A stretch of 58,386 bases of DNA, the filler included, from Malassezia furfur (taxonomy: Eukaryota), in the NCBI GenBank assembly GCA_052055015.1. It is 4 parts of 4 records of this genome, joined end to end, with 100 filler letters (N's around TTAATTAATTAA, not from the genome) between each part and the next. Parts side by side here need not be neighbours in the genome. Positions count along the whole stretch, not along the records: positions 1 to 14,586 come from JBQJIT010000284.1; 3 more parts are not named here. One strand, 5' to 3'. Position 1 is the first letter of the stretch; each line of letters opens with the position of its first letter. The notes below the pieces were generated by a model. The model did no database searches. It saw nothing but the letters and a program-made list of their open reading frames with translations, and was not told the DNA's origin. The position numbers and the translations under genes are program-made. Below are positions 1 to 58,386 of this stretch, piece by piece.

Positions 1-1705
1 CGGCCTCGGCGCCGGCGGCGGCGCTCAGCGCCCGCGCCGCGCGCTCGATCCAGTCGGCCGCGTAGTGCTCGAGCGTACACGTGCGGTCGGGCTCGGTCTT
101 GGCGAGCTGGCCAATCTCGCTGAGCGCATGTGCAAGCAGCTCGTAGATGTGCATGAAGCGATCGAGGTCAGCGTACAGCACCACGTCTTCGGGCGCGACG
201 TGCTGCGCCGCAGCGACTTCGAGTGTGGCGTACGCACGCTCGCCATCGATGCGCGCTTGCAAGAAAGGCACGAGCGCCTCAACACCGCCCGAGGTCGGCA
301 GCGTGTGGGAAGCTAGCACCTCGTCAAACACGGTGTCAAACTGCGCCTTGGGCCGCTGCGTGCGTGCGAGCGTGTGGAGGTACAGCGCCCACAGCCGGCC
401 GGACACGGGCAGGACGCGCGACGCGTTGCGGCAGACGTCAAGCTGCGCCGCGGCGTCGACGTGTGCGGGGCTTATGAGCTGCGAATAGTCGAGCCACAGC
501 GACTCGGGCGCCGCGCACAGCGCACGCGCCGCGACACGTGCTGCCTGCTTTTCGCGCTCGAGCATTTTCTGGCTCTTGCGCCCCGACTTGGCCATCCATG
601 CCTTCTCCTCGGCACGCGTTGGCGGGCGCAGCGCGTGCGCCTGCTCCTGTGCGTCTTTTCCAAGCGGGTACCACCCAAACCGATGAAGCGCGCGGCGGTA
701 CAGCGCGGCGCCGAGCTCTTCCTCGGTCGCGAGGTGCGACTTGTCCTTCGCGGTGCGCAGCGTCTTGATCCGGTGCGACTCCCAGTGCAGGTAGGGCGTC
801 CACTGCTCCAGCGCGGCGTGGGGAACATGTGCGCCCGCCTCGTACCGCTCGCGCTCGCGCCACATACGCAGCGCATCGGCATACACCTTGTTGGCCGATG
901 CGAGTAGCTCCTCGTAGGCGTCTGCGGGGAAGTAGGTCGATACCCAGCTCGAGAAGCGCTGGAATGTGTCGTCCAACTGGGCGTGCGGCACACGCAGACG
1001 CGCGACGTACACTTGGCGGACCAGCTCGCGGCGCTCGTCGCTGCGGTCTGCATCAAGCAAAGTCTGCTCCCAGTCGCGGTACACGCCCCAGACTGCCGCC
1101 GACTCGTGGACGTGGTACGCACACCGTGCATACAAGGTGCGCAGCGCCGTGCGCACCGCGTCCTCGCTGAGCAGCTCGTTGCGCTCGTCGGTGTCGACAG
1201 GCAGCAGCGGCGCCAGAGCGTCCGCATCGGTGTAAGCGCCGTTCGCGTGCAGCGCGGGTGCGTCATCCACGCCCGTCCATGTCTGGAGCAACGTGCGCAC
1301 GTCGCATGTCTCGCCGTCCACCGTTGTCACCGCAGTTGCGGGCAGGTCGTCCCACGCCGGCGGAGCGACGTGGTGGTGCGCCGCGTACAGGCCCAGCCAC
1401 AGGCTCGCAGCGCGCACAAACAGGCTCATATCCAGTGAGTCATGCGTGCTCTGGTCGTGCAGGTCGAGAAGCTCGCGCAATGCGTCCGTGCCGCCCGCCT
1501 CCTCCTGAAGGACCCGGCGCGTCGCCAGACTCAGGTACAGGTGCCAGTCGGTAGGCCGCATCGCAATGTGCTCCGCCGTCTCTTCATATGCGCGCAGCAG
1601 CTCCGACACGAGCGATGCGCGGTCCTCGGTCGCAAGCAGCTTGCGCTGCAACGATTGGGTCCAGCTCTGGTAGCTCCATGGGTCGAGCGTTGGGGCCTGC
1701 GCCAT
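1..1705 (-). CDS. PRP24: HAT-repeat U4/U6 snRNP recycling factor (Prp24/SART3-like), 3' end runs out of the window
   Basis: One frame open from ATG 1705 to position 1 (missing from ORF track because no stop). MAQAPTLDPWSYQSW..., HAT-like segments AAVWGVYRDWEQ, YVARLRVPHAQLDDTFQRFSSWVS, PESLWLDY, PVSGRLWALYL. Confidence 0.7.
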   Translation of the reverse strand, partial: MAQAPTLDPWSYQSWTQSLQRKLLATEDRASLVSELLRAYEETAEHIAMRPTDWHLYLSLATRRVLQEEAGGTDALRELLDLHDQSTHDSLDMSLFVRAASLWLGLYAAHHHVAPPAWDDLPATAVTTVDGETCDVRTLLQTWTGVDDAPALHANGAYTDADALAPLLPVDTDERNELLSEDAVRTALRTLYARCAYHVHESAAVWGVYRDWEQTLLDADRSDERRELVRQVYVARLRVPHAQLDDTFQRFSSWVSTYFPADAYEELLASANKVYADALRMWRERERYEAGAHVPHAALEQWTPYLHWESHRIKTLRTAKDKSHLATEEELGAALYRRALHRFGWYPLGKDAQEQAHALRPPTRAEEKAWMAKSGRKSQKMLEREKQAARVAARALCAAPESLWLDYSQLISPAHVDAAAQLDVCRNASRVLPVSGRLWALYLHTLARTQRPKAQFDTVFDEVLASHTLPTSGGVEALVPFLQARIDGERAYATLEVAAAQHVAPEDVVLYADLDRFMHIYELLAHALSEIGQLAKTEPDRTCTLEHYAADWIERAARALSAAAGAEA

Positions 1706-1723
1706 CACGGCGATGGTCGCTGA

Positions 1724-3331
1724 CTAAGCCCTATGGACGCGCGCGACGCTCTGCATGGCCAGGCGCCGCGCTTGGGCCAGCGAGATGTGGTCCTGGCGGT
1801 ACGCGAGCAGCTGCCCGTTGTCGCCCGTGACACGCACTTCGCTGGCAGTCGGGGTATCCTCCACGGCATCCGATGCCGCGAATGCATCGTCATCGTCGTC
1901 CATGTCCTGCATGTCGCTCTGGCGGTAGCCGCCGGTGTGCAGTTGCTGCAGATTGCCGGGGCGCTCCGTCTGGAAACGCATCCCAGGCTGCGCCTGGAAC
2001 GGCGTAAAGTCGGAGACCACGCGTGCAGCCGCCGGGGTGGGCTTCGGCACGGTCTCACTGCGCGCATCGACGCGGTACGGCAGCGAACCACTGTAGTTGG
2101 CGCGCCGCGCGTCAAGAAATTTTTGACTAAGCCGCGAGCCGACCACCTTGCGGATGTACGGACGCGCGGTCGGCACATCGGGCGCCTGGCTCCAGATGCG
2201 GACGTTGTGTGCGGATTCTGTGTGAGTTGCGCCGACGCACCTTCACTCTCGCGGTAAATGCTCTCAACAATGAGCTGCTTGGTGCTTTCGTTCCGCAGCA
2301 GCAGCTTTTCGTGCAGTTCGTGCGTGACTTGGTCCATGAGCGCGGTGGACGGATCGTCGACCATGCTCAAGCTCAGCGACCGCATGCGGTCCAGCACTGC
2401 ATCGCCGACCTCGCGGTGCAGCCGGTCCAAGTCCATTACCTCGCCCGCTGCGGCAATCACCACATGGCTGAGCAGCGAGGCCGTGGTGAGTGGAACGAGC
2501 AGGCCGCCGGTAATGGTCACCAGCCCCTGGTAGAAGTCGACCGCATGCTGGTAGCCCGACAGTGCCGGTTCGCACGCAACGACAAAGAGCGGAATCCCGC
2601 GCGCCGACATCGAGCGGGCCAGTACAATGGGGTCCTCGTTGTCCGGCGAGCCAGACGGAAACCCATCGCCGTACTCGCCGATCCCGTGTGGGGGAGCGTC
2701 AGTAACAAGGATGGCCATTTTTGCTGCATCCGGCCGCCAGTCCTGCATAAGTGTATGCGCACGCACCAGATCGCACGCCGCCTTGAGTGCGGCGGTCGCT
2801 GCTTCCGGCCCGTCGCCGCCGCCGGCCGCAAAGAGCGAGTTGAGGTTCTCTTTCATTTCGTATACGCTGGTGGTGAAACCGACTGTGTGAGTGGTGCGCC
2901 GTACAGTTTTTCACAATGTACACATGGTCCTGCGGCGGGTGGTCGCGGTACGCAATGAGCCCGACGCGCAATGCGCCCTCGTGGGCGAGCAGTTCCGACT
3001 GCACGATCTGATCGCAGATCGTCTCGATGTTGTGCGTCGCGGACTGGGTAAGTATGTAGGCAGCGCACATTGATACTGCGTGAGAATGTGCACGTACTAT
3101 GACCCCATGGATCCGGTTGCGTCGATAATCTGGTGAGCGCTGCACGTACAAAGACCAAGTCGAGCATCCGGCTGGGCGTCGGCTCCACAAAGGCGTTGCC
3201 GCTCGCTCCCTGCCCGCCCTGCATCCAGTCAGGCACAACCGATGGGTCGGCAGCGGCACCAAACATGCTGACGGTGAGCGGCGCACGTACCTGTATGCAC
3301 CCCCGCGAGGGGCTCCAGCGCGGTCCGCCAT
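1724..3331 (-). CDS. von Willebrand factor A domain protein (similar to the vWA module of alpha-kinase VwkA-type proteins), 7 mini-introns
   Basis: Removing introns 3268-3290, 3130-3149, 3076-3097, 3044-3068, 2883-2904, 2743-2766, 2218-2240 gives LDLVFIIDATGSMGSYI (MIDAS), YRDHPPQD, GGGDGPEA, ILVTDAPPHG. Confidence 0.85.
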
Positions 3332-3400
3332 GGTCTGGGAAGCGGTAGCTCGGAATTAGTCATCCCCGGATCGCGTCCCCAGACGTGTGGAGGATCCACG

Positions 3401-5814
3401 ATGGCGACGGGAGGAGCGGACAAGAAATCCGCGCCGGCGCTGCCGGCGTCGAATGAGTAGGTCGGCGCACTGACGCAGCATCCACGCGACGTGGGAATTT
3501 CTCGAGGGCGGCATCGAGGTGATGGTACGCACGCCCGCCGGCTCACACAGATGGCCCGCCTCACCGAGGGCATGTCGTATGAACGCTACATGCAGCTCTA
3601 CACCGCCGCCTACAACTACTGTATCAGCAGTGGCATGGGTGGCGCGAGCGGCATCGCAGCCGGCGCTCACCTTGTTGGTGGCGAGCTGTACTCGCGCATC
3701 GCACACTACTTCCAGCAGCACCTTCGTGCCACATTGACGCAGCTCGAGTCGCTCTCGGGCGAGGCGCTGCTGCGCTACTATGCCGCCGAGTGGGAGCGGT
3801 ACACGAACGGCGCCAACTTTGTGCACCGCCTTCTCATCTATCTCAACCGCCATTGGGTGAAGCACGAGCGCGAAGAGGGCCGCACGGATGTGTATACCAT
3901 TTATACGGTATGTGGCTCTGCTGACCCAGCTTGCGTTGATCCAGTGGAAGCGATTCGTGTTTGCGCCGCTGCAGACACACCGAAAGCTCACAAATGCGGT
4001 GCTGGACCAAATCCGCATCCAGCGCGATGGTGGCGTGATCCAGTCGAGCCTGCTCAAGACGGTGCTCGACAGTTTCGTGTCTCTGGGCATCGATGACACA
4101 GACGCCACGCGGCTCAACCTGGATGTGTACCGCACCGAGTTCCAACAGGCGTTCCTGGAGACGACTATGGAATACTACAAGGCCGAAAGCGCCGCGTTTG
4201 TCGCACAGAACTCGGTCAACGACTACATGCGCAAGGCCGAGGCGCGGCTCATGGAGGAAGACGACCGCGTCGAGCTCTATTTGCAGCCGTCGACACGCGT
4301 GCCGCTCGGCGAGGTGTGCCGCGAGCAGCTGGTGACGAGCCACAGCGCGCTGCTCTGGGGCCAGTTCAAGACGCTGCTCGAGAACGAAATGAGTGCGGAT
4401 TTGAGCCGGATGTATGCACTGCTGGTGCAGATCCCCCATGGCCTCGACCCGCTGCGCGAGCAGTTTGAGGCGCACGTCAAGGCCGAGGGTCTCGACTCGG
4501 TGGCACGCACCGTCGAGGAGTCGCCGGAGCAGGTGGACCCTGCGCGCTACGTCCAGTCGCTGCTGCGTGTGTATGACCACAACATGCAGACGATCGAGAC
4601 GTCGTTCCAGTCGGAGGCCGGCATGATTGCGGCGCTCGACAAGGCGTGTCGCGTGTTTATCAACCAGAACCAGGCGACCGGCAAGTCGGCGAGCAAGAGC
4701 CCCGAGCTGCTCGCCAAGTACGTCGACGGCCTGCTCAAGAAGAGCAACAAGGGCGCCGAGGAGGCTTCGCTCGAGACGTCGCTGGACCAGGCCATGGTGG
4801 TGTTCAAGTACATCGAGGACCGCGACCTCTTCCAAAAGTTCTACTCCAAGTTCCTTGCGCGCCGCCTGGTGACGTTCGCCTCGGCGTCGTCCGACGCAGA
4901 AGAGAGCATGATCTCTAAGCTGAAGGAGGTGTGCGGCTTCGAGTACACGCACAAGCTCCAGCGCATGTTTACCGAAGTCGGTCTGTGCCGCGAGCTCAAC
5001 GAGCGCTTCCGCGAGGCGGAGGCGAACCGCGGGTCGGGCGACGACATCGACTTTTACTCGCTGGTGCTTGCCAACGGCATCTGGCCGCTGCAGGCGCCGT
5101 CGACCGACTTTAGTGTCCCCACCGAGCTCCAAGGGCTCTACGAGCGGTTCAAGGAGTTTTACGGCGCGCAGCACTCGCGCCGCGTCCTGACGTGGCTGTG
5201 GCACCTGTCGTCGAACGACGTGCATGCAAACTACCTGCCGCGCAAGCACATCTTCCAGACGTCTACATACCAATGCGCAGTCCTCTTGCTCTTCAACACA
5301 CACAGCGTCCTGACGTTTGACGAGATCGCAGCGGCGACGCGGCTCGAGGCCGCTACGCTCAAGGCGGCGCTGCTGCCGCTCGTCAAGAGCAAGGTGCTCC
5401 ACGAGCTCGACGACTCCTACTCACTCAACCTGGGTGCGTACATGAAACTGACCCAGACTTCAAATCGAAAAAGGTGCGCGTCAACCTGCAAATTCCGGTG
5501 CGTGCCGAGCAAAAGGCCGAGTCCACCGAGGTAATGAAGACGGTGGAGGAGGATCGCAAGATGCTGCTGCAGGCGACCATTGTGCGGTATGTGTGCATCC
5601 TGACCCAGTATCATGAAGGCGCGCAAGACGCTCAAGCACAACCTGCTCCTCCCCGAGGTCATCACGCAGGTCCAGTCGCGCTTCCAGCCCAAGGTGCCGG
5701 ACATCAAGAAAGCGATCGACGCCCTGATCGAGCGCGAGTTCCTCCAGCGCGTCGAGGGGGAGAAGGATGTGTACGTGTGTTCATGCTCACGCCAGATATG
5801 CGTATGTCGCCTAA
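3401..5814 (+). CDS. CUL1: Cullin-1 (Cdc53), SCF scaffold, 6 mini-introns
   Basis: Introns 3457-3478, 3525-3550, 3908-3929, 5434-5456, 5587-5608, 5771-5795 restore [43 protein letters not shown] and the neddylation motif QATIVRIMKARK. Confidence 0.95.
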
Positions 5815-5815
5815 A

Positions 5816-6892
5816 CTACGGCTCGCAGTACGCGGCTATCGCGCGCTGTGCCGCAAGTGGGCCGTGCTGCAGTAGATACGTAGCACTGTGTGAGCCAGGA
5901 AGGTGCACGACGCGATGCCGTATCACGGATTGCACGAGCAGACCCAGCAGCATGACCAGCATGCCGGCGCTAGGGTGCATTGGGAGCACCGTGCCCAGCG
6001 CAACACCGGCGCTCATCCCGCCGATCCACGTACGAATCAGCCACTCGGTGTTCCACTCGCCTAACACATCAGCAATGGCGACCAGGACCGGCTGGTGCGC
6101 CGCATCGTTGGCGGGCGGGATCCAGCGGGCAAGCTCAATGCCAAACGTTTGCTGCTTTCGGCGGTCCAGCGGGAGTCGTGAGTCCCAGACTAGGAGGAAA
6201 CCGAGAAGCAACATGGTGCTCACGCTCGAAAACAGCAGCGCGACGGACGGGAGGTCCCAGGTATAGAGTTGCGTATACGGGGTGCGCTCGCGGCGTGACC
6301 ACACACGGTGAATAAAAAATCCCATGACCACGACGGCAGCGTGGTATAGGACCGACTCCACGGCGGTTGCGATGGTCACACGCACGATGCTCTGCAACGA
6401 CTGGGGCAGATGTGGTAGGTGCGCCATGACGCGGGACCATGGACGCGGCACCGTGCCTGCCAGCCGAGGAGCATTGTCGCCAGCGACCACGTACGGATGC
6501 ACGCCTGCGTTAGCTGATCACCTACACAGACTAAACCAACGGAGGTCTGTGTGAGTACACAACGTACAGCTCTCCACAAGGACGTAGGCGAGAAAATGCC
6601 GAGCATGTGTCCAGTACCGCAACGATAACGGCTCTGGATTGGGTATAGGGGTGGAATGATTGCGGTTGTACAGCAAATGACGGTAGACGCGTGGTTTGGC
6701 CAACATCTGGGTGAGTGGGCGACGTACGAGGTCAATGAACAGGATGGTCGGGCCGAACTCCAGATACGGATCTGCGATGCGTCCACACCCGCCTTCTTCC
6801 TTCGATGCACACCGCGTCAAGGCGATGTGCCCCGAGCCAAACGTCGTGAGCAACGCCGGCAGGGGACGTGCGCAGTGCACACACACCGGCAT
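5816..6892 (-). CDS. ARV1: Arv1 sterol/sphingolipid homeostasis membrane protein, three 21-nt introns
   Basis: N-terminal CxxC...Cxxxxxx[24 protein letters not shown] after removing 6707-6727; further introns 6547-6567 and 6505-6525; hydrophobic C-terminal half. Confidence 0.88.
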
Positions 6893-7120
6893 TACGGCCA
6901 GGACGACCCTCCACTCGAGTGTATCGGACGCCCGATCGACTGGGGAAGCTCTGCACGCGGTGCGCCAATTTTCCGGGTGCGCACGATTATGCGAGTACGT
7001 TGGTGCCAAACTATGGAGTGGAAAACAGTTATGCACGAGCCGCAACGCCCTCGTGGCCGATCGCTCAGCAGTCCGCAGCGTGCAACACTGCGTCATGCAC
7101 GGCAAACCGCGTCGTGTGCC

Positions 7121-7746
7121 TTACTCGGCCTTGGCCTGGATCGCCGACACGGGCGTTTCGGCTTCCTTCACCGCCGCCTTCTCGCTCTGCGGGCCGCTGT
7201 TCTCGGTCAGGCTGCTGAAAAGACCCGGCGCAGGCTTGAAGGGGCGCTTAAGCTCGCCCGTCGCCGGCACACCCCAGATCCAGATCTTGGCCATGTTCGA
7301 CTCGAGCGCGTTCTTGAACGGAATAAGGCTCTGAATAACAAGACTGCGTCAGCACAACAGCACATACGGGTTGGTGTAGCCAAAGTAGAAGTGCATGAGC
7401 GCAACGATGCCCATGCCCATCAGAATGCCACGCACGCTCTTGCTGACCTCGGCGAGGTCATAGTCACGGTTCGTCGTGGTGACGAGCTCACCGGGCTCCT
7501 GAGACTGAAATGAGAAAGTGCACGTACCATCGGGTTCTTTGCGTTCACGTACTTGAGCACGGTCAAGTCGTTCTTCTTCTTGATCTGGATGCTGCAGAAG
7601 TAGTACACAGCAAGACACGCGAGCTGCGCGACCAGGTAGCCAATACGGGCGTACGTCACGTAGTCCGGGTTTTCCTCGAACGGGATGCGCTTGGCCAGCT
7701 GCATCACGCCGAACATCACGGCCATGTTCGTCACTGCGGCGTTCAT
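7121..7746 (-). CDS. PHO88: Pho88/Snd3 SRP-independent targeting protein
   Basis: MNAAVTN...IKKKNDLTVLKYV...TTTNRDYD...MHFYFGYTNPLVIQS...PATGELKRPFK; introns 7505-7527 and 7344-7367. Confidence 0.92.
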
Positions 7747-7876
7747 TCTCGCGGATAAGACGTGGGTGTCTGTGGAAAAGGCGACAAGGACGGCGTGACT
7801 GCCACGTGGCACCGCCGGTGCAGCGGGCGCCCGGGCTGCTTCTCCACACGACGGAGTCGACTGCTCGTCCTCCGGC

Positions 7877-9166
7877 ATGTCGTTGCAGGTGCACCAGCTC
7901 TCGTACAGCCCCCTGACGGCGCACGCATTCAATGCCGACCGCAGCAGGGTCGCCGTGTCGCCGAACACCAATGAGATTAACATCTATGCGCGCTCGGGTG
8001 ACGGATGGGTGCTCGAGCACACCCTCGCCGAGCACGACAAGCTTGTCACCGGGATCGATTGGGCGCCGAACACGAACCGTATCGTGAGTTGCTCGCAGGA
8101 CCGCAACGCATATGTGTGGTCGTTGAGCGATGATCAGCGTACGTGGAAGCCGACGCTCGTACTCCTCCGCCTGAACCGCAGTGCGACGGCCGTGCGCTGG
8201 AGCCCGAACGAGGACAAGTTTGCGGTCGCGAGTAGCGCGCGCACCATCTCGGTGTGCTCGTTCGAGGAGGATAACGACTGGTGGGTCGCCAAGCACATCA
8301 AGCGTCCGCTCCGCTCGACGGTCAACTCGATTGACTGGCACCCCAACAACGTGCTGCTCGCCGCAGGCTGTGCCGACTTCCATGCTCGTGTGTTTAGCGC
8401 GTACATCAAGGGCGTGGACAGCAAGCCGCCGCCGAGCGTGTGGGGCGAGCGTCTGCCCTTTGGCACGGTGTGTGGTGAGTTCTCCGCGCCGTCCAACGGC
8501 TGGGTCCACGGTGTGGCCTTCAGCCCGAGCGGCGATGTCCTTGCGTTCGTGGGCCACGATGCATCGTTGACGATCGTGTACCCCTCGGCGCCGGACGCGC
8601 CGCCGCACGCCGTGCACACGATCTGCCTGCCTAGTCTGCCCTACGTTACACTGATGTTCCTGACCGAGAACTCGCTCGTCGCTGCCGGACACGACTGCCA
8701 GCCGATTGTGTTCGAGGGCGACTGGCAGAACGGATGGAAGCTGACGCGCTCGCTCGACACGGCCGGTGCTGCCGCGAGCAAGCCCAAGCCGCCTCCGCCG
8801 CCGCCCAAGGCCGCGGGGCTGTCGGGTGGCAGCTCGGGTGGAGTGGGCCGCCTGAACAACGAGGCGTTTGCGCGTTTCCGCGCGGCTGACTCGCGTGGCA
8901 CGTCGTCGACGCCCACGCCTGGCGGTAGCGAGGCGTCGCCCGCATCGCTGGGTGCAGTCGCAGGTGCGAGCATTGCCGACGACGGTGAGCTGCACACCAC
9001 GTGCCAAAACACCATCACCTGTGTGCGCGCCTACTCGGGTGCGCCTGGCAACGTGCAGGCGGTCAGCACCAGCGGCATGGACGGCCGTCTGTGCGTGTTT
9101 GATGCGACGAAGGGCACCACCGCCGTGGCACCGATTCTGCGGGGCGTTTCGAGTCTACAGAAGTAG
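7877..9166 (+). CDS. ARC40: Arp2/3 complex subunit ARPC1 (Arc40/Sop2), WD40
   Basis: EHDKLVTGIDWAPNTNRIVSCSQDRNAYVW, WKPTLVLLRLNR, FEEDNDWWVAKHIK, DWHPNNVLLAAG. Confidence 0.95.
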   Translation: MSLQVHQLSYSPLTAHAFNADRSRVAVSPNTNEINIYARSGDGWVLEHTLAEHDKLVTGIDWAPNTNRIVSCSQDRNAYVWSLSDDQRTWKPTLVLLRLNRSATAVRWSPNEDKFAVASSARTISVCSFEEDNDWWVAKHIKRPLRSTVNSIDWHPNNVLLAAGCADFHARVFSAYIKGVDSKPPPSVWGERLPFGTVCGEFSAPSNGWVHGVAFSPSGDVLAFVGHDASLTIVYPSAPDAPPHAVHTICLPSLPYVTLMFLTENSLVAAGHDCQPIVFEGDWQNGWKLTRSLDTAGAAASKPKPPPPPPKAAGLSGGSSGGVGRLNNEAFARFRAADSRGTSSTPTPGGSEASPASLGAVAGASIADDGELHTTCQNTITCVRAYSGAPGNVQAVSTSGMDGRLCVFDATKGTTAVAPILRGVSSLQK

Positions 9167-9185
9167 TGTATAGCAAGCAATGGCA

Positions 9186-11297
9186 CTAGCTGCCCAACTT
9201 GCGGCTCTTGACCGTGTTGATCGAGATACCGCTCTTCTCGCCCTGATAGCCGCCCTGGAGCGCGCTCTGACCGCCCTTGTACACGGCACGCGTGCTCGAC
9301 AGGCGCTTGTTGGCCCGGTCGAACTTCATGCGGCGCTTCACACGGGGGTTGCGGATGCTCTTGGGCCGATGCGGCGTCAGACCCTTGTTCTTCTCGATCG
9401 TGCGGTCGATGAGGCGATGCTCGCCATCGCCCACTGTCTCGTCGTCATACACACGGGACGCAAGGCGCTCCTGATCGTACTCTTCCTTCTTCTGCGCTTT
9501 CTTTGCACGTTTGTTGGAGCTGATCAGGTCGTAGTAGGCCGCGTCGTCTTCGTCGCCACCGGTGGCCTCGTCCGCATCCGGCTTCGCGCCGCCACCCATG
9601 ACAGCGTTCCGGTCGCGCCAGTCGCTCTCGCCCCACTCGGTATCGTTCAAGTCCGTGTCCAGGTGCTGGGGCTGCATCTTAGCCAGCTTGTTCGTCTTGG
9701 CCGCAGCGACCGCCTCGCGGCTGCGCCGCCGGTCGCGGTAGGGGATATCTGCATCGCCCTCGAGCTTGTTTTGCTTCTGCTTGGATGCCACGTCGGCCGC
9801 CGCATCCGCGTGGAACTGGGTGAGCCGCTTGCGCTGCGACTTTTCTTGGGCGTCGACCGAGCGCATCTGTGTCGGCTCGCCGTAGGCATCGGCGCTCTCG
9901 AGGGGCATCGACGCCGTGCGCTTTGGCGCACGCGGCACATCGGCACCAACGTCGGCAACCGTTGCAAGCGGCGCCGGCGCCGGCGGCTCTGCACGCGACT
10001 CGGCACGGCGCTTAGCTTTCGTCTTCTTGCGCTTCGGCACCGAGGCCTCGCTCGCTGCCGGTGCAGACGACACATTCTGGTTCTCCTTCTCGTCCTCAAT
10101 CAAGTCATCCACCTCGCCGGGCTCCAGCTCGCCAAGTTCCTCGTACGCCATGTCCTCGTCGGTCGGCGGGCCCATAATACCGGCCATCTCGCGCTCGTCG
10201 CTGCTGCTCGGTGCGTCCTCGGGGTCAAACAGACCGAGCGCCTTCATCTCCACCAGCGCTTTTTTGAACTGGCTCAGGCGCTCCATCACAGGGTGCTCGA
10301 GCAGCCGTTGGGGCTCGGCGGCCCACGCGGGCGTCGATGCAAGCTGGAAGAAGAAGGCGAGCTGCATGGCATAGGCGGAGAGCGTCTGGTAGTACAGGTG
10401 TGCAATCTCGGCAATCGACCGTTCGCCGTGTTTGGTGACTTCGTCCATGTAAGCCTCCGCCTCGGGAAGCTGCTGGAGGACGTCGCCAAATTCATCGACA
10501 AGAGCTAGCACAATCGGCGCGTGCGTGCGCAGACGTGCAAGCAGCTCTTCTGGCGTCGCAGATGGTGCAGCACTGGTACCTTCAGTGTCGCCATCAAGCT
10601 CGCGCTTGCGCCGCGCACGCGCAGCGGCACTCTGCTCGTCGGCATTGATGAGCGCTTCCGTTGCATCGATGCTCTCGAGACCAAAGTCATCGTCGCCCAT
10701 GCCCGCACGACTCAGGCGCTGGAGACGGATAGCCTCGTTGGTCTCGAGTTCGTGCGCTTTTTCCTCATCAATGTCCGAGTCGGACTCAAGGTCCTTTTCT
10801 GTGTTGCCGCTGTAGTAGGCACGCTTGTTGGCGCCCCATCCATGCGGCTCTTCGTCTGAGCCCTCTTCCGAAACCTCTTCATCCGAATCATGGGCATCGT
10901 CACGCGGCGCGCGCCGTCGCACCTGCTGCATGATCTCTTCGGGGATATGCATGGAACGGTAGCGTTCGTCATCGTCCTCGAAACGCGTCTCGTCGTCGTC
11001 CTCGTCTTCCTCACCTGCTCCCTCTTCTCCCTCCTCGTCCTCATCTTCGTCCTCTTCTGAATCACTGTCGTCGTCACGCTGGGATTGGGCGAGAGAAAGC
11101 ACTTCACGGTCGTTCGCGCCAAAGTCTTCCTCGTCTTCGTCCGGCTCGTACTGCGCATCGTCCAGCAGAATTTTGTCTCGCGCAGCATCGAAGCGTTCGA
11201 CGTCATCCATCGGGATTTCATCGCGCGTTTCCATACGCTTGCCGCCGCCGCGTTTACTCGGCACGCGGCCGCGCGCACGCATGCTGCCCTTGGCCAT
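9186..11297 (-). CDS. SAS10: Sas10/Utp3 SSU processome component
   Basis: Acidic N-terminus, WGANKRAYY, HPVMERL, C-terminal IEKNKGLTPHRPKSIRNPRVKRRMKF...YQGEKSGI. Confidence 0.93.
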   Translation of the reverse strand: MAKGSMRARGRVPSKRGGGKRMETRDEIPMDDVERFDAARDKILLDDAQYEPDEDEEDFGANDREVLSLAQSQRDDDSDSEEDEDEDEEGEEGAGEEDEDDDETRFEDDDERYRSMHIPEEIMQQVRRRAPRDDAHDSDEEVSEEGSDEEPHGWGANKRAYYSGNTEKDLESDSDIDEEKAHELETNEAIRLQRLSRAGMGDDDFGLESIDATEALINADEQSAAARARRKRELDGDTEGTSAAPSATPEELLARLRTHAPIVLALVDEFGDVLQQLPEAEAYMDEVTKHGERSIAEIAHLYYQTLSAYAMQLAFFFQLASTPAWAAEPQRLLEHPVMERLSQFKKALVEMKALGLFDPEDAPSSSDEREMAGIMGPPTDEDMAYEELGELEPGEVDDLIEDEKENQNVSSAPAASEASVPKRKKTKAKRRAESRAEPPAPAPLATVADVGADVPRAPKRTASMPLESADAYGEPTQMRSVDAQEKSQRKRLTQFHADAAADVASKQKQNKLEGDADIPYRDRRRSREAVAAAKTNKLAKMQPQHLDTDLNDTEWGESDWRDRNAVMGGGAKPDADEATGGDEDDAAYYDLISSNKRAKKAQKKEEYDQERLASRVYDDETVGDGEHRLIDRTIEKNKGLTPHRPKSIRNPRVKRRMKFDRANKRLSSTRAVYKGGQSALQGGYQGEKSGISINTVKSRKLGS

Positions 11298-11427
11298 TGT
11301 CGTGCAGGAGCGAAAGCGCCTGGCCTACGCCCACGTGATAGTCCAAAAAAAATTTGGGCCTTACTAACCAGGAGGCGGCGCTTTGTCCAGATTTTGACCA
11401 GGGACATCAATCTGTTGCCGGAAGAGG
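11298..11427. promoter_or_regulatory. 130-bp bidirectional promoter of two ribosome-biogenesis genes (SAS10/FCF2)
   Basis: Head-to-head ATGs; CACGTG at 11332-11337 and RRPE-like AAAAAAAATTT at 11345-11355. Confidence 0.6.
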
Positions 11428-12243
11428 ATGGTGCTATCCGATTCCGATGATGATGATCAGCTCTTGAATGCATCGCGCCAAGCATACAAATCCAGTGTCA
11501 ATGGGTCGAAGGCTTCTAGCTCACATGAGGCGTTCACCGATGGCACGGATCTAGTTACCTTTGATACCGAGATACCCCCTGCCACCCCAGCGCGGAAGTC
11601 GTCGCGGTCGATCAAGAGCGCGGGAAAGAAGAAAGCAGGCGATGCCCCCGAGGTGGCCGCTTCTCTCGAAGCCATTGAACGATCGGGCGTGACGCGGACA
11701 AAGAAGCCGAGCAAGCGCGAGATCCAAGAGGTACGACATCGCCATCGCTCACACACAGTACCGATCGAAAACTGCCGGACCTGGGTGGTACAACATGCCG
11801 GCCTTTCCTGGTGCGCACTATACCAAAAAAGACGCGCGCAGGGAGGGTGGCAAGGCGAGCTACACGGGTGGTGATGCGCGTGCTGCGACCGAGAAGGAGA
11901 TGCGGCGCCAAGTGACGGCGATCCGGTTGCGCAACGCTTTGGACCCTACGCGTTTCTACCGTGGTGGCTCTGGCACCGGTGCTGACAAGGGCATGCCTGC
12001 TTACGCGCAGCTGGGTACAATCGTGGGTGGTGGCCTGGAGCCGAAATCGATTGTGCCACGCAAGCAGCGTGCGGACAGCGTTGTGGGCGAGTTGGTGAAC
12101 GATGCACGTTCCATTGCCTATTCCAAGAAAAAATTCAATGAGGTACGTTCCCCGTGTCCTAACGGCAGCTGCAAGCCAAGCGCATGGCGCTGGCCAAACA
12201 GGGCCGCTCCAAGCCGCCAGGGCGGAGGCGCCGGCGATCGTAG
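11428..12243 (+). CDS. FCF2: Fcf2 pre-rRNA processing protein
   Basis: Introns 11731-11758 and 12143-12168 give KTAGPGWYNMP, IRLRNALDPTRFY, YAQLGTIV, YSKKKFNELQ. Confidence 0.9.
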
Positions 12244-12281
12244 ATCCCCTCGCCCCCACGTGTTGACCACGTGCCGGGCAC

Positions 12282-12326
12282 GAGGAAAAACCAGGGTATA
12301 TCTGGTTTTTCCTCTTTTTTTTTTTT
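12282..12326. repeat. Perfect 13-bp inverted repeat with GGTATAT spacer followed by T12
   Basis: GAGGAAAAACCAG (12282-12294) / CTGGTTTTTCCTC (12302-12314), T run 12315-12326. Confidence 0.9.
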
Positions 12327-12330
12327 CTTT

Positions 12331-12605
12331 GCGGGCGGCAGACACCGGTAAAGTGCCTGTGGCTTTGCAAAGCCGTTTTCGCGCAGCGGTCTTATTGGCA
12401 GTGGCTGTGCAAAGCGAGACACCCGTGTCTCCCCGCCCCTAAGGCTAGACAAGCGGCGTGCGAAGCGTACCGGCCAAGGTACCTACGGGCTCAACGCAAC
12501 GGGAAACGACTCCCGTTCCAGCCTTGACATTACGGTGCTCGACGTGAAAGCACATCCAGTCCTTCATTGGTCTTGGATGGCTGTTGAGTGGCCGCGTAGC
12601 GCTGC
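12331..12605 (+). ncRNA. Candidate structured RNA (5' leader of EPL1 or independent ncRNA), family unrecognised
   Basis: At least nine abutting stems, several with G-U pairs that work only on the + strand; no motif of U1-U6, SRP, RNase P/MRP or TPP riboswitch recognised. Confidence 0.45.
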
Positions 12606-14586
12606 ATGAGTGTTCAAGCGTCTTCACCGGCGCCTGCGCACAATCGTGCGGCAGCGGCCGGTTCTTCCTCCCCATTCCCGCCCCTTCATATGTCTAGCAG
12701 CCGTATGCGGAACAAGAAGCTGTCCTACAAGCAGAAAAGTGCGTATCATGACGGGCCCGCCGGTGGCGCTACAAATATGTGGAATTATGCATGTTTACGG
12801 CGTGCCGGTTGGCTTACTTCCCAGGCGATGAGCAGGCTGACCGGCAGTATGTATCCAGCGCGGCTCGCTACAGGGCGCAGGCAATGCGCTCGTGAATGGT
12901 GTGGCACCTGAGTTTGAGAGCAACGAGAACCAACAGGATGAAACGTTTGGTGTTGACTCGCACGAGCTCACGGAGCACCACCTGCAAGCGGCGCTGTCGT
13001 CCCACCAGCTCGAGGCGACCCAGACGTCGACGAGCGGCGAGACGAAGCGTGCGTACCACATCCCCACCCCCAAGACGGTCGAAGTGCTGAGTGTCAAGCA
13101 GTACAACGACCTGTACCCTCCCAATTCCTACTCGGATCCCGTCACCTATGTACGATATTCGGATACAGTCGAGAGCAACACGCGCGGTGCACCCTACTGT
13201 CTCGACGAGGACGACCAAGGCTGGCTCGACAAGCACAACCAGAAGGCCAAGAGCGAGCTGGAGCAGGCGCTGAAAGGTGTCAAGGGCGCGCAGGCACAGG
13301 CGAAAGAACACGACCTCGTGCAGCAGCACCCCGACAAGTACCTCGTGATCGACGAGGACCAGTTTGAGACGGTCATGTATGTGTTTGAGCGTGCGACGTG
13401 CGAGCACCACCCGCTGCTCGAGCTCGACTTTGCCAAGGTGCCGACACTCGACGACCTGCTTCCCGAATTGGACGAGACGTCGGCTGCCGCCGAGCTGGCC
13501 CTGCCCGAGCTGCCGCCGTACCGTGCGCGGCCGACGGATGCGCTCGACGGCAAGCCGGTCAATGGCAAGCTCGCGCCGAAGGGCACTGCTGCGAAAAAGG
13601 GCGACGCGGCCGCGCCGGTGTGGAGCGCTGCAAACCCCTTTCGGCACCTGTCGCTGCTGAAGCCGTGCGCGCGCGTCATCTACCCGTGGTGGCGGCTGCG
13701 GCGCCAGGCGCGCGACGGCAAGCCGATCGTGCCGAGTCTCAACTTTGACGAGAGCAACGACAGTGACCCGTACGTGTGTTTCCGCCGGCGCGAGGTGAAG
13801 ACGGCGCGCAAGACGCGCAAGACCGATACCCTCCAGCTCGAGAAGCTGGTGCGGCTCCGCTCGGAGCTGATGCAAGCCACGCGTCTGTTCGAGATGGTGG
13901 CGCAGCGCGAGCAGCTCAAGGAGGAGCAGGTGCGCGAGGCGCACGCATGCTGGACGCAGGCGCACCGCCTGCTCCAGGTCAAGCTCGAGTACGGCTTCAC
14001 GTCGAGCGTCAAGGGCGCCGAGGACGAGAACCTCATCTTTGGGGTGCAGCCGGACCCGACGGCGCCCGTGCCGAACGTCGCGGCGGCCGCGCATGCGACG
14101 CAGCTCAAGAAGAAGCGCAAGGCGGACGAGGCGGCTGCGACCCCCACGACGCTCAAGCTGCGCCGCCCCAAGCCCGGCGAGGCCGAGACGGCGAACGCGG
14201 GCAAGGTGCATGCGACCGACTCGGCGACGAACGGCATCGGCGCTGCGCTGCTGGAGCGCGTCAAGGCCGTGCAGGCGTACATCGAGCGCGAGACGCAGTG
14301 GCACCAGCAGACCGAGGCGGGCTTCGAAGACTTGACCGACGCGGCATTCCAGCCGCTCGCCGCGCCCCTGTCGCAGCGTGCCTTCCGCCCCGTGCAGTCC
14401 GACACGCACGACACCCAGTTCTGGTCGAACCACCCGCTCGCGCGGCTTGGGCGCCAGCCGTGCTTCCGCCGGCGCGTCGGGCGTGGCGGGCGTGTGTATT
14501 TGGACCGCCGCCCGCTCACGGTGAGCCCCGCGCCGGCGAGTGTGCTCGCCTGGCCACGGGGCCCGCACTGCTGGCCGCCGGCGCCG
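12606..14586 (+). CDS. EPL1: Enhancer of polycomb-like protein Epl1 (NuA4), truncated by scaffold gap; alternative start at 12690
   Basis: Intron 12739-12847 joins SRMRNKKLSYKQK to ICIQRG; GVDSHELTEHHLQAAL, HIPTP, YCLDEDDQGWL, DPYVCFRRREVK, FRRRVGRGGRVYLDRR. Confidence 0.93.
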
Positions 14587-14686
14587 NNNNNNNNNNNNNN
14601 NNNNNNNNNNNNNNNNNNNNNNNNNNNNNNTTAATTAATTAANNNNNNNNNNNNNNNNNNNNNNNNNNNNNNNNNNNNNNNNNNNN
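14587..14686. other. Artificial scaffold spacer
   Basis: N44-TTAATTAATTAA-N44, exactly 100 nt, stops in all six frames. Confidence 0.97.
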
Positions 14687-14713
14687 GCGCTCGGACGCGG
14701 GCACGCCGCTCAA

Positions 14714-14893
14714 CTACCGCATGGACACGTCGCTGCCCGTCGGCGTCGCGGCTTTGCGCGAGCGCGCGGGCGGCTTGTGTGGGGTGCTGGCGCTCGGCTT
14801 GCTGGGCGTCGCCTCCTGGGCGTCGTTCGCATGCTCCGTCTTGATTTTTTTCGCCTGCCGCGCACTGCTGCGCTCGCCTTCGCGCTTCTCCAT
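14714..14893 (-). CDS. N-terminal fragment of an unidentified basic low-complexity protein (copy A)
   Basis: MEKREGERSSARQAKKIKTEHANDAQEATPSKP... identical in copy B despite synonymous changes. Confidence 0.55.
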   Translation of the reverse strand: MEKREGERSSARQAKKIKTEHANDAQEATPSKPSASTPHKPPARSRKAATPTGSDVSMR

Positions 14894-15003
14894 CGCGTCG
14901 CAGAAGACGCCGGCGACGGGCCGCTGGTCACGCACGCGGCCGCCACATGGCCCTGGGGCCAACGAGCCTCCACATTCAACCCACACACTCCCCACCTATT
15001 ACA

Positions 15004-18921
<3,918 letters not shown>

Positions 18922-18998
18922 GGCGCGCTGTGGTCACGTGGAAATGGAAGTCTTCTGCGCGTGGGGAGGCCGCGGCCCACCCACCCACGATCGCGATC

Positions 18999-20240
18999 AT
19001 GGTCTCCAAAATTCCTGGCATGTCGCACCTGCAGAACTTCACGACGAAGACCCCGTCGAAGAAGATGCAGTGCGGCGATGTCACTGAGGGTCTTAAAAAC
19101 GACCTTATGATCCGCGCGGCGCGTGGCGAAAAGACGGAGCGCACGCCGGTGTGGATTATGCGCCAGGCCGGGCGCTACCTGCCCGAGTTCCGCGAGATGC
19201 GCGCGGAGCACGAGTTCTTCCACTGCTGCCGGACGCCGGAGCTCGCGTCGGAGATCACGCTGCAGCCCATCCGCCGCTACGAGGGCCTGCTCGACGGTGC
19301 GGTGATTTTCTCCGACATTCTGGTGGTGCCACAGGCGATGGGCCTCGAGGTGGAAATGGTGCCCGGCAAGGGCCCGAGCTTCCCGCAGCCGCTCACCTCG
19401 CCCAAGGACATGTCGCGCCTGCGCAAGGTCGACGTCGACAAGGACCTCGGCTACGTCCTGGAGGCCATCAAGCTCACGCGCCACAAGCTCAAGGGCCGCG
19501 TGCCCGTGATCGGCTTCTGTGGTGCGCCGTGGACGCTGATGGCCTACATGATCGAGGGCGGCGGCTCGAAGAGCTGGGACAAGGCGAAGAAATGGCTGTT
19601 CGACTACCCCAACGAGAGCCGGGTGCTGCTCGAGCGCATCGCGTCGGTCTGTGCGCAGTTCCTCGTGGCGCAGATCCGCGCCGGTGCGCAGCTCGTGCAG
19701 GTGTTTGACTCGTGGGCCGGCGAGCTGTCCCCGCAGGACTTCCGCACGTTTGCGCTGCCCTACCTCCACTCCATCGCCGTCGAGGTGCGCGACTCGCTCG
19801 CGTGCATCTCGACGTGTGCGCCGCCGATGATCGTCTTCGCGAAGGGCGCGCTCGGCCACTCGCTTCCCGAGATCATCCGCTCGGGCTACGACGTGGTTGC
19901 GCTCGACTACTCCGTCGAGCCGGTGGTCGCGCGCAAGGCCGTCGAGATGTGCCAGCCGTCCTCGAGCAAGTTTGCGACGTCCGCAGGCAACCGCGAGGCA
20001 GGTCACCCCATTGCGCTGCAGGGCAACCTGGACCCTGCCGTGCTCTACGCCGAGCCGCGCGTGATTGAGCAGCGCGTCGAGGAGATGCTGCGCGGCAAGT
20101 CGGGCTTTGGCGGGAGCGGCGCGTACATCTGCAACCTCGGCCACGGCATCACGCCGGGTGTCGACCCCGAAAAGGTCGGCGTTTTCCTGCGTGCCGTGCG
20201 CCGCATTTCGCGTGAGATCCAGGCCGAGTCGGATTCGTGA
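18999..20240 (+). CDS. HEM12: Uroporphyrinogen decarboxylase (copy A)
   Basis: PVWIMRQAGRYLPE, IFSDILVVPQAMG, GFCGAPWTLMAYMIEGGGS, NLGHGI. Confidence 0.97.
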   Translation: MVSKIPGMSHLQNFTTKTPSKKMQCGDVTEGLKNDLMIRAARGEKTERTPVWIMRQAGRYLPEFREMRAEHEFFHCCRTPELASEITLQPIRRYEGLLDGAVIFSDILVVPQAMGLEVEMVPGKGPSFPQPLTSPKDMSRLRKVDVDKDLGYVLEAIKLTRHKLKGRVPVIGFCGAPWTLMAYMIEGGGSKSWDKAKKWLFDYPNESRVLLERIASVCAQFLVAQIRAGAQLVQVFDSWAGELSPQDFRTFALPYLHSIAVEVRDSLACISTCAPPMIVFAKGALGHSLPEIIRSGYDVVALDYSVEPVVARKAVEMCQPSSSKFATSAGNREAGHPIALQGNLDPAVLYAEPRVIEQRVEEMLRGKSGFGGSGAYICNLGHGITPGVDPEKVGVFLRAVRRISREIQAESDS

Positions 20241-20306
20241 CAGTTGGAGTGTATAACTATAGAGAGTGCGCAGAGTTTATAGTACATGCACAGAGCTAGC
20301 ATATTA

Positions 20307-21245
20307 TTAGACCGTCACTTGGCGCAGCACGCTCGCATGCTCGTCGGGGTTTTGGGCAAGGCGCCGGTCGCGCGCGTCGTCGCTCCACAGCGGGAGATCG
20401 GGGTGGCTGCGGCGCACGTTGTATTCTGCGCCGAGCGTCAACAGGGCAATGAGCGGATTCGTGAGCAGCCCCATCAGGCCGCCAAACACGAGCTTGATAT
20501 ACGTCGGCGTCCACGTGCCGCGCAGGTCGTCGTGCTCCCAGATGGGCGCGACGATCGCGATGCCGATCGGCCAGTACCACCAGAACGTCAGCGCAGCGAT
20601 CCACAGACCCTGCGCGGCGGTCCACAGCAGGCGCTCAACTCGCTGCCGGAACGTCAGGCCACGCAGCAGAAACGCATTGCGCTCGCTCCCGGTGCACATC
20701 GCACGCACAAACCACAGGCAGAACTGCGCGACGCGTCCGCGACCCGCAGCGTTGCCCATCGCCACGTGGCCGTAGCGCGCGACGGCCTTCGGATGGTCGG
20801 TGCCGAGGTAGCACCCGTTCGGCGTGGGGTTCGCGGGGAAATGAAGGAGCGGGGGCCACGGGCGCTCGAGCGGCGGCACGCCGTGGCGCACGTCGTGGTT
20901 GCACAGCGTCGAGGTGATGATCATCGTCACGAGCTGCTGGATGATTACCGTCACACCCATGTCGCCGGCAATTGTGTTATCCTCCAGCGGCCAAATACGA
21001 ATGGGCTTCGTCGCCGTACGGTACATGGCGCACGCCACGCCGAAATTCGCGGCGCCGCTCAAGATGGCGGCGCCGATCGAATTCAACACAAACACATAAA
21101 AGTACTGGTAGCGCGTGAGTGGGAAAATGCTCCAGTCCTTCCATGTCGTCTTGTGCTTCGTCACCACGCCGGTGCACCGGGCGGGCGCGCCAAGCGTCAC
21201 CGGCTCATCCTTGGGCACGTACAGCCCGTCTTCGGCACCGTTCAT
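20307..21245 (-). CDS. Conserved fungal multi-pass membrane protein of unknown function (copy A)
   Basis: 312-aa ORF with ~4 hydrophobic segments; same length and mostly synonymous changes in copy B. Confidence 0.8.
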   Translation of the reverse strand: MNGAEDGLYVPKDEPVTLGAPARCTGVVTKHKTTWKDWSIFPLTRYQYFYVFVLNSIGAAILSGAANFGVACAMYRTATKPIRIWPLEDNTIAGDMGVTVIIQQLVTMIITSTLCNHDVRHGVPPLERPWPPLLHFPANPTPNGCYLGTDHPKAVARYGHVAMGNAAGRGRVAQFCLWFVRAMCTGSERNAFLLRGLTFRQRVERLLWTAAQGLWIAALTFWWYWPIGIAIVAPIWEHDDLRGTWTPTYIKLVFGGLMGLLTNPLIALLTLGAEYNVRRSHPDLPLWSDDARDRRLAQNPDEHASVLRQVTV

Positions 21246-21354
21246 GGCGCGTCTCCCAAAAAAACGCGAGGCGTGGGGTCACGTGGAGGTAGGGCAAGAA
21301 GAAGCAGGCTAGGGCAAGGGCGCTATGGAGTGCCGGACACGGCGGCCACGCGCC

Positions 21355-22604
21355 TCAGTCAAACAGCGCGTGCGGCGCGGAAAAGTCCATAAGGCTGCCA
21401 AGAATAAAGTTGCCGCCGCGCTCGTGCATCTCGCGCTCACGCTGCTCACGAAAGCTGCGCAGGACCTCGGCGGGTCCTCGGCCCTCTTGCAGCTGGATAT
21501 CCATCAGGTCCTGCAGCCGCGCCACACTGTCGATAATCTGTGTCAGTCGTACAGCAAACGTACGTCCAATATGTGCGACATCTCGCCCGGCACCATAAAG
21601 TTGTCGAGCGCTAAAGACGTGTTCGTCACGGCAGGCATCGTAAAGGGGGGTATCGGTTCGTCGCGCGGCACGGACGCCTCCTTCGCATCGTGCGCAGCGG
21701 CATGTTCCTCGTCGGTGTCGCGTGCATGAGAGTGCGCATCTCTCCCAATGCGTGCGCGCTTGGGGCGCCGGTCGTCCTCGTCAGCGCGTCGCCGCTTTTC
21801 GCGCTCCGCGCCGTACTGCATGATCTTCTCCACGACGTCCTTCGGCACGGTGATGTTGCCCAGTCCGTAGCGGAGGGTATTTGTCGGGATGTAGATGACC
21901 TGTGCCAGCGTCGAGAAGCTCAAAAACTGCACACGTAGGCGCGTCTCGAGTTGGTACTGCGTGCCCTTGACGGTACTGGGAGCACCAGGAGGCACGGGAA
22001 CCTCCTCGACGGTCGTGTATGGCGCTAGCAGCGCACGGAACATGCCGATGCGCTGTACCTGCCAGCCGTTGTCCATGGTCGAGAGCTGCATCATCTGCTG
22101 CGACTCGACAATGTGTGTGGTATTGCCCATCACGACAGGCTCGGGGATACGCGTTGCGTACGACGGCGGCGCCGACGGCGGCGGAACGCTCGGGTTCCAC
22201 CGCTGCTCGTCGGTCTCGCCAAAGAGCGCGCGCATCGACAGGAACTGGTTGCGCCCACACACATCAATAAAGTACGGCACCGCCTCGTAGGGAAAGTCGT
22301 ACGTTTTGGCGAGATGCATCACGGAGCTGAGTAGCTGGATACGCAGCGTCGCGTCTGGCGCAAAGAACTTGCGCACGATATTGCGCGTGCGCGCGTGCGT
22401 GGGCCGCTCGCCGGGCGGCATGAACTCGGAGAAGTACTGCATGATGCGGTTCGTCCCGGCGCCGCGCGGAAAGTAGCTGGCAAACTCGGGCGTGTACCCG
22501 GGCCGGGTGGCGACGTTCACCAGCACCTCGCCCATCTTGTCCATACCCGCGATGGGCGAATCGAGCGCTGCCGGGAGTCCCCGAGCGCTCTCAGACGCAG
22601 CCAT
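21355..22604 (-). CDS. LIM-domain-binding (Mfg1/PtaB/Adn1/LDB1-like) transcriptional co-regulator (copy A)
   Basis: GAGTNRIMQY, IVRKFFAPDATLR, KTYDFPYEAVPYF, NFMVPGEMSHILD|IIDSVARLQDLMD...GPAEVL; intron 21538-21563. Confidence 0.68.
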
Positions 22605-22644
22605 CGTGGAGGTCGGCGCAAGTGCTAAATTGCTGACTAAGGAA

Positions 22645-23717
22645 TTAATACCCGTACGCCTCGGCGCCCGGCGCCGCCATGTCCGTCTGCTGGTACAGCA
22701 TGCCGATTTCCTGCACGATCTGTGCCGTGCGGTATTCAAGCAGCGAGAGGCCCTGCGTCAGTCTGGCACACGTACGGTCTCGACGATCTCGGCGGGGTGC
22801 ATACTCCCGACCGACTCCACGTCAAAGTAGAAGCGGTTCGCACGGCGGTTGGGGTCGAACGGCGCGCCTTCGGCCGGTGGTTCTTCCTCCCCCGCGTTTT
22901 TGCTCTCGGGCCACTCCTTTTTCGCATCGTGCTCGTGCCATAGTGTCGTGTGCCGCAATGCATTGTGCGGGTCGTATTCAAAGCCCACCGCCGACACGGG
23001 GGACCACTTGGCGTGCTCCTTCGCAAAGCCCTGCGACGTCAGCCTGCGTAGACGCACGCACCTTGCGCGCGATGCACCGCGCCTTGATATGTTGCCCCTT
23101 GCGCAGCTGCACAAGCATCACATCGGGTTTGGACGGGTCGTCCTGGCCCACCGGCTTGCCAAAGTCGGGGTGCCGCGGCGCAACAGGCCCGAACGCCGCC
23201 TCGTCCGAGTAGGGGTTCGCGATGGTGTTGCTCCGGATCAGGTCCTTGGACGTGACAAACATCGCGCCGCGGTCGCTCGTGCACATGCAGTCGAGGAGCA
23301 GCTCTACAGAGCACCGGTCGCACCCGTCCTCACACGAGCAGTCCTGGGGGGTGAGCTGTTAGAGGACATACGCGTTGGTCGATCAGCACCTTGGCTGTAT
23401 CCATGCTCATCAGCGGCACCATACCGAGGCGGTGCGCAAAGAATTCGTCAGGCAGCACGGTCGTGTTGACCATGATCTCCACCATGTCGATGGCTGTGTG
23501 AGCGGCAGCGCTACGTACCGACCGTGGGCACGTCGGCGATCATCGTACGACGCAGCGAGTTGGCAAAACTCAGGTCGACGTTCTCGAGGATAAAGTCTGC
23601 GTGCGACGCATTGATCTCACGGATCGTAAACTTGGGCTGATTTGCCTGCGTGTGCACCGCGCCGCCGGCGGCCACCGCGCCGTCCTGCGCGCCGTACAAC
23701 CCGTTCACCGCGGCCAT
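22645..23717 (-). CDS. RPB3: RNA polymerase II subunit Rpb3 (copy A)
   Basis: [65 protein letters not shown]; introns 23494-23518, 23344-23371, 23031-23061, 22753-22775. Confidence 0.95.
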
Positions 23718-23807
23718 GCCGCGTCGTTGTCGAACGGCGTAGTCGCACGCGCTTACGTAACGATTATCAACAGGCACGCACGCACGCACGCCCCCCCCCC
23801 GTCCACC

Positions 23808-25231
23808 ATGCTGGAGTCTGTGGTGCGTCGGCCGCAGCGCCTGCTGTTTGCGCTGATTGCGTTCATGGTGGTGCTGTTCTTCACCACGTACCTGTCGTTG
23901 TCGTCGTGGGGCAGCGAGCAGGTGCGCACCCACTTTGAGACGCTCAAGGCGGCGTTCAACAAGAACGCTACGCAGGCCGCTGCGCACGCCCAGAGCGATG
24001 TTGCATCGACGCTCGTGTCCGGCGGGCAGCCGTCGCACACGTTCATGGAAGGCATCAAGACGATCGAAGACCTGCGCAAGTACGCGATCAAGGGCGAGGA
24101 TGGCAACCTGTACCCGCCGACGTTCGTCCCCTCCGAGGCGAACAAACTGCCGCGTGCTAAGGCCGGCTTCATTGTGCTTGTGCGCAACAGCGAGCTGGAG
24201 GACATGCGCAAGAGCATGCGCGATGGTACGTCACCGCACTGACACAGTCGAGGACCGCTTCAACCGCAAGTACGGCTACCCCTGGATCTTCTTGAACAGT
24301 GCGTGCGCGAAGTCTGACCGCAGATGAGCCGTTCACGGAGGAGTTCAAGCAGGGCGTCAAGAAGATGACGCGCTCCGAGGTGCGCTTCGGGTTCATTGGC
24401 CCCGAGATGTGGGGCTACCCCGACTGGATCGACCAGACGCGCGCCGCCGAGTCGCGCAAGAAGATGGCGGTGCGTCCAGCGGCGGCGAGGCTGACCACAG
24501 GAAGACGGTGTGATTTACGGATGGTCCGAGTCGTACCGGCACATGTGCCGTTTCCAGAGCGGCTTCTTCTGGCGGCACAACCTCACGATGGACCTGGACT
24601 ACTATTGGCGCGTGGAGCCGGGCATCCAGCTCTTCTGTGACCTGGACTACGACCCCTTTGTGTTCATGGAGCTGAACGACAAGAAGTACGGCTTCACCAT
24701 CTCGCTCCACGAGTACGTCAAGACGATCCCCACCCTGTGGGACCGCACCAAGGACTTTATGAAGCTGCACCCCGACTACCTCGCCAAGGACCACGCGCTG
24801 CACTTTATGACCGACGAGCCGGAGCGCCTCCTGGAGCCGGGGTACAACATGTGCCACTTCTGGAGCAACTTTGAGATTGCCGACCTGCGGTTCTGGCGCG
24901 GCCAGAAGTACACCGAGTACTTCGACTACCTGGACAAGGCCGGCGGCTTCTTCTACGAGCGGTGGGGCGATGCGCCCGTGCACAGCATTGCGGCGGTGCT
25001 GTTCCTGAACCGCTCACAGATCCACCATTTCAACGACATCGGGTACTTCCACGGCCCGTGGACCCACTGCCCGCTGAACCGTCCCAAGTTCCACGATAAC
25101 GGCAAGTGTCTGTGCAACCCCGAAGACGTACGTGTGCCGCACTCACCCAGTCCGCCGATTACAACGATTTCATGTGTATGAAGGAGTGGTGGCGCACCTC
25201 CATTGAGGGCGATCCCAACCTCCGTCCGTAG
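23808..25231 (+). CDS. GT15 alpha-1,2-mannosyltransferase, Kre2/Ktr family (copy A)
   Basis: N-terminal TM anchor, LVRNSEL, EDRFN, SYRHMCRFQSGFF, YYWRVEP, CHFWSNFEI, GGFFYERWGDAPVHS; introns 24226-24247, 24299-24323, 24470-24500, 25128-25150. Confidence 0.95.
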
Positions 25232-25256
25232 CCGCGCAAGTGGAGGTTTGTTCGCC

Positions 25257-26193
25257 ATGGCCGACGACACCGCGGAGGAGACGGCGCTGTTGCGCGCGAT
25301 CTCCCAGTATCGTCCGCTGGGCGTGCACCGGCATTTCAATATGATTAGCATTGTACACGCACTACATGCCCACGCAGCCGAACACGGCGGCACGCAGGCC
25401 GTGCCCACTGTCGATGCCATCTGGGCGAAGCTGCGCGAGTTCTACGATCTGGACGGCCTGAACGAGCTCGTACGTGTGCCCACTCACCATGCAGGACGAG
25501 GGAAGCGATGACGAAGATACGCCCAACTGGATCAAGACGTACCCCGCTCACGTCGAGTTCCTCGCGAAAAACAAGGGCGCGCGCACGCGCGTCCTGGAGA
25601 ATGTCGACGAAGAGGAGTTCGCGCTGCACCCACCAGACGTCTACGAGCCCATCATCGAGCCACGGCGCTACGAGAAGGAGGAGACGGGCGGCAAGAGCGC
25701 CGCAGCATCGTCCGAAGACGACCTCTCCGACATGGAGTCGGGCAGCGCCTCGGAGCGCGACGGACATACACCACGCACGCGGCGACGCGCAGAGACGCGG
25801 CGCCAGTCGCGCAAGCGCGCACACAACGACGATGCGGCGGACGACCCCGCGTCGCCGGATACCACTGCGCGTGCGGGCAAGCGGCGAAAGGCGCCGCCAA
25901 GCGACGAGCCACCCCCTGTCGAGACGCCGACGCGCCCCATCACGCGGCGGCAGCGGCAGCTCGAAGACGAGGCCCACGAGGATGCAGCAGAGGAGGCGGC
26001 GCCGGCTGACGCAGACGTGCCGGTGGCAGGGAGCACACGGAGCGCGCGGCGCGCAGCATCCTCGGCAGCACCGACGCCTGAGCCGCAGCGTGTAGCCCAG
26101 ACGCGTGCGGCCGGTAAGCCCTCAGCGAGCCCCGCACGCGCGTCGCCAACGCCTGCGACACGCAGTCGGCCCCGTAGAGACACAGGTCGGTAG
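25257..26193 (+). CDS. EAF7: Eaf7/MRGBP NuA4 subunit (copy A)
   Basis: EETALLRAISQYRPLGVHRHFNM...IWAKLREFYDLDGLNE, EEFAL; intron 25470-25494. Confidence 0.88.
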
Positions 26194-26231
26194 TTGCCAA
26201 GTGGAGCACGTGGCCTGTGCTTTGGCGGCTC

Positions 26232-27893
26232 ATGTCCACCGAGCGCCCCGCGAAGCGCGTGCGGGGTAACACGCCGCAATCACCGGCGGAAGACGGGGCC
26301 CGTGCTGACGATGATGCGCTCGCGGGCAGCGACACAAAAGCAACCAGTAGCGATTCTGCGCTCGACCCACTGTCGCTGCCTGCGCGGCTGTCGTTCCGGC
26401 AGTTCGTGCAGGCGACGCAGGCGCGCGGGGGTCTTGCACACGACACCGACGCGGCATGGCAGCAGGCATATCACGACTACCGCGGCGCACACCGGCGCGC
26501 GCAACTATGGTCCTTTTTCCTCTCGCACCGGGACGCCGCGTGGTTCCACGAAAAGTACGACCCCGCACCCGAGTACGAAGAGCTGCGTGAGAAGCGCCGG
26601 CACGTGGGCCTCGGCAGCGCCGCACAGTGGATCGAGGAGCTGGACGGTGGCCAGCTGGACGGCGTGTGCTATGACGTGACGACCGACCGTACCGGCACAC
26701 AGCCGCTGTACGCCGTAACCAACCGCCGGGGGGTCGTGGAGCATTTCGACACCGAGGCGTTGCCGGTGCCGCCCGACCCCGACCATACGCTGCTCGTGCG
26801 GGCGTGGCCTGGTGATTTGGCACGCAGTGCGCTCGAGGCACACCTCGGCACCTTCCCGGGGTTCAAGTACGTCGCGATGCTCGAGCCGCTCGCGCAGCGG
26901 CACTGGCAGCGCTCGGGCCTCGTCGTGTTTGAGCCTGGGACCGACATGCGTGCGGCGCTTGCGGCGCTCGATGGGCACCGCTTTGGCGCGTTCCAGCTGC
27001 ACCTCGCGCGCGTCGACCGGCCCGCACGCGGCCGCCTATGGCTCGCGCCCGCGCAGACGCAGTCGCCCGCCCGCATCGAGCAGGACGCCGGGCAGGCCAT
27101 GCACCTTGCGACCCGGTTTGGCGCCGACGACGCGCTGCTTCGTGCGGTCGAGCGGCGGCTCGTGCACCTCGGGCACGACTTGCATGACTCGGATGAAGCG
27201 AGACGGCACGCGGCTGTATGTACTCTGCTGACGCAGCGCAAAAAGCAGCTCGACTGGCTCCTGGACCTGCTGCGCACCGTATACCACTGTGACTACTACC
27301 TCGGTGTGCGTTGCGACTGTGCCGAGGAGCTCGTGCGCCGGAGTACGTTCCATGTGCGCCGCGCGCCCAGCGACGACGACGAGCATGGCGCGGCATGGTG
27401 CAAGCACCTCGACGAAAAGATCGCGCTGCTCCTCGACCCCACACATATCCCTGCTGCGCTCGGCGGGGTGGATCTCGACGCGTACGTCGCCTTCTCACAC
27501 AGCGAAACCGCGCACGTTGCCGAGCGGTACGTGGCGCAACTGGCCCCCGAAAAGTTTCAGTGCCGCATGCTGAGCCCGAGCGGGGCGTGTGCCAAGCTGT
27601 TCAAGACGCGCGCGCACGTGCTGAAGCACCTACGCACGAAGCACGCCGCGGCGCTCACCGATGCGGGCGCAGGCCGTTTCGTCTATGTACGTGACCCACT
27701 GACGCAGGCGGCGTATTGGCACCGCTACCTCGCGGATCCGGGCCGCGTGATGCCCCCGGCACACGAGCCCGCTGAGCGCGTGGCACCGAGCGAGCGGCGC
27801 GGCACCGACGTGGCGCCGCCCGTGGCGCCGCCGACGCACTACCGCGACCTGGACGCGGGGACGGCGGGCGCACCGCTCGAGCTGCCCTACTAG
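26232..27893 (+). CDS. ARS2: ARS2/SERRATE-like RNA effector protein (copy A), three 21-nt introns
   Basis: FFLSHRDAAWFHEKYDP, RRM-like FKYVAMLEP, KQLDWLLDLLRTVYHCDYY..CD..EELVRR, C2H2 finger CAKLFK..HVLKHLRTKH; introns 27216-27236, 27482-27502, 27687-27707. Confidence 0.85.
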   Translation: MSTERPAKRVRGNTPQSPAEDGARADDDALAGSDTKATSSDSALDPLSLPARLSFRQFVQATQARGGLAHDTDAAWQQAYHDYRGAHRRAQLWSFFLSHRDAAWFHEKYDPAPEYEELREKRRHVGLGSAAQWIEELDGGQLDGVCYDVTTDRTGTQPLYAVTNRRGVVEHFDTEALPVPPDPDHTLLVRAWPGDLARSALEAHLGTFPGFKYVAMLEPLAQRHWQRSGLVVFEPGTDMRAALAALDGHRFGAFQLHLARVDRPARGRLWLAPAQTQSPARIEQDAGQAMHLATRFGADDALLRAVERRLVHLGHDLHDSDEARRHAAVCTLLTQRKKQLDWLLDLLRTVYHCDYYLGVRCDCAEELVRRSTFHVRRAPSDDDEHGAAWCKHLDEKIALLLDPTHIPAALGGVDLDAYVAFSHSETAHVAERYVAQLAPEKFQCRMLSPSGACAKLFKTRAHVLKHLRTKHAAALTDAGAGRFVYVRDPLTQAAYWHRYLADPGRVMPPAHEPAERVAPSERRGTDVAPPVAPPTHYRDLDAGTAGAPLELPY

Positions 27894-29255
27894 TCTACGT
27901 AGCGCGCGGCGTCGCACGCCTCGTCAAATAGACGCAGCGCACGGTCCTCGGCCGGCGCGGCAGCAAAGACGTTGGCGAGGATCGTCTCGCGGTTCGCTGC
28001 GAGCACGTGGCGGTACTGGGTCAGTGGCATCGACGTACAAGGCACAGGAATTCGCGGTACCACTCGCGCACCCACCACGCCTGCCACGTCGCGGCGCTCT
28101 CGCCGTCGGTGCGCGGCGTGGCGTCCCAGGCGTGCACGGTGTCGATGAGCGCGACAAACTGCTGGACGATGGTGACGAGCACGCGGCGCTGCTCGAGCTG
28201 GATGGCATCGAGGTGCACCTTGGCCTCGTCGCTCGACGCAGCGGCGTCCGCGGGCGCGTTCGGCGCGGCCGCACGCGCGAGGAGATCGTCGTAGCGGCGC
28301 GTCAGCTGGTCGACACGGCCGACGACCTTGTCGACGGTGAGGCACAGCAGCGCCCACCAGTTGAATGAGCTCCAGTCGCGCAGCGTGCCGCCGAGCGCCG
28401 AGGCGTCCGCGGCGAAGCTGAACGCGACCGTGTCGCCGCTGTGGTCGACGAGCAGGCCGCACGTCTCCTTGGGCGGCGTGAACACAAACGCGACGACGTC
28501 CACGGGCTCGACGATGCGGTACTGCAGCAGTTTGTCGACGACGATCAGCACCCACTGCGGCGAGCGCGCCCAGAAGCGCGCGGTGCTCGCGAGCATCTCG
28601 AGGCGCGCCTGCGGCGCGTGCGACAGCGAGCGGAGCAGGTCGTGGTAGCGCTCGATCATGTTGAGCAGGTGCGAGAAGCTGCGGCTCCCGGCAAAGAGCA
28701 GTGCCTGCACCGCCATGTCGCGCACGACCTGCTCGGCGACGGCCGGCGTCGCAACCAGCCCGCGCTGCTCGTCGTCCTCGTCGGGCACGTCGCTCGCGGG
28801 CGCGACGAGGCTCTGCTGCAGGCTGTGGAGGTCCGCCTGGATCACCTGCACGCTCGCCTTGGCGCGCAGCGAGTTGAGCAGCTGCATCGCGCGCGCGTGG
28901 TGGGGGTGTGTGGCGTGCGCGTAGGTAAACAGCGACGCAGGCTCCTCGGGGGGCAGCAGCGCGCCCTGCAGCTCCTCGGGGATCGTCGTCTTGATCCGGT
29001 CGTAGTACGCGAGGCGCACCTCGAGCTCGGCGAGGCGGCGCATAAACGCGCGGCGCGCGTGCGGCCACGGCAGCGCGAGGTCGGCGACCCACTCGGTCCA
29101 TGCCCACGTGAAGTTGAAATTGGACAGGTGCACGCTGAACCAGTTCGCGAGGCGCGCGAGCGTCGCCGCACGGACGCAGCCGGCGGCACTCGCCGCGTAG
29201 AAGCGGCGCATCGTGCGCCCGAGCGACGGCGCGACCTGCTGCGGCGCGGCGCCGA
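27890..29255 (-). CDS. STO1: Nuclear cap-binding complex large subunit CBP80/Sto1, 3' part (copy A)
   Basis: NWFSVHLSNFNFTWAW, LEVRLAYYDRIK, GSRSFSHLLNMIERY, VDKLLQYRIV; intron 28016-28038. Confidence 0.92.
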
Positions 29256-29355
29256 NNNNNNNNNNNNNNNNNNNNNNNNNNNNNNNNNNNNNNNNNNNNT
29301 TAATTAATTAANNNNNNNNNNNNNNNNNNNNNNNNNNNNNNNNNNNNNNNNNNNN
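29256..29355. other. Artificial scaffold spacer
   Basis: N44-TTAATTAATTAA-N44. Confidence 0.97.
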
Positions 29356-29602
29356 CGCGGCGCGCCGTCACGGCGCGGAGTGTCGGCGAGCTTGTGCAAC
29401 TGATCGGCGCAGCGGCCGCGGCGGTCAGCGGCACCGGCTCGGCATTCGGCGGCGTCGCGGCCTTCCGCGAGCGCGCAGGCGGCTTGTGGGGGGTGCTTGC
29501 GCTCGGCTTACTTGGCGTCGCCTCCTGGGCGTCGTTGGCATGTTCTGTCTTGATCTTTTTCGCCTGCCGCGCACTGCTGCGCTCGCCCTCGCGCTTCTCC
29601 AT
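29356..29602 (-). CDS. N-terminal fragment of an unidentified protein (copy B), cut by gap
   Basis: MEKREGERSSARQAKKIKTEH..., open to the contig end. Confidence 0.6.
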
Positions 29603-29701
29603 CGCGTCGCAGAAGACGCCAGCGACGGGCCGTCAGCCACGCACGCGGCGGCCACATGGCAAACTACCTCCACTTTTTCCAACGCGCGCGGCCTACCCCA
29701 G

Positions 29702-33605
<3,904 letters not shown>

Positions 33606-33679
33606 GGCGCGCAGCGGTCACGTGGTGATTCCTTCTGCGTGGGGGAGGCGTCGCGGCCTACCCACCCACGATCGCGATC

Positions 33680-34921
33680 ATGGTCTCCAAAATTCCTGGC
33701 ATGTCGCACCTGCAAAACTTCACGACGAAGGCCCCGTCGAAGAAGATGCAGTGCGGCGATGTCACTGACGGTCTCAAGAACGACCTCATGATCCGCGCGG
33801 CGCGTGGCGAAAAGACGGAGCGCACGCCGGTGTGGATCATGCGCCAGGCGGGGCGCTACCTGCCCGAGTTCCGCGAGATGCGCGCGGAGCACGAGTTCTT
33901 CCACTGCTGCCGCACGCCGGAGCTTGCGTCGGAGATCACGCTGCAACCTATTCGCCGGTACGAGGGGCTGCTCGACGGCGCAGTGATTTTCTCCGACATT
34001 CTGGTGGTGCCGCAGGCGATGGGCCTCGAGGTGGAAATGGTGCCTGGTAAGGGCCCGAGCTTCCCGCAGCCGCTCGCTTCGCCCAAGGACATGTCGCGCC
34101 TGCGCAAGGTCGACGTCGACAAGGACCTCGGCTACGTCTTGGAGGCCATCAAGCTCACTCGCCACAAGCTCAAAGGCCGTGTGCCCGTGATTGGCTTCTG
34201 TGGCGCGCCGTGGACGCTGATGGCCTACATGATCGAGGGCGGCGGCTCCAAGAGCTGGGACAAGGCCAAGAAGTGGCTCTTCGACTACCCCAACGAGAGC
34301 AAGAAGCTGCTCGAGCGCATTGCGTCGGTCTGTGCGCAGTTCCTCGTGGCGCAGATCCGCGCAGGGGCCCAGCTCGTGCAGGTGTTTGACTCGTGGGCCG
34401 GCGAGCTGTCCCCGCAGGACTTCCGCACGTTCGCCCTGCCCTACCTCCACTCCATCGCCGTCGAGGTGCGCGACTCGCTCGCCTGCATCTCGACGTGTGC
34501 GCCGCCGATGATCGTCTTTGCCAAGGGCGCACTCGGCCACTCGCTGCCCGAGATCATCCGTGCGGGCTACGACGTGGTGGCGCTCGACTACACCGTGGAG
34601 CCGGTCATGGCGCGTAAGGCCGTCGAGATGTGCCAGCAGTCCTCCAGCAAGTTTGCGACCGTCGCGGGCAACCGCGAGGCGGGCCACCCCATCGCGCTGC
34701 AGGGCAACATGGACCCCGCTGTGCTTTACGCTGAACCGCGCGTAATCGAGCAGCGCGTCGAGGAGATGCTGCGCGGCAAGTCGGGCTTCGGCGGAAGCGG
34801 CGCGTACATCTGCAACCTCGGACACGGCATCACGCCGGGCGTCGACCCCGAAAACGTCGGCGTCTTCCTGCGCGCTGTGCGCCGCATTTCGCGCGAGATC
34901 CAGGCCGAGTCGGACGCGTGA
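33680..34921 (+). CDS. HEM12: Uroporphyrinogen decarboxylase (copy B)
   Basis: As copy A. Confidence 0.97.
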   Translation: MVSKIPGMSHLQNFTTKAPSKKMQCGDVTDGLKNDLMIRAARGEKTERTPVWIMRQAGRYLPEFREMRAEHEFFHCCRTPELASEITLQPIRRYEGLLDGAVIFSDILVVPQAMGLEVEMVPGKGPSFPQPLASPKDMSRLRKVDVDKDLGYVLEAIKLTRHKLKGRVPVIGFCGAPWTLMAYMIEGGGSKSWDKAKKWLFDYPNESKKLLERIASVCAQFLVAQIRAGAQLVQVFDSWAGELSPQDFRTFALPYLHSIAVEVRDSLACISTCAPPMIVFAKGALGHSLPEIIRAGYDVVALDYTVEPVMARKAVEMCQQSSSKFATVAGNREAGHPIALQGNMDPAVLYAEPRVIEQRVEEMLRGKSGFGGSGAYICNLGHGITPGVDPENVGVFLRAVRRISREIQAESDA

Positions 34922-34986
34922 CAGTAGGAGTGTATCACTATACAGGGTGCGCGGAGATTATAGTACATGCACACACATCTAGCATA

Positions 34987-35925
34987 TTAGACTGTCACTT
35001 GGCGCAGCACGCTCGCGTGCTCGTCAGGGTTCTGCGCGACGCGCTGGTCGCGCGCGTCGTCGCTCCACAGTGCGAGGTCGGGGTGGCTGCGGCGCACGTT
35101 GTATTCTGCGCCGAGCGTCAATAGAACAATGAGCGGGTTCGTGAGCAGGCCCATCAGGCCGCCAAACACGAGCTTAATGAACGTCGGCGTCCAGGTGCCA
35201 CGCAGGTCGTCGTGCTCCCAGATGGGCGCGACGATCGCGATGCCGATCGGCCAGTACCACCAGAAAGTCAGCGCGGCAATCCACAGGCCCTGTGCGGCGG
35301 TCCACAGCAGGCGCTCAAAGCGCTGTCGAAACGTCAGGCCACGCAGCAGAAACGCATTGCGCTCGCTGCCCGTGCACATCGCGCGCACGAACCACAGGCA
35401 GAACTGCGCGAAGCGTCCGCGGCCTTCCGCATTGCCCATCGGCACGTGGCCGTAGCGCGCGACGACCTTGGGGTGGTCGGTCCCGAGGAAACACCCGTTC
35501 GGCGTGGGGTTCGCGGGGAAGTGTAGGAGCGGCGGCCAGGGACGCTCGAGCGGCGGGACGCCATGGCGCACGTCGTGGTTGCACAGGGACGACGTGATGA
35601 TCATCGTCACGAGCTGCTGGATGATCACCGTCACGCCCATATCGCCGGCGATTGTATTGTCCTGCAGCGGCCAGATACGGATGGGCTTCGTCGCCGTGCG
35701 GTACATGGCGCACGCCACGCCGAAATTTGCGGCGCCGCTAAGGATGGCCGCGCCGACCGAATTGAGCACAAACACGTAGAAGAGCTGGTAGCGCGTCATC
35801 GGAAAAATGCTCCAGTCCTTCCACGCGCTTTTTTGCTTGGTCACCACGCCTGTGGACCGAGCGGGCGCACCGAGCGTCACCGGCTCATCCTTGGGGACGT
35901 ACAGCCCGTCTTCGGGACCGTTCAT
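34987..35925 (-). CDS. Membrane protein of unknown function (copy B)
   Basis: 312 aa, collinear with copy A. Confidence 0.8.
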   Translation of the reverse strand: MNGPEDGLYVPKDEPVTLGAPARSTGVVTKQKSAWKDWSIFPMTRYQLFYVFVLNSVGAAILSGAANFGVACAMYRTATKPIRIWPLQDNTIAGDMGVTVIIQQLVTMIITSSLCNHDVRHGVPPLERPWPPLLHFPANPTPNGCFLGTDHPKVVARYGHVPMGNAEGRGRFAQFCLWFVRAMCTGSERNAFLLRGLTFRQRFERLLWTAAQGLWIAALTFWWYWPIGIAIVAPIWEHDDLRGTWTPTFIKLVFGGLMGLLTNPLIVLLTLGAEYNVRRSHPDLALWSDDARDQRVAQNPDEHASVLRQVTV

Positions 35926-36026
35926 GGCGCGTCTGGAGAAAAGGCGAGGCGTGGTGTCACGTGGAGGTAGGGCACGAAGAAATGGGCTAGGGCAACACTA
36001 TGGAGGGCGGCGCGCAACCCCACGCC

Positions 36027-37281
36027 TCAGTCAAAGAGCGCGTGCGGCACTGAAATGTTCATTAGGTCACCGAGCATAAAGTCGTCGCCACGCTCGTGCG
36101 ACTCACGCTCTCGCTGCTCGCGGAAGGTGCGTAGGATTTCCGCTGGGCCGCGGCCCTCTTGCAGCTGGATGTCCATCAGCTCCTGGAGTCGCGCGACGCT
36201 GTCGACAATCTGCGTCAGTCCATCCACGTACATCGAGTAGGTTCATCATCTCGCCAGGCACCATAAAGTTGTCGAGCGCTAGTGTCGTATTGGTCACGGC
36301 GGGCATCGTAAAGGGGGGTATCGGTTCGTCGTGCACCGAAGACGCCATTTCGGCATCCTGCGTAGCAGCAGGCACCTCGTCAGCGCCCGTTATGGCTGCG
36401 CGCGTATTTTTTCCATTGCGCATGCGCTTAGGGTGATGGTCATCGTCGTCGTCGGCGTCTGCCCGTCGCCGCTTTTCACGCTCGACACCGTACTGCATGA
36501 TTTTCTCCACCACGTCCTTGGGCACCGTGATGCTGCCTAGCCCGTAGCGTAGAGTATTGATGGGCACGTACAGGACCTGTGCCAGCGTTGAAAAGCTCAG
36601 AAACTGGAAACGCAGGCGCGTCTCGAGCTGGTACTGTCTGCCCTTGACGCCGCTCGAAGCGCCCGGCGGCGCGGGCGCCTCCTCGACGGTGGTGTATGGC
36701 GCGAGCAGCGCACGAAACATGCCAATGCGCTGCACCTGCCATCCGTTGTCCATCGTCGAGAGCTGCATCATATGGTGCGACTCGACGATGTGTGTCGTAT
36801 TGCCCATGACGACGGGCTCGGGGATGCGCGTTGCGTACGACGGCGGTGCCGAGGGTGGGGGCACGTTTGGATCCCAGCGCTGTTCGTCCGTCTCACCAAA
36901 CAGGGCGCGCATCGAGAGGAACTGGTTGCGCCCACACACATCGATAAAGTACGGCACGGCCGTATAAGGGAAGTCGTACGTCTTGGCGAGGTGCGTCACC
37001 GAGCTGAGCAATTGGATCCGCAGCGTGGCCTCGGGCACGAAGAACTTGCGCACGAGGCCGCGCGTGCGTGCGCGCGTGGGCCGCTCGCCGGGGGGCATGA
37101 ACTCGGAGAAGTACTGCATGATGCGGTTCGTTCCGGCGCCGCGCGGGAAGTAGCTCGCAAACTCAGGCGTGTACCCGGGCCTGTCTGCGATGTTTACCAG
37201 CACCTCACCCATCTTGTCCATGCCGGCGATGGGCGAATCGAGCGCGGCCGGGAGTGCCCGCGCGCTCTCAGACGCAGCCAT
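36027..37281 (-). CDS. LIM-domain-binding co-regulator (copy B), intron 36210-36231
   Basis: As copy A. Confidence 0.68.
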
Positions 37282-37321
37282 CGTGGGGATAGGCGCAAAT
37301 GCTAAATTGCTGACTAAGGAA

Positions 37322-38388
37322 TTAATAGCCGTACGCCTCGGCGCCCGGCGCTGCCAGGTCCGTCTGTTGGTAGAGCATGCCGATTTCCTGCACAATTTGT
37401 GCGGTGCGGTATTCAAGCAGCGAGAGGCCCTGTGTGAGTAGGGAAAACGTACGGTCTCGACGATCTCGGCGGGGTGCATGCTCCCGACCGACTCCACGTC
37501 AAAGTAGAAGCGGTTCGCACGGCGGTTCGGATCGAACGGCGCCCCTTCCGCGGGCGGTTCTTCCTCTCCCGCATTTTTGCTCTCGGGCCACTCCTTTTTC
37601 GCATCATGCTCGTGCCATAGTGTCGTGTGCCGCAGTGCATTGTGTGGGTCGTATTCAAAGCCCACCGCCGACACGGGGGACCACTTGGCGTGCTCTTTGG
37701 CAAAGCCCTGCGACGTCAGCCTTTGCCAACGTACCTTGCGCGCGATGCACCGCGCCTTGATATGTTGCCCCTTGCGCAGCTGCACAAGCATCACGTCGGG
37801 CTTGGACGGGTCGTCCTGGCCCACCGGCTTCCCAAAGTCAGGGTGCCGCGGCGCTACCGGCCCAAACGCCGCCTCGTCCGAGTAAGGATTCGCGATGGTG
37901 TTGCTCCGGATCAGATCCTTGGACGTGACAAACATCGCGCCACGGTCGCTCGTGCACATGCAATCGAGCATCAGCTCAACCGAGCACCGGTCACACCCGT
38001 CCTCGCACGAGCAGTCCTGGAGTAAGCAGGGAAAGGGACATACGCGTTGGTCGATCAGCACCTTGGCCGTATCCATGCTCATCAGCGGCACCATACCGAG
38101 ACGGTGCGCGAAGAACTCGTCGGGAAGCACGGTCGTGTTGACCATGATCTCCACCATGTCGATCGCTGTATAAGTGGGGGGCAACCTACCGACCGTGGGC
38201 ACGTCGGCGATCATCGTACGACGCAGCGAGTTGGCAAAACTCAGGTCGACATTCTCCAGGACAAAGTCGGCATGCGACGCATTGATCTCACGGATCGTAA
38301 ACTTGGGCTGGTTCGCCTGCGTGTGTACCGCGCCGCCGGCGGCCACCGCGCCGTCTTGCGCGCCGTACAACCCGTTCACCGCGGCCAT
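37322..38388 (-). CDS. RPB3: RNA polymerase II subunit Rpb3 (copy B), 4 introns
   Basis: As copy A; intron lengths 24, 27, 27, 23 nt. Confidence 0.95.
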
Positions 38389-38469
38389 GCCGCGTCGTGG
38401 TCGAACGACGGCGTCGCTCGCGCTTATGTAAGAATTATCAACAGGCACGCACGCACGCCCCCGTCCATC

Positions 38470-39891
38470 ATGCTGGAGTCTGTGGTGCTCCGGCCGCAGC
38501 GCCTGCTGTTTGCGCTGATTGCGTTCATGGTGGTGTTGTTCTTCACCACCTACCTGTCTCTGTCGTCGTGGGGCAGCGAGCAGGTGCGCACGCACTTTGA
38601 GACACTCAAGGCCGCGTTCAACAAGAACGCAACCCAGGCTGCCGCACACGCCCAGAACGAGGTCGCGTCGACGCTCGCGACCGGTGGGCAGCCGTCGCAC
38701 ACGTTTATGGACGGCATCAAGACGATCGATGATCTGCGCAAGTATGCAATCAAGGGCGAGGACGGGAACTTGTACCCGCCGACATTTGTGCCCTCGGAGG
38801 CGAACAAACTGCCGCGCGCCAAGGCCGGCTTCATTGTGCTGGTGCGCAACAGTGAGCTGGAAGACATGCGCAAGAGCATGCGCGATGGTACGCAGCCGCC
38901 CTAACGCAGTCGAGGATCGCTTCAACCGCAAGTACGGCTACCCTTGGATCTTCCTGAACAGTGCGTGTGCCTGACCTGACCCCAGATGAGCCGTTCACGG
39001 AAGAGTTCAAGCAGGGCGTCAAGAAGATGACGCGCTCCGAGGTGCGCTTCGGGTTCATCGGCCCCGAGATGTGGGGCTACCCCGACTGGATCGACCAGAC
39101 ACGCGCCGCCGAGTCGCGCAAGAAGATGGCGGTGCGTACCGCTGTGTGTGGCTGACCCCAGGAAGACGGTGTGATTTACGGGTGGTCCGAATCGTACCGG
39201 CACATGTGCCGCTTCCAGAGTGGCTTCTTCTGGCGGCACAATCTCACGATGGACCTAGACTACTACTGGCGCGTGGAGCCGGGCATCCAGCTCTTCTGCG
39301 ACCTGGACTACGACCCCTTCGTGTTCATGGAGCTGAACAACAAGAAGTACGGATTCACCATCTCGCTCCACGAGTACGTCAAGACGATCCCCACGCTCTG
39401 GGACCGCACGAAGGAGTTCATGAAGCTGCACCCCGACTACCTCGCCAAGGACCACGCGCTCCACTTTATGACCGACGAGCCGGAGCGCCTCCTGGAGCCG
39501 GGGTACAACATGTGTCACTTCTGGAGCAACTTTGAGATTGCCGACCTGCGTTTCTGGCGCGGCCAGCAATACACCGAGTACTTCGACTACCTGGACAAGG
39601 CCGGTGGCTTCTTCTACGAGCGGTGGGGCGACGCGCCCGTGCACAGCATCGCCGCGGTGCTGTTCCTGAACCGCTCGCAGATCCACCATTTCAACGACAT
39701 TGGGTACTTCCACGGGCCGTGGACCCACTGCCCGCTGAACCGGCCCAAGTTCCATGACAACGGCAAGTGCCTGTGCAACCCCGAAGACGTACGTGTGCGC
39801 ACTCACCCAGTCGGCGGATTACAACGATTTCATGTGCATGAAGGAGTGGTGGCGCACCTCCATTGAGGGCGATCCCAACCTCCGTCCGTAG
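38470..39891 (+). CDS. GT15 mannosyltransferase (copy B), 4 introns
   Basis: As copy A. Confidence 0.95.
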
Positions 39892-39918
39892 CCGCGCACG
39901 TGTGGAGGTTTGTTCGCC

Positions 39919-40861
39919 ATGGCCGACGACACCGACACCGCGGAGGAGACGGCGCTGCTGCGCGCCATCTCCCAGTTCCGTCCGCTGGGTGTGCACCGGC
40001 ATTTCAATATGATAAGCATTGTACACGCACTCCATGCGCATGCGGCCGAACACGGAGGCGCGCAGGCCGCGCCTACCGTCGAAGCCATCTGGGCAAAGCT
40101 GCGCGACTTTTACGATCTGGACGGCCTGAACGAGCTCGTACGTCCCCACACTTACCCCGCAGGACGAAGGAAGTGATGACGAAGATACACCGAGCTGGAT
40201 CAAGACGTACCCTGCGCACATCGAGCTCCTTGCGAAAAACAAAGGCGCTCGTACGCGCGTCCTGGAGAACGCCGACGACGAGGAGTTTGTGCTGCATCCA
40301 CCCGAAGCCTACGAGCCGATCATCGAGCCTAGGCGCTACGAGAAAGAAGAGACGGGTGGCAAGAGCACCGCGGCGTCATCCGAAGACGACCTCTCGGACA
40401 TGGAGTCGGGCAGCGCCTCGGAGCGCGATGGGCATACTCCGCGCACGCGGCGGCGCACCGAGACGCGGCGCCAGTCGCGCAAGCGTGCACACACGGACGA
40501 CGCGGCAGATGACCCTGCGTCGCCGGACACGACCGCGCGCGCGGGCAAGCGGCGAAAAGCGCCGCCGAGCGACGAGGCGGCCCCTGCCGAGACGCCGACA
40601 CGCCCTATTACGCGGCGGCAGCGGCAACTTGAGGACGAGGCACAAGAAGAGGCCGCGGAGGAGGCTGCGCCCGCCGAGGCAGACGTGCCGGTCGCGGGGA
40701 GCACACGGAGCGCGCGGCGCGCGGCGTCTTCGGCGGCACCCACGCCCGAGCCGCAGCGTATGGCGCAGACGCGCGCGGCTGGTAAGCCGTCGGCAAGCCC
40801 TGCGCGCGCGTCGCCGACGCCCGCGACGCGCAGTCGGCCCCGTAGAGACACCGGTCGGTAG
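39919..40861 (+). CDS. EAF7: Eaf7/MRGBP (copy B), 1 intron
   Basis: As copy A. Confidence 0.88.
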
Positions 40862-40898
40862 TTGCCAGTGGAGCACGTGGCCTGTGCTTTGGCGGTCC

Positions 40899-42557
40899 AT
40901 GTCGACCGAGCGCCCCGCGAAGCGCGTGCGGGGTAACGCGCCGCAACCGCCGCCAGGCGCTGAGACACGCGCGGAAAGCGACGCACCGGCTAGTCGCGAT
41001 GCACAGACGACCAGCGGTGAGGCTGCGGTCGACCGGCTCTCGCTGCCTGCGCGGCTGTCGTTCTGGCAGTTTGTGCAGGCGGCGCAGGCGCACGCAGGAT
41101 CTTCACACGACACCGACGGTGCATGGCAACAGGCCTATCGCGACTACCGCGGCGCGCATCGGCGCGCACAGCTATGGTCTTTTTTCCTCGCGCATTGCGA
41201 AGACGCGTGGTTCCGCGAAAAGTACGACCCCGCACCCGAGTACGAATCGCTGCGTGGGAAGCGTCGGCATGCGGCCCTTGGCAGCGCCGCACAGTGGATC
41301 GACGAGCTTGGGTACGGCCAACTCGATGGCGTGTGCTATGACGTGAACATCGAGCGCACCGACACACAGCCGCTGTATGCCGTAACGAACCGCCGCGGGG
41401 TCGTGGAGCATTTCGATACCGAGGCGCCGCCGGTGCCGCCAGACCCCGAACACACGCTGCTCGTGCGGGCGTGGCCGGGTGACTTGCCGCGCAGTGCACT
41501 CGAGACACACCTCGGCACCTTCTCGGGGTTCCGGTACGTCGCGATGCTCGAGCCGCTTGCACAACGGCACTGGCAGCGCTCGGGCCTCGCCGTGTTCGCC
41601 CACGGAACCGACATGCGTGCGGCGCTGGCGGCGCTCGATGGGCACCGCTTTGGCACATTCCAGCTGCACCTCGCGCACGTCGACCGTCCCGCACGCGGCC
41701 GCTTATGGCTTGCGCCCGGGCAGACACAGACGGCCGCGCGCATTGAGCACGACACCGAGCAGGCCAAGCGCCTTGCGACCGAATGGGGTGCAGATGACGC
41801 GCTACGGGCGATAGAGCGGCGCCTCGCCTACCTAGGGCACGATCTACACAATCCAGACGAGGCACGGCGCCTCGCGGCTGTACGTACTTTGCTGACGCAG
41901 CGCAAAAAGCAGCTCGACTGGCTCCTGGACTTGCTGCGCACCGTATACCACTGTGACTACTACCTGGGCGTGCGCTGCGACTGTGCCGAGGAGCTCGTAC
42001 GCCGGAGTACGCTTCATGTGCGCCGCGCGCCCACCGACGACGATGAACATGGCGCAGCGTGGTGCAAGCAGCTCGACGAGAAAGTGGCGCTGCTCCTGGA
42101 CCCCGCGCACGTTCCTACGGCGCTTGGCGGGGTGGATGCCGACGTGTACGTCGCGTACTAACGCAGCGAGGATGCACGCGTCGCCGAGCAGTTCACCGCG
42201 CAGTTCGCCCCCGAAAAGTTTCAGTGCCGCATGCTGAGCCCGAGCGGCGCGTGTGGCAAGCTGTTCAAAACGCGCGCCCATGTGCTGAAGCATCTGCGCA
42301 CGAAGCACGCTGCTGCGCTCTCCGACGCAGGCGCGGGTCGGTTTGTCTATGTACGTGTCTTACTGACACAGGCGGCCTACTGGCACCGCTACCTTGCCGA
42401 TCCAGGCCGCGTGATGCCCCCAGCGCACGAGCCCATAGACCGGGCGGCATTGAGCGAGCGGCGCAGCATGGACGTGGCGCCGCCCATGGCGCCCCCGTCG
42501 CACTACCGCGACCTGGACGCGGGGGCAGGAGGTGCGCCTGTCGAGCTGCCCTACTAG
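40899..42557 (+). CDS. ARS2: ARS2/SERRATE-like protein (copy B)
   Basis: As copy A; 21-nt introns 41880-41900, 42146-42166 (contains in-frame TAA), 42351-42371. Confidence 0.85.
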
Positions 42558-43918
42558 TCTACGTAGCGCGCAGCGTCGCACGCCTCGTCAAACAGGCGCA
42601 GTGCGCGGTCCTCGGCCGGCGCGGCCGCAAAGACGTTGGCGACGATCGTTTCGCGGTTCGCTGCAAGCACGTAGCGGTACTGGGTGAGTGGTTCGACGTA
42701 CAAGGCACAGGAATTCGCGGTACCACTCGCGCACCCACCACGCCTGCCACGTCGCGGCGCTTTCGCCGTCGGTACGTGGCGAGGCGTCCCAGGCATGCAC
42801 GGCGTTGATCAACGCGACAAATTGCTGGACGATGGTGACGAGCACGCGGCGCTGCTCGAGCTGGATGGCGTCGAGGTGCACCTTGGCCTCGTCGCTCGAC
42901 GCGGCGGCATTGGCCGGCGCGTTGGGCGCGGCGGCGCTCGCCGCCAGCTCGTCGTAGCGGCGCGTCAGCTGGTCGACACGGCCGACGACCTTGTCAACGG
43001 TGAGGCACAGCAGCGCCCACCAGTTGAACGAGCTCCAGTCGCGCAGCGTGCCGCCGAGCGCCGAGGCGTCCGCGGCGAAGCTGAACGCGACCGTGTCGCC
43101 GCTGTGGTCGACGAGCAGACGGCACGTCTCCTTCGGCGGCGTAAACACAAACGACACGACGTCGACCGGCTCGACGATACGGTACTGCAGCAGCTTGTCG
43201 ACCACGATCAGCACCCACTGCGGCGAGCGCGCCCAGAAGCGCGCGGTGCTGGTGAGCATCTCGAGGCGCGCCTGCGGCGCGTGCGACAGCGAGCGGAGCA
43301 GGTCATGGTAGCGCTCGATCATGTTGAGCAGGTGCGAGAAGCTGCGGCTCCCCGCGAAGAGCAGCGCCTGCACCGCCATGTCACGCACGACCTGCTCGGC
43401 GACGGCGGGCGTCGCCACCAGCCCGCGCTGCTCGTCCTCGTCGTCGGGCACGTCGCTCGCGGGCGCGACCAGGCTCTGCTGCAAGCTGTGGAGGTCCGCC
43501 TGGATCACCTGCACGCTGGCCTTGGCACGCAGCGAGTTGAGCAGCTGCATCGCGCGCGCGTGGTGGGGGTGCGTGGCGTGCGCATAGGTGAACAGCGGCG
43601 CGGGCTCCTCGGGGGGCAGCAGCGCGCCTTGGAGCTCCTCGGGGATCGTCGTCTTGATCCGGTCGTAGTACGCGAGCCGCACCTCAAGCTCGGCGAGGCG
43701 GCGCATAAACGCGCGGCGCGCGTGCGGCCAGGGAAGCGCGAGGTCGGCAACCCATTCGGCCCACGCCCACGTAAAGTTGAAGTTGGACAGGTGCACGCTG
43801 AACCAGTTGGCGAGGCGCGCCAGCGTCGCCGCCCGGACGCAGCCGGCGGCGCTCGCCGCGTAAAAGCGGCGCATCGTGCGCCCGAGCGACGGCGCGACCT
43901 GCTGCGGCGCGGCGCCGA
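42554..43918 (-). CDS. STO1: CBP80/Sto1, 3' part (copy B)
   Basis: As copy A; last intron 22 nt. Confidence 0.92.
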
Positions 43919-44018
43919 NNNNNNNNNNNNNNNNNNNNNNNNNNNNNNNNNNNNNNNNNNNNTTAATTAATTAANNNNNNNNNNNNNNNNNNNNNNNNNN
44001 NNNNNNNNNNNNNNNNNN
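43919..44018. other. Artificial scaffold spacer
   Basis: N44-TTAATTAATTAA-N44. Confidence 0.97.
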
Positions 44019-45046
44019 CGGCGCGCGACGCCGACGACCACGACCGTCTGATGGCCGACGGCGACCTCGTGGACGAGCCGACGCTTGCGCAGCGCCTCAA
44101 GGCGCTCAAGGTGCAGCGCGGCGAGCGCGGCGCTGCCGACGCCGACGAGACGGCCGACACTCCGGCGGACGAGGCGGTGGTGCCGGTGGGCGGCGCCTCA
44201 CTCGCCTCCTCGCTGACGCAGGCGCTGCACTCGGGCGACCAGACACTGCTCACCGCGTGCCTGGTGCACTCAGACCCCAACCTGATCCGTGGGACGGTGC
44301 GTCGCATCTCGGGGCCGCTCGCCGTGCGCCTGCTCGAGGCGTGCGTCGACCGCCTGAACCGCGGGGGCGTCAAGAGCAAGGGCGCCCTCGGCAGTGCGCG
44401 GGCGCGGGGCATCGTCGAGTGGATGTACCAGGCGATGACGTGCCACACGGCGTACCTCATGTCGCTCCCCGACCTCGTCGCGCGCCTCGCGCAGCTGCAC
44501 CACAGCCTCGCGGTGCGGCTGGCGTCGCAGCAGCGTCTGTTGGCGCTCAAGGGGCGCCTCGAGCTGGTCATGAGCCAGATCGATATGAATATGGCCTACA
44601 CCGCCGACGAGGCACCGATTCAGGTGCAGGGCCAGAAGGGCAAGCGCGCCAGCGCCGCCGACGTCGAGCAGCGCCAGCTCGCAGCCCACGCGCAGCAGCG
44701 CGGCCAGACGTGGGTGGAGCCGGACGAGGACGATGTGGAGGAGATTGGGCTCGATGCCGACGACGCACAGACCATGGCGGTGGACGGAGAGTCGGACGAC
44801 GACGTTGAGGATGTGTCGATGGATGACGACGTCGAGGAGGGCGAAGACGAGGAGGAGGACGACGAGGAGGAGGACGAGTCGGACGAAGACGAAGACGACG
44901 ACGATGACGACGACGACGATGACGACGACCTCGAAGACGAGACGGCATACGACGTCGACGACAGTGACGCCGAATTCTCGGACGACGACGGAAGCCAGGC
45001 GTCGCTCGCATCCGCATCGGAGAGCGGTGACGAGGACATGGAGTAG
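44019..45046 (+). CDS. UTP5: Utp5/WDR43 SSU processome subunit, C-terminal part
   Basis: EPTLAQRL, SLASSLTQALHSGDQTLLTACL, IRGTVRRI, LLALKGRLELV (Utp12-type domain), long acidic tail. Confidence 0.85.
44820..44940 (+). repeat. Coding GAC/GAG-rich low-complexity tract (poly-Asp/Glu)
   Basis: Runs of GACGACGAT/GAGGAG in the UTP5 tail. Confidence 0.8.
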
Positions 45047-45080
45047 ACCCTCTGTATACCATCTAAAATACATCCTTCCT

Positions 45081-46646
45081 CTAGTATGGCGGCCGCCCGT
45101 CGTTGGGTGTGCGCGCATACGCCTGGTGTGCCGCGGCATAGGCGCCCAGCGAGTACGTGGTCGGTGCCGCTTGCACCGGGCGTGCGTACGCCGGTGCAGC
45201 AAACGCACGCTGCACGGCCTCGCCCGGCGCCGCAGCGTGCGTCGTGGCGGCGGCCGCAAGCGCGCCGGGGCCGCTGCCCTCGATCCACTGCGCCGTCAGG
45301 GTATCGGCCAAGACCCGCGGGCGCACGAGCGGCGCCCACGTCGCCTGCGGCTGCGCGACCTGGGCGCCGGTCGGTACCCCCGCGGGCGGGTTCGAGAGGA
45401 AAGCGCGCGACTGCACGCCGTAGGCCGTGTCTGGCAGCGTGCCCCAGTACCCGGGCAGCGACACTCCCTCGAGGCTTTTGGCGAGTGCGGCAATGCTCTG
45501 GTGCCACAGCGGGTGCGCATGCCGCGCTGGTGCGCGGGGGGGATGCGGCAGCAGCAGCAGCTGCACGAGCGACGCGAGCAATTCGTCCGCACACGCCTGC
45601 TCCAGCGCGCGCACGGCTTCCTGCTCCGGCACACGGCCGTAGTCGATGCGCGTGCGCAACCACTGGAGCTCTTGCAGCTCCTGCACGAGCTCGGCGTTGT
45701 GCGCAAGCGCCTCGTCCACGCCCAGCGACGCAATCCCGGCCTGCAGCAGCTCGGGGTCCAGCGCCGGATCCAGTGCCGCAGCCTGCGTCGCAAGGTCCTC
45801 GGCCGCCGGCGCGTCGGGCGACGTGCTGTTCTCGTCGCGGCGCGCAAGCACGCGCTCCGCGCGGCGCGCGAGGCCCGCACCCCACCGCCGATGGAGCGCC
45901 CGACGCAGCCTACGTTGGAAGGCATACATCTCCTCCGTGGTGTCGACGTCGAGCACAGCTCCCGTCGAGTCGTACGCGGGCCCAAACGAGGAGCAATAGG
46001 AGCCGTAGGAGAGGAAGGTGACAGGGCGCAAGTCATCTTTGGGGCGCCCCTTGAGCCGTACACCGCGCGGCACACGATCTCCAAGCGTCGGCGGCGGTTC
46101 CATGCCGATGGGCGGCGCAACAGCCACGAGCTCGGCGTGGCCTGTGTCGAGGTTACGTGCCGCCTGCTCGTCCAAGCACACGGCGTTCGTAAAGTAGTCG
46201 CCCATCGGCAGGCGCATATGCAGTGCATACGCGTTGGTGGATTGCGTGGGCTTCGATGGCATCTCGTCGTAACGCTGCGCGAGCTCGACCAAGAAGTGCT
46301 GGAGCAACAGGAGCATAGCGTGGGTGGACGTGTCCTGCCGCACCGCTGCGCCGTCCTCTGCCGTACCGAGCGTGAGAGTATGTGACCAGAGCTGCTGCAG
46401 TGTTGTTCCCTTCTCGAGCGCGTCGCGCAGCGTACGGTGCCGATCGAGGCGCGTCTCGAGCAGGGTCGGCGCGACACTGTTGAGGACAACGCACAGTTTC
46501 TCGGCATCCTCGGCGCGCACAGACACTGGGTGCTGCGGCCACTTGGGTGGGTCTGCTGCCTGCTTACGCGGCGTGGATGAGACACGCCGCGTGTCGTGCT
46601 CGTCGTCCGCGGTCGCGACGCGCGTCGAGCGCCGAAGACTCACCAT
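45081..46646 (-). CDS. Chromatin-remodelling-associated protein with BRD7/BRD9 DUF3512 (Rsc58-like) motif
   Basis: PVTFLSYGSYCSSFGPAYDSTGA resembles the YG.FSSFAP.YDS motif; LAHNAELVQELQELQWLR coil; no bromodomain seen. Confidence 0.6.
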   Translation of the reverse strand: MVSLRRSTRVATADDEHDTRRVSSTPRKQAADPPKWPQHPVSVRAEDAEKLCVVLNSVAPTLLETRLDRHRTLRDALEKGTTLQQLWSHTLTLGTAEDGAAVRQDTSTHAMLLLLQHFLVELAQRYDEMPSKPTQSTNAYALHMRLPMGDYFTNAVCLDEQAARNLDTGHAELVAVAPPIGMEPPPTLGDRVPRGVRLKGRPKDDLRPVTFLSYGSYCSSFGPAYDSTGAVLDVDTTEEMYAFQRRLRRALHRRWGAGLARRAERVLARRDENSTSPDAPAAEDLATQAAALDPALDPELLQAGIASLGVDEALAHNAELVQELQELQWLRTRIDYGRVPEQEAVRALEQACADELLASLVQLLLLPHPPRAPARHAHPLWHQSIAALAKSLEGVSLPGYWGTLPDTAYGVQSRAFLSNPPAGVPTGAQVAQPQATWAPLVRPRVLADTLTAQWIEGSGPGALAAAATTHAAAPGEAVQRAFAAPAYARPVQAAPTTYSLGAYAAAHQAYARTPNDGRPPY

Positions 46647-46730
46647 CGCGGTGCTCGGCAACCGGCGCGCGCTTAGTCAGCAAAAAAGGGCGAGGCCACG
46701 CCGCCTGGCTGTTGTGTGCGGCCTCCCAGC

Positions 46731-47991
46731 ATGGCGTGGCGTTCCGGAGCGAATGCTCCGTTGGACATTGCGACTCCTCCGCCCCCACCGATCCCATTTA
46801 ATGCGGGCAGGCCACTGCAGCATGTGCCCGGCTCACTCTCGTTTGGGTTCGGGTGTGGGAATGCCCTGAATGGACACCCTTCCTCCCCGTACGAGGCGAT
46901 CGCTGGGCCCAGCGCCTGGCGCACCCCCGAATCGACGGCAGCCCGTGCCCATACGCAGAAACGGCGCCGCAGCTCGCCAGAGGCCGATGAATCTGTGGAG
47001 GAGTCGGCGGTGGCCGACGATATGATGGACATCCCCGCATCACCGACGCTCACCAAGCGGCGCCGGGCCAGTTCCGGGCGGACGGGTGACGAGACACACG
47101 CGCGCTCCATGCGCGCGCCGCGCAAGACACAGAGCGCCGAAGTCGGCAAGTTGCTGGGTACGTATGCCACATTGTCTCTCTTACGCAGCATCGCTCGACA
47201 AACCGGCGCTCCTTTCCCTCCTGCATGGACTGATGCAGGGCAACGAGGAGCTCACGGAACGCATCTATACCCTTCTTCCTACCCCCTCTCTTGAGAGCGT
47301 CGAGCATGCGCTTGACGCCGCCGAAGCCAAGGTCCGTGCCGCCATTCCTCAGGCGTCGGCCAACAGCGCTGCGCCAATCCGCGATCAGTACATCTGGAGT
47401 CGCGTGCGGACGAGTTTGGCGGAGCTTGCGAGCGAGACGGCCAGCTATTCCTCGGTGTTCTCGCTAAACCACACTCGTAACGGCACGATGCACCCCGCTA
47501 CGGCCTTTACATTCTTGCACCTGGCGACGATGCGGATGATCCGTGTGCTACGTCTGCTCCCTCATACGGACTTTGCGCCGCAATTTGTCAATCGCAGGGA
47601 CCACGAACGGCTCGAGTCGCTATTTGTGCATGCGCTGCCCGACGCAGCGAAGCACTCACCGAACACGGTGGTTCACACCATCCTGCCTGCGCTGCTGCGC
47701 GACTGGGACGACTGGCTGCGGGCCGTGGACCATGGGGTGAACCAAGAGGGCCGCATGTACGGCCAAGAGGTTGTCACCAGCTGGGAGCGGGGCGTAGCGT
47801 CGCTCGGCACTGCGTCCACGACGCTGGGCGCGTCGCGGAGCGTGGAGGAGCAGGTGCTACGCGCGACGATGGACCAGGCGCTGCAGCAGATGCACGCTGC
47901 CCTCGGCTGGCTCACAGGCCCTGCGCACCGCCCGGCGTGGTCGCTGGCGCACACAAATCCGATGGAGGAAGTTGGTAGTCTATGTCATTAG
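46731..47991 (+). CDS. STS1: Sts1/Cut8 nuclear proteasome tethering factor
   Basis: LSFGFG, intron 47158-47188 gives VGKLLASLDKPALLSLL, LPTPSLE, RDQYIWSRVR. Confidence 0.85.
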
Positions 47992-48630
47992 CACAGTACA
48001 TGTGGCTCAAATGCCGTGGGCCCGGAGGGTATCTTGCTGCCGTACAGCATCTCCAGTACGTGGGCGAATCCGGAGCGCCCACGCGCTGCGTTTTCGGCGA
48101 AGCGCGAGTGACACGCTTCTTCGACCTTGCGCGCGGCCGAGGCGAAGAGGCCAAACGCCTGGTCCTCGTTGTGCGACAATCCGCGGCAGTCGAACTGAGC
48201 AGACTGGTCAAAACGCGTCTGGTTGTCCTTGTACGGACGATAGGCCACGTCTTCCTTGACCAGCAGGTAGTGGCTGAAGGACAGGCTAGGTCAGTAGGCA
48301 CACGCGGAGCGTACTTGGTGCTGTCCATGTACACGGCGGGCTCATGGGGATCAAAGGTAATGACTTCGCGCACGTAGGTGGCTCCATCGACTCCCAGAAT
48401 GCGCTTGATCCACCGCGGCGTGTGCTGTTCGACACTGATCAGGCGCTCGGTGCGCACCGTCCCCGTCTGCGGGCAGATGGTGCGATCGAGCACATCGATG
48501 CTCTGAACGTGCTCGGTATGAGGATTCGGGTACTTGTACCACACAGCTACATGAGCCGTGTCCACCTACCCGTCGCTGCCTGAACGAATGCACAGGGGTA
48601 CACTACCGACGTCGAGAACGTGAGCGGCAT
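47988..48630 (-). CDS. UPS2: PRELI/MSF1 family mitochondrial lipid transfer protein (Ups2-like)
   Basis: Introns 48547-48569 and 48286-48314 give MPLTFSTSVVYP...WYKYPNPHTEHVQSIDVLDR...RTERLI...STNLSF...NAARGRSGF. Confidence 0.85.
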
Positions 48631-48660
48631 CAACGTCGAAGCATGCTACGAATTGCTGAC

Positions 48661-51209
48661 TCATCCACGCCCTTTCCGGTTGCCTGCGGTCAATTGCCGA
48701 ATTCAGCGCGCACGTACCTCGTCGGGGCGTCTTGCGGTCGTAGCCGGGCAGCTGCACCGTCGGCAGATTGGTGTGCATGATACACTCCAGAATTCGCTCC
48801 GGCGGGATCTGCGGGCCATCAAACACCTGAGCCGGCGGCAAGAGACTGATAGGTAAGTAGCGTCACGTACCTCAAAAAGTACAGCAGCGGCTCCGGCAGC
48901 GATGGCTGCGGCGGCGGCGTCGGTTCCATCCGAGCGCGGCGCGGCACCTCGGCGGCAGTGTGCTTCGCCTTCTTCGCGGGCGGCTCCTTGCTCGAGGCGC
49001 GCTTGTCTTCCTTCTTGAGCGGCTCGGCATTGGCCAAGAGGCTTTTACGGATATCCTCCATGGTCTGGCGGCCCCCGCCACTCTTAGCGGGCGGCGCCGA
49101 GGGTGCCGGCGCGGTCTGTCCGGCAGTGGGCGTCTCTGTCTTGGTCTCGTCTACCGCGGGCGTCTCGGCGCGGTCTTTGCGCCGCGTCGCTGCGCGCGAG
49201 TAGCCCAGGTCGCGCATCCGCACGGCATCCAGCGTGCGGAAGCGCAGGCGGTCTGCGGCCGCCTCCACCTTGGACTCGTCGGGGTACAGGTCCTGCAGGC
49301 GCGTCTCGAGGCGGGTGATGGCGCTCGTGTCTCCGTAGCAGTACTCGTACTCGGCCCACCGCGCAAAGATGGGCCGTGCACGCTCGGGCGGCAGGCTGCT
49401 CACCGTGCGCTCAAACACGGCGCGGGCGTTGGTGTCGTCGTTGATCGCGATCAAAAAGTCCAGGTAGCGCACCACGAGTTGCTCGTCTGTGCCAAAAGTG
49501 CGCAGCGCCAGCTCAAATACCTTGGTAGCCACCACGGGCTCTTTGGAGCAGTGGTACTCGAGCAAGGCATTCGCCTCGTACACCGGCCACGTACAGTGCG
49601 CCGAGCGCCGCGCGCGCCCGAACACTTGGCGCGTGGGCCGAATGCCCTCGGCACGGCGCACAAAGTGCATGTATTTAATCCATGTCTGCGCCGCGCAGTT
49701 TTTCCACTCGTCGATCTCCGTGCCGCTCTCGTCGGCAAGCCGCGCCTTGCGTGCGTCGGCGTCTTCGTGCAGTCGCCGCTCGGCATCGGCGAGCTCCACA
49801 GCCGAATCGCCCTCGTCATCCTCAGCGGTAAGCTGCTTCCGGAGGCCCTGGATCCGCCGGCGCTCTGCGGCGGTCTCTTCGTCGACGCGCGCCTGCGCCT
49901 GATGCAGCGCGTCAAGACGCAGGTCGAGCTCGCGCTGCAAATACACCACGAGCTCGTCGAGCGATGCAGTGCCGTCCATGTACCGCCCCTGGGCCCGGCA
50001 CAGCTCGGCGTATCCAAAGCGCAGCAGCAGACTCCACGGGCACGCGTCGATCCCAGCGCGGTACCACGCCAACGCATCCGCTTCGCGGTGCACCGTCTGG
50101 CAAAAGCTCGCCGCGTTGTACCACAGCACGGCATCAAAGCGCATATACATCACCGCCTTGCGGTACGCCGACAAAACGCGCGACTGCAGCGCCGCAGCGT
50201 CCTCGAGCATGAGCGGGTTTTTTTCTTCCCACTCCAGGTAGCGCCGCCAGGCCTGCAGCGTCTGCCGCTCCTTGGCTGGCGGCCGCGCACCGGGCACCTG
50301 CATTACCCAGCACGGCAGGTGCGGTAAATCGGGGCGCGCGAGGTTCTCAGTGTGCTGCTTCAGCTCACGCAGCACCGAGCGCGCTTGCATGTACCCCGGC
50401 GAGGACTCGGCGAGGAACTTTTTCGCAGTGAGCTTGTTCAACGCGGTCTCGTACGCATCATACTCGCGCCAGATCGACTCGACGTTGTTCAGCGGGATGA
50501 CAACGGCGCGTCGGAAGACGCGTCGCAGCGCATCCATTTTCTGGCCCTCTTGCCAGGAGCCGCGCGCCTCGCGCTCGCGAATCAGGTTGAGGTAGTCGTG
50601 CCACACCACGCCACTCTCGCGGTCCCAGCCAATGTGCTTGAGCGCAAACTCATACGCCTCCTCCAGCACGCGCCGCGTCTGCTCGCGAGGGCTGTTGTCC
50701 TCGCCGGTGAACGGCGGCAGGGGATTGACACGACGCGTGTACTGCAGGTAGAACTGCCACAGGTCTACACTGAGCGTCGTGCGCAAGCAGCGCACAAAGA
50801 TGGCATCCACACGCCCGAAGTTGGAGTGCGCTAGCTCCATCTCGGCGTACGCAATCCAGTGAGACGCCTAGGTGAGCAGGTCAAAACGTACCGCATTGGG
50901 AAAGTACGCAAAAAAGCGGTCGTACACGTCACGCACGGCCTCAATCCCGTCGTCCTTGACATCCTCGAGCAGCGCCATCCAGTGGTCGGCGACGCGCGGC
51001 TCGCGACGCACGGCATCTTCCAGACGCTCCCGCTCGGTCTGCGGCACCGCAGGCGCCGCACTTGGCATCGGCGCGGGCGCAGACGTCGCTTCGGCACTTG
51101 CTGCTTGGATCGCACTCGGCGCACCGTGGTGCGCGGGCGGCGCTACGTCCGCTGCTCCCGGCTGCACGCTCGGGGCGCTGCTTGGCGCCGTCTCTGCCGC
51201 ATCGGCCAT
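48661..51209 (-). CDS. RNA14: Rna14/CstF-77 mRNA 3'-end processing factor
   Basis: HAT repeats SVDLWQFYLQY, WRRYLEWEEKNPL, RRAEGI..TRQVF, ALLEYHCSK; introns 50868-50891, 48846-48870, 48684-48717 (last one inferred). Confidence 0.93.
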
Positions 51210-51285
51210 GGCCGCAGAATCGCACGCGGCCGATGCAACATGTTACAGACCTTGTAGGCCAGCAAATCGGGGCTTGCCTTCCACC

Positions 51286-51993
51286 ATGGCCGATGCTCGT
51301 TCACTGCTGCGTGCGGCCGCGACACAGCGCGCGCCGCATGCCGCAGGGATCACAGACCGATGGGCGTCGTACCATCCCAAAACAGGTGCACTACGATGTG
51401 CCGCATGCGACATGGTTGTCGTGAAGCACGAACGCCTGTGGGGCGCGCACACGGCGTCCAAGTCGCACCGAGCCAATGTGCGCGCGATGGAGGAGCGCGA
51501 GGCACAGGAACAAACGCTTGCGCACAAAACTGAGGAGCCAAAAGCACACACAGAGCACGAGGACACGCTTAAGCGTAAGGACGCGGACGAGCCTGAGGTT
51601 GCCGAGGTAAAGCGGACGCGCCGCGAGACCGATGTCGAGACCGACGCGGCGCCGGTGCTCGACAAGGAATGGGAAGAGTTCCAGCGGACCGTGATTGCAC
51701 CTAGCAATACCAAGGCCTCATCGTACGACGATGCAACGATCACCGCCGCGCCCGAACTCGTTCGCGACCAGGTCGCCGAGGCGCCGCAGGAAGAGGAGAC
51801 CGAAGAGGAACGGCGCGCGCGTCTCGAGCGCGAGGAGCGCGAAGACATCCTTGCTCGCATTGACGCCGAGCAACGCGCACAGGCCGAAGCCGACGAGCGG
51901 TACGTTTTTCTTTTCGCACTCACACACAGGGTTCTCGCGCTTCGTGCACGGTTTGACCGGATCCGCGAGGCCCGGCAACGGCGCTCCAAGTAG
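51286..51993 (+). CDS. ZNF830/CCDC16-like zinc-finger spliceosome-associated protein
   Basis: MADARSLL...WASY...GALRCAAC...LWGAHTASKSH, LDKEWEEFQR; probable 30-nt intron 51900-51929. Confidence 0.75.
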   Translation: MADARSLLRAAATQRAPHAAGITDRWASYHPKTGALRCAACDMVVVKHERLWGAHTASKSHRANVRAMEEREAQEQTLAHKTEEPKAHTEHEDTLKRKDADEPEVAEVKRTRRETDVETDAAPVLDKEWEEFQRTVIAPSNTKASSYDDATITAAPELVRDQVAEAPQEEETEEERRARLEREEREDILARIDAEQRAQAEADERYVFLFALTHRVLALRARFDRIREARQRRSK

Positions 51994-52246
51994 GCAAGAT
52001 ACCCCGTGGTTTGTACGTCTATATGCGTCTATATGGCGCATGTGCCGTAACTGGCGCGTCGCGCGTGTGCGTTGCTCTCCGCTCCCCGGTGCCGCGGCTG
52101 GTTACGCGCGCCGCCCCTTTCTCGACACCTCCACCGCGCGCGCCTGTCCGTGCGCAGGGATCGGCCGAAAGAAAGTGCTGGAAAGCGGTGCGTCGATGCG
52201 GGCAAGTATAATACCAAGTGCGCGCGTCGCCACTACCCCAGCCAAC

Positions 52247-53983
52247 ATGTCCGTTTCGGAGTTGAAAGCGAAGGGCAACGCAAGCTTTGCTGCCAAGGAC
52301 TACAACAGTGCCATCCAGCACTACACTGATGCAATCGCTGCTGCGGAGCAGTCCGGCGAGAAGGATGGGCTGCACGTGCTCTACTCGAACCGCAGTGCGT
52401 CGCAGGCCGGTCTGAAGAACTGGGACGAGGCGCTGAAGGATGCCGAGAAGACCATCGAGACCAACCCGTCGTTTGCCAAGGGCTACGGCCGCAAGGGCAG
52501 TGCGCTGCACGGCGCACACAAGTACGATGAGGCCATCGAGGCGTACAAGATGGGCCTCGAAAAGAACCCCGATGACACCGGACTCAAGCGCGGACTCGAG
52601 GACGTGGAGCGCGCCAAGAGCACGAGCAACCCCGGCGAGTCGATCGGCAAAATGTTCCAGGACCCCCAGATGTTCGAGAAGCTGGGTGCGAACCCCAAAA
52701 CGGCGCCGCTGCTCGCCGACGCTGCGTTCGTGCAGAAGCTCAAGGAGCTGCAAAAGGGCGGCAGCAACCCGATGATGATGATGCAGGACCCGCGCATGAT
52801 CCAGGTGATGGGTGTGCTGATGGGCATCGACCTGCAGGCGTTTGAGCGCCCCGAAGATGTGCCGGGCGCCGCAGCCAAAGAAGCCGCACAGGAGGCCCCC
52901 AAGCCGAAGGCGCCCGAGCCGGCCAAGGAGGCGCCCAAGCAGCCCGAGGTTCCTGAGGAGCCCATGCCGGAGGCTGACAGCGACGAGGCTAAGAACAAGG
53001 CCGCTGCCGATGCGGAGAAGAAGCTTGGCAACGAGCGCTATCTGAAGCGCGACTTTGGCCCCGCCGCTGAGCACTACCAAAAGGCGTGGGAGCTGTACCA
53101 TGACATCACCTACCTGAACAACCTCGGTGCCGTCTATTACGAAGAGGGGCGCTACGAGGACTGCATCAAAGCGTGCGAGAAGGCCGTCCAGGAGGGCCGC
53201 TCGATGCGTGCCGACTACAAGCTCGTTGCCAAGGCGTTTGGTCGTATCGGCTCGGCGTACGTGAAGCTTGACAACCTCGAGGAGGCGATCGAGTATTTCC
53301 AGCGCTCGCTCACCGAGCACCGCACCGCCGAGATTCTCAACAAGCTGCGCGACGCCGAGAAGGAGCAAAAGGAGCGTGCGCGCCAGGCTTACTTGGACCC
53401 TGCCAAGTCGGAGGAGGAGCGCAACCGCGGCAACACGCTGTACAAGGAGGGCGATTTCCCCGGCTCCGTGCAAGCCTACACGGAGGCGATCAAGCGCAAC
53501 CCGTCGGACCCGCGCAACTACACGAACCGTGCCTCGGCGTACACCAAGCTGGCGGCGCTGCCTGAGGCGCTCAAGGACACGAACGAGGCAATCAAGGTGG
53601 ATGACAAGTTTGTCAAGGCGTACATCCGCAAGAGCAATGTGCTGTTTGCCATGAAGGAGTACACCAAGGCACTCGAGGCGATCCAGCTTGCTGCGGACGT
53701 CGACAAGGAGCAGGGCAACTCCAACCAACGCGAGATCCAGGCGCAGAGTGCTAAGTGCATGAACGCGCTCTACTCGCAGCGCTCGAACGAGACCGAGGAG
53801 CAGACGCTCGAGCGTGCGATGCGCGACCCCGAGGTGGCGGGCATCATGCAGGACCCCGTGATGCAGTCCATCCTCCAGCAGGCACAGTCGAACCCCGCGG
53901 CGCTGCAGGACCACATGAAGAACCCGAGCATCCGCGCCAAGATCCAAAAATTGATTGCTGCTGGCATCATCCGGACGCGTTAA
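52247..53983 (+). CDS. STI1: Hsp70/Hsp90 co-chaperone Sti1/HOP
   Basis: TPR1 (LKAKGN..HVLYSNRSA), DP1, TPR2A/B (FQRSLTEHRT, YTEAIKRNP), DP2 (DPVMQSILQQ..KIQKLIAAGII). Confidence 0.97.
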   Translation: MSVSELKAKGNASFAAKDYNSAIQHYTDAIAAAEQSGEKDGLHVLYSNRSASQAGLKNWDEALKDAEKTIETNPSFAKGYGRKGSALHGAHKYDEAIEAYKMGLEKNPDDTGLKRGLEDVERAKSTSNPGESIGKMFQDPQMFEKLGANPKTAPLLADAAFVQKLKELQKGGSNPMMMMQDPRMIQVMGVLMGIDLQAFERPEDVPGAAAKEAAQEAPKPKAPEPAKEAPKQPEVPEEPMPEADSDEAKNKAAADAEKKLGNERYLKRDFGPAAEHYQKAWELYHDITYLNNLGAVYYEEGRYEDCIKACEKAVQEGRSMRADYKLVAKAFGRIGSAYVKLDNLEEAIEYFQRSLTEHRTAEILNKLRDAEKEQKERARQAYLDPAKSEEERNRGNTLYKEGDFPGSVQAYTEAIKRNPSDPRNYTNRASAYTKLAALPEALKDTNEAIKVDDKFVKAYIRKSNVLFAMKEYTKALEAIQLAADVDKEQGNSNQREIQAQSAKCMNALYSQRSNETEEQTLERAMRDPEVAGIMQDPVMQSILQQAQSNPAALQDHMKNPSIRAKIQKLIAAGIIRTR

Positions 53984-54104
53984 TGTACCATAGCCTTATA
54001 GCCGCGTCGCACCACGGCGTCATACCAACTCCCTAGCCGGTCACGATGATACGCGACGCCCGTGCGCTCTGCCGAGCTGTCACGTGCCTTGACTTTTTCG
54101 CAGC

Positions 54105-54743
54105 ATGGCGAGCGGTGCGCGTGGCCGTGGGGGGGCCGGCGGTGGGCGCAGCGCGGCGATGGGCCTGTTCCAGGGCAATGGCCTGGTATACACCGAAGGG
54201 CCCGTCGAAGATGCACAGGAGGACGAGGTCGTGTTCGCGCCTCCGAGCGAGACCGAGCGCACCATGGCGCGGAAGCAGCTTGAGATACTGCGGCGCCAAG
54301 CCGACTCGCCGTACTGGGCACGGCAACCGCCGCTACGTGCGGATGAGCGCGAGCTGCCGCGGTACACGGACCGATACCACCCAGACCGGCTTGCGACAGC
54401 GACGGCCGCGTCGCTACTGGAGCACGCCCCGCTGCACAAGGACATTTTCCCGCCCAACCTCTGGGCGAGCTTCACCAGCACCGAGGCGAAGCGGGTGCGT
54501 CACACGCCGCGGTCACGCCATGCGGCGCAGATTGACTGGGACAATCTGCACGCCGAGGAAAAGCGTGCGGGTGGCGATGGCGAGGAAGAAGATGCGCCCG
54601 AGTCGGACGAGGAGGACCTGGGTGACTACGAGGACGAAGACGAAGACGACTACGCCCAAAACTACTTTGACAACGGCGAGGACGATGACGAGGGCGACCA
54701 CGACGACATGGGAGGTGGCGGCGATGAGGCTGCATTTGATTAA
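54105..54743 (+). CDS. RPC31: RNA polymerase III subunit Rpc31/RPC7
   Basis: RG-rich start, SPYW, RYTDRY, acidic tail DDYAQNYFDNGEDD. Confidence 0.85.
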   Translation: MASGARGRGGAGGGRSAAMGLFQGNGLVYTEGPVEDAQEDEVVFAPPSETERTMARKQLEILRRQADSPYWARQPPLRADERELPRYTDRYHPDRLATATAASLLEHAPLHKDIFPPNLWASFTSTEAKRVRHTPRSRHAAQIDWDNLHAEEKRAGGDGEEEDAPESDEEDLGDYEDEDEDDYAQNYFDNGEDDDEGDHDDMGGGGDEAAFD

Positions 54744-54751
54744 GTGTAGAT

Positions 54752-55351
54752 TTAGCGGATACCAGCGAACCGCGCTACGAGCTGGGTATAGTACCGGAGC
54801 AGGGCATAATGCGTCTGCGCGAGAACGACGCGGGCCGTGGCGGCCCACAGTGCACGGTTGTAATTGCGTAACCGACCCGCGTTGGTCGCGAGCCATGCGC
54901 GGTAAAAAGGGGCGACTTGCTCGAGGGGCGCCTCGCCCACGATGGCGCCCGACGCCGCCTCGTATTCCTCGCGGGCGCGCTGGAAGCGCGCGTTGTTGTC
55001 GGACCAGAACCGCTGGTTGAACTGGTCCAGCCACATGGACTGCAGCCGCGCCTGGAGCTGTGCGGCCTCGAGGCGGTTTCCGAGGCAGTGCACGTACTGC
55101 GCGATTGTACCGTGCGGCACGCTCGAGGTCGGCATGGAAAACTCGGAGAGCGAGTAGGGGTGCGCAGACGTTGCGTGGGTCTCGCCCTGCGGGCGTGTGC
55201 GCGAAGACGGCGCACTCTGGCTGCGCCCAACGCCAAACACTACGGGCCTCAAGTTGGAGAGAGTGTCGGGTGGCCCAACATACATGGGCGGCTGCGACCA
55301 CCGCGAGCGCATTGTGCGGCCGGCGGCGCGGCTCGCGCTCGCAAACGGCAT
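54752..55351 (-). CDS. APOPT1/COA8 (DUF2315) family mitochondrial protein
   Basis: VGPPDTLSNLRPV, NQRFWSDNNARF, VAPFYRAWL..N......YN..LW. Confidence 0.85.
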   Translation of the reverse strand: MPFASASRAAGRTMRSRWSQPPMYVGPPDTLSNLRPVVFGVGRSQSAPSSRTRPQGETHATSAHPYSLSEFSMPTSSVPHGTIAQYVHCLGNRLEAAQLQARLQSMWLDQFNQRFWSDNNARFQRAREEYEAASGAIVGEAPLEQVAPFYRAWLATNAGRLRNYNRALWAATARVVLAQTHYALLRYYTQLVARFAGIR

Positions 55352-55569
55352 CGTGGAGGTGGAGGTGGTCGGCGCGCCCGGATCGCCGTGGACATAGCTG
55401 AGTCAGCAAGCCGCTGTAGCACCGGTTGCGTGGGGCCGGTTGGTCGGTTGTGTTGGGCAAATTGGGCGCACCGAGCGCCGTGCGCGTGAATAGGGGGACG
55501 GAATTAACGCGCTCAAGTGCCCACGCTGGGATCGAGACCCGCAAGTGTGGAGAAGGTGTGCAAGCGACC

Positions 55570-58275
55570 ATGTCGTACCTTGCGCCGCCGGGGTACACCA
55601 AATGGCATCCGGAGGTCCTGGATGAAGGTCGCAATGATCGGTACTCCGTGCAGCCGTTCATGAACCTGGCTCCACGCTCATGGGACGTCCTGCCGCCCAT
55701 TTACGCGGCGCAGGACGAGCGCCACGACCGCGAGTCCAGGAACAAATCGCGCAAGCTCGGTAAGACGTGCGGGGAGTGCCGCCGTCAGCACCTGCGCTGC
55801 GATTACTCAATGCGCGAGGAAGCTGCAGCACTGCAGGCGCAGCGCACGGGCGTGTCGCCCGCGCGTGTGCAGTGCACACGCTGCGAGCACCGTGGCGTGG
55901 ATTGTGTGCAAGTGAGCGTATCCATGTCACGCTACTACCCCCGTCCGAGTCGCACGGGTCGACGCATCGAGCTGGGCCGCCAGCTGCATGGCTCCGCTGT
56001 ATACCCCGACCCCAGTGACGAAGCTGACGACGAACACAAGGACTCATCCGACGACGCCGCCGCGCAACGTGAGCTGTCCTGGCCCCGCATCTACCTTCGT
56101 ATGATCAAGGTGTTTTTTTCCTACACGCATCCGCATTTCCCGCTCATTTCGTATGAGCGGTTCGCACGTGCCTTCAATGCGTCCTACGGCGACCTGAAAG
56201 TCATGGCACAATTCATCAACCAGAGAGACACGGCGGCCGGCGACCGACCGTTCGAGTACTCGGGCCCCCAGCACCTGTCGCTGCAGCGCGGGAACGCCGA
56301 AGAGGAATGCACTCCCGAGACGCTTGAAGTACTCATCGCCGTGATCCTGGCGGCAGCCGCGCGGCATGTACACCTGCCGTTTGAGTCGCTCGACCCCGCC
56401 ATTTTCGCTAAGATGGGCACGACCTCGCTTGTGGATGCCATCCTGGCGGACCCGGAGCTCGGGTACAAGCGCAAGCAACCGCCGGCGGACGTGCGTCAGG
56501 GCACGCCCGCGACCGACACGCCGGTGGGCGGGGCCGAGGGCGGTAAGCGACGCGTCAAGCGGCGGCAGGGCGTCGCGTGCGATACATGCCGCCTGCGTCG
56601 CGTGCGCTGCGACCTGATGGAGCAGCCGCCGGGGAGCAAGGCGTGCTCGCGGTGCCGCGTGAAGCGCATCGTATGCACGGACCGCTATATCCAGTGGAAG
56701 CAACAGCGCGACCTGCAGAAACACGCGGCGGGCCAGGCGGGCAACGCGCGCACGGTGCCGGTCGCCGTGTCGTGCGTGCAGCTTTTGCCGGAGCTGCACG
56801 AGTTCGAGTTTGACGAGATGCTCTCGCCGTCGACACTGAACCTGTCGCAGCAGGAACTGCTCGAGTGCGGTATGGTGCGCGAGAACGTGTGCAATCTGCT
56901 GCTGAACCGGGCGCTGCTGCTGGTGCACAAGTACAATCTGCAACACACATGCAACATGCAGAGTGCACTGTGCCTGCTGCTGCTTGCGACGCTGCTCGAC
57001 TATGCGCGCCCTGAGATGGCGTTCAATGCACAGACCGCGAGCGTGCGCCATCTGCAAGGGATCCAGCCGTACGTGCACATCGACTTTACGGGCATCGAGG
57101 AGCCGCGCATCGCGCACCTGCGCCTATGTGACCTTTTTGCAGCACGCATGCAACTGTGTGCGTGGGTGCACGATGCGGTGCTCAACGTGTCGTACCAGCG
57201 GCGCCCGCAGTTTGCCTACAACTGGTTTCTCGTGGGCGAGCGGTGCCCTGAGGCGCCCACCGGTACGTCGTCGCTGCGTGCGCTGCGCGTGCACGAGCTG
57301 GACAAGTATTTGCGCGACGACCTGCCCGAGATGACTGCCATGGTGCTCGTGTTCAGCTCCACGACGCACCTCGGCCGTATTGCACACCGCATGTACCGCG
57401 ACCTGATTGAGCCGCTCGCCAAACAGACGTCGCTCCTGAGCGAGGCCGATGTGCAGCGCATCACCGACGTGGCGCACTCGCTGTGGGAGGATCTGTATGT
57501 GGTGGAGCGCGCACACCAGTTCCTCGCACGGCGCGCGCGCAACGAGCTGCGTGAGCTGCGCGCGATCAGCATCGTGCACTGGTCGACGATGATGTACAGC
57601 CTCATGTTCATCCTGTACCAGGCCGTGACGCGCTGCCTGCGCGACTGGTTCATCACGAACAACTCGCAGCTCTCGCGTGGCTCGGCCACCGAAGAGGCCC
57701 GTACGCGCGTCCTCGATGCGATCCGCGCCCTCTTCCAAGAAAGCCAGGAGCGCATGCTGTGTATCTGCCGTGCATTTGCATACCTTGCACGCAACCAGCT
57801 CTCGACGGGGCTGCTGCACCGCGCGACGTCGCTGACCCGCCAGCTGTTCCGCGTCGCCCAGTTCCTTGCGCGCTCGCAGCCCGCCGAAAGCGCCGCCAGG
57901 TCGGACGACGCGGCGCACCGCGACGCAGCGGTGCCCGTGCCTGTGCGCCGCGCCGCGCCGGCGGAGCAAGCGGCCGCGCGCGTCGACTTTCTGCTGAACC
58001 CGGCGCAGGCGTCGGGCAGCGATGCGGCACCACGGCACAACGCAGCGATGCCCGCGCCCAGCGAGGACGCTGCACACATGGCGCGCGAGAGCATCTTTGA
58101 TCCGGAGCTGTGCGTAGCAGTCCCGACCACGCGCATGCTCCCGCCCTTTACGCGCGAGCGCAAGCGCGACGAGATCGACGGGTGTATCGAGGCGCTCGGC
58201 CAAGTGGGCTATGCCTACGCAGGACTCGAGACCGAGATTCGGCGCATTGTGGATATCGTGCAGGCGATGAGCTAG
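55570..58275 (+). CDS. Fungal transcription factor with two Zn(II)2Cys6 clusters
   Basis: CGECRRQHLRCD...CTRCEHRGVDC (55768-55905) and CDTCRLRRVRCD...CSRCRVKRIVC (56578-56676); FFSYTHPHFPLIS middle-homology motif. Confidence 0.88.
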   Translation: MSYLAPPGYTKWHPEVLDEGRNDRYSVQPFMNLAPRSWDVLPPIYAAQDERHDRESRNKSRKLGKTCGECRRQHLRCDYSMREEAAALQAQRTGVSPARVQCTRCEHRGVDCVQVSVSMSRYYPRPSRTGRRIELGRQLHGSAVYPDPSDEADDEHKDSSDDAAAQRELSWPRIYLRMIKVFFSYTHPHFPLISYERFARAFNASYGDLKVMAQFINQRDTAAGDRPFEYSGPQHLSLQRGNAEEECTPETLEVLIAVILAAAARHVHLPFESLDPAIFAKMGTTSLVDAILADPELGYKRKQPPADVRQGTPATDTPVGGAEGGKRRVKRRQGVACDTCRLRRVRCDLMEQPPGSKACSRCRVKRIVCTDRYIQWKQQRDLQKHAAGQAGNARTVPVAVSCVQLLPELHEFEFDEMLSPSTLNLSQQELLECGMVRENVCNLLLNRALLLVHKYNLQHTCNMQSALCLLLLATLLDYARPEMAFNAQTASVRHLQGIQPYVHIDFTGIEEPRIAHLRLCDLFAARMQLCAWVHDAVLNVSYQRRPQFAYNWFLVGERCPEAPTGTSSLRALRVHELDKYLRDDLPEMTAMVLVFSSTTHLGRIAHRMYRDLIEPLAKQTSLLSEADVQRITDVAHSLWEDLYVVERAHQFLARRARNELRELRAISIVHWSTMMYSLMFILYQAVTRCLRDWFITNNSQLSRGSATEEARTRVLDAIRALFQESQERMLCICRAFAYLARNQLSTGLLHRATSLTRQLFRVAQFLARSQPAESAARSDDAAHRDAAVPVPVRRAAPAEQAAARVDFLLNPAQASGSDAAPRHNAAMPAPSEDAAHMARESIFDPELCVAVPTTRMLPPFTRERKRDEIDGCIEALGQVGYAYAGLETEIRRIVDIVQAMS

Positions 58276-58386
58276 TGGCCTACGGACGTGTCGCGCAGCA
58301 GGCCATCGGCGAGCGTGCGCGCGGCCATGTGCAGGAACGGCGCCTGCGCACGGGCCTCGGTGAGCGCGTCGGGCTGGCGGTGAGCA
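58272..58386 (-). CDS. 3' end of an unidentified gene entering from the right
   Basis: Open frame AHRQPDALTEARAQAPFLHMAARTLADGLLRDTSVGH* ending at TAG 58274-58272. Confidence 0.45.
   Translation of the reverse strand, partial: AHRQPDALTEARAQAPFLHMAARTLADGLLRDTSVGH

Follow-up and report, generated by a model that had tools for sequence, protein, structure and literature searches.

The 362 nt spacer upstream of EPL1 in Malassezia furfur holds a 62 nt hairpin, here called hairpin D (12533–12594, + strand), whose structure appears, on folding and comparative evidence, to be conserved in three Malassezia-type sequences, strand-specific and improbable by chance. Positions are those of the window, the whole stretch of 58,386 nucleotides that was analysed. 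The reading that we consider the most likely, and favour with rather better than even confidence, is that the hairpin belongs to the EPL1 mRNA, where, as a conserved structure close to the AUG, it would limit or regulate translation by way of a factor recognising the apex. Epl1 is the scaffold of NuA4 and a core chromatin regulator.

The spacer is bounded on the left by the FCF2 stop codon (TAG, 12241–12243, + strand) and on the right by the EPL1 ATG at 12606. FCF2 was identified by a Pfam Fcf2 match at 11795–12145 (E 3e-16), its last exon (12169–12243) being read from the sequence. EPL1 exon 1 occupies 12606–12738 (+ strand), intron 1 12739–12847, and exon 2 starts at 12848; the KQK/ICIQRG exon junction read on the sequence agrees with protein P0001 of the collection, and the Epl1 protein of the window is 100% identical to one protein-collection entry. 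Identity to the annotated proteins of M. yamatoensis, M. equina and M. cuniculi is 68%, 60% and 57% respectively, and the start codon is backed by a conserved N-terminus, MSVQASSPAPAH, which two of them, from M. yamatoensis and M. cuniculi, share. The spacer length of 362 nt given by a first-pass annotation of this DNA agrees with these boundaries. Its remark that most spacers here measure 0–250 nt holds for the two upstream spacers that served as the check (~100 and ~22 nt; the upstream neighbours are SAS10/UTP3, on the minus strand, and a WD40 gene). Because FCF2 and EPL1 both lie on the + strand, room for the 3′ end of FCF2 as well as for the promoter and leader of EPL1 has to be found within the spacer, which is best explained as being of the ordinary tandem-gene type, with these three in that order.

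To find relatives, 23 Malassezia Epl1 proteins were aligned and the alignment was used to scan metagenomes, which gave at least 22 fungal loci, at least two of them Malassezia-like. The latter two, L001 and L002, have a GC content of 48–50% and retain the order FCF2 then EPL1; the orthologous last exons of FCF2 were found in both, and Epl1 exon 1 was matched in both by tblastn (E 1e-10 to 4e-11). Pairwise Epl1 identity among the window, L001 and L002 is 59–64% over the first 500 residues of exon 2, so that the three lineages are roughly equidistant, and their FCF2–EPL1 spacers measure 362, 343 and 375 nt respectively. The comparative results rest on these three sequences. No further orthologue was found in a single-protein Epl1 scan of the metagenomes, nor in genome contigs searched by protein and by DNA pattern; viral contigs searched by pattern and by protein gave no match, and an 85-aa translation across the leader, compared with the protein collection for spurious ORF calls elsewhere, gave no candidate. 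The three spacers share collinear landmarks, namely a CACGTG box, a GC-rich block and the hairpin. When three-way invariant columns are counted per 20, most of the spacer shows a background of 2–5, with peaks in three places: the CACGTG box, the GC block and the last ~80 nt, where the count reaches 17 of 20 over the apex of the hairpin.

Hairpin D consists of a lower stem, an internal loop, an inner stem and an apical loop. The lower stem (CGG-U-GCUC / GAGU-NN-CCG) is invariant; the internal loop has an unrelated sequence in each of the three species; the inner stem, of 9–12 pairs, differs in sequence between species and keeps its pairing; and the 16 nt apex, AGUCCUUCAUUGGUCU, is invariant in all three. 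The orthologous hairpins lie at 1650–1709 in L001 and 4825–4883 in L002. Relative to the ATG the element runs from −73, −72 and −71 to −12, −13 and −13 in the window, L001 and L002, and the EPL1 AUG thus follows 11–12 nt past the hairpin base in all three species. Of the two last hairpins proposed in the first-pass annotation, the ATCCAG/TTGGAT helix is retained as part of the inner stem, and GTGCT/AGCAC is outcompeted by 9–16 kcal/mol in all three species by the long hairpin that uses the same bases.

Each sequence folds by itself into the same minimum-free-energy (MFE) hairpin, and RNAalifold gives a consensus of 23 pairs. Folding z-scores are −3.26 for the window, −4.62 for L001 and −7.04 for L002 (2, 0 and 0 of 200 shuffles as good). 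On the + and − strands, respectively, the energies are −26.4 and −17.0 kcal/mol in the window, −22.9 and −17.0 in L001, and −27.1 and −16.5 in L002, an advantage of 6–10 kcal/mol for the + strand; the minus strand also folds better than its shuffles (z −1.9, −2.9 and −4.2). After correction for GC content, equally strong folds on either strand occur elsewhere in 66 of 16,490 windows of the M. furfur sequence, 17 of 4,616 of L001 and 3 of 6,970 of L002, which places hairpin D among the top 0.04–0.4% of local folds in each locus. Nucleotide identity within the hairpin is 73–80%, against 54–62% in the rest of the spacer (global alignment) and 59–64% for the Epl1 protein. A covariance model of the hairpin (R1), run over the window and the 22 loci listed (230,093 bases), recovered only its three founders, the three other matches having E values of 7.5–8.6; among the matches listed, none of the other 20 fungal loci, which are more distant, had a copy ahead of EPL1. 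Within EPL1 itself, L001 and L002 also form strong hairpins in exon 1, intron 1 and exon 2. The window does not share these (z +0.74, +0.05 and +0.40), which therefore do not belong to the hairpin D element.

The pattern of substitutions is suggestive of covariation in hairpin D, as far as three sequences can indicate it. Of 69 pair cells in the alignment fitted to the model, 92.8% hold standard pairs, compared with 25–45% when the partners are slid. Changes on both sides of a pair are seen at two pairs, a number matched by 222 of 500 shuffles, and the covariation score is 0.246 compared with 0.196 in shuffles, 75 of 500 being as good. By a hand tally of the variable inner-stem pairs, 9 of 14 changes keep pairing, two double changes included; the binomial P is 0.008 at a chance rate of 30% and 0.04 at 37.5%, values that are rough because the alignment was fitted to the structure. 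When the 5′ and 3′ halves of the hairpin were swapped between species, the mean energy was −20.7 kcal/mol compared with −25.5 for the native combinations, and two of the six swaps were as stable as native hairpins. The shared fold owes much to shared sequence. In L001, the arms next to the apex keep three U–G pairs, which on the other strand are A–C mismatches.

The 275 nt stretch 12331–12605 as a whole had been called a densely structured RNA. Its folding is only marginally beyond chance, with a z-score of −1.97 on the + strand, where 7 of 200 dinucleotide-shuffled sequences equalled it, and −0.92 on the − strand, where 35 of 200 did; it lies 1.7 sd below the GC-regressed expectation, and 4.4% of 456 other 275 nt windows have a lower residual. 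The description is therefore weak for the entire stretch, whereas the sub-region 12533–12594 does fold beyond chance. All of the helices listed in the annotation can be located where it had placed them, CAGACAC/GTGCCTG with one A–C mismatch. In its domain 1 (12331–12440, + strand), described as a five-way junction, the MFE structure (ViennaRNA) recovers the GGGCGG/CCGCCC closure and the internal hairpins. This in silico fold is real, but it is not conserved and shows no + strand preference: sequence conservation is at the background level, the corresponding stretches of L001 and L002 do not surpass their shuffles in folding (z −0.67 and +0.37), and in the window the minus strand folds better than the plus strand (z −2.85 compared with −2.11). 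We therefore do not retain the five-way junction as an RNA element. G–U pairs, which had been taken to mark the + strand, do not do so in domain 1, but the + strand is the more stable one in hairpin D. A riboswitch-like junction architecture, when sought in the L001 and L002 leaders, was not kept, and we found nothing that points to a riboswitch or an IRES.

Domain 1 lies outside the conserved element and most likely represents DNA of the promoter or of the early leader in which pairing arises by chance. Could chance pairing in GC-rich DNA explain the rest as well, the conserved blocks being unrelated short motifs? The GC content of the window (64.6%), the score of the whole stretch, the behaviour of domain 1 and the covariation tests, which are not significant, are all as this explanation would have it. 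It does not fit the finding that L001 and L002, at 48–50% GC, have the strongest hairpin z-scores, nor the recurrence of a top-ranking local fold at the orthologous place in three of three loci; moreover, a non-coding identity of 73–80% beside an Epl1 identity of ~60% is not neutral. We consider it improbable. That two-thirds of a stretch called densely structured should be chance pairing in GC-rich promoter DNA usefully calibrates similar first calls.

A separate small non-coding RNA gene between FCF2 and EPL1 (a snoRNA, an snRNA or a new class) would be in keeping with a spacer that exceeds both neighbouring spacers in length, with the ~170 nt conserved structured span from GC block to hairpin and with the T-runs upstream. 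We regard this as very unlikely, since the conserved hairpin ends 11–12 nt before the AUG in three of three species, which leaves no space for a 3′ end and a promoter. In agreement with the annotation, which recognised no snRNA, SRP, RNase P/MRP, tRNA or TPP-riboswitch motif, Rfam 15, whose families include snRNAs, snoRNAs, SRP, RNase P/MRP, riboswitches and curated cis-regulatory motifs, gave no match at gathering scores over the whole window; the six matches at E ≤ 10 between 11500 and 13500 reached 21 bits at most, compared with gathering scores of 47–90, with a best E of 1.4, and the orthologous spacers gave one match at E 8.8 (L001) and none (L002), so that window, L001 and L002 are alike in having no family. 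The three spacers contain no box C (neither RTGATGA nor TGATG) and no Sm-like site, ACA is missing in the 11–12 nt past the hairpin, and the box D word CTGA is absent from the window spacer, its occurrences in L001 and L002 being non-conserved. Nor was there a second copy in the 230 kb searched, among the loci listed. The window sequence UCGACGU...CUUCAU bears what we took for a likeness to the 5′ end of U3 snoRNA; the likeness was dropped because L001 and L002 lack the sequence and the Rfam U3 models do not match.

Is the hairpin transcribed as part of the EPL1 mRNA? The proposal of a long EPL1 5′ leader gains support from the scarcity of ATGs in the three spacers. No ATG precedes the EPL1 start in the last 288 nt of the L001 spacer or the last 273 nt of that of L002, where ~4 would be expected; L001 has three ATGs and L002 six, all in the 5′ part of the spacer. 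In the window there is a single ATG in 362 nt compared with ~4.5 expected. T-runs lie at −291, −225 and −225 from the EPL1 ATG, and the sequences would fit a long leader that starts near them. The EPL1 transcription start could also fall downstream of hairpin D.

The ATG in the window, placed within the 3′ arm of the hairpin, opens a 10-codon uORF (12577–12609, + strand), whose stop codon, TGA at 12607–12609, overlaps the EPL1 ATG at 12606. This arrangement would allow control by termination–reinitiation at the EPL1 AUG. The uORF, however, has no counterpart in L001 or L002; an upstream AUG is thus present in one of three species, the other two being free of ATG from the GC block up to the EPL1 start, and by our own reading the peptide frame is not kept outside the invariant nucleotides. 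We think it highly improbable that control by the uORF is the explanation, and it would be at most a species-specific add-on. We also rejected the idea that the conserved block is coding or encodes a peptide, since by our reading it has no start codon in L001 and L002 and its frame is not conserved there.

Domain 2 (12439–12532, + strand), upstream of the hairpin, is possibly a second conserved part of the leader, although this is not established. The MFE structure of the window contains the AAGGCU/AGCCUU closure (P1, 12440–12446 with 12520–12526) and the AACGGGA/UCCCGUU stem (P3, 12498–12517) that had been proposed for it. All three MFE structures have the topology of a three-way junction, with AAGGCU/AGCCUU, AGGCG/CGCCU and GUGG/CUAC as the closing helices, and the P3 stem is ACGGGA/UCCCGU in the window and UAGGGA/UCCCUA in L001 and L002, an A–U to C–G change. 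The folding z-scores are −2.5, −2.0 and −0.45 for the window, L001 and L002, and the topology class, which was defined after the data had been seen, occurs in 59, 44 and 29 of 300 shuffles. Conservation of structure in relatives is thus confined to the 3′ third of the stretch and possibly domain 2, and the proposal of a cis-regulatory EPL1 5′ leader holds, on conserved position, sequence and fold, for 12533–12594 and possibly for domain 2, but not for domain 1.

Two CACGTG E-boxes (12257–12273), which coincide with the invariant-column peak at 12257–12281, are a likely promoter element; CACGTG lies at −349 and −338 from the ATG in the window, −321 in L001 and −335 in L002. The conserved GC block, CCCGTGTCTCCCCGCCCCT in the window (12422–12440) and CCAGTGACT(A)CCCGCCCCT in L001 and L002, has the consensus CCMGTGWCT(M)CCCGCCCCT. 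It is located at −184, −180 and −174 in the window, L001 and L002, at a distance of 93–101 nt from the downstream hairpin in each of them, and represents either a promoter element or the point at which the conserved leader begins on its 5′ side. Both CACGTG and the GC block, which ends in CCCCT, resemble what we take to be factor sites. The strongest local folding of the window is found at 12126–12530, with a z-score of −3.5 on each strand, and stems from a perfect 13 bp inverted repeat, GAGGAAAAACCAG/CTGGTTTTTCCTC, with a 7 nt loop (12282–12314), which is followed by T12 (to 12326). This local fold, which is separate from the conserved hairpin, is probably a feature at the DNA level or one of a 3′ end or promoter.

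The apex of hairpin D (AGTCCTTCATTGGTCT, 12558–12573, + strand) can be read on both strands, and here the main rival to an RNA function arises. On the minus strand, 12564–12570 reads CCAATGA, invariant in three of three species. The available part of one report gives the consensus of the CCAAT-binding complex as CCAATVR and its coverage as ~13 nt downstream of CCAAT (PMC7144946), so that CCAATGA fits and the invariant block is about the size of the footprint. Because the apex is a good CCAAT box on the other strand, conservation at the DNA level could account for the invariant block. The spacer would then carry promoter elements: a CCAAT box for HapB/C/E with sites of other factors on its flanks, and the GC block and the E-box as additional sites. 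Transcription would begin no more than ~30 nt from the ATG, the hairpin then being a by-product. The conservation of CACGTG and of the CCCCT-ended GC block elsewhere in the spacer, the statistical weakness of the covariation and the tendency of the minus strand, too, to beat its shuffles (z −1.9, −2.9 and −4.2) are in line with such a promoter.

A CCAAT box, on the other hand, requires no complementary arms, strand-specific G–U pairs or fixed distance from an AUG, all of which hairpin D has, and the one in the apex is only ~36–40 nt from the EPL1 ATG. The promoter explanation leaves without account the complementarity of the invariant flanks CGGUGCUC and GAGUNNCCG, as well as that of the variable arms next to the apex, which is kept in L001 through three U–G pairs. 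Nor does it account for the 6–10 kcal/mol advantage of the + strand, the 11–12 nt distance from the AUG or the ATG-free zones of 270–290 nt. We think it possible, if on balance unlikely, that promoter elements are the explanation; the RNA hairpin and the CCAAT box are in any case compatible with each other.

On the + strand the apex reads AGU-CCUU-CAUU and contains CCUUCAUU (12561–12568; L001 1677, L002 4851), which fits CNYUCNYU, a match that was noticed post hoc. This is the core element of Ssd1, for which a repressor role in 5′ UTRs is described in the accessible sections of two reports (PMC8934651; 10.64898/2026.08.03.741543); the older Ssd1 'SEE' motif is given there as AKUCAUUCCUU. In the part available of the second, binding of Ssd1 to 5′ UTR sites lowers protein output and leaves the mRNA level unchanged (10.64898/2026.08.03.741543). 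CNYUCNYU occurs once per spacer, searched on both strands in all three, and always in the apex; the 11-mer with the AKU prefix, AGUCCUUCAUU, occurs a single time in the 58 kb on both strands. The apex thus shares with Ssd1 sites such as that of S. cerevisiae SUN4 the tandem CNYU core and the AKU prefix of the SEE, and it matches all of the positions, C1, C5, U7 and U8, listed as base-specific in the co-crystal in the sections available (PMC8934651; 10.64898/2026.08.03.741543). Like the Ssd1 sites in 5′ UTRs, it lies near a start codon and probably within a 5′ UTR. As for a possible reader, an inactive Ssd1/Dis3L2 homologue whose cold-shock domains are conserved is present in every sequenced Malassezia, according to the part of the study available to us (PMC8097288).

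The likeness has its limits. Strong Ssd1 targets carry several copies, whereas the word in the apex is present in one copy per spacer. The crystal shows a splayed single strand, whereas the core in the apex sits atop a long hairpin and is partly paired in prediction: in three of three MFE folds the CC of the apex pairs with the GG six bases downstream, with UUCAUU left open. This two-pair closure is weak and invariant. The target differs as well, EPL1 being a chromatin gene and not a cell-wall gene. The CCAACU element that lies 4–10 nt upstream of the Ssd1 core is, in the available sections of the reports, described as not found outside Saccharomycetes (PMC8934651; 10.64898/2026.08.03.741543), and CCAACT has no occurrence in the three spacers on either strand. 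It is conceivable that in Malassezia an independently evolved Ssd1-type pseudonuclease reads a single CNYUCNYU at the tip of the hairpin, 12 nt ahead of the EPL1 AUG, and represses Epl1 translation, the hairpin taking the place of the upstream element; we offer this tentatively and consider it rather doubtful.

The favoured reading, an EPL1 mRNA with a conserved AUG-proximal hairpin, would work as follows. The hairpin would be transcribed within a long, AUG-poor leader, and the last ~75 nt of that leader would fold in the mRNA with the hairpin base 11–12 nt from the AUG. The size of the effect of an AUG-proximal stem on 43S scanning in yeasts is known from the general literature; a stem of −23 to −27 kcal/mol so near the AUG may slow the scanning 43S complex and thereby set or limit Epl1 synthesis. 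The invariant apex may serve as the docking site of a trans-acting factor, which would make the block adjustable. In view of the match of CCUUCAUU in the apex to CNYUCNYU, the Malassezia Ssd1-type pseudonuclease would be the most concrete candidate for such a factor.

Such an arrangement has a precedent in protein-gated 5′ UTR hairpins such as the iron-responsive element, a cap-near stem-loop of 5′ UTRs with a CAGUGN hexaloop and a C bulge, where the bound protein hinders the small ribosomal subunit. Hairpin D has in common with it a stem-loop in a probable 5′ leader, with variable stem and invariant loop. It differs in the size of the loop (12–13 nt rather than a hexaloop) and, as far as can be told, in lying near the AUG rather than the cap, and it has neither a link to iron nor a match to the Rfam model. 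It is also the same kind of object, a UTR structure conserved between species, as those sought in comparative screens of fungi (Li & Breaker 2017, PMC5640933; Gao, Jones & Rivas 2021, PMC8216456). The main texts of these contain no occurrence of EPL1, NuA4 or Malassezia and no mention of targets in Basidiomycota, the screen of Gao, Jones & Rivas (2021) being limited, in the part available, to Ascomycota (PMC8216456). We regard hairpin D as a candidate protein-gated 5′ UTR stem-loop, which would be an element of a known kind that has no Rfam entry.

To our knowledge, Basidiomycota have so far yielded hardly any structured cis-regulatory RNAs that are conserved. In other fungi, Ssd1 is controlled by the Cbk1/RAM morphogenesis pathway. 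Were the Ssd1 reading true, the apex would tie the Cbk1/RAM pathway to histone acetylation and would be the first structured Ssd1 site outside Ascomycota. If the hairpin is real, it would provide a compact, testable example of how a core chromatin regulator is controlled at translation in a genus of skin commensals, and may offer a handle on the targets of the Malassezia Ssd1-like pseudonuclease.

The tandem FCF2–EPL1 order is conserved in both Malassezia-like metagenome loci, L001 (924–1853) and L002 (4057–5027), and, among the matches listed, is also found in at least two far more distant fungal loci, L014 (3570–5522) and L005 (1832–3760), where Epl1 identity is 31–36% over the matched stretch only. 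In P0023, a publicly available gene model of 949 aa from M. equina, the Fcf2 and Epl1 domains sit in a single fused protein, the FCF2–EPL1 spacer having been skipped by the model.

Roughly 40 nt downstream of the FCF2 stop codon, the window contains a perfect 13-bp inverted repeat with a 7-nt loop, followed immediately by T12 (12282–12326). On each of the two strands this is the top local fold of the 58-kb window. In L001 and L002 a hairpin is likewise followed by a T5 run, at approximately −225 relative to the EPL1 ATG, although these sequences are unrelated to the inverted repeat and T12 of the window. Three roles are conceivable for the window's repeat and T-run: signalling the FCF2 3′ end, forming a nucleosome-free part of a promoter, or binding a dimer.

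Further folds lie within EPL1 itself. Intron 1 contains a long AT-rich hairpin in L001 (about 1900–1960) and L002 (5060–5140; fold z −6.0), whereas the EPL1 intron of the window has no comparable fold (z 0.05). The translated hairpin sequence, ...IWGFNFF..., recurs at the false N-termini of two protein collection entries, P0010 and P0012, and is therefore common to at least four lineages. At the start of exon 2, the codons for PEFESSDNQQDS.FGVDSHE fold into a strong hairpin in both L001 (2030–2105; z −6.2) and L002 (5210–5285; z −4.8), and synonymous changes there preserve the pairs; the equivalent codons of the window are without a fold (z +0.4). In exon 1, positions 12683–12695 of the window read CCTTCATATGTCT, which is almost identical to CCTTCATTGGTCT, the apex word of the conserved hairpin preceding the EPL1 AUG. 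The orthologues read CTTCATATGAC at the equivalent position, with a small hairpin (z −3.0 in L002, as against +0.7 in the window).

Elsewhere in the window, ARAGORN called a 90-nt tRNA-like gene at 19879–19968, of undetermined type and with a four-base anticodon (actc); Rfam at gathering score gave no tRNA at this position. The call may represent an intron-containing tRNA or be false.

Upstream, FCF2 (about 11400–12243, + strand) is divergent from SAS10/UTP3 (9186–11321, − strand). Both are small-subunit processome genes, and this layout, with ∼100 nt between them, suggests a common bidirectional promoter.
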